In this document: piece after piece, positions 1-64,000 of the stretch
Layout of the letters: every line of letters begins with the position of its first letter
How positions within the stretch are numbered: position 1 is the first letter of the stretch
Assembly: GCA_000995135.1 (NCBI GenBank)
Contig: LBWY01000010.1
Location: forward strand, 10,382-74,381
DNA length: 64,000 nucleotides
Reading direction: 5' to 3'
Source of the DNA: Parcubacteria group bacterium GW2011_GWE2_39_37
GTDB lineage: Bacteria > Patescibacteriota > Patescibacteriia > Patescibacteriales > GWE2-39-37
Translations under genes and position numbers: made by a program
Notes under the pieces: model-generated
What the model was told of the DNA's origin: nothing
The model's input: only the letters and a program-made list of their open reading frames with translations
Database searches by the model: none

Positions 1-659
1 TCAAAAGAAAATGGCCGCTGATTAAATGGGTTAAGTCAGATAATCGCTGTCCGGGCGATGATAGCTTCTGGCTTGATGGAGATCCTTTGACTCTCGATGA
101 GTACCTTGAGTATCTGAGCCAACCAGAACCGCAAAGGAAAGGAGTGGTGCTGGTACGAGCCGAACCAAGTGAGACTGAATTCCATCAGCTACAGAATCGG
201 TCCATATCTTTGATTGCCAACGAAGGTTTGAAAAGTTATGGATTGTCTACAGGGCTATGGAAAGAGGTTAACTATTGGAATGCGGACAGCCTACCCTGGA
301 AATATGGCTTCGTACTGAAGCCGCTACAAGGTAGTAAATGCAAAGATGTTGAAATCTGGCATCCCGGAAGAAAGCACTTTAACCATCTCAGCATCGGAGG
401 AATTTCCAGCGAAAGCAAGGTGCGACAAACGCTGGAAAAAAACCGGGTGATGTACTGTCAACCCTTGGTGCTGCCGATGCAAACCCAGGTGGAGAACCAA
501 CCGTTCTTTTTTATCTACCGCCTTTACCTTGGCTACCATGTGGGCAACAAAGCCTACGAACCACTGGGTGGGACTTGGGTAGGTAGACTCAAAAACTTCA
601 AAGTCCATGGATCGGAAGATTCGATTTTCGGACCGCTTGTTCTGGAACAAAAAACATAA
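1..659 (+). CDS. hypothetical protein, C-terminal part (frame open to window edge)
   Basis: The frame is open from nt 3 (KRKWPLIKWVKSDNRCPGDD...), so the TTG at 87 in the ORF track is probably internal. A terminator follows at 658-683. GC-rich like the leuA block. No family recognised. Confidence 0.5.
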   Translation, partial: KRKWPLIKWVKSDNRCPGDDSFWLDGDPLTLDEYLEYLSQPEPQRKGVVLVRAEPSETEFHQLQNRSISLIANEGLKSYGLSTGLWKEVNYWNADSLPWKYGFVLKPLQGSKCKDVEIWHPGRKHFNHLSIGGISSESKVRQTLEKNRVMYCQPLVLPMQTQVENQPFFFIYRLYLGYHVGNKAYEPLGGTWVGRLKNFKVHGSEDSIFGPLVLEQKT

Positions 660-683
660 GACGATTAACCTCGTCTTTTTTTA
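658..683 (+). terminator. Rho-independent terminator
   Basis: AAGACGA-ttaacc-TCGTCTT stem-loop running into a T-run, overlapping the stop at 659. Confidence 0.7.
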
Positions 684-696
684 TTTAACTTTTTCC

Positions 697-724
697 GTCA
701 TCCCCGCGCAGGCGGGGATCCATG
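697..724. repeat. GTCAT...GGATC palindromic hairpin repeat, solo copy
   Basis: gtcatCCCCGCGcaggCGGGGatccatg. Same family as the cluster at 10393-10739. Confidence 0.7.
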
Positions 725-772
725 TCGGTTTATATCAACTAGAATTGTCGTGGGAATAGAGAATTTTTTAAA

Positions 773-812
773 TAAAAAGAGGCGGCAAATTGCTTTGCCG
801 CCGTTGTTTTTT
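773..812 (-). terminator. bidirectional hairpin terminator downstream of leuA
   Basis: GGCGGCAAA-ttgc-TTTGCCGCC, flanked by an A-run and a T-run, just past the leuA stop. Confidence 0.65.
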
Positions 813-824
813 GACGTACGCAAC

Positions 825-2390
825 TCAGGGAGTTACGGCATCATGCATATCAGTCTTCTTTTCCCCTTTCCCTCTTTCCAGACGATTCAACGCCTGGATA
901 TAGGCTTTGGCCGATGCCTCAATGATGTCGGTGGAGGCTCCTCTGCCAATCGCAGTCCGATCGCCATCAGCAATTCGTACCGTTACCTCGCCTTGCGCGT
1001 CGGTACCTCCAGTGATCGCGCCAACGTTGTATTGCTTGAGCTTTGCTTTGGTCTTGGTCAGCTTTTTTATCGCCTCCAAGGTAGCATCGACCGGACCATC
1101 GCCGAGCCCGGCTGTTCTGGACATTTCACCGAAGGTGCTTATCTGAACTGTTGCCGTAGCAATAGCGAACGAGCCGCAGGTGACGGTTATATGTTCCAGC
1201 TTGAATTTCTCTTCCCCCTGTACCCCGTCCGCGACGATGGCGTCCAGATCTTCGTCGAAGACCTCCTTCTTGAGGTCGGCCAGGGTCTTAAACCGCTCGA
1301 ACGCCTTATTGAGCACATCATCGTCGAGCGCATAGCCCATTTCCTCCAGTCTTTTCTTGAAGGCATGCCGTCCCGAGTGCTTGCCAAGGACAAGCAAGCT
1401 GGTTTTAAGACCGACCGATTCCGGTGTCATAATCTCGTAAGTGGTTTTTTCACAGAGCATGCCGTGTTGGTGGATGCCGGCTTCATGGGCGAAGGCGTTT
1501 GCACCAACGATGGCTTTGTTGGGCTGGACGACGATGCCGGTCACGGTGGTGAGGAGGCGGCTGGCCGGTGTAAGCTGTTCGGTCACGACGTTCGTCCTGA
1601 ACGGCAAAATATCAGAGCGAGTCCGAAGCGCCATGACGAACTCTTCCAGAGAGCAGTTGCCAGCACGTTCACCGATACCGTTGATGGTGCACTCTACCTG
1701 GCCGGCTCCTGCCTGAATAGCTGCGATTGAGTTCGCCACTGACAGACCGAGGTCATTGTGACAGTGAACGGAAATTACCGCCTGGTCAATATTGGGCACG
1801 TTTTCCTTGAGGTACTTTATGATGTTGAAGTACTCGAAGGGAATGGTGTAGCCGACAGTGTCCGGAATGTTGACAGTAGTTGCACCGGCGTCGATGACAG
1901 CGGCCACAACTTCGGCCAGGAACTTCAGATCCGTCCGAACCGCGTCCTCGCAGGAGAATTCCACGTTCGGAGTAAAATGACGTGCGAGTTCGACCGCTTT
2001 GATCGCCGCCCTCAGAACCGCTTCAGGAGGCATCTTCAGCTTGTATTTCATGTGGATGATCGAGGTTGCTATAAAAGTGTGAATTCTGCCTTTCCCCTCG
2101 GCGTATTTCACCGCTTCCCAGCAACGAGTGATATCATGGGTATTCGCCCTTGCAAGTCCGGCGATTTCCGGTCCCTTGATCGTCTGGGCAATCTTTTTCA
2201 CGGCTTCGAAGTCGCCATCAGATGCGATGGGAAAACCGGCCTCGATGACGTCGACGTTAAGCTTCTGGAGCTGGCGCGCAATACGCAGCTTCTCGTCGAT
2301 GTTCATACTGGCACCCGGAGACTGTTCGCCGTCACGAAGGGTGGTGTCGAAAATCCTGATTGTTTTGAGATCTTTCTGTTTTTCTGCCAT
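825..2390 (-). CDS. leuA: 2-isopropylmalate synthase (LeuA/CimA family)
   Basis: N-terminal IRIFDTTLRDGEQSPGASM, HCHNDLG and a C-terminal LeuA-dimer-type regulatory domain. Start taken at MAEKQ, preceded by GGAGG (ggaggattaaaccaATG). The gene is visibly GC-rich. Confidence 0.9.
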   Translation of the reverse strand: MAEKQKDLKTIRIFDTTLRDGEQSPGASMNIDEKLRIARQLQKLNVDVIEAGFPIASDGDFEAVKKIAQTIKGPEIAGLARANTHDITRCWEAVKYAEGKGRIHTFIATSIIHMKYKLKMPPEAVLRAAIKAVELARHFTPNVEFSCEDAVRTDLKFLAEVVAAVIDAGATTVNIPDTVGYTIPFEYFNIIKYLKENVPNIDQAVISVHCHNDLGLSVANSIAAIQAGAGQVECTINGIGERAGNCSLEEFVMALRTRSDILPFRTNVVTEQLTPASRLLTTVTGIVVQPNKAIVGANAFAHEAGIHQHGMLCEKTTYEIMTPESVGLKTSLLVLGKHSGRHAFKKRLEEMGYALDDDVLNKAFERFKTLADLKKEVFDEDLDAIVADGVQGEEKFKLEHITVTCGSFAIATATVQISTFGEMSRTAGLGDGPVDATLEAIKKLTKTKAKLKQYNVGAITGGTDAQGEVTVRIADGDRTAIGRGASTDIIEASAKAYIQALNRLERGKGEKKTDMHDAVTP

Positions 2391-2606
2391 TGGTTTAATC
2401 CTCCATTCATGGTATCTGCTCAAAATACGAGCATACGTTGCACCAAAACATCTTCGATTTAGTTTCTATCCTCCTTTCGTTATCCTTAGATTTATAAACC
2501 AACCTCACCCCAACCCTCTTCCTGAAACGAGTTCAGGACAGGCTCTTCTAAAGGAGAGGAGGTAAAAGAGAAAAGAGATTTAATACATATATTTTAAATG
2601 ACCAAT

Positions 2607-2638
2607 TAAAAAACCACCTTTATTCAGGTGGTCTTTTA
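2607..2638 (-). terminator. hairpin with U-run between the small-gene operon and leuA (terminator or attenuator)
   Basis: ACCACCT-ttattc-AGGTGGT. On the minus strand it is followed by TTTTTT. Confidence 0.5.
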
Positions 2639-2845
2639 TCGTGTGACTAAACTTTTTAATCATACAACAAAAGACCGCTCGAAGAGTAGCAATGATAGCA
2701 ATAGGCTGTTTAATTTTTCAAATTTTCTAATATTCATATCTAATGGCTTATATTATATAAATTTTTACAATTTGTAAAGGCTTTTTTGTATTATTTTTTA
2801 TTTATTTTTATTTTAGAATATATAAATTAGTAATTGATTAAATAG

Positions 2846-2882
2846 TCCGAGCGGCAAACTTTAAGAAGTTTGCGCGCTCGGA
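2846..2882 (-). terminator. long GC-rich hairpin after the stop of the 71-aa gene
   Basis: TCCGAGCGGCAAACTT-taag-AAGTTTGCgCGCTCGGA, about 16 bp of stem with one bulge. The U-tract is weak. Confidence 0.45.
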
Positions 2883-2919
2883 GGTTGGGGTTAGATGAGG
2901 GTCAGTCCTCTAATCACCG

Positions 2920-3135
2920 CTACTTAGCGGTAAATATTTTGGCACCCTTCTCGTAGTCCCTTTTGACTATTCGGAGAAGACGTTTAGCAGCTTCTCGATC
3001 GGAAGCAGGACCATACGCAGTGGCAAAAGGTGATTTTTGATCAGCTCGCCAGATTACCAAGCATTCTCCTTTGGCAAGTGGCACTTTTTCCAGATTTACC
3101 CTTGAAGGGCTTACAAATACTTCCGGCATGCTCAT
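2920..3135 (-). CDS. hypothetical 71-aa protein
   Basis: AAGGAG precedes the ATG. Third gene of a tightly spaced GC-rich three-gene operon. No family recognised. Confidence 0.6.
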   Translation of the reverse strand: MSMPEVFVSPSRVNLEKVPLAKGECLVIWRADQKSPFATAYGPASDREAAKRLLRIVKRDYEKGAKIFTAK

Positions 3136-3162
3136 TCATTTCTCCTTTCCTGCTGTAGTGGT

Positions 3163-3351
3163 TTAACCTTGCATACTGGCGGACCTTTTTTCAAGCCTGA
3201 CAAGCCTTTCGTACTGCTCATTCAAGCGCGTTTTTCTTTCGGGCGGGATGGCGGGATTCGCAAGCTTTCGTTCAAGATTTTTCTTTTCTGTCGAATAAGC
3301 ACTTTGTTTGGTCCCTGTTGCCATACCGCCGGTGGTAATGTCGATTTCCAT
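3163..3351 (-). CDS. hypothetical 62-aa protein
   Basis: GAAGGAGGAG-cggc-ATG. Charged helical sequence. No family recognised. Confidence 0.6.
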   Translation of the reverse strand: MEIDITTGGMATGTKQSAYSTEKKNLERKLANPAIPPERKTRLNEQYERLVRLEKRSASMQG

Positions 3352-3381
3352 GCCGCTCCTCCTTCGTAGTTTTTGCAGTCG

Positions 3382-3684
3382 TTATGCAGCCATCGCAGGT
3401 TTAGGTTCGTTGAGGGCGAAGTCAACAATTTTCGGTTTCGGATGGAACCGACACTTGTCGCAGCCTTCACAACCAACCTTGTTGTCATTTCTGATGACGG
3501 CGAAAATTTTCATCCCGTCGAGACAGGTAGCCGAAGCTTTATCAAGCGACAAGCAATCGACTACGTCAGAAACTACCATCAGTTCAGCTCCATCCTGAAA
3601 GACGAAGCATGCTGTTCTCTGGCCAAGAAATCTGGCCAGTACCTCTGGGCCCTGGAATCTTACCCCCCTCAGACTCGTGCTCAT
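3382..3684 (-). CDS. hypothetical 100-aa Cys-containing protein (GCEGCDKC motif)
   Basis: GGGAGG-ttgt-ATG. First gene of the three-gene operon. No family recognised. Confidence 0.6.
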   Translation of the reverse strand: MSTSLRGVRFQGPEVLARFLGQRTACFVFQDGAELMVVSDVVDCLSLDKASATCLDGMKIFAVIRNDNKVGCEGCDKCRFHPKPKIVDFALNEPKPAMAA

Positions 3685-3897
3685 ACAACCTCCCTTTTCA
3701 ACAAAGATATTTGTTCAACAATCCTTCTACTTGAATTCCGAAGTAGTCTTTTTTCTCCTTTGTCTGCAAAAAAGTGGAGAACGCTGATTTGAGTTAAAAA
3801 TTCCCTCAATATTTCCAAGCTAAGCCTTCTGGGTCTTTTCTTGACTCGACACCCCCATAAAATTAAAATGTTTCAACGACCATTAGCCTCTTCGACT

Positions 3898-3937
3898 AAA
3901 AAATAATGACCCTAGTTGCTAGGGTCATTACTTTTTA
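3898..3937. terminator. bidirectional terminator-like hairpin with no adjacent gene
   Basis: TAATGACCCTAG-ttg-CTAGGGTCATTA, flanked by an A-run and a T-run. Confidence 0.5.
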
Positions 3938-4091
3938 TTCTAAGAGATTGTTTTTCTTTAAAGTATTGCTAATCAAAATAATGACTAGGTTTTTTGCTGA
4001 ATAATTTTTCATACTGTAATAAGTATAAGCATAAAGCTGTAAAATGTCAAATTATTATAATAATTAATTTATAATTTATTTAAAATTAGCT

Positions 4092-4122
4092 AAAAAAAAC
4101 CCGTCAAATCTAGTTTGACGGG
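4092..4122 (-). terminator. Rho-independent terminator of the Cys-rich micro-ORF
   Basis: CCCGTCAAA-tctag-TTTGACGGG. On the minus strand it is followed by eight T. Confidence 0.65.
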
Positions 4123-4274
4123 TGGGGATGGGCAATTGGAATAATGGCTGTCCCGATAATGATGATTTTCTTGCATCGGCAATGACAGCATTTATTCTCT
4201 ATCCCGACTTTCCTTAAGCAATTTTTGCAATACCTGAATTCAGGTATGCTTATCGCCCATGCTTGTGTTTCCAT
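4110..4274 (-). CDS. candidate 54-aa Cys-rich small protein (METQAWAISIPEFRYCKNCLRKVGIENKCCHCRCKK...)
   Basis: An internal ATG of the 67-aa track ORF is preceded by GGAGGAgtt. Six Cys lie in CxxC...CCxCxC spacing. The unit is bracketed by two terminators. No homology recognised. Confidence 0.35.
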   Translation of the reverse strand: METQAWAISIPEFRYCKNCLRKVGIENKCCHCRCKKIIIIGTAIIPIAHPHPSN

Positions 4275-4337
4275 AACTCCTCCATCGATAGCAGGATTAC
4301 AATTTAAAGCCAAGGAATGCTTAAAATGAACAAAATA

Positions 4338-4365
4338 TAAAAACCCAGTCTTGGACTGGGTTTTT
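4338..4365. terminator. bidirectional terminator hairpin
   Basis: aaaaaCCCAGTCttgGACTGGGttttt. Confidence 0.6.
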
Positions 4366-4602
4366 ACATTTATATGAAATTCTTGTTTACCGTTTTTATC
4401 TTTTCCTTAATGTAAATTTACCCAGCATAAAATTCACCGCGCAGGCGATGGCTTTTTTGGCAGTCGGTTTAATTGCTGTGTAAATTCTCATATGTGAATA
4501 AATATAGCAAAATATAAAAAAATGGTCAATTAATTTTTAAATGCTTCCAAAACACTAATCAACACACCCCGCCCTATCGGGCACCCCTCTCTAGAGGGGA
4601 TT

Positions 4603-4640
4603 AAAAAAACGACGCAGAAAATTTCTGCGTCGTTCTGTTT
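4603..4640 (-). terminator. terminator downstream of ndk
   Basis: ACGACGCAGAAA/TTTCTGCGTCGT 12-bp stem with A/T runs on both sides. Confidence 0.65.
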
Positions 4641-4658
4641 TTTCTGCGTAATTATGCG

Positions 4659-5270
4659 CTATTCCAAAATGCCGTCCAAATTTACATCATACAAAATCTG
4701 TTCTGCAATCAAACGGTAATTGATGATTTCATCTTCCTTAAACCAGATTGGGATTTCTTTTTCTGCTTCCTCAACGTTTCCAGAAGCGTGAATCAAGTTT
4801 CGTACACTTCTTTGATCGGTATCAGCCAAGGCATAAGTATCCAAAGTGAAGTCGCCGCGAATAGTGCCTACGTCTGAGGTTAAAGGTTCTGTGCCACCGG
4901 TAATTTTTCTTACCAAAGCTGTTGCTTGGTTACCCTGCCAAATCATCGCCACCACCGGTCCTGAGCTAAGATATTTTGCATTAGCCATCATTACTGCTCT
5001 GCCATTTTCCATGTTGGTTGCGAATGGTGATTCCAAGCCTTTCTTTTCATAAGAAGCTCTTGCTTTGCGGCCGACTTCTTCCAGCCAGGCATCTCCGCCC
5101 ACTTCATAATAATGTTTAACTGCCTTTTCCTCGGATGCAGTTACTATTTTCATGGCAATCAATTTTAACCCGGAGCGTTCATAACGTTTGATTATTTCTC
5201 CGATCAAAGATCTTTGCACACCATCTGGCTTGATTATAACCAGCGTTCTCTCTTTACTTGGATGAATCAT
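4659..5270 (-). CDS. ndk: nucleoside diphosphate kinase, long form with internal insertion
   Basis: ERTLVIIKPDGVQR, SGPVVAMIWQG, GTIRGDF and NLIHASG motifs. About 45 aa are inserted after HYYE. Start taken at MIHPSKE. Confidence 0.85.
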   Translation of the reverse strand: MIHPSKERTLVIIKPDGVQRSLIGEIIKRYERSGLKLIAMKIVTASEEKAVKHYYEVGGDAWLEEVGRKARASYEKKGLESPFATNMENGRAVMMANAKYLSSGPVVAMIWQGNQATALVRKITGGTEPLTSDVGTIRGDFTLDTYALADTDQRSVRNLIHASGNVEEAEKEIPIWFKEDEIINYRLIAEQILYDVNLDGILE

Positions 5271-5407
5271 AATAATTCTCTCAAAACTCAAAAGCAAATT
5301 GTAATTAAAAATCAAAACCTTAAGCTTTGATCGTTACGTCTGCGTCTTACGTTTTGTATTTATTAATTTATATTACAACCCTATTATAAAGGCAAATTGA
5401 TAAAAAA

Positions 5408-6271
5408 TCAAGGGATGATCTGCCACTTATCGCCCTTACTAGACATCCTAATGGTGCCTTGCAGGTCATTGCGAAACACCGACACATTATTCCGCTCCAA
5501 TTTTTTTAATGTCCGCTTGCTTGGGTGGCCAAAAGAATTGTCTTTACCGACTTGAATAACTCCGAAACTTGGTTTTACCGCTCGTATGAACTCTTCACTG
5601 CTCGCAGTATCAGAGCCATGATGACCGATCTTTATCAATCCCGCCGATAAATCCTGGCCCCTGGCCATCATTCCCTCTTCAATTTCTGCCTCTGCATCCC
5701 CTACTAATAATGCGCTAACTTTTTTGTATTCAACTTTTGCGATTAATGAACTATTATTCAGATTTGTCACCGATTTCCCAACCAAACTTTCTTGAGGCGA
5801 AATATAAACCATTTTACAGTCAGGAGAAAAATAAATAGTCTGCGGTCGATCAATGATAGTTAGGACAACATTTCTTTTTTTTATCTGTTCGAGCCAAGCA
5901 AGATATGAAGGTGAGCTATGTACCACTCCCGTATAGAGGATTCTTTTGATCTGATAATGTTTGAGCACTTCGATCAAGCCCCCGACATGGTCGTCATGCG
6001 GATGAGTAAGCACCATTAAATCGATCTGCCGATCCCACCAAGGCAAATTCTCAGACAATCTTCTTAAAACAGAATTGTCCGGTCCCCCGTCGATCAAAAT
6101 ATTTTGGCCGGTTGGCGCTTTAATCAGAATACTATCCCCCTGCCCCACATCCAGGAAATCAATTTCCAAAAAATCTTTCTCTTTATAAAAAAAGCCGATC
6201 AAAATGGCGCTGATCACGACGACCAGGCAAGCAATAGCTAAAAAAATAATCTTTTGTTTATCACTCAACAT
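5408..6271 (-). CDS. ComEC-type metallo-beta-lactamase domain protein with N-terminal TM helix
   Basis: DVGQGDSILI, LTHPHDDHVGGL and GHHGS motifs typical of the ComEC C-terminal MBL domain. Confidence 0.8.
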   Translation of the reverse strand: MLSDKQKIIFLAIACLVVVISAILIGFFYKEKDFLEIDFLDVGQGDSILIKAPTGQNILIDGGPDNSVLRRLSENLPWWDRQIDLMVLTHPHDDHVGGLIEVLKHYQIKRILYTGVVHSSPSYLAWLEQIKKRNVVLTIIDRPQTIYFSPDCKMVYISPQESLVGKSVTNLNNSSLIAKVEYKKVSALLVGDAEAEIEEGMMARGQDLSAGLIKIGHHGSDTASSEEFIRAVKPSFGVIQVGKDNSFGHPSKRTLKKLERNNVSVFRNDLQGTIRMSSKGDKWQIIP

Positions 6272-6321
6272 TTAATTTAAAATTAATCCTTTCCGCCTAA
6301 CATAATCAAATAACTAAATTT

Positions 6322-6735
6322 ATGCGCATGGCAAAAAAAATTTTCCTAAGTTTACTGCTGTTTACCATTATTTTTGTCTTCTTCATCCTGTTTTCTGATA
6401 ATGCCAATGCCCAAGATCGATCTGATCAATTATTTTTCGGTGGACAAGAAGATGAGTTGCAGATTGCTACCGGCCTGGGTGACCGCGATCCAAGAATCAT
6501 CATTGCCCTTCTGATCAGAGTAGCCTTGGGATTTCTAGGCATTTTGGTTTTGATGATTATCTTGCTGGCCGGCTTTAAATGGATGACTGCTGGTGGGGAC
6601 GAAGAGCGATTGGCTGATGCACGAAAGACATTTTTTTCCGCAATTGTCGGGCTGATTATGATTCTGGCCGCTTTTGCCATTGCAGAATTCGTCATTCAAG
6701 CTATTTCTACCGCTACCGGCACAAGTCCTATTTAA
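6322..6735 (+). CDS. 137-aa secreted two-TM hairpin protein with VirB2/TrbC-pilin-like topology
   Basis: Signal peptide ending ANAQ, then DPRIIIALLIRVALGFLGI (TM1), WMTAGGDEERLADARK (loop) and AIVGLIMILAAFAIAEF (TM2). Paralogous to the N-termini of the 583-aa and 1885-aa proteins. Confidence 0.6.
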   Translation: MRMAKKIFLSLLLFTIIFVFFILFSDNANAQDRSDQLFFGGQEDELQIATGLGDRDPRIIIALLIRVALGFLGILVLMIILLAGFKWMTAGGDEERLADARKTFFSAIVGLIMILAAFAIAEFVIQAISTATGTSPI

Positions 6736-7120
6736 GATCGATACGAAATCCAAGATGATAAGCAAGGTAACCTGTTAATCCTAGTTGGACAGCAGGCGTA
6801 AGACCGATATCCAAGATTGGAAGGATAGGCATTGCCGGGCTATATGCCCACCTCTCGGTTGCTAGTGCCCATAGCTCAATATTCACCGAGACTAAAATGC
6901 CGGTAATGATTATCAGCCAATCATATTTCGGTAATAACCCTAAAAATAAAAAAATTCCCACCAGGAGAATTATGATAATCGCATCTACCAACGAAGCTCG
7001 AAGCAATATGAATTCGGTTATCGCGCCTTGCTTGTAATGCAAATACAGAGCACTATGAAGATTTTCCCAAATGAAATTCAAGATAAGCGCTGAGCCAAAA
7101 ACGATATTCCACTTTTTCAT
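6728..7120 (-). CDS. hypothetical integral membrane protein (130 aa)
   Basis: Four predicted hydrophobic helices. Its start overlaps the upstream gene by 4 nt. Confidence 0.5.
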   Translation of the reverse strand: MKKWNIVFGSALILNFIWENLHSALYLHYKQGAITEFILLRASLVDAIIIILLVGIFLFLGLLPKYDWLIIITGILVSVNIELWALATERWAYSPAMPILPILDIGLTPAVQLGLTGYLAYHLGFRIDLK

Positions 7121-7359
7121 TGATTCGCATTAAAATTTAAAAATTTTTGCCACATCACTTCGGTCAATTGATGTTTCGGATTAACATAAGTTTTGGCCTC
7201 AGCCTTTGCCGCAGCCTTCATCATGGGTGATTTATTATTATCACCAAAGACATACCAGTAAGCCAATATTACTGAAAAAGCAAGTAATAAGATTGAGGTG
7301 ATGAAAAACAAGATTATATGGAGATAGACACTATCATTTTCTATTGGTCGCTTGATCAT
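7117..7359 (-). CDS. hypothetical single-TM protein (80 aa)
   Basis: One hydrophobic helix. Translationally coupled (4-nt overlap) with the downstream gene. Confidence 0.45.
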   Translation of the reverse strand: MIKRPIENDSVYLHIILFFITSILLLAFSVILAYWYVFGDNNKSPMMKAAAKAEAKTYVNPKHQLTEVMWQKFLNFNANQ

Positions 7360-7390
7360 AATGATTATATTTTAACATAATCAGATGAAA

Positions 7391-8926
7391 TCACAATCCC
7401 TTTTTTTGGCATTCCGCAGCTTTTCTAGTAGTTATTACCAGATAAATGAGAGCTAGATAATAAACTATCATAATCAACCAGCTCAGCCTTCCAGTTTCCC
7501 AACTAGCAAGACCTGGTCTTGCCATAATATTCACTACCCAAATCACATAGCTCAGAATAGCTTGGACCGGAGCGAATATAAACAAGGAAATAGATGGCAA
7601 CAAGAGGCTTATTCCCATGGCTAAAAAAGCTAAAATCATTATCGGTGCCAAGGTCCACAGAATAAGCAAATTACTTAAAGGAGAAATCAAAGCAATCTGT
7701 GAAAAATTCATTGCGATGATCGGAATTGTCGTTATCTGAGCAGCGACAGTTAGACTGACTAATTCCCGAACAAAAAGAAAATTTGGCATTTTCATTTTTT
7801 CCAGCCAACGAGTTGTCACTGGGTAACAATAGATGATGCCCAGGAGAGCTAAAAAACTTAACTGAAAACCTATGTCATCCCGTAGGATTTTCGGGTTTAT
7901 CAAAATCATTATTGCGGCTGAAAAGACCAACGAATTTTCCAGTTTGGACAGACGTCCTAGATAGGCTGCCCAAAGCACCAATGCACTCATTACCCCTGCC
8001 CTTACCGCAGAAACTGGCGCCCCGATCAAAACAATATAAAAGAAAATGATTATGACAGAAAAATAAAAAGCTTGCTTGCGCCACAGCCCAAAAAATAATA
8101 GCAACCAGAAAAGCCAAACTATTAACAAAGTGATATTCATTCCAGAAATGGCAACAATGTGGCTGAGACCGGTTTTGGCAAAATTTTCTCGCAGATCTGT
8201 TGGCAGTCCTTTTTGGTCGCCCAGAATCATGCCGCGAGTCAGTGAAGCTTCTGGTTCGACCAAGCCGTTGTTGATTACGGCTCGCAACTGGTTTTTTATC
8301 TGATAGATTTTGTTATAAAAAATATATGAGAAACTGGTGTCATCCGATTCCAATTTAAGCATCTGTGGAAAATAGCAGACTGAATAAATATCAAATCGAG
8401 CCAGATATCTATCATAGGCGAATTCTTCAAAATTTTTCGGTTTTTTCAGTTGACAATGAATCTTGACTACATCGCCATACTCAAACCCTGGATACAAGTT
8501 CGTGGTCACTAAAAGATTGCCATCAATTTCCTTTTTTGAATTATCAAGATATTTAGCTGTAACTACGTATTTGACTTGGTTTTCCCTTATGTCCGGCTCG
8601 GCTTTTATTACTCCCTCGAGTGTTACTTTCTGGTCATTGTAATGCCATATTTTATTATCTCCATCGATTGGTATAGATAAACTGTATCGCCAAAAGGCAA
8701 AAAACAAAATAGCCAAAAGGCAGAAAAGTAGAGACGCAAAATCTTGCGTCTCTACGAGATTATTCAGGGATAACAATGTAATAATTAGGCAACCGATCGC
8801 TAAGCCGAACCACCACAAATCATTTTTTATTACTTCGACCGGCAACAAGGAAGCAAAAAAAATTCCGACAATAAAAACTAAGTTCAAAAATATGAATATT
8901 TTTGATTTGGTTAAGACGATCTTCAT
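7391..8926 (-). CDS. comEC: ComEC/Rec2 DNA internalisation channel: DUF4131-like plus competence membrane domain, without MBL domain
   Basis: GLSHIVAISGMNITLL motif, polytopic membrane core and an N-terminal OB-like region between TM helices. Confidence 0.85.
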   Translation of the reverse strand: MKIVLTKSKIFIFLNLVFIVGIFFASLLPVEVIKNDLWWFGLAIGCLIITLLSLNNLVETQDFASLLFCLLAILFFAFWRYSLSIPIDGDNKIWHYNDQKVTLEGVIKAEPDIRENQVKYVVTAKYLDNSKKEIDGNLLVTTNLYPGFEYGDVVKIHCQLKKPKNFEEFAYDRYLARFDIYSVCYFPQMLKLESDDTSFSYIFYNKIYQIKNQLRAVINNGLVEPEASLTRGMILGDQKGLPTDLRENFAKTGLSHIVAISGMNITLLIVWLFWLLLFFGLWRKQAFYFSVIIIFFYIVLIGAPVSAVRAGVMSALVLWAAYLGRLSKLENSLVFSAAIMILINPKILRDDIGFQLSFLALLGIIYCYPVTTRWLEKMKMPNFLFVRELVSLTVAAQITTIPIIAMNFSQIALISPLSNLLILWTLAPIMILAFLAMGISLLLPSISLFIFAPVQAILSYVIWVVNIMARPGLASWETGRLSWLIMIVYYLALIYLVITTRKAAECQKKGL

Positions 8927-8948
8927 AATCCTCCTTCACGAAGTCTAT

Positions 8949-9173
8949 CTATGACTCTCCTACGAATTTAAATCTTGGCAATTCTTCTCCGTTTATAACG
9001 ACATTTTCCAAAAACATCTTTTTGGGCCTTACCCAAAGAGAATTTTTTCCATACTTTTCATGAACATACAATGCCTGATAAACAACTAGCTCCTCTAAAG
9101 TTTCACTATGATTAGCAACGCCGATAACATTATAAAAATTACCTTTATAATGTTGATATTTTCCTAAGCGCAT
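8949..9173 (-). CDS. DUF1653 family protein
   Basis: YQHYKGNFYNVIGVANHSETLEELVVYQALY...WVRPKKMF pattern. Confidence 0.7.
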   Translation of the reverse strand: MRLGKYQHYKGNFYNVIGVANHSETLEELVVYQALYVHEKYGKNSLWVRPKKMFLENVVINGEELPRFKFVGES

Positions 9174-9192
9174 AAGAATATTAAAACATTGA

Positions 9193-10290
9193 TTAGATTT
9201 TTCTCAGCGATCGCAGGTAGGCTTCCATAAACCCTTCCAACTCCCCATCCAAAACCGCTTTGATATCCGGTGTTTCAAAATTTGTTCGATGATCTTTTAC
9301 TAATTGATATGGTTGCATAACATAAGACCTGATCTGCTTGCCCCAATCTGCTTTTACTGCATCGCCCTTTAATTTTTGCTCTTCGGTTTCTCTTGCCTCT
9401 TCTTGTAATTTAAGCAATTTAGATTTGATGATTTTTAAGGCTGTTTCTTTATTCTGATGTTGCGAACGTTCAGTTTGGCAGGCAACTATGATACCCGTCG
9501 GCTTATGAGTTATTCTAATGGCACTCTCGGTCTTATTTACATTCTGTCCACCAGGTCCGGAAGCGCGATAAGTATCTATTTTCAAATCTTCATCCCTGAT
9601 TTCTATTTCCGCCTCATCGGCAATTTCTGGGATAACCTCCGCCAAAGCAAAAGAAGTGTGGCGCATTTTTTCCGCATCAAAAGGAGAGATGCGCACCAGT
9701 CGATGAACCCCTGATTCGCTTTTCAAATATCCGTAAGCCCACAGACCAGAAATTTTTAAGGTCGAGCTTTTGATGCCAGCCTCACCGCCGGCATTTCGAT
9801 CCAGCACCTCTACTTGCCAGCCCCTTTTTTCCGCAAAGCGGATAAACATTCGTTCAAGAATCTCGGTCCAATCCTGTGCATCCACCCCGCCGGTTCCAGC
9901 ATGTACCGAGACTATGGCATTGTGTCTATCATACTTGCCAGAGAACAAGACAAAAAACTCAAACTTTGCCAGGACATCTTTTAATTCATTATATTTCTGT
10001 TCCGATTCTTCGTTGATTGATAGGTCGCCCTCTTTGCCTGCCTCAGCGACATATTCTTCTAAATCTCTGATTTGTGTCCGTAGCTCCTGCCATTTTTTTG
10101 TCTCTTTCTCCAGCTCTTCGGCGCGCTTGCCTACTAAAATCGCTCTTTCTCGATCATTCCAAAAAGAAGGCTGACTCATCTCCGATTTAAGCTGATTAAT
10201 CTCCTCCAACTGTCGATCAATATCCAAAAGCCGCCACAGATTAAGCAACTTCTCCCGCAACTCTTCAATTTTTTCTAATAGATTTTCCAT
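9193..10290 (-). CDS. prfB: peptide chain release factor 2, unframeshifted
   Basis: SPF tripeptide (RISPFD) and GGQ (SGPGGQNVNK). Start taken at MENLLEKIEE. Single continuous frame. Confidence 0.9.
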   Translation of the reverse strand: MENLLEKIEELREKLLNLWRLLDIDRQLEEINQLKSEMSQPSFWNDRERAILVGKRAEELEKETKKWQELRTQIRDLEEYVAEAGKEGDLSINEESEQKYNELKDVLAKFEFFVLFSGKYDRHNAIVSVHAGTGGVDAQDWTEILERMFIRFAEKRGWQVEVLDRNAGGEAGIKSSTLKISGLWAYGYLKSESGVHRLVRISPFDAEKMRHTSFALAEVIPEIADEAEIEIRDEDLKIDTYRASGPGGQNVNKTESAIRITHKPTGIIVACQTERSQHQNKETALKIIKSKLLKLQEEARETEEQKLKGDAVKADWGKQIRSYVMQPYQLVKDHRTNFETPDIKAVLDGELEGFMEAYLRSLRKI

Positions 10291-10392
10291 GATTATTGAA
10301 TAACAAAATAATACAATAAGCATACTAAATTATCTTATTTTAGACAATGCAACATCTGTCGGCATTACTAAACATCGTCTATGCACAAATTT

Positions 10393-10739
10393 GTCATCCC
10401 CGCGAAGGCGGGATCCAGGTTGAGTATACGCTAATTGTTGATTTTTAAAATTAAATGTATTAATAACAAATTTTTTTGATTTTCCTCCTAGATCCCGGAT
10501 CAAGTCCGGGATGACAAAAAAAGATCTGTCATTCCGACCTTGAGCCGGAATCCAGGGTAAGCTTCACTAACTATTGATTTTGAACTGTTATTTAGATAAC
10601 TTTGTTCTCGCCTCTTCCTCCTGGATCCCGGGTCAAGCCCGGGATGACAAAGTAGGAGTTCTCTGTTATTCCGGCCATTGCCGGAACCCAGGGCATTAGT
10701 TCAATACGTCATTCTCGCGCAGGCGGGAATCCAGGGTAA
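10393..10739. repeat. cluster of six GTCAT...GGAATCC/GGGATCC hairpin repeats in mixed orientation
   Basis: Copies at about 10393-10420, 10485-10517 (inverted), 10526-10560, 10617-10652 (inverted), 10663-10695 and 10707-10739. Stem sequences differ between copies but stay self-complementary. Confidence 0.8.
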
Positions 10740-10789
10740 TTGCTTTAAATAGTTGATTCTAAAAACACCTTAATATGTTTTATACATTA

Positions 10790-10819
10790 CACGTTTCCAC
10801 GTTATACGTTCCACGTTAT
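10790..10819. repeat. tandem ACGTT(T)CCACGTTAT direct repeat
   Basis: acgtttccacgttat followed by acgttccacgttat, immediately 3' of the htrA stop. Confidence 0.5.
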
Positions 10820-10826
10820 GGGAAGA

Positions 10827-12062
10827 CTATTTCATCTCCTCCAACTTGATCTTAACGTCCTTTCTTTGACCATTACTAAGCACCTTTAGAGTTACCTCTT
10901 CCCCTATCTTGTATTTATTTATTTCCGTAACCAAGGAATTCTTTTCATCTATCCTTACCCCATTCACCTCATAAATTATATCATTCGCCTTTAGGCCCGC
11001 CCTGTCAGCCGGTGACCCAGGGATTACGGCGACATCTGTCGAGGTTGCTCCCTGCACGATGAGGGCGCCATAATCCATAGGCAGCTGTTTGGCATCTGAC
11101 AAGGCCTTATTTATTATCTGATAACGCACCCCCAGCCAGGGCCTAATTATCCTGCCGCTCTGCTTGACGCTGTTGATTGCGCTTTTGACCTCATCTATCG
11201 GGATAGCAAAACCTATGCCTTGCGCGCCTTGAGCGACAGCCGTATTAATGCCGATGACCTGACCGGAGATATTCAACAAAGGTCCGCCGGAATTCCCCGG
11301 ATTAATTGAAGCGTCGGTCTGAATTACCCCTACCAGCTGTTCACTGCCACCCTCCCCATCTGCCAGTACGGATCTCGACAGACCGGAAATTATACCTTTG
11401 GAAACAGAATTGCTGAATTCTCCCAAGGCATTGCCTATGGCGATTACAGTCTGTCCTACTTTTAGGTTAGAGCTTTCACCCAATTCAACAGTCGGCAAAT
11501 TATTGGCTTCAATTTTCAAAATCGCCAAATCACTTACATTGTCTCTCGCCAGAACCTTGGCTTGATATTTTTTTTCTCCACGAAGTACTGTATAACTGGC
11601 AGTTTCATCGGTCACTACATGTTTGTTCGTAACAATAAAACCATCCGAAGTGATAATGAATCCGCTGCCACCTCCGACAACTTGTCGTTCTGTACTAGTC
11701 CCGTTGGGTAATAAATTAAAGAAATCTTCAAAAGGATTATTTTCTCCAAAAAAATCATCAAAATTAGGCCCAAAAGGGTTGGGCTGGCCGTCCGGCACGA
11801 CCACCGGCACATCCTTTGAAACGATTACGCTCACAACCGCTGGAGAAACCTTATCCACGGCCATCATAGCAGCGGATTCTTCCGCCACGATATCAATATT
11901 TTTTCCATTTTCAATAGACTTAATTTCCCCCTTTAGTAAATTGGCAAAATCTTTGCTCCTTGCCTGTCCCATTAAAAAACCCGCCATTCCGCCAAAGATA
12001 GTGCTGATAATGATTGCTGACGCTATTGTTGCAATAAATAAGTTTTTAAATCTTTGTTCCAT
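10827..12062 (-). CDS. htrA: HtrA/DegP family serine protease with PDZ domain and N-terminal TM anchor
   Basis: TNKHVV (His), DLAILK (Asp) and GNSGGPL (Ser), plus a C-terminal PDZ-like region. Confidence 0.9.
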   Translation of the reverse strand: MEQRFKNLFIATIASAIIISTIFGGMAGFLMGQARSKDFANLLKGEIKSIENGKNIDIVAEESAAMMAVDKVSPAVVSVIVSKDVPVVVPDGQPNPFGPNFDDFFGENNPFEDFFNLLPNGTSTERQVVGGGSGFIITSDGFIVTNKHVVTDETASYTVLRGEKKYQAKVLARDNVSDLAILKIEANNLPTVELGESSNLKVGQTVIAIGNALGEFSNSVSKGIISGLSRSVLADGEGGSEQLVGVIQTDASINPGNSGGPLLNISGQVIGINTAVAQGAQGIGFAIPIDEVKSAINSVKQSGRIIRPWLGVRYQIINKALSDAKQLPMDYGALIVQGATSTDVAVIPGSPADRAGLKANDIIYEVNGVRIDEKNSLVTEINKYKIGEEVTLKVLSNGQRKDVKIKLEEMK

Positions 12063-12233
12063 AGATTAATGATACTTAAAAACGATATCTATCTTGAATT
12101 AATAAATCATTAACCGTTTTAAGACAACAAAAAAAGAAAATAATATGTATTTTCATTTTTTGTTATTCAGGCAATTTTATAGGTAATGAAGTTATTATTC
12201 AAATAGTGAATTTTCTCCGAACTTGTCACATCG

Positions 12234-12358
12234 TCCCTTCCTCTTGGATAAGAGGAAGGACAGGATGGAGTTTGAAACGTAGTCGGATAATATAACAGTT
12301 GTTGCTGTCTTTACCTTCATCAACTCCACCCTAACCCTCCTCTAATCTTAGAGGAGGG
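12234..12358. repeat. two polypyrimidine/polypurine hairpins (CCTTCCTCTT-ggat-AAGAGGAAGG and CCCTCCTCTAA..TTAGAGGAGGG)
   Basis: Seen directly. Similar CCCTC/GAGGG-type hairpins occur at about 2500-2565 and 4575-4597. Confidence 0.5.
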
Positions 12359-12437
12359 GATAATATAGTGAACTTCATGCATATCGGGTTTGCACACAAT
12401 TGTCTATCAAGAACTCTTTTTCTAATAGGAAATCTTA

Positions 12438-12773
12438 TTATTCAGTTGTCTTTTCCAGCTCCTGCTTAAAAAAATCACCGATGTTCAAACTTCCGCTCCC
12501 CGGGTTCATTAATTCTGAATACTGACTAAAAAGATTCTTAAAAATCGGCGGCAAGAATAAGGCACCCAAGATTATCGGCATCACTATCAAGAATAGATAA
12601 ATAAAGCTTAGGATTTTTTGAAAAGTAATATAGCTTTTTATCTTATGGGTCATCTCATGGATCTCCTTAGTCAGTTCAAGATTTTTTTCCATGAGCTCTT
12701 TAAGCTCTTTGGGGCTCAGCTCATCGTTTCCTAACTCAGGCTTTTTTTCTTCTGTTTTTATTTCTTGTTCCAT
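12438..12773 (-). CDS. hypothetical small membrane protein (111 aa)
   Basis: Charged N-terminus and one long hydrophobic segment. Last gene of the nrd cluster. Confidence 0.5.
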   Translation of the reverse strand: MEQEIKTEEKKPELGNDELSPKELKELMEKNLELTKEIHEMTHKIKSYITFQKILSFIYLFLIVMPIILGALFLPPIFKNLFSQYSELMNPGSGSLNIGDFFKQELEKTTE

Positions 12774-12795
12774 TGCTTTTAGTTATATTTTTAAA

Positions 12796-13479
12796 CTATC
12801 CTCTTGTATCACATATTTTTGCATACCTCTTGCCTATGCTTGCCATTGCAGTCATCTCTTTTTCGGTAAATTTTTCTTTAGCTTCCAGATTGCGATCAAC
12901 CAGATCCGTATCGCTTTTGAAAAACTGCAGATACCATTTGTCAGCGCCTTGGATCATTTCACCCATCACCGCTATATCTTCCGTTTGATGCAAGCCTGGC
13001 ACCAGTGTAGTTCTGAACTCATAAGGCAAGCCACTTTCTTTTATAATTTTAATACTTTTTTGGATATTTTCCAAATTTACTGGCGCTCCGACTACCTGTT
13101 CATATTTTTCTAGCGGTGCCTTGATGTCCATGGCGATGTAATTGACCAAGTCAAGCTCGATGACACGTTCGAGCATTTCCGGGTTGGTGCCATTTGAGTC
13201 TAACTTTATTTTATAACCCAAATCTTTGATTTGCTGCAAAAACTCCGGCAAATCAGCGTGAAGTGTCGGTTCTCCTCCGGTTACCACTACTCCATCCAGT
13301 TTCCCGACCCTAAGTTTTAAAAAATCAAAGAGATCATTCATTATGATTGTAGAATGATCTCTTTCATATTTTAACTCGCCAACCTCATTGGGCCAGACAA
13401 GCCCTTGGGTAAATACTATTGCAGCTAATTCTCCCGGATAATCGATTAAGCTAACTTTTTCCAATCCGCCAATTATCAT
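12796..13479 (-). CDS. nrdG: NrdG-like class III RNR activase homolog lacking the CX3CX2C radical-SAM motif
   Basis: LIDYPGELAAIVFTQG, VVVTGGEPTL, KLDSNGTNP, YIAMDIKAP and YEFRTTLVPG all match the NrdG2 pattern. The segment after FTQG reads LVWPNEVGEL, where GCNxxCxYCHN is expected. Confidence 0.8.
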   Translation of the reverse strand: MIIGGLEKVSLIDYPGELAAIVFTQGLVWPNEVGELKYERDHSTIIMNDLFDFLKLRVGKLDGVVVTGGEPTLHADLPEFLQQIKDLGYKIKLDSNGTNPEMLERVIELDLVNYIAMDIKAPLEKYEQVVGAPVNLENIQKSIKIIKESGLPYEFRTTLVPGLHQTEDIAVMGEMIQGADKWYLQFFKSDTDLVDRNLEAKEKFTEKEMTAMASIGKRYAKICDTRG

Positions 13480-13496
13480 TGTTTTTATATTTTATC

Positions 13497-13643
13497 TTAG
13501 CAGTCCTGTAACTGCTTATCATAAGTTTTTCTATCAACAAATTCACTCTTCTTGCCTTTATTCCAATTCTTTACCGGAGTAATCCAACCGACAACGCGGC
13601 TATAAACTATGCACTCTTGTCTTTGTGTTTGTATTGGGCTCAT
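13497..13643 (-). CDS. 48-aa ORF encoding the NrdD C-terminal glycyl-radical motif (MSPIQTQRQECIVYSRVVGWITPVKNWNKGKKSEFVDRKTYDKQLQDC)
   Basis: Below the ORF-track length cut-off. GGAGG-aaaaaat-ATG. VYSRVVGW..PV.NWNKGK..EF.DR matches the conserved class III RNR glycyl-radical C-terminus. Confidence 0.6.
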   Translation of the reverse strand: MSPIQTQRQECIVYSRVVGWITPVKNWNKGKKSEFVDRKTYDKQLQDC

Positions 13644-13717
13644 ATTTTTTCCTCCTATACCCTTCTCCTGTTTTTAGTAAAAGGGTTAGATATTAATTAT
13701 TTTTAATTAAAATTTTA

Positions 13718-13782
13718 ATTGCTATATTGCTATATTGTTAAATTGTTTTTTATAAATGCCAGCAATATAACAATTTAACAAT
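13718..13782. repeat. ATTGTTA-word inverted-repeat element, copy 1
   Basis: attgctatattgctatattgttaaattgtt ... agcaatataacaatttaacaat. The 14-bp stem 13734-13747 pairs with 13769-13782. Lies between the nrdD stop and the glycyl-radical mini-ORF. Confidence 0.7.
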
Positions 13783-13793
13783 AAAACAATTAT

Positions 13794-15869
13794 TTAACAT
13801 TCTACGCAGCCTTCTTCTGCGACTGCTGATCTTATTTCTGTCACCTGAACGTAGCCCATCTCTTCGTCACATTTCGGACAGTATTGATGCTCGCCAGACA
13901 GATAGCCATGTTTCGGACAGATGCTGAAGGTGGGTGTAATTGTATAATACGGCAAACGGTAATTTTCTGCAATTTTTTTCACCAATCTCTTAGCAGCTTC
14001 CGGGTCATTGATCTTCTCTCCCAAAAATCCATGAAGCACAGTACCGCCAGTGTATTTGGTTTGTAATTCATCTTGCAGGTCCAAGGCTTCAAAGATGTCG
14101 TTGGTGAAATCTACCGGCAAATGAGTGGAGTTGGTGTAGTAAGGATCGGCACCCAATTCTTCGACCGCTCGATTATTCGCTACAATGATATCCGGGTATA
14201 GCTCTTTATCCTTCTTGGCAAAACGATAAGTTACGCCTTCAGCCGGCGTGGCTTCCAAATTGTATAAATTGTTAGTCTCATTCTGATAATCCATCAACTT
14301 ATTTCTCATAAAATCAAGGATTTCCAAGGCCATCTCTTTACCCTTTTCAGAGCCGACATTTTCACCGGTCAAATTTACCAAAGCTTCATTCATGCCATTG
14401 ATTCCGATAGTGTTGAAATGATTTTGCCAATAACTTTTGAAACGAGCATAAATATCAACTAGGTAAAATTTGGAATAAGGATACAAACCATCTTCAGTAA
14501 AACGTTCAATCACCTTCCTCTTGATCTCCAAACTCTCTTTAGCCAAATCCATTAATTTCTCCAGGCGTTCAAAGAATTCTTCCTTGGTTTTTGAAAGATA
14601 GCCTAGACGAGCCAGATTGATCGTAACGACTCCCAAACTGCCGGTTAACGGATTGGCGCCGAACAAGCCGCCACCTCTTTTCCTTAATTCGCGGTTATCC
14701 AGGCGCAAGCGACAACACATGCTGCGGGCATCATCTCGGTCCATGTCAGAATTGATGAAATTGGAGAAATATGGGATGCCATACTTTGCAGTCATTTCCC
14801 AAACCGGTTTCAATACTTCTGAATCCCAATTAAAATTCTTGTCTACATTATAAGTTGGAATCGGAAAAGCAAATACTCTTCCGGTCGCATCCCCCTCGAT
14901 CATCACCTCAGCAAAAGCCTTATTAAACATATCCATCTCTGCCTGGAATTCGTTATACTTCTCTGGCATATACTTGCCGCCAATCACTACATTTTCTTCA
15001 CCAGTTTTCTTTGAAGGCGTAATATCTAAAGTAACGTTTATAAACGGCGTCTGAAAACCGACACGGGTTGGCACATTGACATTGAACATGAACTCTTGTA
15101 AGCATTGCTTGACTTCACGGTAGGTCAGATCGTCATAACGGATAAAGGGAGCTAGGTATGTATCGAAGTTGGCAAATGCCTGAGCTCCGGCTGCCTCACC
15201 CTGCATGGTATATAAAAAGTTTACCACCTGACCCAAGGTGCTGCGGAAATGTTTCGGCGGTTTGCTTTGCACCTTCTCGCTGACCCCGGCAAAGCCTTTT
15301 ATCAAAATATCCTTCAAATCCCAACCGCAACAATAAGGGGCAAGCATTCCTAAATCGTGGATATGGAAATCGGCATTGACATGAGCATCGCGGATCGCAT
15401 CCGGATAAAGCTTGTTCAGCCAATAGCGGGCAGAAACAGAAGAGGCGATATAATTATTCAAACCCTGGACCGAAAAACTCATATTGCTATTTTCTTTCAA
15501 ACGCCAATCGGCCTGGCCAAGATAGTCTTGCATCAGCTTTTCTTCATCAATGCGAGAATTCAGTTCTCTGAGTTGTCTGTGTTGGTCTCGATAGATGATA
15601 TAGGCCTTGGCAATATCGATCTTCCTGCTAGAGATGAGGACTTCTTCTACTATATCTTGGATCTCTTCCACTGCCGGAATAGATCGAGGATGGAATCTTT
15701 TAGCAATCTGCCCAACTACTTCCTTGGTTAATTTTTCTGCGAGTTCCTGATCCGGCTCTCCGACTGCCTCAGTAGCCTTAAAAATCGCATGGGAAATCTT
15801 TTCTTCGTTAAATTCCACAATGTCACCTGATCGTTTTCTTAGGTGGGTAATTTTGTTTTCGCTTGGCAT
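13794..15869 (-). CDS. nrdD: anaerobic ribonucleoside-triphosphate reductase NrdD, ending before the glycyl-radical motif
   Basis: N-terminal ATP-cone, SMCCRLRLD, GSLGVVTINL and TPTFSICPKHGYLSGEHQYCPKC Zn site. It then ends with a 21-aa non-canonical tail. Confidence 0.9.
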   Translation of the reverse strand: MPSENKITHLRKRSGDIVEFNEEKISHAIFKATEAVGEPDQELAEKLTKEVVGQIAKRFHPRSIPAVEEIQDIVEEVLISSRKIDIAKAYIIYRDQHRQLRELNSRIDEEKLMQDYLGQADWRLKENSNMSFSVQGLNNYIASSVSARYWLNKLYPDAIRDAHVNADFHIHDLGMLAPYCCGWDLKDILIKGFAGVSEKVQSKPPKHFRSTLGQVVNFLYTMQGEAAGAQAFANFDTYLAPFIRYDDLTYREVKQCLQEFMFNVNVPTRVGFQTPFINVTLDITPSKKTGEENVVIGGKYMPEKYNEFQAEMDMFNKAFAEVMIEGDATGRVFAFPIPTYNVDKNFNWDSEVLKPVWEMTAKYGIPYFSNFINSDMDRDDARSMCCRLRLDNRELRKRGGGLFGANPLTGSLGVVTINLARLGYLSKTKEEFFERLEKLMDLAKESLEIKRKVIERFTEDGLYPYSKFYLVDIYARFKSYWQNHFNTIGINGMNEALVNLTGENVGSEKGKEMALEILDFMRNKLMDYQNETNNLYNLEATPAEGVTYRFAKKDKELYPDIIVANNRAVEELGADPYYTNSTHLPVDFTNDIFEALDLQDELQTKYTGGTVLHGFLGEKINDPEAAKRLVKKIAENYRLPYYTITPTFSICPKHGYLSGEHQYCPKCDEEMGYVQVTEIRSAVAEEGCVEC

Positions 15870-15878
15870 GGGATGTCT

Positions 15879-15906
15879 TGAAACTTGAAACTTGGAACTT
15901 GTTAAC
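15879..15906. repeat. four tandem CTTGRAA-like heptamers directly upstream of the nrdD start
   Basis: cttgaaa cttgaaa cttggaa cttgtta. Confidence 0.5.
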
Positions 15907-15966
15907 TTTCTCTCTTGAAAGCTATCCGTTTCTGAGTTTATAAGTTATGGATTATATGAATTATTT

Positions 15967-16431
15967 TTATTTCTTTTCGTTATTATTTACCAACTTGTTC
16001 AATTCTCTTTTGAACTCTGCCACATCTTTGAAAGACTGGTAAACGCTGGCAAATCTGATATAGGCAATTTTATCGATCTTTTTCAGATGTTTCATCACGA
16101 AAAAGCCGACCTTGTCACTAGTAACCTCTTCTTTTTTCAAAATCTGCAAATCCCTTTCCACTTGATGAACCAGTTTTTTAAATACATCTTCGGTAATCGG
16201 TCGTTTTTCCAAGGCTCTCTTTAAACCTCGAATTAATTTTTCACGATTGTAGGATTCTCTGCGCCCATCGCTTTTAACGATTGTTAAATCCAGAATCTCT
16301 AACTCTTCGTAGGTTGAAAAACGAAAGCCGCATTTCAAACATTCTCGTCTGCGCCGAATAGAAAAACCGTCGCTAGCGACTCTTGAGTCAACCACCTTTG
16401 TGTCCGCATGATAACAAACAGGACATTTCAT
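15967..16431 (-). CDS. nrdR: transcriptional repressor NrdR
   Basis: MKCPVCYHADTKVVDSR...CLKCGFRFSTYE zinc ribbon plus an ATP-cone. Confidence 0.92.
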   Translation of the reverse strand: MKCPVCYHADTKVVDSRVASDGFSIRRRRECLKCGFRFSTYEELEILDLTIVKSDGRRESYNREKLIRGLKRALEKRPITEDVFKKLVHQVERDLQILKKEEVTSDKVGFFVMKHLKKIDKIAYIRFASVYQSFKDVAEFKRELNKLVNNNEKK

Positions 16432-16632
16432 AAAAAGCGAATTAAATGCGAATTAATCTCAAAATTAATCACAAATTAAATCGAATTAAAATTTAACACC
16501 TACACCTGCAAGGACTAGATAATATGAATTCAATTCGCGATCTGCCAATAAAAAAACACCTTTTTTCTTTAAAATTCCGATAGGATTTTTAAGATGCGTC
16601 GTTTAAAGGTGTATTGCAGTTTCCTCCTGAAT

Positions 16633-16681
16633 AAACTATATCTTGTATTGTGTAATTTAATTATACCACTAGATATAGTAA
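16633..16681. promoter_or_regulatory. two candidate NrdR boxes upstream of nrdR-nrdD
   Basis: aaaCTATATCTTGTat (16633-16648) and ccaCTAGATATAGTaa (16666-16681) against the consensus acaCwAtATaTwGtgt (13/16 and 12/16 by eye). Centres are 33 bp apart. Confidence 0.5.
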
Positions 16682-16797
16682 TGTCAAACATACATAGTTT
16701 ATCTAATTTTAGAATAAATTTTTATATTTTCAAAGTCATTTTTGATAAATTATGAGAATAAATTTTACCGTGTGGATAACCTAATAAATCAACAAAG

Positions 16798-16842
16798 CAC
16801 GTGAACAAAAAAACACGTGAACAATCAATAAATGCTCACGTG
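16798..16842. repeat. CACGTGAACAA direct repeat plus a third CACGTG palindrome
   Basis: gCACGTGAACAAaaaaaCACGTGAACAAtcaataaatgctCACGTGctc, between the ftsZ stop and the nrdR promoter region. Confidence 0.45.
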
Positions 16843-16865
16843 CTCAGGTGTTTGTATGTTATTTT

Positions 16866-18041
16866 TTACATCATCTTCTTCCGAATAAATGCCGGAATTC
16901 CTAAATCATCCTCAATCTCCTCTGGCATGACTTCCCTCTTCTTCGCCGGCTCGGCTTGAGCTGCTTTGAGCGGAGAAATTTTATTTTTCTTGCGTTCCTG
17001 CATTATCTCACTTTCTCGCTGTTCATCATTGCTTAAAAAAGATGTCGGCACATATGAACGTTCTGGTTGACGAGTGGGGCCGACGGTTTTTCGATCAAAA
17101 CCGGTAGCAACTACCGAAATCTTGATTTCATCTTTCATCTTTTCATTGATAACTGCACCGAAAATGATTTTTGCCTCTTCGTCTGCAGAAGCGGTAATTA
17201 TTTTTGAAGCTTCATTAACCTCGTTCATGCTTAAATTCGGACCGCCCATTATGGTAAACAAGATTCCACGTGCGCCTTCAATTGACATCTCCAGTAAAGG
17301 AGAGCTGATTGCTGCTTTAGCCGCTTCAATCGCTTTGTTTTCTCCGGATGCCTGGCCGATACCCATCAAAGCTGAACCGGCGTTTGACATTACTGCCTTT
17401 ACATCTGCAAAGTCGACGTTGATCAACCCAGGAATGGTGATTAATTCTGCTATTCCCTGAACACCTTGACGCAGGATATCATCTACGACAGTGAATGCAT
17501 CAAGTAATGAAGTCTTTTTGTCTATAACCTGCAACAATCGATCATTAGGGATGGTGATTATAGTATCTACTTTGTCAGTCAAATCCATTAAGCCTCGATC
17601 TCCGATACCTTTTCTTTGTGCGCCTTCAAAAGCGAATGGCTTGGTTACGACTGCAACCGTTAAAGCACCCAGATCACGAGCTATTTCAGCGACAACCGGA
17701 GAAGCACCTGTACCTGTGCCACCACCCATGCCGCAAGTCACAAAAACCATATCAGCGTCCTTGAGAAGTTCTCTGATTTCATTTTGTGATTCTTCAGCCG
17801 CCTGCTTTCCTAGATCCGGGTTCATCCCGGCACCAAGACCGCGAGTGACAGCTTTTCCGATATGTAATTTTTTACTTGCTTTGTTGTAGTGTAGTGCTTG
17901 GATGTCTGTGTTAACAGCGATAAATTCCACTCCTTTTATCCCCTTCTCAATCATGCGATTAACAGCACTGCCGCCACCGCCACCGACACCGATAACTTTA
18001 ATTTTAGCAAAAGTTTCAACTTCTGGTTTTACTTCAGCCAT
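16866..18041 (-). CDS. ftsZ: cell division protein FtsZ
   Basis: VIGVGGGGGSAVNRM and GMGGGTGTGASPVVA tubulin signature. C-terminal DDLGIPAFIRKK peptide. Confidence 0.95.
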   Translation of the reverse strand: MAEVKPEVETFAKIKVIGVGGGGGSAVNRMIEKGIKGVEFIAVNTDIQALHYNKASKKLHIGKAVTRGLGAGMNPDLGKQAAEESQNEIRELLKDADMVFVTCGMGGGTGTGASPVVAEIARDLGALTVAVVTKPFAFEGAQRKGIGDRGLMDLTDKVDTIITIPNDRLLQVIDKKTSLLDAFTVVDDILRQGVQGIAELITIPGLINVDFADVKAVMSNAGSALMGIGQASGENKAIEAAKAAISSPLLEMSIEGARGILFTIMGGPNLSMNEVNEASKIITASADEEAKIIFGAVINEKMKDEIKISVVATGFDRKTVGPTRQPERSYVPTSFLSNDEQRESEIMQERKKNKISPLKAAQAEPAKKREVMPEEIEDDLGIPAFIRKKMM

Positions 18042-18155
18042 ATAAACGCGAATTATTACGAATTAATAATGAATTACAACGAATACGTTAATAATCCATT
18101 TTATATCTATTATCTTGATGATATCTTATATGCTACTAGTTGGCAATAGTACTCT

Positions 18156-18290
18156 AAATTGAATTTTTCAATTTTAAATTTCAAATTTTTAAACAATTTT
18201 CAATGAAATAATGACATAATTTTAACTCCTTTTGAAGCATTAAAAATTAAATCATTGTTTTAAAATTGAAAATTAAAAATTGAAAATTAT
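18156..18290. repeat. AT-rich palindromic element (TTGAAAATT family), copy 1
   Basis: Left arm aattttaaatttcaaatttttaaacaattttcaatga, right arm cattgttttaaaattgaaaattaaaaattgaaaatt. Occupies the ftsA-ftsZ spacer. Confidence 0.7.
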
Positions 18291-18291
18291 T

Positions 18292-19563
18292 TTACGGCAT
18301 CAATTTTTTGGCCCAATTTTTTACTAGTCCGACTGCTGTATCCAATGAATTCTTAGCAGAGCCGGCAAAAAGAGTCAATCTTTTCTGAGGTTTAGCACTC
18401 TGATTTCCCCATGCAACCAGTCCAAGAGCAGTAAGATAAGCCGGATCATTAACTTTATCGATGATTGCTGACAAGTTTTTGTTGGTACCGACACAGGCTG
18501 GTAATCGTAATTTAGCCTTGGCCACCTCTACCAAATCAGTCAATTGGGCACCGCCACCGATCAAGAAAACACCGGCAGGCAACATTCCTGATCGCTCAAT
18601 CTTCTTCAATTCATCATCCACTTTTTCAAATATTTCTTCTACCCTGGCTTCAATTATTTCTGAAATATATGAACGTGAGATCTTGTTCACTTCTTCGTCT
18701 GCTACACCCTCTTCTTCTGCCAATTGGCTGATGTCAACTTCTTCTCTTTTGTCGAATTTTTCTGGTTTGGCACTACCGTATTCTAATTTTATTCTCTCAG
18801 CCAGATTGATCGGGCAGCGGAGGCCGATGGCAATATCTGCAGTAATATGCTCCGAACCGATTGGCAAGACTGCGGCATGCAGCAATTCTCCTTCTTCAAA
18901 TACAGCCAAACTAGTGGTTGCCGCTCCAATGTTTATTACAGCAGCACCCAATTCTTTCTGCTTGTTAGTCACTACAGTTTCTGCGGCAGCCAATGGAGAC
19001 AGCACCAAATCTTCAATCTCAATTCCGGTGCGATATATCGCCTTGGTTAAATTATTGATTTGGGAAGATAATCCCTGGATTATTATGGTCTCCACTTCCA
19101 AACGCACGCCAGTCATGCCGATAGGGTCTTTGATATCACCTTGGTTATCGATGGTGTACTTCACCGGAATAACATGAAGGATTTCGTAATTGGGTGGCAC
19201 AGATAGAGCGCGAGCGGCTTCGATTGCCCTTTCCACGTCATCTTCGGTTATTTCACCATCGCTTTTGCCGATGGCGACCACGCCCCGACTTTTTTCGCAT
19301 TTAATATGAGGAACATTAATACTTACCCAGACCTTGTTTATCGGGACACCGACTAACCTCTCTGCTTTTTCCAAGCAAGCAGAAATCGAAGAAGTAGCAT
19401 TCTCTATACTATTGACTACTCCCCTATTTATTCCTTCAGAGGGAACATTAACTGCGCCGATAATATGGAGATTCTCTCCGTTATCATTTATTACTCGTTG
19501 ACCGATAACCATTCTTGTTGCGGTGGACCCGATGTCTAGACCGGCTACAATGTTTTCCTTCAT
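18292..19563 (-). CDS. ftsA: cell division protein FtsA
   Basis: Actin-like ATPase: GLDIGSTATRMV and GGGAQLTDL. Adjacent to ftsZ. Confidence 0.9.
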   Translation of the reverse strand: MKENIVAGLDIGSTATRMVIGQRVINDNGENLHIIGAVNVPSEGINRGVVNSIENATSSISACLEKAERLVGVPINKVWVSINVPHIKCEKSRGVVAIGKSDGEITEDDVERAIEAARALSVPPNYEILHVIPVKYTIDNQGDIKDPIGMTGVRLEVETIIIQGLSSQINNLTKAIYRTGIEIEDLVLSPLAAAETVVTNKQKELGAAVINIGAATTSLAVFEEGELLHAAVLPIGSEHITADIAIGLRCPINLAERIKLEYGSAKPEKFDKREEVDISQLAEEEGVADEEVNKISRSYISEIIEARVEEIFEKVDDELKKIERSGMLPAGVFLIGGGAQLTDLVEVAKAKLRLPACVGTNKNLSAIIDKVNDPAYLTALGLVAWGNQSAKPQKRLTLFAGSAKNSLDTAVGLVKNWAKKLMP

Positions 19564-19716
19564 AATGTTATGCCTTCAGCAGCCGCACAACGAATGCGGC
19601 ACATGTGAATAGTGTTTTAAGAGATTTTAAAAAAATTAAATGGAGTCTGCTTCAATTCTTTTATTGCAGATACATTTCTTTTATTATACTAAATATTTTG
19701 ATTTAGGACAAGGAAT

Positions 19717-20076
19717 TTAATCGATGAGATACGGTAAAAAAATGATCAGACCGATAACAACGGCTGACAATGCTGATAACAACACAGCCGCTGCCATGAT
19801 GTCTTTTATCTCCTTGACATAACTGCTGATTCTAGGCTTCAAAACATCAGATACTCGCTCCACTGCGCTATTTAAGATCTCCATCAAAATAACCAAGGAA
19901 ATTGAAAAAATTAACAATGCCCACTCAAGCCGTTCAATCCTTAAAAAGACTGCCAGAATAATCGCCATTAAAGCAGCGATGGTTTGGACCCTTAAATTTT
20001 GTTCTTCTCTAAAAGTTTTCAACAAACCGCGAAAGGCATATGTAAAACTTTTGTAAAGACGTTTGAAGCGAATCAT
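19717..20076 (-). CDS. dgkA: diacylglycerol/undecaprenol kinase family protein
   Basis: Three TM helices, FREEQNLRVQ and EILNSAVERVSD motifs. Canonical ybeY-dgkA order. Confidence 0.8.
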   Translation of the reverse strand: MIRFKRLYKSFTYAFRGLLKTFREEQNLRVQTIAALMAIILAVFLRIERLEWALLIFSISLVILMEILNSAVERVSDVLKPRISSYVKEIKDIMAAAVLLSALSAVVIGLIIFLPYLID

Positions 20077-20093
20077 TTATTTCAGAATTAAAA

Positions 20094-20498
20094 TTATAAT
20101 TTCAGTTTTTTTATTATATCCTCTCCGAGCTTAACCATGGCTAGACGATCTTTTTCTGTCTCATCATTATAGCCGATTAAATGCAGTAAGCCATGGACCA
20201 GGATAAAAATTAATTCTTGTTTTGCGGTGTTGCCGTATTTTTTTGCCTGCCTGCTGATCTGTTGATAATCCAGTAAAATTTCTCCCAAATCTTCTCCCTC
20301 CCCAGAAAAAGAAAGCACGTCGGTCGGTTTATTTTTACCTCGAAAGCGCAGATTCAAAGCGCTCATTTTACGATCTCCAATGAAGCCGATCGAAAGCTCA
20401 TGATGCTCTTTCTTAAAAAAGACCAATACTTTTTCGGCCGTTTTTTTTACCAGCTTCAAATCGATCTGGGTTCGGGTTTTATTATTTATTTCTACCAT
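20094..20498 (-). CDS. ybeY: rRNA maturation endoribonuclease YbeY
   Basis: HGLLHLIGYNDE zinc-binding motif. Confidence 0.9.
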   Translation of the reverse strand: MVEINNKTRTQIDLKLVKKTAEKVLVFFKKEHHELSIGFIGDRKMSALNLRFRGKNKPTDVLSFSGEGEDLGEILLDYQQISRQAKKYGNTAKQELIFILVHGLLHLIGYNDETEKDRLAMVKLGEDIIKKLKL

Positions 20499-20502
20499 GA
20501 GA

Positions 20503-21501
20503 TTATTTGGCCTCTATCGTAAAACTATCTATGACTAGCTGAAAAATATTTGGGTAATTCAAGGTATTGTCTAGACCCAAATTGTAATTTATGGTGATTA
20601 TTTCTTTGCCGTCAGTAATCAAATAGATAGTGGTATTGTCATCATTTTTTATACCTTGCCAATCGCTCTGTCCCGATAGATTTTTATGATTAATAATCCT
20701 GCTTTCACTTAAGCTGGTCAGATTGAACTCCTGTTTATACCAATCTGCAATCGATTGCTGATTCTGATTCGGTTGGCTGTTGAATTGGATGATTTGGTTG
20801 TCCGGTGCCGTAAAGATGATCGAATCATCCATCTCCCTGACCGACCAATCGGCTGGACGTAAAAAAGAATAGCCAAATTTTTTACTGGCATATCTGCTTA
20901 CCGCCGTATTTGCATCCAGCTTGCCAGAGCCGGCAGGATTATAAAATTTTATAAATTCCTCGTAGTCAGCGTAACTGTCTCCATCGCTGTCGCTGCTATT
21001 TATATTTGTGCCTAACAATCGTTCTTCTGGATCGGTCAAGCCATCACTATCATTATCTTTGGCCAAAACAGAAAAGGTGGTAACCGTACTGCTTGCGATC
21101 GGCGTCTCTACTTGCCCAGTAGTAGTGGCTGAAGAAGTTGCGATAGTTGTTATGATGCTAGAAGTAGCAATTACGATTGAGGTGGTCGCTGTCTCGACTG
21201 TTTTTTCTTCTTCGATCTGCTTGGTTTCTTCAATTGGCTCTATCTTCGGCTCAGTTGAATATTCAAATAGATAATAATATAAACCGATCGAAGTTGCGGC
21301 CAAAAAAACAAAACCTGCGATCAAAATAATCATACCGGTTGCCTTGGCCTTGCCTGCATCATTCTTGAGGGTCCTGAAATGTTCCGGCATTACATGGACC
21401 ATTATTTCCCTTTCTACCTCTTGTTCTATGGCCTTTTTTTCATCGATTAATTTCTGATCTGTATTTATGATCGGTTCCTTTTTTTTGGAAAAGTTAAACA
21501 T
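20503..21501 (-). CDS. membrane-anchored protein with thrombospondin-type-3-like Ca-binding repeats and a C-terminal globular domain
   Basis: One TM helix, a T/S/I-rich linker, then DNDSDGLTDPEE and SSDSDGDSYADYEE repeats. Confidence 0.6.
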   Translation of the reverse strand: MFNFSKKKEPIINTDQKLIDEKKAIEQEVEREIMVHVMPEHFRTLKNDAGKAKATGMIILIAGFVFLAATSIGLYYYLFEYSTEPKIEPIEETKQIEEEKTVETATTSIVIATSSIITTIATSSATTTGQVETPIASSTVTTFSVLAKDNDSDGLTDPEERLLGTNINSSDSDGDSYADYEEFIKFYNPAGSGKLDANTAVSRYASKKFGYSFLRPADWSVREMDDSIIFTAPDNQIIQFNSQPNQNQQSIADWYKQEFNLTSLSESRIINHKNLSGQSDWQGIKNDDNTTIYLITDGKEIITINYNLGLDNTLNYPNIFQLVIDSFTIEAK

Positions 21502-21528
21502 AAGTATTGCACTGAATAAAAACTTTTA

Positions 21529-22203
21529 TTATTGGATTAGCTTGCCTGCCCCTAGCGGATTATAGCCATTTTTAACTTCATCCCCATCCTTATAGCTATC
21601 CCCGTCTGTATCATCTTTCAAAGGATTTGATTTATATATCTTTACCTCATCATTGTCCGTTAAGCCATCGCTGTCCGAATCAGGCAATAATGGATTTGTA
21701 GATAATAAAGCTTCTGATGTGTCGGTCAAACCATCTCCGTCAGTATCTTTTTCAACTTCAACGACAGGAATTGAAGTAGTTGCTACAACAGAAGAAGTCG
21801 CGGTCTCGGCCTGCAATACCGCTTCAAGAGAAGTGGTAGCAGGTTCCGGTGGGATAAAAGTGCTCGGCACCAGCTCTACTTTATTTTCTACGATGTTATT
21901 GACTGCTGGCGGAATTGCCTCGGCATTCTTCTTTTTATCAAAAAAAGCAGAAAAATTATTCAGCAAAAACCATGCACCAAAAGCTAAGACTAACAATGCC
22001 AAGACTATAGCTCCGATAATAAAATATTTTTTGTTTTCATTTCCAGGCACTAGACTTTCCAAGTTTTCAGCAGAAGCAGCTGGCTCTACCGGTTGGAAAG
22101 GAACGGGTTTAGGATTCGTCGGAATGGTATTTTTTTCAACCCCGGCAAAGATATCTTCGGTTTTGGTTTTCACTTCAGGAGAATTGTTTAAATCATCAAA
22201 CAT
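21529..22203 (-). CDS. membrane-anchored protein with three thrombospondin-type-3-like Ca-binding repeats
   Basis: TM helix, then DTDGDGLTDTSE, DSDSDGLTDNDE and DDTDGDSYKDGDE. Confidence 0.6.
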   Translation of the reverse strand: MFDDLNNSPEVKTKTEDIFAGVEKNTIPTNPKPVPFQPVEPAASAENLESLVPGNENKKYFIIGAIVLALLVLAFGAWFLLNNFSAFFDKKKNAEAIPPAVNNIVENKVELVPSTFIPPEPATTSLEAVLQAETATSSVVATTSIPVVEVEKDTDGDGLTDTSEALLSTNPLLPDSDSDGLTDNDEVKIYKSNPLKDDTDGDSYKDGDEVKNGYNPLGAGKLIQ

Positions 22204-22249
22204 AATATTTTAATTTAATTGCCTAAGCAATGCCTAGGTTTTGATTTAT

Positions 22250-25200
22250 TTAATTAGGAGTCGCATCAACAGTCGAAATAACGCTTTCGTTACCTGCTTG
22301 ATCAATTGCTGAGACTCCAAAATAATACTTTACACCATTGGTCAGGCTGGCGATAGTCAAGGTCTTGGCGCTATCCATGTCCTGCTTAGCGCCATAAATT
22401 CCCGCGGCTGTTCCATAATAGACTCTATATACATCCTTGGGATCACTATTCCCTGGATCCGGGCTCCAAGTTAAAGTAACTTGGGTAGAGGCAGTAATCG
22501 CACTTAAGTTAACCGGCTTGCCTGGAGGAGCTATGTCTTTAGGAGTTGCTGAAAGTTCATTTGAATATGCCGTTTCCAGCTTATTACTATACTGGCTTGG
22601 AGCAGTTTGTTCATTGAATAATCCGGTTACCACAAAATAGTATGTTTGACCATTGGTAAGTCCTGACACCAAAGTGCCATGAACCGCCGGGTCGGAAATT
22701 GTAATGGATTGAGTGTATTCTCCACTCTTGGTACCATAGTAAACCTTATAACCGCTGACATTGCCGGCAGTTGCCCAAGTTACATAAACTCTGGCGCCTT
22801 GATCCTGACTGCTAACATTTGTTAACGCTGGGATATTGCTTTCAGGATTTTTAGCTCTTAAAAAATAGAACTCTTTCAAGAGATTGTCATATTGTCCTCT
22901 GGTTACCGGCTGGGCACTGATAGCATCCAGCTGTTTGTTGGATTCGCCGCTGCCTGCCATATCACGGCAATAATAAAATTCGAAATTAAAACTATTACTA
23001 CAGCCATTTGCATTCTCGCCTTCCAATCCAGGACTGCAATTATTGGCAGAATCTTTCCATGGCCACTTAGTTGGGTCTCCGACTGAAGGCCAAGGATTGG
23101 CGCATAGAAAAACATGGATGGCTGCTTTAGCATTCTTGGTACTGTCTTTGGTAGAGGGGTTGTTGATAGTGTCGGTGGTTATTTTTGCCTCAGTTTTAAT
23201 GAAGGTTTTGCCGTCTTGTACATTTTGAGCAATAACCTTGGTAGAAGACCCTGTTAATGAATCTACTTTTGCAACGGCAACGTTGTCAGATGCCCAGTTC
23301 CAAGACCAGCTATAAGAGCTGATAGGGACGATTCTCTGACCTGATGATGTTTTTGCAAAAGCTAGAAATACCTTGTCGTTATCATCTACAGAATCATATG
23401 TAGGACTGGAAGGATTGTCGTCATTTACTGAAGCATTGCCCGTTTTATAATCGACGTTGTTTTCTGCTGTAAAAAAAGCATAGCTGTTAGGGTTGATCAC
23501 TACCGAATCCAACCTGCAAATTCCGTCATCAACTATTACTGAACCATTTTTTACAATCGGCTTTGTTGTGAATTTCCAAGCATAGCCTGCATAATTAACT
23601 CCATTAAAATTCTTATCAGTAATCGGATTTGGATTGTTTGCCATACCGATTCCATACAGACTCAAGACCCCTTCCGCCTTATCATCGCTCGCATTGGCAT
23701 CGCCTTTGATAATTACATAATGATCTTTGTTCTCGGCCAAAACTTGAGCAGGTGAAAAAGTTACCACGCTTCTACCTGCTTCATTATAACCTCCTACCGT
23801 ACCAGTAACGGCGCAAAAATTCTTGTTACCTACCGCATTGGCATTGCCGCCGAATAAATTCTTTACCCAATGCCAAACTTTTGCTAAAGCGCCTGTTTTC
23901 TCGTTTAATGTTAAATAGGTGGTTCCTGCCGGACACTGCTCCGTGCCATAATCACCCACCACGACAATATTACTGCTAAAACTGGCCAGATCCATAACTT
24001 GATCAAAAGTGGCAGAGATTAATGGATTGCGACAAATGCCGGTAGCTCCATTGGCCGGTTCGGTCGGTGGAACAACTGTCGGTCTGGCACGACAGCAAGT
24101 ATCGATACCGCAGCCTTCAGCAGTACCGCCATTACACTGGTTGTCGGCAGAACAACCGCAAAACAAACCGCGATTATCACCGCTGCATGGCGTTTTATTT
24201 TCAATACAAGTCAAAGTAAGCGTTGGGGTAACAACCTTGGTATCTCCTGGGGTACAACAGCAACGACAATCACTGCTTTGCGTCAAACAAGATAAACCAT
24301 TATTTACACCGCAACTGTCTGTCCCTTCAGTACAGACTGGCAGATTTTTACAGGACTGACCGGCTGCAGAATCGTTCGGGTCCACCTGGCAAGTACAGCT
24401 TTCTGTTTTACAGATCAAGCCAGTGCTGCATTTGTTATTATCTGGATCACACTGTTGAGTAGCGGTGTTAGAATCACAAGGGTCTCCAACATCACCTGGA
24501 GGATCAGGTGGTTCATTATTGTCTTCACACGTTCCCAAGCCGGCAGCCCCAGCAGTATTACAGGTTTTCAATGAGTGTCCGGAACAATTGCAAGCCGCAT
24601 CAGAAGCAGCCTGGTCAACTACACCGTTGATTTTCACCGTACAACCGGTGCATTGGCCAAAGCCAGTGTTGATGCCGTTCGGTCCGTCAGTAATGCTAGT
24701 ATCACTGCCGCAAGTTCCGGCACAAGATAAGCCGAGACAGCAATCCTGCGCTGATTTTTCAATCCTGCAACAGCATTCGCAAGAGGCAGCTTCTGAAACA
24801 CATTTGCCATTGGTGCAGGTAGAATCTTTCGGACAAATTTGCTGTTCCAATACGCAAGCACCTGCACTGCAACTAAGGCCGTTGGCGCAAGTTGAACATT
24901 CTTCCGGGTTACCCAATGCGCCTATAGTACAGAAGTTGTTCTGGTCTTTATATGAACCTAGCGGACATGATCCAGTAATCGGCAATTGCCAATAGTTCTT
25001 GTCGCCTACCTTATTACATTGTTGCACCACTCCAGAGACCGTGCGAGTGGTGTCACAAGTTGAGTTATTTAATTTACATTTATTGAAATTAGGGTCACTG
25101 GCACTGCTGACATAACTACAAAAGCCTCCAGCACAAGCCGGATTAAGTGTTCCGCAAACTGTCGCGTCACATTGTCCGACAACCTTATCGCTTGCAGTTT

Positions 25201-27907
25201 GGCATTGTCCAGGAGAGTTAGGGCAAGTTTCAACTTCTGCTATACAGGCATTTGCATTAGAATAACCGGCACAGGTCAAAGGTTTGACCGGATCCTTGGC
25301 AGTGGTAAAACTCCAACTAAAGACGCAACTATTAAAAAGATTACTGCCGCCACAGGCACCGGCAACACTCGCCGGATTACCGGCGTCCGCTACTACGCAC
25401 AAGCCATTTTTCTGCGTGTCACTGGCGCAACAAACTTCCGAAGTTTCACAGCCATTATTTGGCGCTGTATTACCTAAACAACTGCCAACGGTGAAAGGCA
25501 AGCTGTTGCTGGAAGTAGCATAACTATCTTTGAAGATCTTGAATGGTCCTGTTTCCGCCCCAACTGGCACCGTACTGGTTACGACCTGATCCGTCCAGGC
25601 GCTACTATTGCCATTTTTGTTATTAAAATATCGGGCACTGCCATTGCCTTGCTGGTTACCCAGATTTCCCCCCACTGCTGCCATCGATTGATTAACCGGG
25701 CCATTATGTGGCACCAAGGCACAGATTCCAGGTCCTGGCAATCCTGCAGTAACTTTGAAGTCTGCCTCATTGGAGCTTTTATTATCCCTATTGGTGACTT
25801 TGACTTGCCAGGTTTTTACACTAATATCTGGCACTTTCACGGTTATATAAGTGTCATGCCACCAGCTATCACGACATGCTTCCGGGAAATTGGTGTCGGC
25901 CAGAACTTGAGAATTTTCATCAATAAACTTAACTGTACTCGTGCTTGAATACTGTCCGAATCTTTTACCATAAATAGTGATATACTGCCCTTTCGGTCCT
26001 TGAGCAGGATCGATATAATCGATTACTGGATCTGTGGTCTGGTCAAGAACAATTTTGAAATCCAAGAAATTTGAAACTATGCTTCCTACACTAACAAAAA
26101 CTTTTGTCATACCACTGGCCAAATCCGGCACAAGTGCCTCAACCGAAGTATTGGTCCACGAGGAAACGACATTTGCTTTTTTCCCGTCATTCTCACTACC
26201 GAAAAATACGCCTTGCGCGCTGCCATCAAAAGCATTCCCCTGCAATACAAATTTATCTTTAAATTTACCTTGATCAGGATCTGCCAAACAAATGCCCGGA
26301 CGTACTAGAGTATTTACATCAAAATCGTTAATCAATACCCCTTGGCCATCATTAGTTGCATCCACCAAGCCGTCTTTTCGCACGACCTTGATCGGTCCAT
26401 CCATGCCACCATCGGGAACAACGATTACGATCTGATTATCTTTCCAAGAATTGATACATTGTGCATTGACTGTATCGGCAAGTGGTGCGATTTTGTCATC
26501 TCCTATCGTAGGGGCGCCCAGAAGTACGACTGATCCAGGTTCAGAACCGAAATTTTTACCACCGATAGTTACAAAATTATTCGGCGCTCCGTTAGGTGTG
26601 CTGCTTGCATCCATTGGACTGATCCAATCGATCAATGGCGAAGGAGAATCTTCAGCCAAGATCAAAAAGTTGAGCTCGTTTGAGCTTTCACCGTCCACTT
26701 TTACAAAAACATTATTTGGACCGGGTGATACGACTGGAATAGTCGCATTTACTGAAGTAGCTTCCCAATTATTGATATTGGTCGCTGCTACTGCGCCAGT
26801 CGAAGTACCGACCATCACAGTCCTTTCTGAAGTAGCGGAACCGAAACTGATACCTTGAAGATTGAAATTTATGCCGACCGGGCCTTGGGCAGGATCGACT
26901 AAACAGACACCGGGACGTATCTTTTCATTTACATCAAAATTATTGATTTGCGGTCCCCTGTTATCCGCCGAAGTATCCAATTGTCCATCGGATCTGGCTA
27001 CCTGTATAGGGCCATCAATACCTCCTTCAGGCACCACGACTATGATCTGATTATCTTGCCAAGATTTTACACATAAAGAATTAACCGTATTAGCCAATGG
27101 GGCGACTTTGTCATCGCCAGGGGCGGCAACATCTCCAAGAAAGGTAACGGTTCCAGGGTCCCAACCAAAAAATTGACCGGAGATAGTAATGAAATTGCCT
27201 TCCGCACCATTAGGTGTTCCGGCGCTATCCTTTGGAGTGATATTTTCAATAAGTGGCGCTCCCTGACAGGTACAACTGACCGGGTCACAGGTCAAAAAGG
27301 CGCTGCACAAAGCAGTGTCAGGCTGACATTGAGCAGTATTAATCTCGCCATCGCAAGGACTACCAAAAGTAGGAGTACAATGACAGGATGAATTGCAAAT
27401 TTCATTCGCCTTGCATTCACTGCTGTCTGGAACGCAAGCATTGCTACTGGAGCTGCAATATGATCCGCCACCGGATGGGAAATTTTCATAACCGCCGCCA
27501 CCGTTATTATTCGCTCCGGTCGAATCTAAGAGTTTGTCCATCACAAAAGTGGCGATTGCGAATGCAGAAAATATAATGATCAAGCCGATTGCCGCTGCGG
27601 TCAATATTTTTTTTGCTTTGCTGATCTGTTCCGTATTCCCGGACGCAGTCATCCAGATCCAGCCGGCATACATGATTAAAGCGATCGCGATAATAGCAAG
27701 AAAGCCCATGGCAACCCTGATGACATTTGCCACCACAATTCTTGGATCCGATTCCCCTAAGCCAAGCTCTTCGCCGATTACTGTTTTTTGACCGCCAAAA
27801 ACATCCACACCCTCACTTGTTTGTGCATTAGCAAAGCTGAACCAACCCGACATGACAAAGGCTAGGCAGAAAAATACGATTAATTTTTTGGATAAATTTA
27901 ACTTCAT
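22250..27907 (-). CDS. giant (1885 aa) surface protein: pilin-like two-TM module, Cys-rich modules, six IPT/TIG-like domains, Ig-like region, two Fn3 domains
   Basis: The N-terminus is paralogous to 6322-6735. It has repeated GxFITISGxxFG / IVVVPxGGxDGPI domains, a very Cys-dense segment (about aa 800-1240) and a C-terminal tandem of YxVYYGT...NGxxYYFxV Fn3 signatures. Confidence 0.85.
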   Translation of the reverse strand: MKLNLSKKLIVFFCLAFVMSGWFSFANAQTSEGVDVFGGQKTVIGEELGLGESDPRIVVANVIRVAMGFLAIIAIALIMYAGWIWMTASGNTEQISKAKKILTAAAIGLIIIFSAFAIATFVMDKLLDSTGANNNGGGGYENFPSGGGSYCSSSSNACVPDSSECKANEICNSSCHCTPTFGSPCDGEINTAQCQPDTALCSAFLTCDPVSCTCQGAPLIENITPKDSAGTPNGAEGNFITISGQFFGWDPGTVTFLGDVAAPGDDKVAPLANTVNSLCVKSWQDNQIIVVVPEGGIDGPIQVARSDGQLDTSADNRGPQINNFDVNEKIRPGVCLVDPAQGPVGINFNLQGISFGSATSERTVMVGTSTGAVAATNINNWEATSVNATIPVVSPGPNNVFVKVDGESSNELNFLILAEDSPSPLIDWISPMDASSTPNGAPNNFVTIGGKNFGSEPGSVVLLGAPTIGDDKIAPLADTVNAQCINSWKDNQIVIVVPDGGMDGPIKVVRKDGLVDATNDGQGVLINDFDVNTLVRPGICLADPDQGKFKDKFVLQGNAFDGSAQGVFFGSENDGKKANVVSSWTNTSVEALVPDLASGMTKVFVSVGSIVSNFLDFKIVLDQTTDPVIDYIDPAQGPKGQYITIYGKRFGQYSSTSTVKFIDENSQVLADTNFPEACRDSWWHDTYITVKVPDISVKTWQVKVTNRDNKSSNEADFKVTAGLPGPGICALVPHNGPVNQSMAAVGGNLGNQQGNGSARYFNNKNGNSSAWTDQVVTSTVPVGAETGPFKIFKDSYATSSNSLPFTVGSCLGNTAPNNGCETSEVCCASDTQKNGLCVVADAGNPASVAGACGGSNLFNSCVFSWSFTTAKDPVKPLTCAGYSNANACIAEVETCPNSPGQCQTASDKVVGQCDATVCGTLNPACAGGFCSYVSSASDPNFNKCKLNNSTCDTTRTVSGVVQQCNKVGDKNYWQLPITGSCPLGSYKDQNNFCTIGALGNPEECSTCANGLSCSAGACVLEQQICPKDSTCTNGKCVSEAASCECCCRIEKSAQDCCLGLSCAGTCGSDTSITDGPNGINTGFGQCTGCTVKINGVVDQAASDAACNCSGHSLKTCNTAGAAGLGTCEDNNEPPDPPGDVGDPCDSNTATQQCDPDNNKCSTGLICKTESCTCQVDPNDSAAGQSCKNLPVCTEGTDSCGVNNGLSCLTQSSDCRCCCTPGDTKVVTPTLTLTCIENKTPCSGDNRGLFCGCSADNQCNGGTAEGCGIDTCCRARPTVVPPTEPANGATGICRNPLISATFDQVMDLASFSSNIVVVGDYGTEQCPAGTTYLTLNEKTGALAKVWHWVKNLFGGNANAVGNKNFCAVTGTVGGYNEAGRSVVTFSPAQVLAENKDHYVIIKGDANASDDKAEGVLSLYGIGMANNPNPITDKNFNGVNYAGYAWKFTTKPIVKNGSVIVDDGICRLDSVVINPNSYAFFTAENNVDYKTGNASVNDDNPSSPTYDSVDDNDKVFLAFAKTSSGQRIVPISSYSWSWNWASDNVAVAKVDSLTGSSTKVIAQNVQDGKTFIKTEAKITTDTINNPSTKDSTKNAKAAIHVFLCANPWPSVGDPTKWPWKDSANNCSPGLEGENANGCSNSFNFEFYYCRDMAGSGESNKQLDAISAQPVTRGQYDNLLKEFYFLRAKNPESNIPALTNVSSQDQGARVYVTWATAGNVSGYKVYYGTKSGEYTQSITISDPAVHGTLVSGLTNGQTYYFVVTGLFNEQTAPSQYSNKLETAYSNELSATPKDIAPPGKPVNLSAITASTQVTLTWSPDPGNSDPKDVYRVYYGTAAGIYGAKQDMDSAKTLTIASLTNGVKYYFGVSAIDQAGNESVISTVDATPN

Positions 27908-27912
27908 TGTGT

Positions 27913-29664
27913 TTAGTTAGGAAGGGTGCAGCTTTCTGCTGGAGTAGCCACTCCTTGGCAACAAGAAGGATTTCCAGGATTGACAGCACAGCTCAATCCT
28001 CCACAAGGCTTGTAGCAGTTTTGATAGATATCTTTTATTTCTGATTTAAAATTAGGTGCATAACTATCATTTTCTTTAAATACATCATGCATCAGTCTTA
28101 CTGTGGTACTGCTAGTTCCATCCAAAGAAACAGAGTTAATGTTAGAAAGCCAATAATTAAAGTTCGGATCATTGGACTTGGTGAATAATTGGACGCTGCC
28201 TGTATCACCTTGTGCCAAGCTGCTATTCATCAGAGCGCGATCAAAGGAGGCTTCAGGAATATCATTCAAAGCCACGCCTTGAGTATTATAATCCGGTTTG
28301 ATCTGGCTGATTGTCGGAGGTGAGATAAGAATCTTATCCGAAGTATTGAAAGTCCAAGTATAATCATCACCTTGGGTAGCCGGATCCGGTTGGTTTACAT
28401 TGTATGGCGGCAGGCCGGTAGCAGAACCTGGTCCTTGCGCGACGCCATTTTTATTACCATCAAAAGAATTGTCAGCCATGTCAACAACACCATTATATGG
28501 AAACAGCGGCGTGGTTGAGGCTGCCCTGATAAATGTGTTTATAACTTTTAGAGCAGGCAAACAATAAATGGTGTTGCCGCAAGAATTGGTACCGCAAGCA
28601 TCATCCGTCAAAAATTCCACTGTTTTGTATTGATTAGTGATGTAAAAATTGCCGATAATTTTTGCTCCACCAGTTGAAACTATCAGGTTATCGGTAGTTG
28701 AGGCTTCACCGCTGGCGGAGGTAGGATCTACAGCCTCGCTAAAATTGATCTGGATGACTACGTTCCTCGGCTGGATAGAAGAAGCCATAGGTATGATGCT
28801 TTCAACGTTAGGAGGAGTCAGATCCAGGAAAGTGCTGACCTCAAAATTCCAGGTATAGGCGATCTCACCAGCAAAACTGCCAAAAGCGCTCTTGCCGTTA
28901 TCTTCCCTAGTTATACCGGGCTTCAAAGCCACAGAATACCAGATCTTTTCCGAAGGACTGCCTAAATATTTGACCGGTTTGAAGACAAAAGTCTTGTGGT
29001 CTGCAGAAACATTAGCAATAACATCTGTCTCTTTTCTCGCTACGCCCGCTACTGTGGGATAAATTACTATATTATCTGTTATTTTGCCGTTAGCATTAAT
29101 TATGGATGCAGGGGTAATCGCTTCTCTGAAAGTGACTACTATCTTGGTATTGCGCGGAATCTCTATAGCATCACGTGCAGGATAATGAGATTGGATAATG
29201 CCGTTGCCAAGCGCAGCTATGCCGTAACCTCCGCTTCCGTCAGGACCGCCTCCCCCGCCGGGGCCGCTGGGTCCGCCCATCAGTTTATTGAATATGAAAG
29301 TTGCAATCGCCCATGAAGATAAAATTATTAACAACCCGATTATAGCATTTTTCAAGATTTTTTTGGCTTCATCAATTTTTTCCGGATTGCCTTCAGAAGA
29401 CATCCACAACCAACCGGCATAAATTGTCAAACCAACTGCGATGATACCCAAAAAGCCGAAAGCGACATTGATTACTCTAGCCACGATGATCCGCGGATCT
29501 TCTGCACTCAAACCGATATTGTTTTCAATCTCTGTTTTTTTCCCACCGAAAGGATCGACTGCTGCAGATTGCGCCAATGCAAAATTAGACAATAAAAAAA
29601 TAGCGCTTGCAACTACAATAATAAAGGCGACTATCTTTAATTTGAATCTATTAGTTTTGTACAT
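27913..29664 (-). CDS. 583-aa surface protein: pilin-like two-TM module, Gly-rich linker, Ig-like (SbsA-type) domains, Cys-rich C-terminus
   Basis: The N-terminus is paralogous to 6322-6735 and to the giant protein. GGPSGPGGGGGPDGSGG linker. C-terminus CYKPCGGLSCAVNPGNPSCCQG. The next gene starts 5 nt downstream. Confidence 0.8.
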   Translation of the reverse strand: MYKTNRFKLKIVAFIIVVASAIFLLSNFALAQSAAVDPFGGKKTEIENNIGLSAEDPRIIVARVINVAFGFLGIIAVGLTIYAGWLWMSSEGNPEKIDEAKKILKNAIIGLLIILSSWAIATFIFNKLMGGPSGPGGGGGPDGSGGYGIAALGNGIIQSHYPARDAIEIPRNTKIVVTFREAITPASIINANGKITDNIVIYPTVAGVARKETDVIANVSADHKTFVFKPVKYLGSPSEKIWYSVALKPGITREDNGKSAFGSFAGEIAYTWNFEVSTFLDLTPPNVESIIPMASSIQPRNVVIQINFSEAVDPTSASGEASTTDNLIVSTGGAKIIGNFYITNQYKTVEFLTDDACGTNSCGNTIYCLPALKVINTFIRAASTTPLFPYNGVVDMADNSFDGNKNGVAQGPGSATGLPPYNVNQPDPATQGDDYTWTFNTSDKILISPPTISQIKPDYNTQGVALNDIPEASFDRALMNSSLAQGDTGSVQLFTKSNDPNFNYWLSNINSVSLDGTSSTTVRLMHDVFKENDSYAPNFKSEIKDIYQNCYKPCGGLSCAVNPGNPSCCQGVATPAESCTLPN

Positions 29665-29684
29665 CTAAAACAAATAATTGCTCT

Positions 29685-29743
29685 ATTGTTAAATTGTTAT
29701 ATTGTTAAATCAAATTAATTTAACAATATAACAATATAACAAT
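29685..29743. repeat. ATTGTTA-word inverted-repeat element, copy 2 (near-perfect 26-bp stem)
   Basis: attgttaaattgttatattgttaaat-caaatta-atttaacaatataacaatataacaat. Lies 21 nt upstream of the start of the 583-aa gene. Confidence 0.8.
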
Positions 29744-29795
29744 TATTTTTTCATTTATAAATAATTTTTCGTGTTAACTTTGAAAAAAATCTGTT

Positions 29796-29824
29796 TTGAC
29801 TTTAGCTCAATTTTGTTTTATTAT
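29796..29824 (+). promoter_or_regulatory. sigma70-like promoter candidate for relA/spoT
   Basis: TTGACT-17 nt-TATTAT, about 45 nt upstream of the ATG at 29869. Confidence 0.4.
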
Positions 29825-29868
29825 TATAACACAAATTATTTTAAAAGCACAATGCATTTTTTACACAT

Positions 29869-31326
29869 ATGACCATCAAGCAAATCATTGAGCGAGTAAA
29901 GGAGAATACTCCGGATGTCAACACTGACCTGATTGAGCTAGCTTATGATTTTGCAGAAAAAGCCCACGCAGGTCAGAAAAGAAAAAGCGGCGAACCGTAC
30001 ATCCAACACTGCCTTCACACTGCTTTCGTGTTGGCAGAGATCAAGGCCGACCTAAACACGATCGTTGCCGGCATCCTCCATGACGTACCTGAAGACACCA
30101 AGTACACGCTCGAAGATGTGAGCAAAAATTTTGGCGAGGAGATAGCCACCTTGGTTGAGGGTATTACAAAATTAAGCAAGATTAAATACCGCGGCATTGA
30201 ACGCTACGCAGAAAGCTTGAGAAAGATGTTCTTGTTCATGGCAAATGACATCAGGATCATTCTTATCAAGTTTGCCGATCGCCTTCATAACCTCAGGACC
30301 CTCGATGCCCTACCCCCGGAAAAGCAGCTCAGAATCGCTCAGGAAACCATAGAAATATATGCACCGATAGCGGGCTTGCTAGGTATATGGTCATTAAAAT
30401 GGCAGATGGAAGATATCTGTTTCAAACATCTGCATCCGGAAGAATACAAAAATATCGAGTATAAATATGAAGTGGAACAGAAAGCTGAGAGAAACCAATA
30501 CATCCAAAAAACAAAAAATATCTTAAGCAAAAAATTGGATGAAGCCGGCGTGAAGCATGAGATCAATGGTCGCTTCAAACATCTGTACAGCATTTGGCAA
30601 AAGATGCAGCGCAAAGACAGGCGCTTTGATGAAATCCAGGACGTATTCGCCCTAAGGATCCTGGTTGATACCGTCTCTGACTGCTACAAAGCTTTGGGTA
30701 TTGTCCATTCTGTCTGGAAACCGAAAATCAATCGGTTCAAGGATTATATCAGCATCCCAAAGCCCAACGGTTATCGCAGTCTTCATACTACGGTTTTCGG
30801 CCTGGAGGGAAAACCGACAGAATTCCAAATTCGTACCAGAGAAATGGATGAAGAGGCCCATTACGGAGTTGCCGCCCATATTTATTACAAACTGGACAAG
30901 AAGACACCTGAACCGCGTTGGATCAAGGAGGTAATGGATCTGCATCTGAATTTAGAAAATACTCAAGACTTCATCAAACAAGCAAAGTTTGAAATTTTCC
31001 GCAACCGCATCTTTGTCTTTACTCCGAAAGGCGATGTGTATGACCTCCCCAGTGGCTCCACCACTATCGATTTTGCCTATGCCGTCCATACGGAAATCGG
31101 CAGCCACTGTATCGGCTCTATGATCAATGACAAGATGGCTCCACTTGATACTGAATTGAAAAGCGGTGATATGGTCGAAATCATAATCGACAAAAACCGC
31201 AAAGGCCCTAGCCGGGATTGGCTGAAGTTTGCCAAGACCAGCCGCGCCAAAAACAAAATCAAAGCCCTATCCAAAGAATCCCGCTTTGAACAAATCAGAA
31301 GATATATCCCGGGGATTAAGAAATAG
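29869..31326 (+). CDS. relA: RelA/SpoT homolog (HD hydrolase, synthetase, TGS) lacking the C-terminal regulatory domains
   Basis: HDVPEDT HD motif, RFKHLYSIWQKM and YRSLHTTV synthetase motifs, and a TGS domain (IFVFTPKGDVYDLPSGSTTIDFAY). Ends about 35 aa after TGS. Confidence 0.9.
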   Translation: MTIKQIIERVKENTPDVNTDLIELAYDFAEKAHAGQKRKSGEPYIQHCLHTAFVLAEIKADLNTIVAGILHDVPEDTKYTLEDVSKNFGEEIATLVEGITKLSKIKYRGIERYAESLRKMFLFMANDIRIILIKFADRLHNLRTLDALPPEKQLRIAQETIEIYAPIAGLLGIWSLKWQMEDICFKHLHPEEYKNIEYKYEVEQKAERNQYIQKTKNILSKKLDEAGVKHEINGRFKHLYSIWQKMQRKDRRFDEIQDVFALRILVDTVSDCYKALGIVHSVWKPKINRFKDYISIPKPNGYRSLHTTVFGLEGKPTEFQIRTREMDEEAHYGVAAHIYYKLDKKTPEPRWIKEVMDLHLNLENTQDFIKQAKFEIFRNRIFVFTPKGDVYDLPSGSTTIDFAYAVHTEIGSHCIGSMINDKMAPLDTELKSGDMVEIIIDKNRKGPSRDWLKFAKTSRAKNKIKALSKESRFEQIRRYIPGIKK

Positions 31327-31337
31327 GAAGATTTTGT
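31273..31337 (+). repeat. relA 3'-end direct repeat, copy 1 (functional gene end)
   Basis: aaagaatcccgctttgaacaaatcagaagatatatcccggggattaagaaataggaagattttg. Confidence 0.8.
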
Positions 31338-31473
31338 TATTAAAAAATAAATTATTCGCATAACATACAAAATCGGTATATTATACGAAAACAATTCGGG
31401 TAATAACGAGTTGTCGGAAATATCTAAAAACAAATTCATTAATAATTTTTTTCAAGCCCTTTTGAAATGCAAA

Positions 31474-31507
31474 TAAAAAAAGTCCGCATGCGAGTTGCAC
31501 ATGCGGA
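31474..31507 (-). terminator. Rho-independent terminator of the 67-aa gene
   Basis: TCCGCATG-9 nt-CATGCGGA. On the minus strand it is followed by a T-run. Confidence 0.7.
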
Positions 31508-31531
31508 GCGGGTAGTTGATATATCGTGTCG

Positions 31532-31735
31532 TTAGAGCAAGGAAATTGAAAGTATGCGCGCTTCTCTTGAACCTGGCAGATTAATGACAGCGTGCACATC
31601 TTTCCTTATTTCTTCGCCAGCATCACTTCTGGTAGCTTTTACCGACCGGCTGAAAACGTCGGTTTTCACAAGCACATTGTCCTGAAAGTACCCTATTACG
31701 GCGATATATTCGTATGTTTTTTTCAAAAAGAACAT
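31532..31735 (-). CDS. hypothetical 67-aa protein
   Basis: GGAGGAGGTGAGGC directly precedes the ATG. It has its own promoter and terminator. GC is richer than the surroundings. No family recognised. Confidence 0.6.
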   Translation of the reverse strand: MFFLKKTYEYIAVIGYFQDNVLVKTDVFSRSVKATRSDAGEEIRKDVHAVINLPGSREARILSISLL

Positions 31736-31771
31736 GCCTCACCTCCTCCTATGATTTTTGTATCAACATTA

Positions 31772-31800
31772 TTTTATACACCCAACGCAAAAAAATGTCA
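31772..31800 (-). promoter_or_regulatory. consensus-like sigma70 promoter of the 67-aa gene
   Basis: On the minus strand, TTGACA-17 nt-TATAAA, 36 nt upstream of the ATG. Confidence 0.55.
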
Positions 31801-32118
31801 ATGTAAGCAAAAATTTCAAAAGGGCTTGAAAAAAATAGGGCTCAAATAAGGAAATATTTGTTTTTAGATACATCTGACAACACCGAATATGAGGTTCAAA
31901 AAATTTGCACAATTATATTAACAAGGAAAGCAAATTTTTCTCAACCCAAATTTTTGCCCTTTTTATCTATTGATATATAATAAAGAAGCGGACAAAAACT
32001 TCTCATATTCGGGAACGTTGTGCGAAATACCCTAAAATTTCTTAATACAATTAAATTTTTGGCGGAAATGCAATCGGAATAACTCGATAAGAAAAATATA
32101 ATTCATTTATAAAATTTT

Positions 32119-32754
32119 ATGAATCAAAAAACCATTGTTGCAATAATATTAATTGTTGTCGTGATTTTGATTGGGTCTACCGTATATTTTGCAATTTCAA
32201 AAAATGAGACAATTCCTACTCCGAGGAAAATCGAACAGGTCTCTCCAACGCCAATTCCAACAACTTCAACAACCACTGAACTGATACCACCACCTGCTGC
32301 TAATCAACAACCTGAAATTACGGCCAACTATTCAATGACATCGTGTAAAACTGACAACCAGGCTTATTTTAAAATAAAAGAACTTGGAATTAAGGTTTTA
32401 GTTGATAAAAACATTGTTAACGATTTGACTTATGAATATTCTGGAAAAACTAATTTTGAATTAGGAAGTGCAAGGCTTTCATCAAAATCATTAACTGCCA
32501 AAGATAATGATTGTTCAGCCAAAGAAGCACCACTTGGAGTAATCTTAAAAGTTAATGGCGAGCCTACGGACAGTGCTAATAAAGACTATTATCAATCAAG
32601 ACAAAGCATGATAAAACAATTTGATGGTTATTTTATTCATCGTTCCGGCCCGCAAGCTCCATGCTCCTCAGTAGAAGAAACTATCGATTATGCGGGTCAG
32701 CTTTACTATAAAATATTATTACTTGACAACCTTCAATGCGTAGCTGAAATATAA
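32119..32754 (+). CDS. hypothetical membrane-anchored extracytoplasmic protein (211 aa)
   Basis: N-terminal TM helix, a Pro/Thr-rich linker and a globular part with four Cys. Confidence 0.55.
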   Translation: MNQKTIVAIILIVVVILIGSTVYFAISKNETIPTPRKIEQVSPTPIPTTSTTTELIPPPAANQQPEITANYSMTSCKTDNQAYFKIKELGIKVLVDKNIVNDLTYEYSGKTNFELGSARLSSKSLTAKDNDCSAKEAPLGVILKVNGEPTDSANKDYYQSRQSMIKQFDGYFIHRSGPQAPCSSVEETIDYAGQLYYKILLLDNLQCVAEI

Positions 32755-32898
32755 GGGATAATGTTTATTAATTCGCCAAAAAATACATTAAGGAAGAGAA
32801 ATTTTTAGGTACATCACATAACAGCCGATATCCGCAAGAACTAAGACCACACCAAATTCACTTCGTTTCGTTAAGAAGTCAGATATTGGCAGAGTTAG

Positions 32899-33471
32899 AT
32901 GAAATTAATTTTCTCATTAAAACCTATGAACAATATCGATTCAATTAATATTTGCATTCCTGTAGTGTCTGCCATAATCGAGAGGCAAGGCAAGGATGAA
33001 ACTGAAATATTGATACAAACAAGATGGAAGCCCGAGAGTGATCCGGTTTATTCTGGTACTTTTGAAATACCTGCTGGCTGGATAGACCGTTATGAAAATG
33101 TTTTTGATGCTTTAAAAAGAGAAGTGCTAGAAGAAACGGGACTACATATAACCAGAATTTTTCCCGATAACAAAACAAAAACATTTTCCCCTCGCAATGA
33201 TGAAAGTTTTTCTTTTATCCCCTTCTGCTGCCAACAACAAACCAAGGGTGGCGAACCGTGGATAGGCTTCGTTTTTATATGTGAGGTAGAAGATAAGGAA
33301 CCGGTTCCTCAGCTTGAAGAAGTTAAAGATATCCAGTGGATAAAAAAATCTGAATTGAAAAATTTGTTAGAGAAAACACCAAAAAAATTTTTCACTCTCC
33401 AGCTGGGACCCCTCGATTATTATCTAAATTATAACGACGATAAAAAAGAATCCCGCTTTGAACAGAATTAA
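32899..33471 (+). CDS. NUDIX hydrolase whose last codons run into relA 3'-end repeat copy 2
   Basis: Nudix box GTFEIPAGWIDRYENVFDALKREVLEETGL. The C-terminal KESRFEQN matches RelA ...KESRFEQI. Confidence 0.75.
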   Translation: MKLIFSLKPMNNIDSINICIPVVSAIIERQGKDETEILIQTRWKPESDPVYSGTFEIPAGWIDRYENVFDALKREVLEETGLHITRIFPDNKTKTFSPRNDESFSFIPFCCQQQTKGGEPWIGFVFICEVEDKEPVPQLEEVKDIQWIKKSELKNLLEKTPKKFFTLQLGPLDYYLNYNDDKKESRFEQN

Positions 33472-33508
33472 AGATATGTTCCAGGGATTAAGAAGTAGAA
33501 AGATTTTG
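33445..33508 (+). repeat. relA 3'-end direct repeat, copy 2
   Basis: aaagaatcccgctttgaacagaattaaagatatgttccagggattaagaagtagaaagattttg. About 80% identical to copy 1 by eye, with an in-frame stop. Confidence 0.75.
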
Positions 33509-33539
33509 GTAAATAATAAGGTTGTAATCGTCAATTTTT

Positions 33540-33698
33540 TTGCCTCAAGGCACCCGAGAAGCTATCATTGCGGGTGAAGAAATTCGACCGCAAGGTGCGT
33601 TTGCACTATCTATTAGAAAAAATATGCTTTATGTTGAACCAAGAAATGGTGCTGGTTATAAACCAATGATGGAAGAATTAAAGGCAACTATCAATTAA
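33540..33698 (+). pseudogene. possible C-terminal gene fragment (..PQGTREAIIAGEEIRPQGAFALSIRKNMLYVEPRNGAGYKPMMEELKATIN)
   Basis: Open frame without a plausible ATG or SD. GC is richer than the flanks. No family recognised. Confidence 0.25.
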
Positions 33699-33875
33699 TT
33701 CTATAACGAAATTCATTTTGTCTATGGCAAATAACATTTGCATGATCGGATATGTTGGGCAAAATAACGAAGGAAATAATTATTTGGCACATCATCTAAC
33801 GCTTTATTTTGATCAGAAACTTTTAGGGGAAGAAAAAAGCTCGCAAGAGATTACCAACATGCGAGCAAGCTAAAA

Positions 33876-34121
33876 TCAAATCAACTCGAGAGAACGATTT
33901 AACAGTTCGAATAGATTATTACTAGATGAAACCCCATTCTCTTCAGCAACAAGCAGCATTGTGTTATGAAATTTTCCTCTTGACAGTTCACGTCTTGATA
34001 GTTTTTCAAGGTTTACTCCAAGTTCTGTCATGAAATTTCGAAAATTTTCAGGACTCGGAAAAAGTGTCAAAAAATTTCCGACATCAGTCCCCGTTAAACA
34101 ATATGCGCCGTTAGCCTTCAT
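33876..34121 (-). CDS. hypothetical 81-aa protein
   Basis: ORF with a weak AAAGGA SD. Lies inside the relA-associated accessory segment. Confidence 0.35.
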   Translation of the reverse strand: MKANGAYCLTGTDVGNFLTLFPSPENFRNFMTELGVNLEKLSRRELSRGKFHNTMLLVAEENGVSSSNNLFELLNRSLELI

Positions 34122-34300
34122 CTGAGGATCCTTTCTGGCTCATCCGAACCAAATTATTTTAATTCAAAGTACTAGATTTTTTATTATACATTAAGTTGAT
34201 AAAATATCAAATCCTAACAAAGAAAATTCTAGAAAATGTCTAAAATAAGGGAATATCTTATCTATTGGTGTTTATGAAAGTTGAGTCTAAAAAAGTATTC

Positions 34301-34360
34301 AAAAAATCACGCTTTGAAATGATCAAAAGATATATCCCTGTAATTAAGAAGTAGAAAGTT
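34301..34360 (+). repeat. relA 3'-end direct repeat, copy 3
   Basis: aaaaaatcacgctttgaaatgatcaaaagatatatccctgtaattaagaagtagaaag. Still reads ..SRFEMIKRYIPVIKK-stop, against RelA ..SRFEQIRRYIPGIKK-stop. Confidence 0.75.
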
Positions 34361-34375
34361 AAAAGATGGGTTAAA

Positions 34376-34409
34376 AAAATAAAAACAGCTCAAGCATGAG
34401 CTGTTTTTA
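34376..34409 (-). terminator. bidirectional terminator downstream of yqeY
   Basis: ACAGCTCA-agca-TGAGCTGT with flanking A and T runs. Confidence 0.65.
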
Positions 34410-34443
34410 TAAAACTTTTAACTTTATAACCTTAACTTTTAAC

Positions 34444-34896
34444 TTATTTCACCAGCACCTTCTTCACCATCTCCCCTACTCTTTTACCATCCGCCTTACC
34501 TTTGAGCTCTGCCATGGCTAGGCCCATCAATTTACCAAAATCCAGCCCTTCATTGGCTGAAACAATCTGCCTGATCGCCTGCTCCAGTTCTTCATCACTC
34601 AACTGTTGCGGTAGATAGGTTTGTAGAATAGCACTTTCCTCGTTTTCTTTTTTTGCCAAATCTTCCCGGTTACCGGCGATATATGTGGTCGCGGCATCCT
34701 GTCTTTTTTTTACTTCACTAGCGATGATTTCCATCACCTGCTCATCGGTGAAGATAACCTCTTCCGATGACCGAAGAGAAATCATCTTGTTTTTAATCGT
34801 GCTGTTCAACATCCTTAAAACAGACAATTTCATTTCATTCTTATCTCTCATCGCCTGCTTCAAGTCTTCATTGATTTTTTGTTCTAGATTTGACAT
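34444..34896 (-). CDS. yqeY: GatB/YqeY domain protein
   Basis: INEDLKQAMRDKNEMKLSVLRML...LPQQLSDEELE pattern. Confidence 0.85.
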   Translation of the reverse strand: MSNLEQKINEDLKQAMRDKNEMKLSVLRMLNSTIKNKMISLRSSEEVIFTDEQVMEIIASEVKKRQDAATTYIAGNREDLAKKENEESAILQTYLPQQLSDEELEQAIRQIVSANEGLDFGKLMGLAMAELKGKADGKRVGEMVKKVLVK

Positions 34897-34927
34897 GTGG
34901 TTGCTTTAGGTAATTTAAACTTGATTC

Positions 34928-34975
34928 ATTCCAGGCACTTAGAGCCTGCAGCTGCAGGCTCTAAGTGCCTGGAAT
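34928..34975. repeat. perfect 48-bp GC-rich palindrome
   Basis: ATTCCAGGCACTTAGAGCCTGCAG|CTGCAGGCTCTAAGTGCCTGGAAT. Single copy in the window. Confidence 0.9.
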
Positions 34976-35002
34976 TATGTGGCTAAATGGTAATTAACAA
35001 AA

Positions 35003-35031
35003 TTAACGGCAACTTATGAAGTTGCCGTTAA
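35003..35031 (-). terminator. terminator downstream of rpsU
   Basis: TTAACGGCAACTT-atg-AAGTTGCCGTTAA with a short U-tract. Confidence 0.6.
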
Positions 35032-35037
35032 TCTTAT

Positions 35038-35301
35038 TTACCAACGCTTTCTTGGTTCGTCTTTAAGTTTGCCGATTTTTCTAAGATATTCATTCTTAAG
35101 CTTATAATCTCGAGAAATCAAAGCGCTTTTCTTTTGTAGGTTTCTGCTTTTTGTCGGTTCAGTATGCTGAACTTTTCGCGCCCTGAACAGGTTGCCGCTT
35201 TGTTGCAGCCTCTTGTTGAAACGTCGTAAGAAACTCTCAAAACTCTCTTCCTTTTTTCGTTTGGATTCTACCACGAATTTTTTTGCTAATGTCAAATGCA
35301 A
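35038..35301 (-). CDS. rpsU: 30S ribosomal protein S21
   Basis: ESFESFLRRFNKRLQQSGNLFRARK..EPTKSR..KK pattern. Non-ATG (TTG) start abutting the hisS stop; the exact start is uncertain. Confidence 0.8.
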   Translation of the reverse strand: MHLTLAKKFVVESKRKKEESFESFLRRFNKRLQQSGNLFRARKVQHTEPTKSRNLQKKSALISRDYKLKNEYLRKIGKLKDEPRKRW

Positions 35302-36666
35302 TTACTTTTTCTCTATATGGTTGTTCAATCTTTTTTCTATCTCGGTTTTAGCCTTATTCAGGTCAACCACTTCTTGGACGCCGGATTCCATATCACGGAT
35401 CAAGATAGTGCCGTCTGACAATTCCTTTTGGCCAAGAATCAAACTGAATTTTACTCCCATCCGGTTAGCTTCCTCCAATTGAATTTTTAAGCTGTCCTTG
35501 GTGAACATTTGTCCAACTTTTATACCTGCTCTGCGTAGCTCTTCAAAAAGGATCATCGATCTTCTTCTTGAAGCTTCACCCAACTGTGCCAAAAAGACAT
35601 CAGCCTCTTCTTCCTTCTTTAGCGGTATATTTTTTTCTTTGATTTTCAAAATCGTTCTTTCAACTCCAATGCCAAAACCACAAGCAGGCGTGGCTCTGCC
35701 TCCCATGTATTCCACCAATTCGTCATAACGGCCACCACCCCCCAAGGAAGTCTGCCTGGATTCGGTACTGCCTTCAACCGGCAAGATTTCAAAAACGGTT
35801 CGATTATAATAATCCAGCCCGCGGACCATGAATGGATTCAAGTTGTAATTAATGCTGGTGTCGTCCAGATATTCCAAAACCTTTACAAAATGTTCACGGC
35901 ACGGCTCGCACAAAGTGTCTACGATCTGCGGAGCTTCTGCGCGCATAGCAACGCATTTATCTTCTTTACAATCAAGCAAGCGTAAAGGATTTTTTAAAAT
36001 TCTTTTCTTACAATCTAAACAAAGTTTTGAGTGTCTGGTCTTGTCTTTATAATACTTGACTAGCTTGTCCAGATAATCCTTGCGACAATCTTTACAACCG
36101 ATGCTATTGATCTGCACCTGCACATCAACTTGCATCTCTCTAAAAAAATTATAAGCGATCAGGATCAATTGAGCATCAGCAACCGGTCCGGCCTCACCAA
36201 ACATTTCCAAATTAAGCTGGTTGAATTGTCTGTAACGACCTGCCTGGGGCTTGTCATGACGGAAAGCAGGACCAAGCCAAAACATTTTTACTGGTTGAGG
36301 CAGATTGAACATTCCATGTTCAATATAGGCGCGGACCAAACCTGGAGTTGCCTCTGGCCTTAGGGCGATCTTCTCTCCGCTTTTATCAACAAAAGAATAC
36401 ATTTCTTTGGTTACGATATCGCTGGTTTTCCCCGATGATCTTTCATACAATTCAAGTTTTTCCAGCACTGGCGTATCAATCCTTTTAAAACCATATGCAT
36501 TTGCCAGATCGGTAGCTTTTTTGGTTACCAAATCCCAGTATCTGTACTCATCAAACAAAACATCTCTTACTCCTCGCAAACGATTGAAGATTTTTATTTT
36601 TTTTGATTTCTTGGTTGTCGCATCATCCTTGGCTGCAACTGGTTTTTTGGTGATTGCTTTTTTCAT
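35302..36666 (-). CDS. hisS: histidine--tRNA ligase
   Basis: Class II motifs: GVRDVL, FRHDKPQAGRYRQF and GGGGRYDEL. Confidence 0.93.
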   Translation of the reverse strand: MKKAITKKPVAAKDDATTKKSKKIKIFNRLRGVRDVLFDEYRYWDLVTKKATDLANAYGFKRIDTPVLEKLELYERSSGKTSDIVTKEMYSFVDKSGEKIALRPEATPGLVRAYIEHGMFNLPQPVKMFWLGPAFRHDKPQAGRYRQFNQLNLEMFGEAGPVADAQLILIAYNFFREMQVDVQVQINSIGCKDCRKDYLDKLVKYYKDKTRHSKLCLDCKKRILKNPLRLLDCKEDKCVAMRAEAPQIVDTLCEPCREHFVKVLEYLDDTSINYNLNPFMVRGLDYYNRTVFEILPVEGSTESRQTSLGGGGRYDELVEYMGGRATPACGFGIGVERTILKIKEKNIPLKKEEEADVFLAQLGEASRRRSMILFEELRRAGIKVGQMFTKDSLKIQLEEANRMGVKFSLILGQKELSDGTILIRDMESGVQEVVDLNKAKTEIEKRLNNHIEKK

Positions 36667-36674
36667 AATAAAAA

Positions 36675-36750
36675 ATTGTCATATTGTCATATTGTTATAT
36701 TGTTATCCTGCATAAGGCTCTGCAATATAACAATTCAACGATACAGCAAT
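36675..36750. repeat. ATTGTTA-word inverted-repeat element, copy 3
   Basis: attgtcatattgtcatattgttatattg ... caatataacaattcaacgatacagcaat. Begins 9 nt upstream of the hisS ATG. Confidence 0.7.
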
Positions 36751-36802
36751 TCAAATATAAATAACTCGAATTAAATTAAACTATGAGATTAATAGGAAAG
36801 TA

Positions 36803-37366
36803 TTAAAGATTGTAAGGCTGATGATCAAAATAGCGGATACGATCAAAAGGCCAGCCGCGCAACATCACCTTGCCGATAAAGAAGCTCTTGTCAACCGGAC
36901 CGAAGCTACGTGAATCCTTGGAAGAATTACGATTGTCACCCAATAGATAGTATTGATTTTCCCCCACGGTAACTATTTCTTCAGACAAGCTGTAAGTTTT
37001 CAAATCTACCGGCAAATATGGCTCTTCCAACAAAATTCCGCCGGGGTTGTCTTTATTAATAATGTAGATATCGCCAGCTCTGAATTGGATTTTTTCTCCA
37101 GGCAAGGCAATCAGTCTTTTGATGAAATATTCTTGAGGATTTCTCGGATAGCGAAAAACTACGATATCCCCTCTCTGTGGCTCATTAAAACGGTAATCTA
37201 TTTCATTAATAATCAGATATTCTTGGTCAAAAAAATTCGGCTCCATGGAAGCGCCTTTTACATAAAAAGGTTGGATTAAAAAATATCTGATCGGAAAAAT
37301 AATCGCTAAAGAAATCACGATAATTTTTACTAGTTCGAATAAAAAACTAAAAAAATTTTTAAACAT
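36803..37366 (-). CDS. lepB: signal peptidase I
   Basis: GASMEPNF (Ser), KRLIALPGE (Lys) and GDNRNSSKDSR boxes. Confidence 0.9.
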   Translation of the reverse strand: MFKNFFSFLFELVKIIVISLAIIFPIRYFLIQPFYVKGASMEPNFFDQEYLIINEIDYRFNEPQRGDIVVFRYPRNPQEYFIKRLIALPGEKIQFRAGDIYIINKDNPGGILLEEPYLPVDLKTYSLSEEIVTVGENQYYLLGDNRNSSKDSRSFGPVDKSFFIGKVMLRGWPFDRIRYFDHQPYNL

Positions 37367-37719
37367 ACCTTTTATATATTAGCTGGATATTTTCCAGAGC
37401 AATAAAATTATAACATTATTAGATTCTAAAATCAAGGGAGTCTTAAACCATTTTTATGCCCTATTACAAACTTACTTCCCCGACTTCATTTAATAATAAT
37501 CTACTTTTGTAATCATTAAGAAGAATTTTAGCAAGCTTTAACCGATAAGAGCCTGAGTTAACGGCCTTGCTAAATAAATTAAATTATATTATAATCAAGC
37601 CATAAATAAGATAAGCGGAAAAATAATAAATTCAAATAGTTTGTTTTTCTGTTGGTCTTATTTTTTTGCCTATTTTAATAATTAAAATAGCCAATTTTAA
37701 GCTAAGAATACAAAATTAC

Positions 37720-39231
37720 ATGAATCAAGAACTAGAAAATCCTTCAAAATCAAGATTTGATGATATTTATACAGAAGGCGAACTTATAAAAGAGGAATTT
37801 GTCAAAAATAAATTTAAGTTTTTTGGCAAATTTTTTGTTTTTGTCGTTATTTTCGCTATAGTTGGCCTAACCTTGTTCTCCGACAAAAATTCAGGCAATG
37901 GTCCGAAAAAAGAAGGATTAAACTGGCTTAGCAACTTTTCTATAGTCGGACAGTTGCGCCAATTGGCTGAAAGTTCCGACAGGAAGCTCAAGGGCGAAGA
38001 ACGAAATAGGATCAATATACTTTTGCTCGGTATCGGTGGCAAGAACCATGACGGCGGTTACCTGACCGACACAATGATGATAGTAAGCATTGAACCGACT
38101 ACCAAGAAAGTAGCTATGGTCTCGATTCCCCGTGACCTGACAGTACCGATCGAAGGCATGGGCTGGCGTAAAATCAACAGTGTCAGCGCTTATGCTGAAA
38201 AAGAAAATCCAGGTAGCGGCGGATTGGCTGCTAGCCAAGCTGTCAGCCAAATTTTTAATCTGCCGATCGATTATTATCTGCGCGTCGATTTTGAAGGTTT
38301 TTCTAAAATTATCGATGAATTAGGCGGCGTAGACATTAATGTTGATAATGTTCTGGATGATTACCGGTATCCGGTTTTGGGATTAGAGGATGATCCAAAT
38401 TACAATGCCCGCTACGAACATTTACATGTCGAGCCTGGTTTGCAACATATGAACGGCAGCCTTGCCCTTAAGTTTGCTCGATCACGACATGGTGTCGGAG
38501 TAGAAGGAAATGATTTCGCCAGAGCAAAACGCCAACAGAAAATAATTGAAGGAGTCAAAGATAAATTATTCTCCATGAATGTGCTATTCAAACCGACTTT
38601 GATTACCAATATTTTGAATACTTATCAAGAACACGTAAGCACTAATCTGCAAATCTGGGAAATGGTAAAACTCTGGAGCTTGGTCAAGGAAACCAAGAAA
38701 GATCAAATCATCAATAAGGTCTTAGATAACAGCCAAAGCGGATTATTGGTCGACAGACGTGGCGAAGACGGTGCCTATATTCTCACCCCACGCAGTGGCG
38801 ACTTTTCCCAGATACAATATTTGATCAGCAGTATTTTTGGCAATGCGCCTTCGGAAATAAAAAAAGAGATTCTGGACGAGAAAGCCACTATTGAATTACG
38901 CAACGGCACTTGGATCAACGGATTGGCCAATAAAATATCGACAGATCTTGAAAGCTATGGTTTCACTATCACTGGCATCGGCAACGCCAGCCAACGAAAT
39001 TTCCAAAAATCAGTGATTTATGATTTGACTAATGGAGCCAAAACTCAATCCTTGGCGTTACTTAAAAGTAAAACCCAGGCAAACATTTCTTTCGGCTTGC
39101 CAGAATGGTTAGCGACAGATTTGGAACTGGAAAAAGCTGAGAATCCGAACAAAAAAAATCCTGATTTCGTCTTGATTCTCGGCCAATCCGCAGACAGCAC
39201 CGGCAGCGGCACTGCAAATAAAACGGAGTAG
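37720..39231 (+). CDS. LytR-CpsA-Psr (LCP) family protein with a C-terminal LytR_C-like domain
   Basis: NILLLGIGG...GYLTDTMMIVSIEP...VSIPRDL and RSRHG..GNDFARAKRQQ. Start taken at MNQELEN. Confidence 0.85.
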   Translation: MNQELENPSKSRFDDIYTEGELIKEEFVKNKFKFFGKFFVFVVIFAIVGLTLFSDKNSGNGPKKEGLNWLSNFSIVGQLRQLAESSDRKLKGEERNRINILLLGIGGKNHDGGYLTDTMMIVSIEPTTKKVAMVSIPRDLTVPIEGMGWRKINSVSAYAEKENPGSGGLAASQAVSQIFNLPIDYYLRVDFEGFSKIIDELGGVDINVDNVLDDYRYPVLGLEDDPNYNARYEHLHVEPGLQHMNGSLALKFARSRHGVGVEGNDFARAKRQQKIIEGVKDKLFSMNVLFKPTLITNILNTYQEHVSTNLQIWEMVKLWSLVKETKKDQIINKVLDNSQSGLLVDRRGEDGAYILTPRSGDFSQIQYLISSIFGNAPSEIKKEILDEKATIELRNGTWINGLANKISTDLESYGFTITGIGNASQRNFQKSVIYDLTNGAKTQSLALLKSKTQANISFGLPEWLATDLELEKAENPNKKNPDFVLILGQSADSTGSGTANKTE

Positions 39232-39245
39232 CTTTAACCACTCCC

Positions 39246-39286
39246 CTGTCATCTCGACGAATCAGCAGATGAGGAGAGATCCCAGC
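39246..39286. repeat. GTCATCTC...GAGATC hairpin repeat (der upstream, forward)
   Basis: ctgtcATCTCgacgaatcagcagatgaggaGAGATcccagc. Confidence 0.7.
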
Positions 39287-39385
39287 AAATTGTAAAAATA
39301 TAAATATAAACAAAACATTATAAAAACCACTGAATAAACATTAAAGAATTTTAATTTATAAATTTAAAGGCTAATCATTACTCTT

Positions 39386-39422
39386 CTCCGAGATCTCTCA
39401 CTCCGTTTCGAGATGACAGAGG
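39386..39422. repeat. GTCATCTC...GAGATC hairpin repeat (der upstream, inverted)
   Basis: ctccgagatctctcactccgtttcgagatgacagagg. Its ATGACAGAGG end supplies the in-frame ATG at 39413. Confidence 0.7.
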
Positions 39423-39439
39423 GAAAAATTATAAAAAAA

Positions 39440-40930
39440 ATGAAAAATAATACAAACAACCTCCCTCTCGTAGTCATCTTCGGCCGCACCAATGTCGGTA
39501 AATCTACCCTGTTCAATTGTTTGATCGAGGAGCATCAGGCTTTGGTTTCCGATATTGAAGGCACTACTCGTGACAGTAATAGCGGTGAAGTCAGCTGGCA
39601 AAAAAAGAGCTTCAAACTCGTAGATACCGGCGGTATTATCGATATCAATCATCTATTAAACCCGGGGACCAAGAGCTCTAAAGTCGATGATATACAATCA
39701 CGAATCGAAGAACAAGCCAACGCTTACCTGCAAAAAGCGGATCTGATTATATTTCTAGTGGACAATAAAGCTGGCTTGTTACCGCAAGACAAACAACTGT
39801 CGTTATTGTTAAAAAAAGTCCTTCCTGATTTGAGCAAGGTTATTCTGGTTGCAAATAAAGTCGATAGTTTTAAGAGAGATAGTCACAAAGCAGCAGATTT
39901 CAATAAACTATCTTTGGGAGAACCTGTAACCGTCTCTGCAGCAACCGGTTCCGGCACCGGCGATCTTTTAGATCTGATCATCAAAAAAATTCCTGAACAA
40001 AAACCAGAAGAACCCCAAGCAGAGGAAAAAGTTGAAAAGGAAATAAAAGTGATTATGATCGGCAAACCGAATGTCGGCAAATCAAGCCTGCTCAATAGCA
40101 TTTTGGGGGAAGAAAGAGTCATTGTCAGCCCGATCGCCCATACTACCCGCGAACCGCAGAATACTTTTTTGACCTACAAAAACAAAACTATCAAACTTAT
40201 TGATACCGCAGGAATCAATCGCAAAGGCCAACAGGCCCAGAAAAAAGAAGATAAGCAGCAATTAGAGCGTTATGGTATAGAGAAGTCTTTAGATACTCTT
40301 CGTGAAGCCGACATCGCTTTATTAGTGATTGACGTCAACGAGGATCTGACTCACCAAGACTCAAAGATAGTTGAAGAAATTGTGGAACGACAAAAAAGCA
40401 TCATCATTATTGCTAACAAATGGGACTTGATTGAAGAAAAAGATACAAAAAAACAAACTAACAAGATTTACGGCGACCTGCCTTTCATCCAATATGCGCC
40501 GATTCTTTTTGTCTCCGCCAAGACCGGCAGCAAGGTTAATAAGGTTCTGGATTTAATTTTAACCATCAGCGAACAGCGTAAGAAAGAAATCTCTGAATCC
40601 ATTCTAAACACCTTCATGATGAAGCTGGTCAAACTGCACAAACCGCCCAAAGGCAAAGGCACCAAGTATCCTCATGTCCATAAATTTGAACAGCTCCATG
40701 TCAATCCCCCGGCTTTCGAGTTGCGTATCGGCGCCAATGAAAATCTGCAAGAATCTTATCTTAATTTTGTCAGTAATAAATTGCGCGAAAAATTCGGTTT
40801 TCTTGGCACCCCTATCAGGATCTGGATCACCAAAAACCGTAAAATACATGGCAAGGCAGAGATGAGCGCGGAAAGCAAGAAAGGCAAAAAACCAGTAAGA
40901 CATGCCAGAAGAATAATTAGATACCATTAG
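39440..40930 (+). CDS. der: ribosome-associated GTPase Der/EngA
   Basis: Two G domains (GRTNVGKSTLFN and GKPNVGKSSLLN) plus a KH-like C-terminus. An alternative in-frame ATG at 39413 lies inside the repeat. Confidence 0.9.
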   Translation: MKNNTNNLPLVVIFGRTNVGKSTLFNCLIEEHQALVSDIEGTTRDSNSGEVSWQKKSFKLVDTGGIIDINHLLNPGTKSSKVDDIQSRIEEQANAYLQKADLIIFLVDNKAGLLPQDKQLSLLLKKVLPDLSKVILVANKVDSFKRDSHKAADFNKLSLGEPVTVSAATGSGTGDLLDLIIKKIPEQKPEEPQAEEKVEKEIKVIMIGKPNVGKSSLLNSILGEERVIVSPIAHTTREPQNTFLTYKNKTIKLIDTAGINRKGQQAQKKEDKQQLERYGIEKSLDTLREADIALLVIDVNEDLTHQDSKIVEEIVERQKSIIIIANKWDLIEEKDTKKQTNKIYGDLPFIQYAPILFVSAKTGSKVNKVLDLILTISEQRKKEISESILNTFMMKLVKLHKPPKGKGTKYPHVHKFEQLHVNPPAFELRIGANENLQESYLNFVSNKLREKFGFLGTPIRIWITKNRKIHGKAEMSAESKKGKKPVRHARRIIRYH

Positions 40931-40949
40931 AAAACAACCTTTCCCAATT

Positions 40950-40990
40950 GTCATCCCGAACGAGTCAACAGACGAGGAGGGATCTCGGTG
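40950..40990. repeat. GTCATCCC...GGGATC hairpin repeat (pth upstream, forward)
   Basis: gtcATCCCgaacgagtcaacagacgaggaGGGATctcggtg. Confidence 0.7.
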
Positions 40991-41066
40991 TGAGGACGAA
41001 ACAGGTGAAACAAAAGAATATAATTTGAATCAATTATATCTTAATTCTAAAAAGTTATTTTTACAT

Positions 41067-41105
41067 CTCTCCGAGATCTCTCACTTTCGTTCGAGATGAC
41101 AGAGG
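41067..41105. repeat. GTCATCTC...GAGATC hairpin repeat (pth upstream, inverted)
   Basis: ctctccgagatctctcactttcgttcgagatgacagagg. Its AGAGGA end lies 7 nt before the pth ATG. Confidence 0.7.
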
Positions 41106-41113
41106 AAAATAAT

Positions 41114-41620
41114 ATGAAAATACTCGTCGGCCTGGGCAACCCCGGGGACAAATACAAATTAACCCGCCACAATATCGGTTTCATGGTTCTTGATGCTTTG
41201 GCAAAAGAACTGAGCCTCGCTTGGCAATTCTGCAAAAAATTTAATGCCGACATCGCAAAAGGTGAAAATTTGATATTGGTGAAGCCGCAGACCTTCATGA
41301 ATATATCAGGCGAAGCCGTAAAAAAAGTTTTAACTTTTTATAAGCTGACGATCAATGACGTTGTCGTTATCCATGATGATCTTGATATTGATTTCGGCAA
41401 ACATAAGCTAGCAATCGATTCTCGTGCCGCCGGCCACAATGGCGTACAATCGGTCATCGATCAGCTCGGCACGCAAAAATTCTCCCGTTATCGTCTAGGC
41501 GTACGGAATGAACAACGCAACCTGATCCCCGCAGAAAAATTCGTCTTAGAAAAATTCAGCAAAAAAGAGATAGATGATTTGCCGAGCTTGATAAAAAAAA
41601 TCATTGAGGAATTAAAATAG
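41114..41620 (+). CDS. pth: peptidyl-tRNA hydrolase
   Basis: MKILVGLGNPG..Y..TRHNIGF and GHNG motifs. Confidence 0.9.
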   Translation: MKILVGLGNPGDKYKLTRHNIGFMVLDALAKELSLAWQFCKKFNADIAKGENLILVKPQTFMNISGEAVKKVLTFYKLTINDVVVIHDDLDIDFGKHKLAIDSRAAGHNGVQSVIDQLGTQKFSRYRLGVRNEQRNLIPAEKFVLEKFSKKEIDDLPSLIKKIIEELK

Positions 41621-41628
41621 ATTTACTC

Positions 41629-41661
41629 AAAAAAACAGACCAGAAATGGTCTGCTTTTTTT
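41629..41661. terminator. bidirectional terminator between pth and the 123-aa gene
   Basis: aaaaaaaCAGACCAgaaaTGGTCTGcttttttt. Confidence 0.75.
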
Positions 41662-41675
41662 ATGATTTTTAAATT

Positions 41676-42047
41676 TTAACTAAACAGAGATTCTAATATT
41701 TTTAGGAATGGCTTTCTTTCTTCTGCAGAAGATAAATCTTTTATATCTTCAAAAATGCTTATTAGTTCGTCCTCGCCATCAAAAGCAGCTTCTACTGCAG
41801 CTGCGTGAAAGGTTGATCCGACTTCGTTTAGAGCATTAGAAATATTCTCTATTTGCTCAGGAATAAGAGCTTTATAAAAGGCGACAGTTTTTTGTCCAAA
41901 CCTTGCCGGATTGCTTATGTCAGGCGAAGCCAGAAATTTACTTAACTCAGCCGATGATGTAATTAATTCTTTTTCATGTCCAGGCAGCACCCCCTTTCCC
42001 TCCCCTCCCTCTATTGGTTCATGTCTATACAATCCTTCTTTATTCAT
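41676..42047 (-). CDS. hypothetical 123-aa protein
   Basis: ORF only. Acidic and helical. No family recognised. Confidence 0.45.
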   Translation of the reverse strand: MNKEGLYRHEPIEGGEGKGVLPGHEKELITSSAELSKFLASPDISNPARFGQKTVAFYKALIPEQIENISNALNEVGSTFHAAAVEAAFDGEDELISIFEDIKDLSSAEERKPFLKILESLFS

Positions 42048-42479
42048 AAAATATTTTAATATTTATAAAATAATTATATCAGATTGCTGTTTGAAAAAAA
42101 AGTATTGATCTCTATATCTAGAAGCCAAGGAATACTCCTTGTTTAAGGTTATGAACAAAAATCAAAGGAGGGAAGATTTTCGCTCTGGCCAGCTCCTAGA
42201 TACAGTTATCAATACTTACTATATTAAACACTTTTATTTTATGTTAATATTACTTTTGTATATTTTGGTCACCGTTGTTGGCGATACCATCTTTTGATTG
42301 CCACCCAATTTGCTACTTGTCAGAGGGGATATTGGATTAATAAATGAACAAGGAGGAAAGCCACTTAATAATCCACACCCTTTAACAAGTAACAAACTGA
42401 ACATCAATCAGATTATTTATATTATCACAAAAGGGTCGATATGTCAATAGCATATCCTTTTGCTTAATTCAGCAAAAAA

Positions 42480-43580
42480 ATGAGTGAAAATATTGAAGCA
42501 ATTAAATATTCTGTTGCGCTAAATCATTTTCCCAAATTCGGCCCGGTTCGATTCAAAAGATTAACCCAATACTTCCCTACTCCCAAGGAAGCTTTTTTTG
42601 CTCCAGTCAAAGAACTGATGGCGGCAGGAATAGAAGAAAATATCGCCTACGAATTCCAAGCTGTCAGATTAAATATCAATCCAGAAAAAATAATGGAAAG
42701 AATGGAAAAAGAAGGAGTAAGGGCAATGTTACTGGATGATAATGACTATTCAAGCCGATTGTTAAAAATTTATAACCCTCCGCCCGTGATCTATTACAAG
42801 GGCGAGGCAAAAGCTGAGGAGCTTTGTATCGGTATTGTCGGCACCAGAAAGTTCAGTGCCTATGGCAAGCAAACAACAGATCAGCTAACCAAAGAACTGG
42901 CGCGAAATGGTTTGACCATTGTCAGCGGCCTTGCCTTGGGCATCGATGCCTTGGCCCATTTTGCAACCCTGGAGGCAGATGGTCGTACGATTGCCGTTTT
43001 GGGTTCTGGCCTCGACCGACAAAACATTTATCCCGCTTCCAACCGCTACTTGGCAGAGAAAATAATCGCCGAAGGCGGACAGCTCATTTCTGAATACCCT
43101 TGCGGTACACAGCCGTTAAAACATCATTTTCCGCAACGCAACCGGATCGTTTCCGGCCTCAGCGTGGGTGTATTAGTTATTGAAGCGGCTGAAAAATCAG
43201 GCGCCATCATCACCAGTAAATTTGCCTTGGAGCAGAATCGAGAAGTTTTTGCCGTTCCTGGAAGTATATTTTCCACGGTTTCGGCCGGCACCAATCAGCT
43301 TATCAAAGAAGGAGCTATTCCGGTTACTGCCGCCAATGACATTTTGACCGCCCTTGACTTATCCGCCGCAACATTTTATATTGAAAGCAAAAAAATCATT
43401 CCTGAAACAGATGAGGAAAAAACCATCCTCTCTTTTTTAAATTCCGAAGCTCGACACATTGACGAACTATCAAGGCTGACCCGACTGCAACCCAGTGCCC
43501 TCTCCAGCACCCTTATGATCATGGAAATGAAAGGCATGGTAAAGAATCTGGGAGGAATGCAGTATGTATTGTCATCTTAA
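42480..43580 (+). CDS. dprA: DNA processing protein DprA/Smf
   Basis: IGIVGTRKFSAYG, VSGLALGIDALAH, PQRNRIVSGLS and VIEAAEKSGA, plus a C-terminal winged-helix region. Confidence 0.9.
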   Translation: MSENIEAIKYSVALNHFPKFGPVRFKRLTQYFPTPKEAFFAPVKELMAAGIEENIAYEFQAVRLNINPEKIMERMEKEGVRAMLLDDNDYSSRLLKIYNPPPVIYYKGEAKAEELCIGIVGTRKFSAYGKQTTDQLTKELARNGLTIVSGLALGIDALAHFATLEADGRTIAVLGSGLDRQNIYPASNRYLAEKIIAEGGQLISEYPCGTQPLKHHFPQRNRIVSGLSVGVLVIEAAEKSGAIITSKFALEQNREVFAVPGSIFSTVSAGTNQLIKEGAIPVTAANDILTALDLSAATFYIESKKIIPETDEEKTILSFLNSEARHIDELSRLTRLQPSALSSTLMIMEMKGMVKNLGGMQYVLSS

Positions 43581-43607
43581 ATTACAACTAAGTTTTTATT
43601 ATAATAA

Positions 43608-43714
43608 TTTCTAATTTTCAATTTCTAATTTCTAAACAATTTTTCAATGACTAAATTTTAAAATTGAAAAATTAAAGCATTGTTTAAAAATTGAAAATTT
43701 AATAATTGAAAATT
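43608..43714. repeat. AT-rich palindromic element (TTGAAAATT family), copy 2
   Basis: tttctaattttcaatttctaatttctaaacaatttttcaatgac ... gcattgtttaaaaattgaaaatttaataattgaaaatt. Abuts the topA start. Confidence 0.7.
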
Positions 43715-43720
43715 AATCTT

Positions 43721-45985
43721 ATGAATCTAGTCATCGTCGAATCTCCAACCAAGGCCAAAACTATCGGTAAATTCTTGAAGAGCGGCTACAAAATCGAATC
43801 TTCATTTGGCCATATCAGGGATCTGCCTAAGGGCGATCTCGGCGTTGATGTGGAAAACAATTATCAGCCTAAATACGTCATTCCGACCAAATCCAGAAAA
43901 CTGGTCACCAGTTTAAAAAAACTTGCAGCCAAGGCCGACAAGGTCATTCTAGCATCCGATGAAGACCGCGAAGGAGAAGCGATCGCCTGGCATTTGGCGG
44001 AAGCCTTAGATTTGAACAAGCAGCCGGAAAAGATAGAAAGAATCGCTTTCCATGAAATTACCGAAGGCGCAATCCGGGAAGCGCTTGCCCACCCTCGTGC
44101 AATCGACATGCCTATGGTCAATGCCCAACAGGCCAGAAGAATACTGGATCGGCTGGTCGGCTATAAGCTCTCTCCTTTTCTTTGGAAAAAAGTGGTAAAA
44201 GGTTTATCCGCCGGACGTGTACAAAGCGTTGCGGTTCGTTTGACTGTGGATCGAGAAAGAGAAATTCAGAAATTCGAAGCCCAAGAATATTGGGGTATCG
44301 AAGCATTATTAAAAACAAATAATAACGAAAACTTTTCTGTACGACTGAATAAACTGGACGGAAAAGTGATCGATAAATTCGCTTTCAAAAATCAAGCAGA
44401 AGCAGATGATGTTTTAGCTGAATTAAAAGGATCAACATACTTAGTCAAAGAAGTTAAAAACCGTCAAACCAAAAAAAGCCCGCCCAAGCCTTTCACCACC
44501 TCTTCACTGCAGCAAACAGCCAATCGCATGCTCGGTTACAGCGCTAAACAAACGATGATGCTTGCACAACAGCTTTACGAAGGCATTGACCTGGCCGGCG
44601 AAGGTCACGTAGGTTTGATTACTTACATGAGAACCGATTCACTAAATCTATCAGAAAAATTTTTGAATGATTCTAAGGAATATCTCGAAGCTAATCTGGG
44701 AGAAAAATATTCTCTAAAAACCGCACGTATCTTTAAGACAAAATCCAAAGGCGCACAAGAAGCGCACGAAGCGATTCGACCATCCGAGGCCAATCGTCAC
44801 CCAGACCAGATAAAAGATTCTTTGAATAGCAATCAATATCGATTGTACAAGCTTATCTGGCAAAGAGCGGTAGCAAGCCAGATGCCGGAAGCTATTGTCA
44901 GTGCCACGGATATTGATGTCGATGCAATAAAGGACAAAAACGCCAAATACCAATTCCGCGCCAGCGGACAAACCATAGAGTTCGATGGTTATCTTAAAAT
45001 TTATCCGGAAAAAAGTGCAGAAATTGATTTGCCAAAAGTGAAAAGCCAAGAAGAGTTGTCATTGGAAAAAATCAATGCAGAACAACACTTCACCAAACCG
45101 CCAGCTCGTTACAGCGATGCCGGCCTGGTCAAAGCTTTGGAACGCTATGGCATCGGCCGTCCGTCCACCTACGCACCAACTATTGCCACTATTGAGGCAC
45201 GCAACTATGTCGAGCGTGATGAAGCAAAACGCTTGAAACCGACAGACATTGCCTTTACCGTCAACGATCTGCTAGTTGCTCATTTCCCTAATATTGTAGA
45301 CTTTGATTTCACCGCCAAGATGGAAAATGAATTGGACGAGATTGCAAAAGGCAGCCGGGAATGGCAGCCGGTAATCGGTGATTTTTACGTGCCTTTCAGT
45401 GAAAATCTAGAAATAAAATATAAAGAAGTTAACAAGGACGAGGTAGTACCGGAAGAAAAAACTGAAGAAATCTGTGAAAAATGCGGCTCCCCGATGATCA
45501 TCAAGACCGGCCGTTTCGGCAAATTCTTGGCCTGTTCCAACTTCCCTGAATGCCGCAATATAAAATCTATCGGAGCGGACGGTAAAGCGAAAGATGAAGA
45601 AAAAAGCGAAAAACTAAAGCAGTTGGAAGAAAAATATAAAGATGAGGTTTGCTCAAAATGCGGTACGCCGATGATTGTCAAAACCGGACGTTTCGGACCA
45701 TTTCTTGCTTGCGGAAACTACCCTAAATGTAAAAATATCAAAGGCATTGATAAAGAAAGCGACAAAACCGGCATCGCCTGCCCTGTCTGTGGCAAGGGTG
45801 AAATTATGGCCAAACGCAGTCGCCGTGGCGTCTTTTATGCCTGTAATCAATACCCAGATTGCAAGACATCTTTTTCTACCAAACCCACCGGAGAGAAATG
45901 CCCCGAATGCGGCGCCCTGGTGGTCGAAGGCAAGAATGAAGGTGAAGTGAAATGCAGCGCCAAAGGTTGCAGCTATAAAAAATAA
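43721..45985 (+). CDS. topA: DNA topoisomerase I with four C-terminal zinc-ribbon repeats
   Basis: LVIVESPTKAKTI Toprim, ITYMRTDS active-site Tyr region and repeated CxxC...CxxC fingers. Start taken at MNLVIVES. Confidence 0.93.
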   Translation: MNLVIVESPTKAKTIGKFLKSGYKIESSFGHIRDLPKGDLGVDVENNYQPKYVIPTKSRKLVTSLKKLAAKADKVILASDEDREGEAIAWHLAEALDLNKQPEKIERIAFHEITEGAIREALAHPRAIDMPMVNAQQARRILDRLVGYKLSPFLWKKVVKGLSAGRVQSVAVRLTVDREREIQKFEAQEYWGIEALLKTNNNENFSVRLNKLDGKVIDKFAFKNQAEADDVLAELKGSTYLVKEVKNRQTKKSPPKPFTTSSLQQTANRMLGYSAKQTMMLAQQLYEGIDLAGEGHVGLITYMRTDSLNLSEKFLNDSKEYLEANLGEKYSLKTARIFKTKSKGAQEAHEAIRPSEANRHPDQIKDSLNSNQYRLYKLIWQRAVASQMPEAIVSATDIDVDAIKDKNAKYQFRASGQTIEFDGYLKIYPEKSAEIDLPKVKSQEELSLEKINAEQHFTKPPARYSDAGLVKALERYGIGRPSTYAPTIATIEARNYVERDEAKRLKPTDIAFTVNDLLVAHFPNIVDFDFTAKMENELDEIAKGSREWQPVIGDFYVPFSENLEIKYKEVNKDEVVPEEKTEEICEKCGSPMIIKTGRFGKFLACSNFPECRNIKSIGADGKAKDEEKSEKLKQLEEKYKDEVCSKCGTPMIVKTGRFGPFLACGNYPKCKNIKGIDKESDKTGIACPVCGKGEIMAKRSRRGVFYACNQYPDCKTSFSTKPTGEKCPECGALVVEGKNEGEVKCSAKGCSYKK

Positions 45986-46024
45986 TTTCTTAGATTTTTA
46001 TATCATGATTCCAGGAGGGGTGAA

Positions 46025-46336
46025 ATGATCGATCATTCAAACTTAGTAGTGAAAATCAAAGAAGGTGAAAGAATTTCTGGATTACCGCCGGAATTAGAGG
46101 TACTATATCTGGGTAAGACAAATGATGGTTTGTTTATCATTCATGCCCAGGGTGAACAAGAACATATCTTTCTCGGAATGAAAGATGAAATAAAAATGAC
46201 TGCCTTCAAAAAGATCAGACAAGCAATGACAACCATTTATCTCACCCCGTATCAGTTTGTCGTTTTTAGTGGTCGACCAGCATTGAATCTTTATCGAGGC
46301 CATATACTGACCCAACTTGAACCGATCAGAGCATAG
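46025..46336 (+). CDS. hypothetical 103-aa protein
   Basis: AGGAGGGGTGAA directly precedes the ATG. A terminator follows. Confidence 0.5.
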   Translation: MIDHSNLVVKIKEGERISGLPPELEVLYLGKTNDGLFIIHAQGEQEHIFLGMKDEIKMTAFKKIRQAMTTIYLTPYQFVVFSGRPALNLYRGHILTQLEPIRA

Positions 46337-46359
46337 CTGCCAGCCAAGGCAGCTTTTTT
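46335..46359 (+). terminator. Rho-independent terminator
   Basis: AGCTGCC-agccaa-GGCAGCT followed by TTTTT. Confidence 0.65.
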
Positions 46360-46396
46360 AATTGTCTAAATCAATAATTATTGTTAAGATTTATTT

Positions 46397-47386
46397 ATGC
46401 GACAGCCAAAAATAATAAAAATTCTAAAAAAAATAACCCCGGCAATCGGAGCCAAACTAATCATTGAACCAGAATTCGGACATGTCGGTCAGATCATTTT
46501 TAAGAACGGCAAAAAAACTCTTTTCCGCAATCATGTTTTTAATATTAATGGCCTGGGAGCTGCCAAGGTGGCAAAAGATAAAGGTTATAGCAAATTTTTT
46601 TTAAAAAAATTCGGTTATCAAGTGTGCGAGGGACAGGTTTTTTATAGCAAGGAGTTTTGCCAAGTCATCAAAAGTAAGCGCGATATTGCAGCCGGCTTGG
46701 CTTACGCAAAAAAGATCGGCTTCCCTGTCATTATCAAGCCCAACGATTTGAGTCAGGGCAATCTAGTAGCTAAAGTACACAATGCAAAAGACTACAGCGT
46801 AATGGCAAATAAAATATTCAAGGAAACTGATGTGATGATGGTGGAAAAATATTATCCTGGCAACGACTATCGTGTTGTCGTTCTGGATGGCAGAGTGATT
46901 TCTGCTTATCAAAGAATTCCTTTGTCGTTGATCGGTGATGGCAAAAAAACTATTTTTGAGCTAATTAGCCAAAAACAAAAACATTACAGATCTTTAGGCA
47001 GAGCCAATCATTTTCTTGATGATTTCAGGATCAAGATGAACCTCAAGCAAAAAGGCTTTACAAAGGATTCCATTTTAAAAAATAAAGAAAAAATATATTT
47101 ACTAGATAATGCAAATCTTTCAACAGGAGGTGAAGCGATTGATGTAACAGAAAAAATCCATCCTGACTTTAAAAAGTTAGCGATAAACATTACCAAGGAT
47201 ATGGACCTGCGGCTCTGCGGCGTTGATCTGATTAATGCCGAAATTACCAAGCCATTGAAAGATTATGCTATAATTGAAGTTAACGCTGCGCCCGGTCTAG
47301 ATAATTATGCTTCAATAGGAAAAACCCAGAATGAAATAGTTGAAAAACTATATTTAAAAATCTTAAAAGCTTTGGAAAAAAATTAA
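46397..47386 (+). CDS. stand-alone ATP-grasp enzyme resembling the cyanophycin synthetase G-domain
   Basis: FPVIIKPNDLSQGN, VEKYYPGNDYRVVVLDGRVISAYQRIP, ANLSTGGEAIDVT..HPD and IIEVNAAPGL. Confidence 0.7.
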   Translation: MRQPKIIKILKKITPAIGAKLIIEPEFGHVGQIIFKNGKKTLFRNHVFNINGLGAAKVAKDKGYSKFFLKKFGYQVCEGQVFYSKEFCQVIKSKRDIAAGLAYAKKIGFPVIIKPNDLSQGNLVAKVHNAKDYSVMANKIFKETDVMMVEKYYPGNDYRVVVLDGRVISAYQRIPLSLIGDGKKTIFELISQKQKHYRSLGRANHFLDDFRIKMNLKQKGFTKDSILKNKEKIYLLDNANLSTGGEAIDVTEKIHPDFKKLAINITKDMDLRLCGVDLINAEITKPLKDYAIIEVNAAPGLDNYASIGKTQNEIVEKLYLKILKALEKN

Positions 47387-47388
47387 CT

Positions 47389-47697
47389 ATGAAATTCATA
47401 ATTCTCTACATTACATATCCTGATCTCAAAACAGCAAAAACCATTTCCAACCGATTGCTCAAGCAAAAACTAGTTGCTTGTGTAAATTTTATGCCAATTA
47501 CCAGCAGCTACATCTGGCAAGGAAAAATCAAGAATACGAAAGAGATTGTTGCCTTGACTAAAACCAAGACCGAAAACTGGAGAAGAATTAAAAAAGAGAT
47601 CGAAAAACTTCACCCATATGATATCCCCTGCGTCATAAAGATAGAAGCCGAAGCCAACAAAGAATACGTAAAATGGATAGAATCCGAAACAAAATAG
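47389..47697 (+). CDS. cutA: divalent-cation tolerance protein CutA
   Basis: LVACVN...SSYIWQGKI...E...KT....W..I...I..LHPYD.P pattern. Confidence 0.8.
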   Translation: MKFIILYITYPDLKTAKTISNRLLKQKLVACVNFMPITSSYIWQGKIKNTKEIVALTKTKTENWRRIKKEIEKLHPYDIPCVIKIEAEANKEYVKWIESETK

Positions 47698-47704
47698 TTC
47701 TCTT

Positions 47705-47741
47705 TGTCATTGCGAGGACCAGAGGGACGTGGCAATCTCAG
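47705..47741. repeat. GTCATTGC...GCAATC hairpin repeat (forward)
   Basis: gtcATTGCgaggaccagagggacgtgGCAATctcagg. Confidence 0.7.
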
Positions 47742-47788
47742 GTCAGCAGAAACAAACATAACCATTGAAAAAACCTTTTACCTTTCAA

Positions 47789-47839
47789 CCTGAGATTGCC
47801 ACCCCCGGATTAAGTCGTGGCTAAGGCGGTTGCAATGAC
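47789..47839. repeat. GTCATTGC...GCAATC hairpin repeat (inverted)
   Basis: cctgagATTGCcacccccggattaagtcgtggctaaggcggttGCAATgac. Confidence 0.7.
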
Positions 47840-47857
47840 AAATAATTTTTTCTAAGT

Positions 47858-47892
47858 AAAAAAATACTCTGAATCAAATCAGAGTATTTTTA
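47858..47892. terminator. bidirectional terminator
   Basis: aaaaaaATACTCTGAatcaaaTCAGAGTATtttt. Confidence 0.7.
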
Positions 47893-47899
47893 TTGTAAA

Positions 47900-48193
47900 T
47901 TATTTTTTCTTAGAATTTTTCTTAGAATAACTCCTTGCCATTTCAACCAATTTTTTTACTCCCTCACCGATCAAGAGTAAATATGAAGTGCTGTGCTCTA
48001 TCTTGTCTTTAAACGCTACGATGAGGTCGTCAACCTTGTTAATCCTTTCATGCATCTCTCTAGTCATCTTAAAAGCCTCCCTCATCAACATTGCCACGTA
48101 ATATATGAACCAAGCGATGAAGATAGTCAGCCAAAGGATGCAAAAAGCTAAAACAATATTTAGTAGATCGCGACTGTCTTGGATTAAATACAT
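47900..48193 (-). CDS. hypothetical small membrane protein (97 aa)
   Basis: One long hydrophobic segment and a basic C-terminus. Confidence 0.45.
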   Translation of the reverse strand: MYLIQDSRDLLNIVLAFCILWLTIFIAWFIYYVAMLMREAFKMTREMHERINKVDDLIVAFKDKIEHSTSYLLLIGEGVKKLVEMARSYSKKNSKKK

Positions 48194-48246
48194 ATGGATC
48201 TTTTATCGAATCAATTATATGATCCGATGAAATAATTTAGAAATTA

Positions 48247-50670
48247 TTAAAAGTTTCTTATTTTTGCTTCGAATCTTTCTTCCAATCTTTTTAATAATTC
48301 CGCCTGGATCTGATCGACTTCTGCAGTAGTCAAGGTCCTGTCGGCTTGATATACGACATGGAACGCAAGACTTTTCTTGTTTTCTCCGAGCTTGCCGCCA
48401 TGGAAGACGTCAAATAATTCCACTTTCTTTATCAGCTGATTAAAGTTGATTATTTCAGCCCTAATATCACTATACAATACATTTTCATTTATCACAAAGG
48501 CCAGATCTCTGACCAACGGAGGAAATTTTTCAAACTCTTCAAAAAGTTTTACATTTTGCTTCTTGTATAATGCAAGCAGCTGCCTCAAACTCAGTTCTAT
48601 AACTACAGTTTCTTTTTTCAGTCCGATATTTTTGGCGATTTTATTATCAACCTTGGCAACCGAGCCAATAATCTTGTCGGCAACGCTTATATCTGCGACC
48701 TCTGCCTTATCAGCCCAATTAAAAGAGAATTCGTCGATTTTCCAACCTACCTCAAGATTCAATGAACTCATCAATAATTCTACGATACCCTTGCCTTTTC
48801 TGAACAAACCTTCTTTGTTATCGCTAGCCAAGACGATGCCGATTCTTTTCTCTTGATAAGGCAGATTGTCATTGCTTTGATTGTCTTTTTTTATCTCGCT
48901 ATCAATTGATAAAAAAACGCTTCCAACCTCGAATAGACCGAACTCTTTAAAGCGTGCTTGGTTATTTTTTACATTTTCTAATAAATTAGGCACTAAAGTT
49001 TGGCGCATCATCGTTTGGTGTGAAGCTATCGGATTTGCAAGCTTCAAATATGATGAGCTATCGATGAAAAGTTTCTTCAATTGATCTTCGCCGACAAATG
49101 AATAATTATAAACTTCATGCAGATTGCCCCCCTTGGATAATAATTCTTTTATTCTTCTTTCCAAAGTCCTTTCTTCATTCTTTTCCGGAGGTAACATTTC
49201 TACCTTTGGCATCAAGGATCTGATGTTATTGAAGCCATGGATCCTAGCCACTTCCTCCGCCAAATCTTCTGCGATTGAAATATCTCTGGTAGCACGCCAA
49301 CTTGGAACACTGACTATCAATTCATCATTTTTCTCTTTTATTTCAAAGCCAAGATTTGTAAGGATTTCTATAACACGTCCTTTGCCCAAATCTTCACCGA
49401 TAATCTTTTGTAACCAATCCAGCCTCAACTGAATCTGCTTGGATAAAAATTTCTTCTTGCCGGGGAAAATATCGATTATTTCACTGACGATACTTGCCTT
49501 GGGACATATTTCCAGAGTCAACTCAATAGCTCTTGCCAAGGCAGTCTCTGCCAATAAAGGATCAATTCCCTTTTCAAAACGCATTGAAGATTCAGTTCGA
49601 AGATTGAGCTTCTGACTAGTCTTTCTGGTTGAAACAAAATCAAAATTCGCAGATTCAAAAACAATGCTCGTGGTTTCATCCGAGATTTCGCTATTGGCGC
49701 CGCCCATTACACCAGCCACTGCTAATGGTTTCTTGCTATCCGCTATTACCAACATCTCTTCCGCCAAATTACGTTTATTACCATCCAAGGTTTCAAGCAC
49801 TTCTCCCTTTTTCGCTGCCCTGATTATTATTTTATCCACTAATTTCTGATCGAAAGCATGCATCGGCTGACCCAGTTCAAGCATAACATAGTTGGTTATA
49901 TCAACGATATTATTGATCGGTCTCACCCCGGCAGCAATCAGTTTTTGCTGCATCCAGTTGGGTGAAGATTCAACCTTGATGCCTTCAATAGCGGCTGCCA
50001 TATATCTGTTGCAAAGATCCCCTGCTTCAACTTTAACATTAAGCTTGATTCCGCCAGTTATTTTTTTATGTTTTTTTTCCGAAGGCTTATAAGCAGTAAA
50101 TTTAGTTGATAGTATGGCAGAAATTTCTCTCGCCATCCCCATATGGCTCCATAGATCAGGCCGATTGGTCAAAGATTTGTTGTCTACCTCAAAAATCGTA
50201 TCATCCAGATGCAGATGTTTGGCAAAACTTTGTCCGATCTTGGCATTAGCCTCCAGAATCAGAATGCCTGAATGATCATCACCTAAACCGAGCTCATCGG
50301 CAGCACACAGCATGCCTTGTGATTTTTCTCCCCTGACTTCTGCCTCTTTGATTTCTAGGCCATTCGGCAATACAGCACCGATCATCGCTACCGGCACTAG
50401 TTGTCCAACCTCGATATTTGAAGCGCCACAGACGATGTTTAATACTTCTTTTCCGCCTACATCAACTTTGGTCAACTGCAATCTGTCAGCATTAGGATGA
50501 CGGCTGATTTCCAAAATCTTGCCGATTATCACCTTATCAAATTTTTTCGCTTGGTCGGTTATATTTTCAACCTCAACCGTATGCAAAGTCAGACGGGCAG
50601 CTAGCTCCTCAGAAGAAATATTATTAGGAATTTTTACGAAATCTTTTAGCCAATTTAAAGATAGATACAT
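48247..50670 (-). CDS. pheT: phenylalanine--tRNA ligase beta subunit
   Basis: N-terminal tRNA-binding domain, B3/4, B5 and a C-terminal FDX-ACB-like domain. Adjacent to pheS. Confidence 0.93.
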   Translation of the reverse strand: MYLSLNWLKDFVKIPNNISSEELAARLTLHTVEVENITDQAKKFDKVIIGKILEISRHPNADRLQLTKVDVGGKEVLNIVCGASNIEVGQLVPVAMIGAVLPNGLEIKEAEVRGEKSQGMLCAADELGLGDDHSGILILEANAKIGQSFAKHLHLDDTIFEVDNKSLTNRPDLWSHMGMAREISAILSTKFTAYKPSEKKHKKITGGIKLNVKVEAGDLCNRYMAAAIEGIKVESSPNWMQQKLIAAGVRPINNIVDITNYVMLELGQPMHAFDQKLVDKIIIRAAKKGEVLETLDGNKRNLAEEMLVIADSKKPLAVAGVMGGANSEISDETTSIVFESANFDFVSTRKTSQKLNLRTESSMRFEKGIDPLLAETALARAIELTLEICPKASIVSEIIDIFPGKKKFLSKQIQLRLDWLQKIIGEDLGKGRVIEILTNLGFEIKEKNDELIVSVPSWRATRDISIAEDLAEEVARIHGFNNIRSLMPKVEMLPPEKNEERTLERRIKELLSKGGNLHEVYNYSFVGEDQLKKLFIDSSSYLKLANPIASHQTMMRQTLVPNLLENVKNNQARFKEFGLFEVGSVFLSIDSEIKKDNQSNDNLPYQEKRIGIVLASDNKEGLFRKGKGIVELLMSSLNLEVGWKIDEFSFNWADKAEVADISVADKIIGSVAKVDNKIAKNIGLKKETVVIELSLRQLLALYKKQNVKLFEEFEKFPPLVRDLAFVINENVLYSDIRAEIINFNQLIKKVELFDVFHGGKLGENKKSLAFHVVYQADRTLTTAEVDQIQAELLKRLEERFEAKIRNF

Positions 50671-50734
50671 ATTACTTTATAAATTAAATAATTTTCTGCG
50701 TTACTCTGTGTTTATTCTGCATTATTCCTGCGCA

Positions 50735-51760
50735 TCAAAACTGTTCCAAAAATCTTAAATCATCACTCTGCAACAATCTGATGTCACCGATACCGTATTT
50801 TAACATTACCAAACGAGTGAGGCCGAAACCGAAGGCAAAGCCGGTATATTTTTTTGCATCGATTCCTCCGGCTTTCAAGACATTCGGATGGATCATGCCG
50901 GAACCGAAAATTTCCAGCCAACCGGTGTCTTTGCATAAACGGCAACCTTTGCCGCCGCAAATAAAACAGGTCACTTCCCCGTTGGCTCCAGGCTCAACAA
51001 ATGGATAAAACTTAGGGCGGAGCCGTACTTGCGTTTCCGGGCCATAAAGATGTTTAGCGACTGTTTCCAAAACTGATTTCATATTAGCCAGACTAATACC
51101 TTCACCGACCATTACGCCTTCCAATTGATAAAATGTGTGTTCGTGACGCACATCTGTTGCCTCTGAACGAAAACATCTGCCAGGAATAACACATCTCATC
51201 GGGGCGCCATATTTCTGCATTGCTCGCACTTGCATGGAGGAGGTCTGAGTTCTCATCACCAAATCCAATTCACCTTCGTCATTTTTTTTGTCCACATAAA
51301 AAGTGTCTTGCATGTCTCTTGCCGGATGATGCTTGGGAATGTTCAGCGCTTCAAAGTTATAATAATCAGATTCCATTTCCGGTCCGTCCAAAACCATAAA
51401 ACCCATTGAAATGAATAAGTCTTCCAATTCATTCTGCACGATAGTCATCGGGTGGATATGGCCTTGGGGCAATTTGATACCCGGCAAAGTCGGGTCGACA
51501 AAACCGACGCTTTTCTTACCCTCAAGAATTTCAGCGACATTTTTAAAATTTTCCTGCAATTCCAATTTGATATCATTGGCAAGCTTGCCGATTGTTTTTC
51601 TTTCTTCGATACTCAAGCCAGTCAGGCTTCTCAAAATTTCTGTAAAGACACCTTTTCTGCCGAGGTATTTAACCTCTAGGTTCTGCCATTCTTCCAAGGA
51701 TTTTACCTTGGCCAGATTTTCCAAAATCTCATTTTTAATTTTTTCTAACTTCTCTTTCAT
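50735..51760 (-). CDS. pheS: phenylalanine--tRNA ligase alpha subunit
   Basis: HPARDMQDTFY, FRSEATDVRHEHTFYQLEG and GFAFGFGLTRLVM class II motifs. Confidence 0.93.
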   Translation of the reverse strand: MKEKLEKIKNEILENLAKVKSLEEWQNLEVKYLGRKGVFTEILRSLTGLSIEERKTIGKLANDIKLELQENFKNVAEILEGKKSVGFVDPTLPGIKLPQGHIHPMTIVQNELEDLFISMGFMVLDGPEMESDYYNFEALNIPKHHPARDMQDTFYVDKKNDEGELDLVMRTQTSSMQVRAMQKYGAPMRCVIPGRCFRSEATDVRHEHTFYQLEGVMVGEGISLANMKSVLETVAKHLYGPETQVRLRPKFYPFVEPGANGEVTCFICGGKGCRLCKDTGWLEIFGSGMIHPNVLKAGGIDAKKYTGFAFGFGLTRLVMLKYGIGDIRLLQSDDLRFLEQF

Positions 51761-51774
51761 ATATTTATTACTAT

Positions 51775-52155
51775 TTATACGACTTTTTTATTGCTTATTA
51801 AAAATAATTCCAAGGATGACAAGCCGATTATCAAAAAAACCAAATTAGTCCAACTGAACAAGCCTTTTGACAACAGAAATAACGCGGCGATCATCAAGAA
51901 AGCGAATAAAAATGATTGACGGAAAGCATCCTTTACCGAACGAAAAGCTAACTCATGTTTCAATAAGATGAAGCGCACCAGAAAACCGATAATAGCAGCG
52001 GTACCGGTAATGGCCAAAAATAAAGAGATAAAAAACAAGCTAAAACCAAGGAGATTGGTTGTTGTCGGGTTGATAGTAAACAAAATCATCCCCCACCCCA
52101 GCCAACACAGTGAAGTTGCAATCAGCATCGAAATTAAATATGTTCTTAAAGTCAT
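51775..52155 (-). CDS. hypothetical integral membrane protein (126 aa)
   Basis: Four hydrophobic helices. Confidence 0.5.
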   Translation of the reverse strand: MTLRTYLISMLIATSLCWLGWGMILFTINPTTTNLLGFSLFFISLFLAITGTAAIIGFLVRFILLKHELAFRSVKDAFRQSFLFAFLMIAALFLLSKGLFSWTNLVFLIIGLSSLELFLISNKKVV

Positions 52156-52194
52156 AATGTTCTATTCAAAATATCTTCCATCATTTAAATAAAA

Positions 52195-52261
52195 AATTGT
52201 TATATTGCTAAGTTGTTAAATTGTTAAAAATAATAACAATTTACCAATATAACAATTTAAC
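52195..52261. repeat. ATTGTTA-word inverted-repeat element, copy 4
   Basis: aattgttatattgctaagttgttaaattgtta ... taacaatttaccaatataacaatttaac. Lies 40 nt upstream of the start at 52155. Confidence 0.7.
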
Positions 52262-52321
52262 ATTTATCTATAAGCTTCCTTTATTGAACATTTAATATTT
52301 TACCACTAACTTTAGTTTTTT

Positions 52322-52615
52322 TCAAGTTAAATAGATGAATTTTTTTACTACAAAACCGGCTAATTCTTGATTGATAATTTTAATAATTTCGCTTTCCTTA
52401 GCCTTTATTTCATCAGTGGCAAATGACGACAACGAAGCCACCGCCAAACTGCCCTGGTTAAAATACATCGGCCGCACCTTATCACGCAAATCTCCTGGCA
52501 AGAGTTGATCAATCACTTTATTGAAGGATTCCAACACTTGCGCCTCCTCTACCCGCTTACCCAATCCGGAACGCTTGATCGTTTTTAAAAAAATTGATTG
52601 TATATCGTTGAACAT
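52322..52615 (-). CDS. DUF721 (DciA-like) family protein
   Basis: Length and pattern match the family: ...A.V...F.KV......L....RP..F..G.L.V...SS....E. Confidence 0.6.
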   Translation of the reverse strand: MFNDIQSIFLKTIKRSGLGKRVEEAQVLESFNKVIDQLLPGDLRDKVRPMYFNQGSLAVASLSSFATDEIKAKESEIIKIINQELAGFVVKKFIYLT

Positions 52616-52639
52616 AACAGCTTATAATTTTATAATTTA

Positions 52640-52743
52640 TAATTTTCAATTTTTAAACAATTTTTCAATGACTTAATTAAAAAATTTAATAAATTAATTC
52701 CTTGTTTAGAAATTAAAAATTGAAAATTGAAAAATTAAAATTT
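52640..52743. repeat. AT-rich palindromic element (TTGAAAATT family), copy 3
   Basis: taattttcaatttttaaacaatttttcaatgac ... ccttgtttagaaattaaaaattgaaaattgaaaaatt. Confidence 0.7.
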
Positions 52744-55700
52744 AACTTTTCCTGAATTCACAAATATCAAAAAAATCGCAATATCGACAAAGAGGCGATG
52801 GAGTGGCAGTGAAATCACCCTGCTTGATCTCCTCGATAGTGCCAACGATTTTTTCTCTCACTTTATCAAGATCAGCTTGCGTAGCTTTGAATTCTATTTC
52901 TTGGTTATTCTCCAGGTAATAGAAAGCCAAAGCTCCCACTTGCTCTTTAAAAACTTCTTCGGCAGCCAACTGGTAGATCAAGAGCTGTTCTTTTTCGTTA
53001 AAAGTAAGCTTGTCCTTCGGGTTGCCGGTTTTATAATCTATTATCTTGATTTTTTTATCGCTTAAATTATCAATGCGATCTATCGTTCCGCGCAAAGTAT
53101 GGATTTCAGATCCTGATCTAATCTTTAGGCTGAAGCCTTTTTCGGTCAACTGGTTGTCCGGCCATCCTTCCTTATTCAATCTGTAAAATTCGGCCAGAAT
53201 AGACTTTCCTTTTTCCCGATACTCCTCTTTTTGTTTGTTTGAATTATACCAATCGTCAAGCCATGATTCTTCATAAAATTTCAGTATCTCATCCAAGGCA
53301 ACTTGTGGCTTATCAGACTTCGGCTTGCCGAACAATTCTCCCTGCCCGCGGTCGCGACGCTCGCGTAGGAGCTCAAAAGTCTTCTGCAAAGTGGAATGCA
53401 TAGTCTTGCCGAAAGAAAATACCCCTTTGCCCCGGATCGGGATCTTGAGGATGTGAGCAAAACGGTATTGATATGGACAGTTTTGAAAAGCCGCCAACTG
53501 GGAATAGGAAAAATGTTTGGGCAGATTAAAGATCTCTTTCTGCTCTTTTGCTTCTTTTTTGGCTGAGACAAAATTTTCTTCGTCCAGCTCTTTTTTGACC
53601 GTTCCTTTCACAACCTGCTTATCAACCAAGCCAAGTTCAACCAGAAAGAGAGAAGGTTTTTTTCCTCTTGCTCCGCCGTAATCTTTTGCCCAAGAAAAGA
53701 ACAACCCAGTTTTGGCTCTGGTCATAGCGACATAAAACAAACGACGTTCTTCTTCTAAATGAGAATCCCCTTCTGGCAACACTTCTTTGACCAGAGAATT
53801 AGGGATTTCAATCGCATCCTTGCGGCCGATTGCAGGAAAACGCTTATCAACCATGCTGACCACGAAAACATATTTGAATTCCAATCCTTTGGAGGCATGA
53901 ACAGTCATGATTTTGACCGTATCAGGACCGATTTCCAGATCCGGGCTCAAAGCGCCCTCTTCCCCTGCCATGATTTCCATGTCTAATTCTTCCAAAAATA
54001 ATTTTACAGTCTTTTCAGCGGTCGCCTGTTCAAAATCCGCTAACCGTTTCATGAATTGATTCAGATAGGACAAATTTTCCTGTTGTTCCCGGCCGGGCAA
54101 GCCCATAATATGCTTAAGATAGCCGCTTTCGTTCATGAAAGCGATCACCACCTCGCTCACCCGCTTCTCTCGAGCCATTTTTGAATGATTAGAAATCAAA
54201 GTTAATATTCTAAAAATTTTCTTCCTGGTTTCTTCTGCATATTGTTCATGATCAGCTCGACGCAGAGTTTCAAAAAGAGAACAAGCTTTCTTATTTGAAA
54301 CATAGTTAAAGTTCACTAATTCTTCATAGGTAAACTTTAAGAATGGCAGATTCAAGACCCGATACATCGCTCTGCTTTCATGGTAATCATCCAGTAATTT
54401 AAGATACGCCACCACATCCATGATTATCGGTTTAACATACAAACCGCGAGAGGCAAGAAATTGAAAGGAAATATTCCTTTTGTCCAATTCAGAACAGAAT
54501 TCTCCGGCCGTATCATTTGCCCGAACCAAAATCGAAAAATCACCCCAACTCAAATCTTTATCAGAATTTTTTATTTCGCTGATTTTATCGATCACCAGCC
54601 TTACTTCATCTTCAAAAGTATCGGCGGCGATCAATTCGATGGTTCCTTGGTCGTTTTGGTTGGATTTGAGCTGCTTATTCAGAGTTACGATCTCTTTTGT
54701 TTTTGCCTTTGTCTTGACGCTTGCCTTTTTCTCAGCCTGCATGATTTTTGCACCACTCAACTGCCATTCCAATCGGTTGGGATTGTTCAGCTTGATAAAC
54801 TCATAGGACAAGTCCAAAATGTTCTGTTTAGAGCGATAATTCTCAGTCAGGACTACCTGCTCGGCATCCGGATAGTCATTTTTGAATTGCAAGATATTGC
54901 TCATCGAAGCGCCTCGGAAACGATAAATGCTTTGATCATCATCACCGACTACGATCAGATTTCGACGCTTAGCGGCTAATAATTTCACCAATTCATACTG
55001 AGACCAATTAGTATCCTGAAATTCATCCACAACGATATACTTGAACTGTTCTTGATGTTTTGCCAGGAGTAAAGGCCGTTCTTTAAAAAGCTTCAAGCAA
55101 TAATTAATCAGATCGCCAAAATCCATCATTCCCTCATTTAACAGCAATTGCTGATAAATCTGATAGGCTTTTGCCACTTCTGCCAAGCGAAGCACTTCCT
55201 GTCCCAGCATATCATCAGTCACATTTTCTACTTTCAACTGAAGCTTGAGTTTTTCCAAAGCTGTTAACTCATGCCCCACTTTTAACTTTTTACTTTTTAC
55301 TTTTAACTTATCGATTGATGATTTTTCTAAATCCGAATGGAGCTTGCTAGTATAAGTCAAATAATCGTCCGGGGTGATATTCTCATCTTTCAAGCGAGAA
55401 AAATGTCTGATCAAAGCTTCGATAAATTTGGTCGGATTCCCAGCCGGCTTATAATAATTCAAATCGAATAAATCTAAGTTTTTCTGTATCAGACGCCACT
55501 GCTCGAATTCATTGATCAATTTGAACTGAGTCGGTAAACCGATATCCAACCCATGGGCTTTAAGAATTTTTTCTGCAAAGCCATGAAAAGTGGAAATCCA
55601 CAAATCAACATATCCCATCGGCAGTAAACGATCGACTCTCTCCTCCATTTCTGCCGCTGCTTTCTCGGTAAAAGTCAAAGCCAAGATCTCTTCCGGCTCT

Positions 55701-55852
55701 GCCCAACCCTGCTCAATCATATAACCTATTTTCTGTGTTATCGCATGCGTCTTGCCTGTACCGGCCCCTGCCACAATCAATAAAGGCCCATCCTTATGCA
55801 GGACTGCCTTTAACTGTTCACTGTTCAAATTTTCCATTAGATTGTCGGGCAT
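52742..55852 (-). CDS. UvrD/PcrA-type helicase fused to a C-terminal PD-(D/E)XK (AddB/Cas4-like, Cys-cluster) nuclease
   Basis: AGAGTGKT, VDEFQDTN, TVHASKGLEF. C-terminus has NCPYQYRF...GTIDRID...IIDYKTG...CRYCDFFDIC. Confidence 0.85.
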   Translation of the reverse strand: MPDNLMENLNSEQLKAVLHKDGPLLIVAGAGTGKTHAITQKIGYMIEQGWAEPEEILALTFTEKAAAEMEERVDRLLPMGYVDLWISTFHGFAEKILKAHGLDIGLPTQFKLINEFEQWRLIQKNLDLFDLNYYKPAGNPTKFIEALIRHFSRLKDENITPDDYLTYTSKLHSDLEKSSIDKLKVKSKKLKVGHELTALEKLKLQLKVENVTDDMLGQEVLRLAEVAKAYQIYQQLLLNEGMMDFGDLINYCLKLFKERPLLLAKHQEQFKYIVVDEFQDTNWSQYELVKLLAAKRRNLIVVGDDDQSIYRFRGASMSNILQFKNDYPDAEQVVLTENYRSKQNILDLSYEFIKLNNPNRLEWQLSGAKIMQAEKKASVKTKAKTKEIVTLNKQLKSNQNDQGTIELIAADTFEDEVRLVIDKISEIKNSDKDLSWGDFSILVRANDTAGEFCSELDKRNISFQFLASRGLYVKPIIMDVVAYLKLLDDYHESRAMYRVLNLPFLKFTYEELVNFNYVSNKKACSLFETLRRADHEQYAEETRKKIFRILTLISNHSKMAREKRVSEVVIAFMNESGYLKHIMGLPGREQQENLSYLNQFMKRLADFEQATAEKTVKLFLEELDMEIMAGEEGALSPDLEIGPDTVKIMTVHASKGLEFKYVFVVSMVDKRFPAIGRKDAIEIPNSLVKEVLPEGDSHLEEERRLFYVAMTRAKTGLFFSWAKDYGGARGKKPSLFLVELGLVDKQVVKGTVKKELDEENFVSAKKEAKEQKEIFNLPKHFSYSQLAAFQNCPYQYRFAHILKIPIRGKGVFSFGKTMHSTLQKTFELLRERRDRGQGELFGKPKSDKPQVALDEILKFYEESWLDDWYNSNKQKEEYREKGKSILAEFYRLNKEGWPDNQLTEKGFSLKIRSGSEIHTLRGTIDRIDNLSDKKIKIIDYKTGNPKDKLTFNEKEQLLIYQLAAEEVFKEQVGALAFYYLENNQEIEFKATQADLDKVREKIVGTIEEIKQGDFTATPSPLCRYCDFFDICEFRKS

Positions 55853-55862
55853 ATCAAAAAAA

Positions 55863-56342
55863 CTATTCTAAAATATTCAATTCATTAACAAACTGTTGGA
55901 TTTCATTTTCAAAGTTATCAGTAAAAACCTGCTTTGTCTTTAGTGCCATTGTGGCAATAGGCAGCTGGTTTACTATGCCTGTCATTTCTATAAAAGTACG
56001 TTTATCGCCATTGCTGCCCATAGTACAAAAAAAGGCAACTTTTTTTAATTTATTTTTTTGTTCTGTTAAATAAGTTCTAATTGCCACTGACATGGTCCAA
56101 GACCAGACTGGCGTGCCGACTATAACCAAATCAAACTCCTCAGGCTTAACATGGCTTGTTTCCAACATTGTCAGATTTTTAAAAGTTGCGTCTCTCCCAG
56201 CCAGTAGATAACCTTTCGCTCCGCTACGATCAAAGGTGTCCTTGACTTCCTCTAACGTCGCATTAATTTTGCTTGCCAGTGCTTCAGCAACTTTTCTAGT
56301 AATACCAGTTCTTGAATAATAAACGATTAAAATTTTAGGCAT
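55863..56342 (-). CDS. flavodoxin family protein
   Basis: MPKILIVYYSRTGITRKVAE FMN-binding N-terminus; length fits. Confidence 0.75.
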   Translation of the reverse strand: MPKILIVYYSRTGITRKVAEALASKINATLEEVKDTFDRSGAKGYLLAGRDATFKNLTMLETSHVKPEEFDLVIVGTPVWSWTMSVAIRTYLTEQKNKLKKVAFFCTMGSNGDKRTFIEMTGIVNQLPIATMALKTKQVFTDNFENEIQQFVNELNILE

Positions 56343-56350
56343 AATATTTA

Positions 56351-57658
56351 TTAAAATTTCAATAATTTTTTGAACCTATCTTCATCTTTATAAGGACCGA
56401 TCACCGCTAAATTCAAATTCTTGCCAATAAAAATATCGTTAGCGACTCTTCTTATGTCTTTTGCAGTTACTTTATTTATTTTTTTGATGAATTCTTCAGG
56501 AGAATAAACTGCTTCCCTGCCACGTTTTTTTGACCGCTGCTGAGTCAGCATCATCGCCGCTTGCCGACCATACCATTCAGCAACATCATCAGAAGATTCA
56601 AGCTGGATTACGATCTTGCCTTTGATCAGATCCTTGACTCTCTGCAATTCATCAGGCTTGATCAATTCTTCTCTAATTTTTTTGTACTCCTTCAGAATAA
56701 CCTTAATCGCTTCATCGATTTTTTCCATTTTCACGCCCGCTTGCGTCGAGAGATAGCCGGAATCGCTATAACCCTCTACAGAAGTCCTTACATAATATGC
56801 CAAACCGCGTCGTTCGCGCAATTCAATGAATAAACGAGAGCTCATTGAACCGCCTAGTATGATAGACAACAATTTTAAAGCCATTTCATCCGGATGGCCG
56901 TGCGAATAAGCATGTACCCCTAAAGAAAGATGGGCTTGATCAGTTTTTTTAAAATTGATTTTTAATGCCGGTGAAGATTGATTGACAGCAACAATGTCTT
57001 TTTCTTTAAAATCAATCCTTTCATGCTTAGCTGCAAAATCTGCAAAATATTTTTCTACCTTTTTAACTGTTCCCGGCTTGATGTTTCCGGCCAGACAGAT
57101 TACGCTATTGCCAGGCTTATATTGCCCGGTAAAATATCTGATAAAATCTTCTCGTGTAAATTTAGAAACTGTCTCCTTGGTACCGCTAGTATCACGACCA
57201 GCAGGAGTATCACCATACAAACATTCCTCAAATACATCCTCGATATACATCATCGGATTATCTGCATACATATTGATCTCCTCGATGATCACCCCTTTTT
57301 CTCTTTCAATCTCAGCTTTATCAAATTTAGAATTAAGCAGCATATCACTGACGATATCAAGCGCTGTCTCAGTCTTGCTCGCATCGACTTTCATCCAAAA
57401 ACCGGTTGATTCTTTTGAAGTGAAGGCATTGAAATCTCCGCCGGTTGAGTCCATCTCGCTGGACAATATCTTGGTTGTCGGTCTTTTTTTAGTGCCTTTA
57501 AAAAACATATGCTCTAAAAAATGGGATATCCCGGTCAATTGCTTTTCTTCATAGCGCGAGCCGGTCCCGACCATCACCAGTGCAGTTATAGTCTTTGTGC
57601 CCTCGATGGGTGCTGTTACTAAAGTTAGGCCATTTTTTAATTTCTGTAGATTAAACAT
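56351..57658 (-). CDS. M16 (pitrilysin) family zinc peptidase
   Basis: HFLEHMFFKGT inverted HxxEH zinc motif. Two-lobed length. Confidence 0.85.
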   Translation of the reverse strand: MFNLQKLKNGLTLVTAPIEGTKTITALVMVGTGSRYEEKQLTGISHFLEHMFFKGTKKRPTTKILSSEMDSTGGDFNAFTSKESTGFWMKVDASKTETALDIVSDMLLNSKFDKAEIEREKGVIIEEINMYADNPMMYIEDVFEECLYGDTPAGRDTSGTKETVSKFTREDFIRYFTGQYKPGNSVICLAGNIKPGTVKKVEKYFADFAAKHERIDFKEKDIVAVNQSSPALKINFKKTDQAHLSLGVHAYSHGHPDEMALKLLSIILGGSMSSRLFIELRERRGLAYYVRTSVEGYSDSGYLSTQAGVKMEKIDEAIKVILKEYKKIREELIKPDELQRVKDLIKGKIVIQLESSDDVAEWYGRQAAMMLTQQRSKKRGREAVYSPEEFIKKINKVTAKDIRRVANDIFIGKNLNLAVIGPYKDEDRFKKLLKF

Positions 57659-57730
57659 GAGTTTTCATTATTTTATTTATATAATAACTATATAGTAAAA
57701 AACCTTAAAATTCAAATAAAAAAAGCCTGT

Positions 57731-57946
57731 TCAGCTGACAGGCTTGTCGGTATTTTTTTTACCTTTTTTTTGGTGGTTCTTGTAGATGATTACATTGAAG
57801 AAAAGACAGGCGGCTAGGGAGATAAAAAGATAGCTTAATCCCTCCACCTTGCCGGTAAAAAGCGTAAAAAGGAATCTGAGCATCGCCAGGAACAGATTCA
57901 GGATCAACAAGACACCAGAAGAAAAAACCAATTTTTCAATGGACAC
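57731..57946 (-). CDS. hypothetical small two-TM protein (71 aa)
   Basis: ORF with two hydrophobic segments only. Confidence 0.35.
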   Translation of the reverse strand: MSIEKLVFSSGVLLILNLFLAMLRFLFTLFTGKVEGLSYLFISLAACLFFNVIIYKNHQKKGKKNTDKPVS

Positions 57947-57956
57947 ACCATACCTC

Positions 57957-58418
57957 CTAATGATGATATTCTTTATTTTTAATGATAGTTGTGGCGCGAT
58001 AAATTTGCTCGATCAATACCACCCTAGCCAATTCATGCGGCATTGTCAATCTGGATAAAGATAAACGTGAAAAACCATCCAGAATCTTAAAATCAAAACC
58101 CAAGCTTCCCCCGATCACAAAAATAATATGTCCATTGATTTTTTCCAACGACTGAGCAAATTTTTCAGAAGTATGCTCTTCACCTTTCTCATCCAACAAT
58201 AAGACCCTGCTATCTGGAAATTTTTTTAAATAATTCGTAATCCGTTCGCCCTCTTTTCTTTTTGCGTTGAGCCTATTTGCGTCATCGAAACTTTCCGCCT
58301 TCACTTCTTCGACGATACACTTGGCGTATGGCTTAAGACGTTTCAAATATTCGGTAAACGCTACTAAAAAATGCTTTTCTTTGATCTTGCCGACAGCAAG
58401 AATGGTGATATTAAGCAT
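57957..58418 (-). CDS. rlmH: 23S rRNA (pseudouridine1915-N3)-methyltransferase RlmH
   Basis: SPOUT pattern: ILAVGKIK..., FVIGGSLGF and LSLSRLTMPHELARVVLIEQIYRA. Confidence 0.88.
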   Translation of the reverse strand: MLNITILAVGKIKEKHFLVAFTEYLKRLKPYAKCIVEEVKAESFDDANRLNAKRKEGERITNYLKKFPDSRVLLLDEKGEEHTSEKFAQSLEKINGHIIFVIGGSLGFDFKILDGFSRLSLSRLTMPHELARVVLIEQIYRATTIIKNKEYHH

Positions 58419-58931
58419 TTATTCTAGTGAATGATTGATTTCAAATGCCATCGTTTGACCAGTAACTGGATCTTCTTTGGCTGCTGGCATCTTTTGCTCT
58501 TCTTCCTTGATCACGTTGGTCTTTTTGAACTTAACGCTAAAAATCGGCTCATAAGCATTGTTATACATGTCTACCACTTCGATCGATTCGCCATTCATTA
58601 TCTTGGTCAGGGCGATATCATTCAACATCATGTTCTGAGTTTCCAAATCTATTTTCAAATCATCAAGCTTGTCTAATTCTGCCTTGAATTCTTCCTTGAT
58701 CGATTGTTCTAACACCTTTTTTGATTCTTTCATTACCTTGAGATCATCAACTAGCTTCTTATATTCGCCGGAGTTATTCAAAGCATCCCTGAATGCTGTC
58801 TTGATTGTTTTTTGTTGTTTTTTAACTTCCTGGATCTGATTGAACACTTCTTGGATGTTTTGCATAAATAAAAATAAATAAATTAATACTGCGAAAAAAA
58901 TGCAATAATATGCCTCTGGATATTCTAGCAC
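58419..58931 (-). CDS. hypothetical coiled-coil protein (start uncertain, alternative ATG at 58865)
   Basis: Possible N-terminal TM helix followed by a K/E-rich heptad-like region. Its stop abuts the rlmH start. Confidence 0.5.
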   Translation of the reverse strand: MLEYPEAYYCIFFAVLIYLFLFMQNIQEVFNQIQEVKKQQKTIKTAFRDALNNSGEYKKLVDDLKVMKESKKVLEQSIKEEFKAELDKLDDLKIDLETQNMMLNDIALTKIMNGESIEVVDMYNNAYEPIFSVKFKKTNVIKEEEQKMPAAKEDPVTGQTMAFEINHSLE

Positions 58932-59008
58932 AATTTCCGGTTAAAGCAATTTTCAAAAATAATTAAAAATGTTATAATAAATTTAAATTAATAAATAAAA
59001 ATGCAACT

Positions 59009-59353
59009 ATGAAAAAACTTTTCGTGTTAAGTTTGTTGGTTGTCTTATTTGCCAGCGGCTGCAGTTTGTTCGGCAATGCTGGTAAATCGACAGACATGAA
59101 CTCTGTTCCGACGAACAGGACCATCGATATTAAAAATTCCGTCTTTATGCCTTCTACCTCAAGCATCAAAGCTGGTGACAGCGTCACTTGGACCAATCAG
59201 GACACGTTCGCGCATTCCATCAAGGCTGATGATTTTAGTTCTTCTGAACTAACAACCGGACAAACCTATACTTTTACTTTCAAGAAAAAAGGAACTTATG
59301 AATATGTCTGCGACCTTCATCCGAATATGAAAGGCAAGATAGTGGTAGAATAA
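59009..59353 (+). CDS. cupredoxin (type-1 blue copper) lipoprotein
   Basis: Lipobox LFASGC. Ligand set is His (TFAHS) plus C-x2-H-x2-M (VCDLHPNM). C-terminus GKIVVE. Confidence 0.75.
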   Translation: MKKLFVLSLLVVLFASGCSLFGNAGKSTDMNSVPTNRTIDIKNSVFMPSTSSIKAGDSVTWTNQDTFAHSIKADDFSSSELTTGQTYTFTFKKKGTYEYVCDLHPNMKGKIVVE

Positions 59354-59365
59354 TATTTACCAATC

Positions 59366-59394
59366 GAAAAAAGCTCCGCTCAGGGGCTTTTTTA
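59366..59394. terminator. bidirectional terminator
   Basis: aaaaaAGCtCCgctcaGGgGCTttttt. Confidence 0.6.
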
Positions 59395-59395
59395 T

Positions 59396-60079
59396 TTATC
59401 TTTTTCGCAGATAAGCCAGCCAATAATTGCGCTTATAGCTCTGGTTGCCAAATTTGGCGTAACTAGATTTCTTATCTAAAGCAATGATTTCAAAATAATC
59501 TGAATACAGGTCTCGAAAATCTTTTTCACTGAAAACTCTTTCGATCAAACCCATCTCCTTTATCAGATAGGTATCTTTTTCTTTGCCAGGAAACATTTTC
59601 AGCAAATTTTTGGCATTCTTGTCGCCATCAAGACACAAGGCTCGCACAAAAAAATATGCTCCCGGCTTCAATACGCGCTTTGTTTCTGCAAGATAAATAT
59701 TACGCTCTTCTTCGTTCAAAGAATTGGAAGAAGTGACATCGATCGCCAGATCAAAATCATTGTCAGGAAAAGGATATTCATCGCCGATACTCTGATTGAT
59801 ATACCGGACTCCGACTCCCCTTGCCGTTGCATTCTCGCTTGCTATCTTAATGGCAGTTTTGGAAATCTCCAAACCCACCACTTCATTCCCCAGTTCAGCT
59901 AGATAGTTAGCGTTTTTACCCGAGCCGGAACCAAGATCCAAGATTTTCAAATTATTTCTTTCGCTCCCTTTTTTTCTTAAAAATTTTAAAAAATTTCGCA
60001 CATCCTTCAACGGCTCCTCACCTCCGGTGACCAGCTGCGGATTTTGATATTCTTTTTCCCAGATTAACTGTTGCGCCAT
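59396..60079 (-). CDS. class I SAM-dependent methyltransferase
   Basis: ILDLGSGSGKNANYLA motif I and a downstream acidic loop. Confidence 0.8.
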   Translation of the reverse strand: MAQQLIWEKEYQNPQLVTGGEEPLKDVRNFLKFLRKKGSERNNLKILDLGSGSGKNANYLAELGNEVVGLEISKTAIKIASENATARGVGVRYINQSIGDEYPFPDNDFDLAIDVTSSNSLNEEERNIYLAETKRVLKPGAYFFVRALCLDGDKNAKNLLKMFPGKEKDTYLIKEMGLIERVFSEKDFRDLYSDYFEIIALDKKSSYAKFGNQSYKRNYWLAYLRKR

Positions 60080-60081
60080 GA

Positions 60082-60528
60082 TTATTTTTTATTATTTTTC
60101 AGGTACATCCTTACTCCATCAAGCATACCCGAGGCAAAATATTTTTTTAACGGTATCTTCTCAAGCATTGCCCATTCATAAGCGACATGTTCATCGCTGA
60201 TTATTATTTTCCCACTTTTATACAAAGCCTCGAAAAAGACATACAGGACATGAGATTCTTCTCGCTTATTTTTTATCGCCGGCAACAGATGGCGAGCGAT
60301 CGCGACCGGTTTTAATATTAATTTATAATTGATTTCACCGATCTCTTCCTTTATTTCTCTTTGAATGATATCTTCTATGGCAACCGTAAATTCCTCGACG
60401 TCTATTCTTCCGCCGGGGAAATCAAACATATTGGGCATTGTACCGCTATCTGGATTTTTCAAAAACAACGTCTCTCCCTTTTTATTTTTTAATATTACTT
60501 TTAATGAAATCTGATAATTATCAACCAT
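60082..60528 (-). CDS. NUDIX hydrolase
   Basis: FPGGRIDVEEFTVAIEDIIQREIKEEIGE Nudix box. Confidence 0.75.
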   Translation of the reverse strand: MVDNYQISLKVILKNKKGETLFLKNPDSGTMPNMFDFPGGRIDVEEFTVAIEDIIQREIKEEIGEINYKLILKPVAIARHLLPAIKNKREESHVLYVFFEALYKSGKIIISDEHVAYEWAMLEKIPLKKYFASGMLDGVRMYLKNNKK

Positions 60529-60561
60529 ACTTTGGCTAGTTAAATTTTTAATACCTTCATC

Positions 60562-61455
60562 TTAACAATAAAAAACCTTGACCAGAGCTTCCATGTACTT
60601 GTCGGCCGTTTTCCGGATGATTTCTTCCGGCAATGGCGGCGCCGGAGCGGTCTTGCCCCAGTCGAGAGTTTCGAGGTAGTCGCGGAGGAACTGCTTGTCG
60701 AAAGAAGGTTGCGGACCTCCCGGTTTGTACAGATTTTTCGGCCAGAAGCGGCTGGAATCCGGAGTCATGCACTCGTCGATCAAGATTATCTGACCATTGG
60801 GCAAACGGCCAAATTCGAATTTAGTATCGGCGATGATAATTCCCTTAGTGATGGCGATGTTGCGAGCTCTGGCATAGATAGCCAAAGTAACATCTCTAAC
60901 CAGTTCAGCTGTTCTTTTACCGCACAGCCTTGCCATCTTCTCGAATGAGATGTTTTCATCGTGCTTACCGAGCTCTGCCTTGGTGGAGGGAGTGAAAATC
61001 GGCTCCGGAAGTAGATCCGATTCAACCAGACCCGCCGGAAGGCCGATACCGCAAATGGCGCCAGTCGCTTTGTAGTCCTTCCAGCCCGAACCGGAAAGAT
61101 AGCCACGAACGATACACTCAGCCGGTAACGGTCGTGCTTTACGCACCAGCATAAACCGACCTTCCAGAACATCCGAGTATTTTACGCAACTTCTCGGCAA
61201 ATGTCTGGTTTCAGTGGTAATAAGGTGATTCGGAATTATCCCCTGCATCGCGCGGAACCAGAAGTTAGAAATCTGAGTCAGGACGTAGCCCTTGTCCGGA
61301 ATCCCTTCGTTCATGATGACGTCAAAGGCCGAAATGCGATCGGTGGTGACGATCAAAAGCTTGTCACCAAGATCGTAGATGTCGCGGACCTTGCCGCGAC
61401 CTACCAACTTGAGATCAGGAAAATCGGTTTTTAAAACTAGCGGTGTTTTTGACAT
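60562..61455 (-). CDS. purC: phosphoribosylaminoimidazole-succinocarboxamide (SAICAR) synthase
   Basis: [33 protein letters not shown] and DSSRFWP. AAGGAGaaaccaa precedes the ATG. Visibly GC-rich against AT-rich flanks. Confidence 0.92.
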
Positions 61456-61742
61456 TTGGTTTCTCCTTGCAGATAGATTAAATACATTTGCAACCTAGCT
61501 CCTTTTTTTACAACCTCCTTATATTTTTTATCTTCCTACTTCCTCCCCAACAACCTTACTACTTTTTAAGCTTAAAACTGAAGATGAAGTCACCTGCAAA
61601 AACGACAAGCTTAGAACTATCTCGTCAAACCGAAGCTTAACAAATTTATAAAATGACCTAGCTCAAAACTAAAATGAGTTTAGAGATTATCTTAAACTAT
61701 CATGATTAGGCTAAAATTGCAAGGATAATTAGCCAGAAATAT

Positions 61743-61815
61743 TGGGGAGACGAGATGGTAGCGCCGCCAGAGCCATACATGACGGAGTTACCACTTCCTC
61801 GTCCCAATGCTTCGG
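61743..61815 (-). other. GC-rich extended stem-loop just 3' of rpsD
   Basis: On the minus strand, GGGACGAG...GTGGTA...TACCAT-CTCGTCTCCC. No clear U-tract. Function unknown. Confidence 0.3.
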
Positions 61816-61823
61816 ACTAATTA

Positions 61824-62384
61824 TTATGAATAAAACTCGATAATCAATTCAAAATCGACATCACGACGGATATCGCTTTTCGCCGGGTAATGCCTAACTA
61901 TCCCTAACCCATCTTCCCTTCCTAGCCAGCCCGGTAAATTTTCCGGCTTACGCTCTGATATTTTTTCTCTCTCCAAAATCTTGTCCAAGATATTCTTGCC
62001 CATACTGATATTGTCTCTAGCTATGACTTGATAGGATGGAATATCGATTTTGTTGTCGTTGACGAAAACATGTCCGTGAGAAACCAACTGCCTCGCTTCT
62101 TGCCTGCTTCTGGCAAAACCGAAACTGAAAATTACATTGTCCAGCCTCATCTCTAGCTTTCGAAACAGGAACAGTGCCGGATCTTCATGAGATTTGATCG
62201 CCTCATTAACATAGCGGCTGAACTGCTTTTCCGAAATATCATAGATGAATTTTAGCTTCTGTTTTTCTTCCAACCGTTGTCCATAAGCAGTCTTGTTTTT
62301 TTTGAATATACGTTGCTGCGTTTTCTGCGGCAGCAAACCGAAACGTCTCAAATATTTGGTTCTAGGTCCGAGATATCTGCCCAT
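61824..62384 (-). CDS. rpsD: 30S ribosomal protein S4
   Basis: MGRYLGPRTKYLRRFG N-terminus and an S4 RNA-binding domain (RLDNVIF..GFA.SR.EARQLV.HGH). Confidence 0.92.
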   Translation of the reverse strand: MGRYLGPRTKYLRRFGLLPQKTQQRIFKKNKTAYGQRLEEKQKLKFIYDISEKQFSRYVNEAIKSHEDPALFLFRKLEMRLDNVIFSFGFARSRQEARQLVSHGHVFVNDNKIDIPSYQVIARDNISMGKNILDKILEREKISERKPENLPGWLGREDGLGIVRHYPAKSDIRRDVDFELIIEFYS

Positions 62385-62389
62385 ATGCG

Positions 62390-62923
62390 TTATTTAATTT
62401 CTTTTTTCGGCTTTAACAATTTTACCGCCTCTTCATTAATCGGAGTCTTACTGCCAAGCAAGGATTCATATTCTTTTTTTATCCTTTGCAAGAGCTTGAA
62501 AGGATGCTCTTCAACGAAGTTTCCCTTAACCTTAAGACGGATCAGATCACTGACCTCACGGGTCATATTCTTGTAGATATCTTTTGCAATGAAATCAGGC
62601 GAAAAAAGGAATATGACGTTGAATTTATTCTTCTTCTGCACGTCATCGATATCTTGCTTCAGTTTATGTAAAAATTTTGTATGTAAATCTAATTTTAGAT
62701 TCTGCTTCATTTCATAAGCTGCTCCGCTTACGATCCTCGTCTGTCCCATTGATTTGCCGAACGAGCCTTCTCGGTCAGAATAAACCGGGTTGACGATATG
62801 GAATAACGCCAGCTCCTCGATAAAGCCCTGGTTTGCAGAATATAGCTTCGCTGACCGCTCCCCTGTTACGATCAACAGTGCTTTTTCTTCATTGAATTGC
62901 GGTAAATTTTTTTCTATCTGCAT
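62390..62923 (-). CDS. hypothetical 177-aa protein
   Basis: ORF tightly packed between lon and rpsD. Any similarity to eRF1/host-attachment-like folds is only an unverified impression. Confidence 0.5.
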   Translation of the reverse strand: MQIEKNLPQFNEEKALLIVTGERSAKLYSANQGFIEELALFHIVNPVYSDREGSFGKSMGQTRIVSGAAYEMKQNLKLDLHTKFLHKLKQDIDDVQKKNKFNVIFLFSPDFIAKDIYKNMTREVSDLIRLKVKGNFVEEHPFKLLQRIKKEYESLLGSKTPINEEAVKLLKPKKEIK

Positions 62924-62924
62924 T

Positions 62925-64000
62925 TTATTTGAATGTATTTTTAAAAACTTCTTCCATATTGGAAACGAATTTAAAAGATAGATCTTTTCTTATGTCCGAA
63001 GGAACTTCATGAAGATGCTTCTCATTCTCTCTCGGCATGATTATCGTCTTTACGCCCGCCCGATGAGCCGCAATTACCTTCTCTTTGATGCCTCCAACTT
63101 CCAAAACTTTTCCGGACAAAGTTATTTCACCGGTTAACGCCACTTCTTTCCTTACCTTTTTCCTATTCAGAAGCGAAGCCAATGCTGTGGCGATAGCTAT
63201 GCCGGCCGAAGGTCCGTCCTTGGGCAATGACCCCGGCACATGAACATGGATATCAAGCTTTTCCAGATCTTTGCTTTTTAATTTGAATTTATCCTCAACC
63301 GAGCGAAGATATGACAGTGCCGCCCGTGCTGAGTCTTGCGTCGATTCTCTCAATTGCCCTGTCAATATCAATTTGCCTTTGCCAGGATATGCCACTGCTT
63401 CGATAAAGATGATTTCTCCTCCCGCAGGAGTCCAGGCCATGCCGGTACTTACCCCTACCTCATCTTTTTTGTTGCCCATCGTTATCTGGAAATCTTCCGG
63501 CCCGAGATAGCGATACAACTCATTGGCTTTGACAGATATCTTGAACTGTTTTTCTTTCTCAACAAATTTTTTCGCGACTTTTCTTGCAATCTCAGAAAGT
63601 TTTCTCTCAAGGTTTCTCACTCCAGCTTCTTTGGTGTATTTTTCGATGATCTTCTTAATGGCTTGATTTTCAAACATCAATTCTTCTTTATCCAAGCCAT
63701 TAGCCTCAAGCACTCTGGGAATCAAGAATTTAGTAGCGATAGAAAATTTTTCAGCTGAGGTGTAGCTGGAAAATTCTATCACCTCCATCCTATCCCTCAA
63801 GGTCGGAGGTATGGAATCGATTATATTGGCAGTAGTGATAAAGAATACTTCCGACAGATCAAACGGTACTTCCAGATAATGATCAGAAAATGAATTATTC
63901 TGTTCCGGATCCAGAACCTCTAAAAGGGCGGCGGATGGATCGCCTCTGAAATCTTGTCCGATCTTATCGATCTCATCTAACATAAAGACCGGATTCTTGG
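62925..64000 (-). CDS. lon: Lon protease, C-terminal part (continues beyond window)
   Basis: ..[11 protein letters not shown] Walker B, sensor region and protease domain with [15 protein letters not shown]. The frame is open to nt 64000. Confidence 0.9.

Follow-up and report, generated by a model that had tools for sequence, protein, structure and literature searches.

Three genes with a shared N-terminal module

The window, i.e., the whole stretch of 64,000 nucleotides that was analyzed, is housekeeping chromosome of the ultrasmall groundwater bacterium Ca. Falkowbacteria GW2011_GWF2_39_8. Three open reading frames (ORFs), at 6322-6735 on the plus strand and at 27913-29664 and 22250-27907 on the minus strand, encode proteins of 137, 583, and 1885 amino acids (aa), respectively, and all three were present where the initial annotation had placed them. 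A shared N-terminal module of about 110 residues had been ascribed to these proteins. Such a module is indeed common to all three, but with ~130 residues it is somewhat longer than claimed. Over this length, both large proteins are 36-41% identical to the 137-aa protein in the alignment. BLASTP of the first 137 residues with composition correction gave E-values of about 1e-26 between the 137- and 583-aa proteins, 6e-33 between the 137- and 1885-aa proteins, and about 1e-40 between the two large proteins, with 44-51% identity in the local alignments. The proposed similarity thus survives a proper alignment, with pairwise E-values from about 1e-26 to 1e-41. When a profile built from the three sequences was run against the window translated in six frames, it retrieved exactly these three copies and no further one, the next best match having E = 0.2.

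Kyte-Doolittle hydropathy revealed three hydrophobic stretches per protein, which correspond to a signal peptide and two helices. The predicted cleavage motifs are ANA↓Q in the 137-aa, ALA↓Q in the 583-aa, and ANA↓Q in the 1885-aa protein. The suggested topology of a signal peptide followed by two transmembrane helices agrees with this hydropathy, and AlphaFold2 (AF2) likewise gives a helical hairpin with pLDDT >90. Among the motifs listed for the modules, FGG(Q/K), DPRI(I/V), AG(F/W)xWM, A(R/K)K, and (F/W)AIAxF were all found, while the motif of the second helix was wrong as written (A(I/V)GL) and correctly reads A-x-(I/V)-G-L.

The stand-alone pilin and the split comEC

The 137-aa protein (6322..6735, plus strand) is a canonical small pilin and an ordinary member of the family PF18895 (T4SS_pilin), as supported by its ORF, its profile score, AF2, and hydropathy. 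Its signal peptide spans aa 1-30 (6322-6411, plus strand) and is followed by a variable exposed N-segment with FGGQ...GLGDRDPR. Helix 1 comprises aa 56-89 (6487-6588, plus strand; residues 57-89 in AF2, pLDDT >90), the conserved loop region TAGGDEERLADARK aa 89-102 (6586-6627, plus strand), and helix 2 extends to aa 132 (ending at 6717, plus strand; residues 94-132 in AF2, pLDDT >90), after which only a short tail remains. PF18895 was detected in all of its 40 homologues, several of which are named “pilin” by NCBI. Relatives that are 37-50% identical to it lie elsewhere, in tandem arrays of 5-13 genes, while the gene described here is solitary and outside any array.

The gene had been placed between the two halves of a split comEC, and this position was borne out by the ComEC_Rec2 model (TIGR00361). 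The N-terminal half (7391..8926, minus strand), which carries DUF4131 and a Competence channel domain by Pfam, matches model positions 76-405. The C-terminal half (5408..6271, minus strand), consisting of a membrane helix and a metallo-beta-lactamase nuclease domain (Lactamase_B), matches positions 420-663 with E = 7.6e-39. This arrangement recurs only in one 85%-identical relative. No ComEC halves were detected by tblastn near relatives of the module at any of 80 loci from other species, and none of three individually inspected homologue contexts had an adjacent comEC. A functional link between the pilin and ComEC, considered by analogy with Helicobacter ComB, was therefore rejected as a conserved feature, and the position of the pilin beside comEC is incidental.

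Two fusion proteins in a conserved surface cassette

In the 583-aa protein, the pilin module occupies aa 1-129 (29278..29664, minus strand) and consists of the signal peptide and the hairpin, with AF2 helices at residues 57-88 and 94-129. It is followed by a Gly/Pro-rich flexible linker (aa 130-152, 29209..29277, minus strand) starting with GGPSGPGGGGGPDGSGG, for which AF2 gives a pLDDT of ~30. The ectodomain (aa 153-583, 27916..29208, minus strand) matches Big_5 in three stretches (E = 5.8e-16) and is modeled with a pLDDT mostly >90. It is predicted to consist of consecutive Ig-like (Big_5) beta-sandwich domains and has conserved cysteines and a DxNxxDG-type loop. Its best Foldseek matches were the S-layer protein SbsC (4uic and 4uj6, E = 7e-10 and 4e-9, respectively), and it also matched Sap of B. 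anthracis (E = 3.6e-4).

More than 1000 full-length homologues of the 583-aa protein were found, and the best 120 listed are 507-621 aa long and 44-89% identical. With this degree of conservation, the family looks like a core envelope protein and not like a fast-evolving host adhesin. Column identity among 41 orthologues was 0.68 in the first transmembrane helix, 0.64 in the loop, and 0.60 in the second helix, compared with 0.33 in the signal peptide, 0.36 in the linker, and 0.55 in the ectodomain. The corresponding values in the stand-alone pilin family were nearly equal to those of the fused set, with 0.66, 0.63, and 0.56 for the first helix, the loop, and the second helix, respectively. G84, M88, G92, A100, G110, and L111 are invariant in fused and stand-alone sets alike. 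These sequence conservation data argue against the hairpin being a passive anchor.

The gene of the 1885-aa protein begins 5 nt past the stop of the 583-aa gene. Its pilin module (aa 1-133, 27509..27907, minus strand) was recognized by BLASTP to the other two modules and by a PF18895 score below the gathering score. The giant ectodomain that follows (aa 134-1885, 22253..27508, minus strand) comprises a Gly linker, Cys-rich stretches, ~5 TIG/IPT domains, Big_5, and two C-terminal fn3 domains, with Pfam E-values of 8e-18 for TIG (five stretches), 5e-12 for fn3 (two stretches), and 1.7e-6 for Big_5. The description of two copies as fused to very large ectodomains is supported by these domain types: the C-terminal parts (Big_5, TIG, fn3, Cys-rich) are of extracytoplasmic kinds, which agrees with a C-terminus outside the cell.

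Downstream lies the gene of a single-pass membrane protein with bacterial thrombospondin type-3 (Ca-binding) repeats (21529..22203, minus strand; TSP3_bac E = 7e-12), which is co-conserved. It follows the giant fusion in the relatives L010 and L096 as well, with a tblastn match to L010. A second co-conserved membrane or surface protein of 332 aa (20503..21501, minus strand) has DSDGD-type motifs, no Pfam match, and a positional orthologue in L010 that is 34% identical; ybeY-dgkA-ftsA-ftsZ follow. Three relatives (L010, L095, and L096) have the genes for a mid-size fusion, a giant fusion, and TSP3 membrane proteins in conserved synteny as one cassette, and the positional orthologues of the 1885-aa protein in them are 1632-3616 aa long.

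Family membership

The three proteins scored 29.6 (137 aa), 33.1 (583 aa), and 22.5 bits (1885 aa) against PF18895. At the curated gathering score of 26.6 bits, two of them pass and the 1885-aa protein falls below. All 34 relatives and modules tested matched PF18895. The small size of its members (~100-160 aa) applies to the 137-aa protein, not to the 583- and 1885-aa proteins. The proposal that the module is VirB2/TrbC-like stood in part: the PF18895 profile supports a hairpin of the T4SS-pilin type, but against PF04956 (TrbC/VirB2) the 137-aa protein reached only 16.7 bits (E = 0.0086), below the gathering score of 27.9 bits. The profile search returned no PF04956 match in the two fusions, and weak matches occurred in 11 of 34 relatives, with a best E-value of 4e-4.

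The model NF045849 (Mbov_0395 family pilin-like conjugal transfer protein) was matched with 28.1, 36.8, and 30.2 bits (E = 1.2e-6, 2.2e-9, and 2.6e-7) by the 137-, 583-, and 1885-aa proteins, respectively. The match spans model positions ~15-80 of 80, and all scores lie below the equivalog cut-off of 40 bits. Judged by these profiles, the modules are homologous to the NF045849 family but are not equivalogs, and the three proteins are paralogous members of PF18895, the VirB2-like pilin family.

A profile search of PDB sequences with the alignment of the family returned no solved conjugative pilin (TraA, VirB2, TrhA) at E ≤ 10. Foldseek of the hairpin against the PDB returned nonspecific helical hairpins, none with E ≤ 0.001; a two-helix hairpin is too simple for such a search to discriminate. 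These nonspecific matches included ion-channel helices, CnrX, and ATP synthase subunit c. A type IV (T4P) pilin identity was ruled out by the lack of a class III signal peptide: the proteins have a type I A-x-A↓Q site, two helices, and no motif of the G-F-T-L-I-E type.

Fusions among relatives

The module profile matched 49,177 clusters. How often the module is fused to large proteins in relatives, a question raised by the initial annotation, was counted among the 150 best cluster representatives, 78 of which carry an N-terminal module with a tail, at total lengths of 445-3616 aa. Pilin-ectodomain fusions are ancient and common. Fused and stand-alone modules are intermixed, with a mean identity of 0.42 between and 0.48 within the two classes, and 13 of the 78 fused modules have a stand-alone module as their closest counterpart. 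In four family members (L071, L072, L086, and L091), a Cys-rich domain of ~300 aa lies between the signal peptide and the hairpin, which indicates that both outside ends can accommodate cargo. The family also includes polyproteins in which 2-10 or more hairpins are arranged in tandem. The ectodomain types fused to the hairpin include Ig-like, TIG, laminin-G, and fn3 domains.

Type IV secretion context

In agreement with the earlier statement that VirB4, VirD4, and VirB6 are missing from the window, none of them was identified by Pfam among the 20 largest or the neighboring ORFs. The fusion genes sit among housekeeping genes (relA ... ybeY, dgkA, ftsA, ftsZ), with no T4SS gene nearby among the ORFs scanned. 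Table S3 of PMC12102498 lists VirB4 (KKR32307.1), TrsD (KKR32308.1), and a T4CP (KKR32450.1) for GCA_000995525.1 (GW2011_GWF2_39_8). According to this table, T4SS genes are missing from the window only and are present elsewhere in the genome. Under PF18895, the same table has no entry for any of the three window proteins in this assembly, and its single VirB2 row for the assembly is KKR31291.1, with the G_tfc9 profile (PMC12102498). In that CPR survey, PrgF-profile matches coincide with PF18895, and a VirB2-like gene was found near virB4 in 1,135 of 1,948 assemblies (PMC12102498).

In ABY1/Falkowbacteria-type genomes, arrays of 5-13 small pilin genes adjoin dnaA, dnaN, and a PBP gene. VirB4 was not among the ten most recurrent neighbor families of related pilin arrays, which were GT2, a solute-binding protein, PBP1, DnaN, a nucleotidyl transferase, DnaA, trigger factor, H+-PPase, and two unknowns. 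For one cultivated Saccharibacterium, T4SS pilin arrays have proved essential (PMC10633639; PMC12857230), and the Southlakia pilin array lies inside an essential T4SS locus (PMC12857230; PMC10633639).

Discussion

The VirB2-like pilin family has already been described as hugely expanded in Patescibacteria/CPR (PMC10633639, PMC12102498), so that the threefold occurrence of the module is not new in itself. No earlier description of pilin-ectodomain fusions appeared in the literature searched, although most subscription journals lay outside this search and the absence is therefore unproven.

The fusions are interpreted here, with roughly even confidence, as modular VirB2-like pilins by which S-layer-like or adhesin domains are tethered or displayed and whose hairpin still makes pilin-type contacts. 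From the features of the sequences, the proteins would be exported by Sec and cut by signal peptidase I after A-x-A, and the two helices would enter the membrane as a hairpin whose ends both face outward and whose short conserved loop is cytoplasmic. The flexible Gly-rich linker would hold the large Ig-like, TIG, Cys-rich, or fn3 ectodomain outside the cell. The hairpin may contact other PF18895 hairpins in a membrane pool and possibly also in a filament built by the VirB4/TrsD machinery of the genome, and the S-layer-like or adhesin domains would then be held at the membrane or presented on a pilin assembly or at its end. Since the pilin-specific sequence has been kept, the hairpin most likely still makes such contacts and is most likely more than a passive anchor. 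Subunits that each bear an ectodomain of 450-1750 aa could presumably not pack into a VirB2-type helical filament, and at most a sparse or terminal incorporation of the fusions is conceivable. Further points against the modular-pilin reading are the lack of T4SS genes near the fusions among the ORFs scanned, the core-envelope-like conservation and S-layer resemblance of the 583-aa family, the missing match of the hairpin to solved conjugative pilins, and the absence of the three window proteins from the PF18895 entries of Table S3.

In a bolder version, considered unlikely, Patescibacteria would use the VirB2-like hairpin as a plug-in module of general use. Giant adhesin or S-layer-like ectodomains fused to it would be fed, together with small pilins, into a T4SS-built filament or surface assembly of a monoderm cell, and such modular pilins would be the missing host-contact adhesins of the essential Patescibacteria T4SS. 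If true, the modular-pilin principle known from type IV pili would have arisen independently a second time. The main survey reports that no adhesins were detected (PMC12102498).

Among the alternatives, it is possible, though rather unlikely, that the pilin hairpin was recruited solely as a T4SS-independent N-terminal double-pass anchor for core envelope or S-layer-like proteins, with no pilin or T4SS interaction left. The fusions would then work together with the downstream TSP3 Ca-binding membrane proteins, which suits the housekeeping context beside cell-division genes, the conserved four-gene surface cassette, and the absence of any T4SS gene nearby among the ORFs scanned. A high conservation of the 583-aa family and an ectodomain closest to the S-layer proteins SbsC and Sap also fit such a role, but no other part of the protein is as conserved as the hairpin and its cytoplasmic loop, which have twice the identity of the signal peptide, which serves as a control for a merely hydrophobic segment. 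Moreover, one transmembrane helix would suffice for anchoring, the invariant residues are the same as in free pilins, and fused and free modules are phylogenetically intermixed.

A self-assembling membrane scaffold of rings or sheets, formed in this lineage by PF18895 hairpins whether free or fused and leaving “T4SS pilin” as a label of distant ancestry only, is improbable. While tandem-hairpin polyproteins, the enormous family size, and arrays near dnaA, dnaN, and PBP genes without VirB4 among the ten most recurrent neighbor families are in line with a scaffold, and no pilus has been demonstrated (PMC12857230), the frequent proximity of VirB2-like genes to virB4 in CPR assemblies (PMC12102498), the Southlakia array within an essential T4SS locus (PMC12857230; PMC10633639), and the profile similarity of the module to conjugative-element proteins speak against it. 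Chance similarity of low-complexity hydrophobic segments or mis-called ORFs, suggested by the spurious matches that transmembrane segments can yield and by the 1885-aa protein lying below the Pfam gathering score, has a negligible probability and is refuted by the composition-corrected BLASTP E-values and hundreds of full-length orthologues, with the conserved polar motifs (DPR, WMT.GG, A(K/R)K) and the identical proteins on independent assemblies also against it.

The reading as modular VirB2-like pilins can be set beside several known systems. The TrbC/VirB2/TraA pilins of diderm T4SS (F, T, and RP4 pili) likewise have a Sec signal peptide, two helices, and a short basic loop, whereas the host here is monoderm and the sequences score below the PF04956 gathering score. 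In F- and T-pilus pilins both termini are outside, so a C-terminal extension would point outward. To our knowledge, no natural large-domain fusions exist in the TrbC/VirB2/TraA family. The Mycoplasma ICE Mbov_0395 family (NF045849) and the PrgF-type small proteins of monoderm conjugative elements differ from the genes found here, which are chromosomal core genes and not ICE-borne, and two of which are fused to large ectodomains. Another close group is that of the Patescibacteria VirB2-like pilins and arrays (PF18895; Wang et al. 2023, PMC10633639; Quinonero-Coronel et al. 2025, PMC12102498), which share the family, the signal peptide and hairpin, and the phylum. The pilins in those papers are small, whereas two proteins described here add ectodomains of 450 and 1750 aa; the stand-alone copy is solitary instead of arrayed, and no window copy is near virB4 among the 20 ORFs scanned.

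Modular type IV pilins, such as PilB and PilC of Streptococcus sanguinis (PMC8179133, PMC9934059), follow the same design of a pilin module joined to a bulky adhesive module, which is displayed by a filament mostly of small pilins. The resemblance is an analogy only, as these pilins are an unrelated class with only one N-terminal helix and a class III signal peptide that is cut by a prepilin peptidase, in contrast to the type I A-x-A site and hairpin of the proteins described here. As in the S-layer proteins SbsC of Geobacillus and Sap of Bacillus anthracis, the 583-aa ectodomain is a predicted chain of Ig-like domains, but the sequences are only ~10% identical, and the TM-scores over the whole chain are low (0.14-0.17). 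SbsC and Sap attach via SLH or cell-wall-polymer-binding domains, whereas the 583-aa protein would attach via its membrane hairpin.

In the one Patescibacterium studied genetically, epibiotic life requires the T4SS and its VirB2-like pilin arrays (PMC10633639; PMC12857230); a pilus has so far been shown for no Patescibacteria T4SS and is called a possibility (PMC12857230). Among the uncharacterized genes of Patescibacteria, those with a T4SS-pilin domain belong to the most strongly expressed (PMC10936435). The fusions, which are common and conserved, are specific candidates for the components through which the T4SS makes surface contact or, alternatively, for a novel mode by which ultrasmall bacteria anchor their envelope proteins. 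Should the hairpin prove to be only an anchor, they would extend the known range of protein architectures modestly.

Identification of the shared N-terminal module

Three genes in the window share an N-terminal module. Its fusion to large surface ectodomains is widespread, and no description of this architecture was found in the literature searched. The open reading frames are located at 6322-6735 on the plus strand (stand-alone pilin, 137 aa), at 27913-29664 on the minus strand (mid-size fusion, 583 aa), and at 22250-27907 on the minus strand (giant fusion, 1885 aa). Their N-termini align readily, and the three-copy module of the initial annotation is thus real, with a shared length of about 130 residues in place of the 110 proposed there. 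Over this length, the two fusions are 36-41% identical to the 137-aa protein, and BLASTP among the first 137 residues returned E-values of 1e-26, 6e-33, and 1e-40. Invariant residues of the three-protein alignment include the polar D56-P57-R58, W87-M88, G92, A100, and K102, and the motif previously written as A(I/V)GL reads A-x-(I/V)-G-L. A profile of the three proteins matched exactly three copies in the six-frame translation of the window, and no further copy was found there (next match E = 0.2). A type I signal peptide ending ANA-Q or ALA-Q, followed by two more hydrophobic stretches, was predicted in all three proteins, which agrees with the proposed A-x-A-Q end and two-helix layout. AlphaFold2, supplied with a 34-sequence alignment, modeled residues 57-89 and 94-132 of the 137-aa protein as a helical hairpin with a pLDDT >90.

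The module is a member of PF18895 (T4SS_pilin), a family that is already known. The 137-aa and 583-aa proteins scored 29.6 and 33.1 bits, above the gathering score of 26.6 bits, and the 1885-aa protein scored 22.5 bits, below it. All 34 relatives and modules tested matched PF18895 (best E 1.9e-12). NF045849, the NCBIfam model for a pilin-like conjugal transfer protein of Mycoplasma ICEs, matched all three modules with E-values of 1e-6 to 2e-9, a similarity under the equivalog cut-off. The suggested VirB2/TrbC identity holds at the level of PF18895 but not for TrbC/VirB2 proper, as PF04956 gave a sub-threshold echo of 16.7 bits (threshold 27.9) and was matched weakly by 11 of the 34 relatives. 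No solved conjugative pilin was linked to the hairpin by PDB-sequence profile search or fold search, a two-helix hairpin being too simple for such searches to be decisive. A type IV pilin identity was rejected since a class III signal peptide is absent.

Architecture of the fusions and variants

AlphaFold2, supplied with 41 aligned sequences, modeled the 583-aa protein (mean pLDDT 80) in three parts: the hairpin at residues 57-88 and 94-129, a linker at 130-152 that is rich in Gly and Pro and disordered (pLDDT around 30), and a confidently predicted beta-rich ectodomain. In structure, the latter matched the S-layer proteins SbsC (E = 6.7e-10) and Sap best, with generic Ig-domain chains ranking next. 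In the 1885-aa protein, about five TIG domains are accompanied by Big_5, two fn3 domains, and stretches rich in Cys. The hairpin would have both ends outside the cell and its loop inside, a topology independently supported by the TIG, Big_5, and fn3 domains of the giant, which are extracytoplasmic types. In some array-resident family members, a Cys-rich domain of ~300 aa lies between signal peptide and hairpin, so either external end tolerates cargo. These proteins with a C-terminal hairpin measure 390-452 aa, with starts set mechanically at the first start codon, and occur inside or just upstream of arrays in related loci (L071 4356-5609, L072 8096-9268, L086 6796-8154, and L091 3398-4669).

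Distribution and synteny of the fusions

More than 1000 homologues of the 583-aa protein were found. The best 120 span 507-621 aa and match it at 44-89% identity along almost their entire length, and nearly all carry PF13205 and PF18895 annotations. At the 50% identity level, an exhaustive search with the module profile matched 49,177 clusters with E <= 1e-3, of which 13,088 reached E <= 1e-10. Among the best 150 clusters, a list biased towards relatives of the query, 78 combine the N-terminal module with a tail in proteins of 445-3616 aa, 25 are stand-alone (<= 200 aa), and 13 are intermediate. The fusions are common and not of recent origin. The remaining 34 of the 150 representatives are "poly-pilins", single polypeptides in which 2 to 10 or more hairpins follow in tandem behind one N-terminal signal peptide, with linkers of ~20-40 aa. 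Examples are P0165 (239 aa, 2 hairpins), P0163 (552 aa, 6 hairpins), P0170 (1147 aa, at least 10 hairpins), and P0176 (1775 aa, 17 stretches matched by the module profile).

Three relatives share the cassette order of mid-size fusion, giant fusion, and TSP3-repeat membrane protein(s), with a first gene of 571-937 aa and a second of 1632-3616 aa. It is preceded by hisS in all three and also by yqeY and relA in the related loci L010 and L096, and in L010 it continues into ybeY-dgkA-ftsA-ftsZ. The start of the giant gene in the window lies 5 nt past the stop of the 583-aa gene, and the two are therefore probably co-transcribed. After the giant fusion there are invariably two single-pass membrane proteins (window 20503-22203; L010 16949-18632; L096 16073-18184). 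Both combine Ca-binding thrombospondin type-3 repeats with spacers rich in Thr/Ser and weakly match MtsD and CglD, cohesion and gliding proteins of Myxococcus. They may form a surface complex together with the fusions.

Genomic context and role of the hairpin

The window is ordinary chromosome and contains nrdD/nrdR, topA, pheT, an AddA-like helicase, lytR, der, hisS, ftsA, ftsZ, prfA, htrA, ybeY, and dgkA. As initially annotated, VirB4, VirD4, and VirB6 were absent, here among the 20 large or neighbouring window ORFs scanned. A protein identical to the 137-aa pilin is encoded on a 92-kb groundwater scaffold and on LBXO01000071.1 of GCA_000995525.1, the 0.99 Mb genome of Candidatus Falkowbacteria bacterium GW2011_GWF2_39_8, class ABY1 (Table S1, PMC12102498). 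For this genome, VirB4 (KKR32307.1), TrsD (KKR32308.1), and a coupling protein (KKR32450.1) are listed in Table S3 of the same study; a T4SS is therefore present and located outside the window. A single VirB2-like protein is also listed there through the G_tfc9 profile, with no PF18895 row (PMC12102498), though two of the three window proteins exceed the PF18895 gathering score. Fused or divergent pilins may have been under-counted in that census.

Mean column identity in 41 orthologues of the 583-aa protein was 0.68 in helix 1, 0.64 in the loop, and 0.60 in helix 2, compared to 0.66, 0.63, and 0.56 in the stand-alone family. The signal peptide, which served as the internal control for a merely hydrophobic segment, was half as conserved as the hairpin (0.33 in the orthologues and 0.32 in the stand-alone family), and the linker and ectodomain, which apply to the orthologues only, reached 0.36 and 0.55. 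Invariant hairpin residues were identical between the orthologues and the stand-alone family. Modules with and without an ectodomain were intermixed, with a mean identity of 0.42 between and 0.48 within classes, and the nearest neighbour was a free pilin for 13 of 78 fused modules.

Such conservation and intermixing are unexpected of a passive anchor, and sequence comparison thus favours a fusion hairpin that still makes pilin-type contacts. The fusions have roughly even chances of being modular pilins with a hairpin functionally engaged with pilin assemblies. Against full incorporation into a pilus stand the housekeeping gene surroundings, the resemblance of the ectodomain to S-layer proteins, the high degree of conservation within the 583-aa family, the steric difficulty of packing one large ectodomain per subunit into a VirB2-type filament, and the lack of a demonstrated pilus in the Patescibacteria phylum. 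A hairpin that serves as a T4SS-independent envelope anchor is a less probable alternative, which the conservation of the hairpin, the intermixing of the modules, and the invariant residues common to free pilins speak against. It is improbable that the whole PF18895 family forms a membrane scaffold and not a pilus; Southlakia epibionticum holds an essential pilin array within its T4SS locus (PMC10633639, PMC12857230). The Patescibacteria T4SS pilus is still termed a possibility (PMC12857230). The fusions offer candidate surface-contact components of the essential Patescibacteria T4SS and are worth targeted follow-up for that reason.

Stand-alone pilins and their neighbourhoods

The 137-aa gene is an ordinary PF18895 member, as the family is known and several homologues already carry the NCBI name "pilin". 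PF18895 is the commonest domain of freshwater-specific structure clusters. VirB2-like pilins (PF04956/PF18895) have been reported from 1,948 CPR assemblies, including 441 arrays that comprise 2-11 genes (PMC12102498). In enrichment cultures, T4SS-pilin-domain genes belonged to the most strongly expressed of the unknown Patescibacteria genes (PMC10936435).

The initial annotation placed the stand-alone pilin between two halves of a split comEC, and this split is real by coverage of the ComEC_Rec2 model (positions 76-405 and 420-663). The channel half lies at 7391-8926 and the membrane-anchored metallo-beta-lactamase half at 5408-6271. Within 5408-8926, the halves are parted by three small genes, namely the opposite-strand pilin and genes for two membrane proteins (130 and 80 aa) that lack annotation. 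At its 3' end, the pilin gene runs 8 nt into the convergent 130-aa gene. The layout is matched in an 85%-identical relative without the 80-aa gene call and was not found around any more distant homologue examined; it is treated as incidental.

Relatives of the pilin at 37-50% identity lie in groups of 5-13 pilin genes arrayed on one strand, often adjoined by dnaA, dnaN, and a class A PBP. In ABY1/Falkowbacteria-type genomes (loci L012-L093, e.g., L012 1864-10674 and L014 9506-13810), arrays of this size often directly follow these three genes near the replication origin, and VirB4 was absent from the ten neighbour families that recurred most within 10 kb. Numerous MAG contigs that carry the pilin arrays and gene neighbourhoods typical of Patescibacteria (binchicken, SRP co-assemblies; L018-L022, L026-L028, L031, L032, and many others) bear the public-record title "uncultured Gammaproteobacteria bacterium", which looks like a mislabel.
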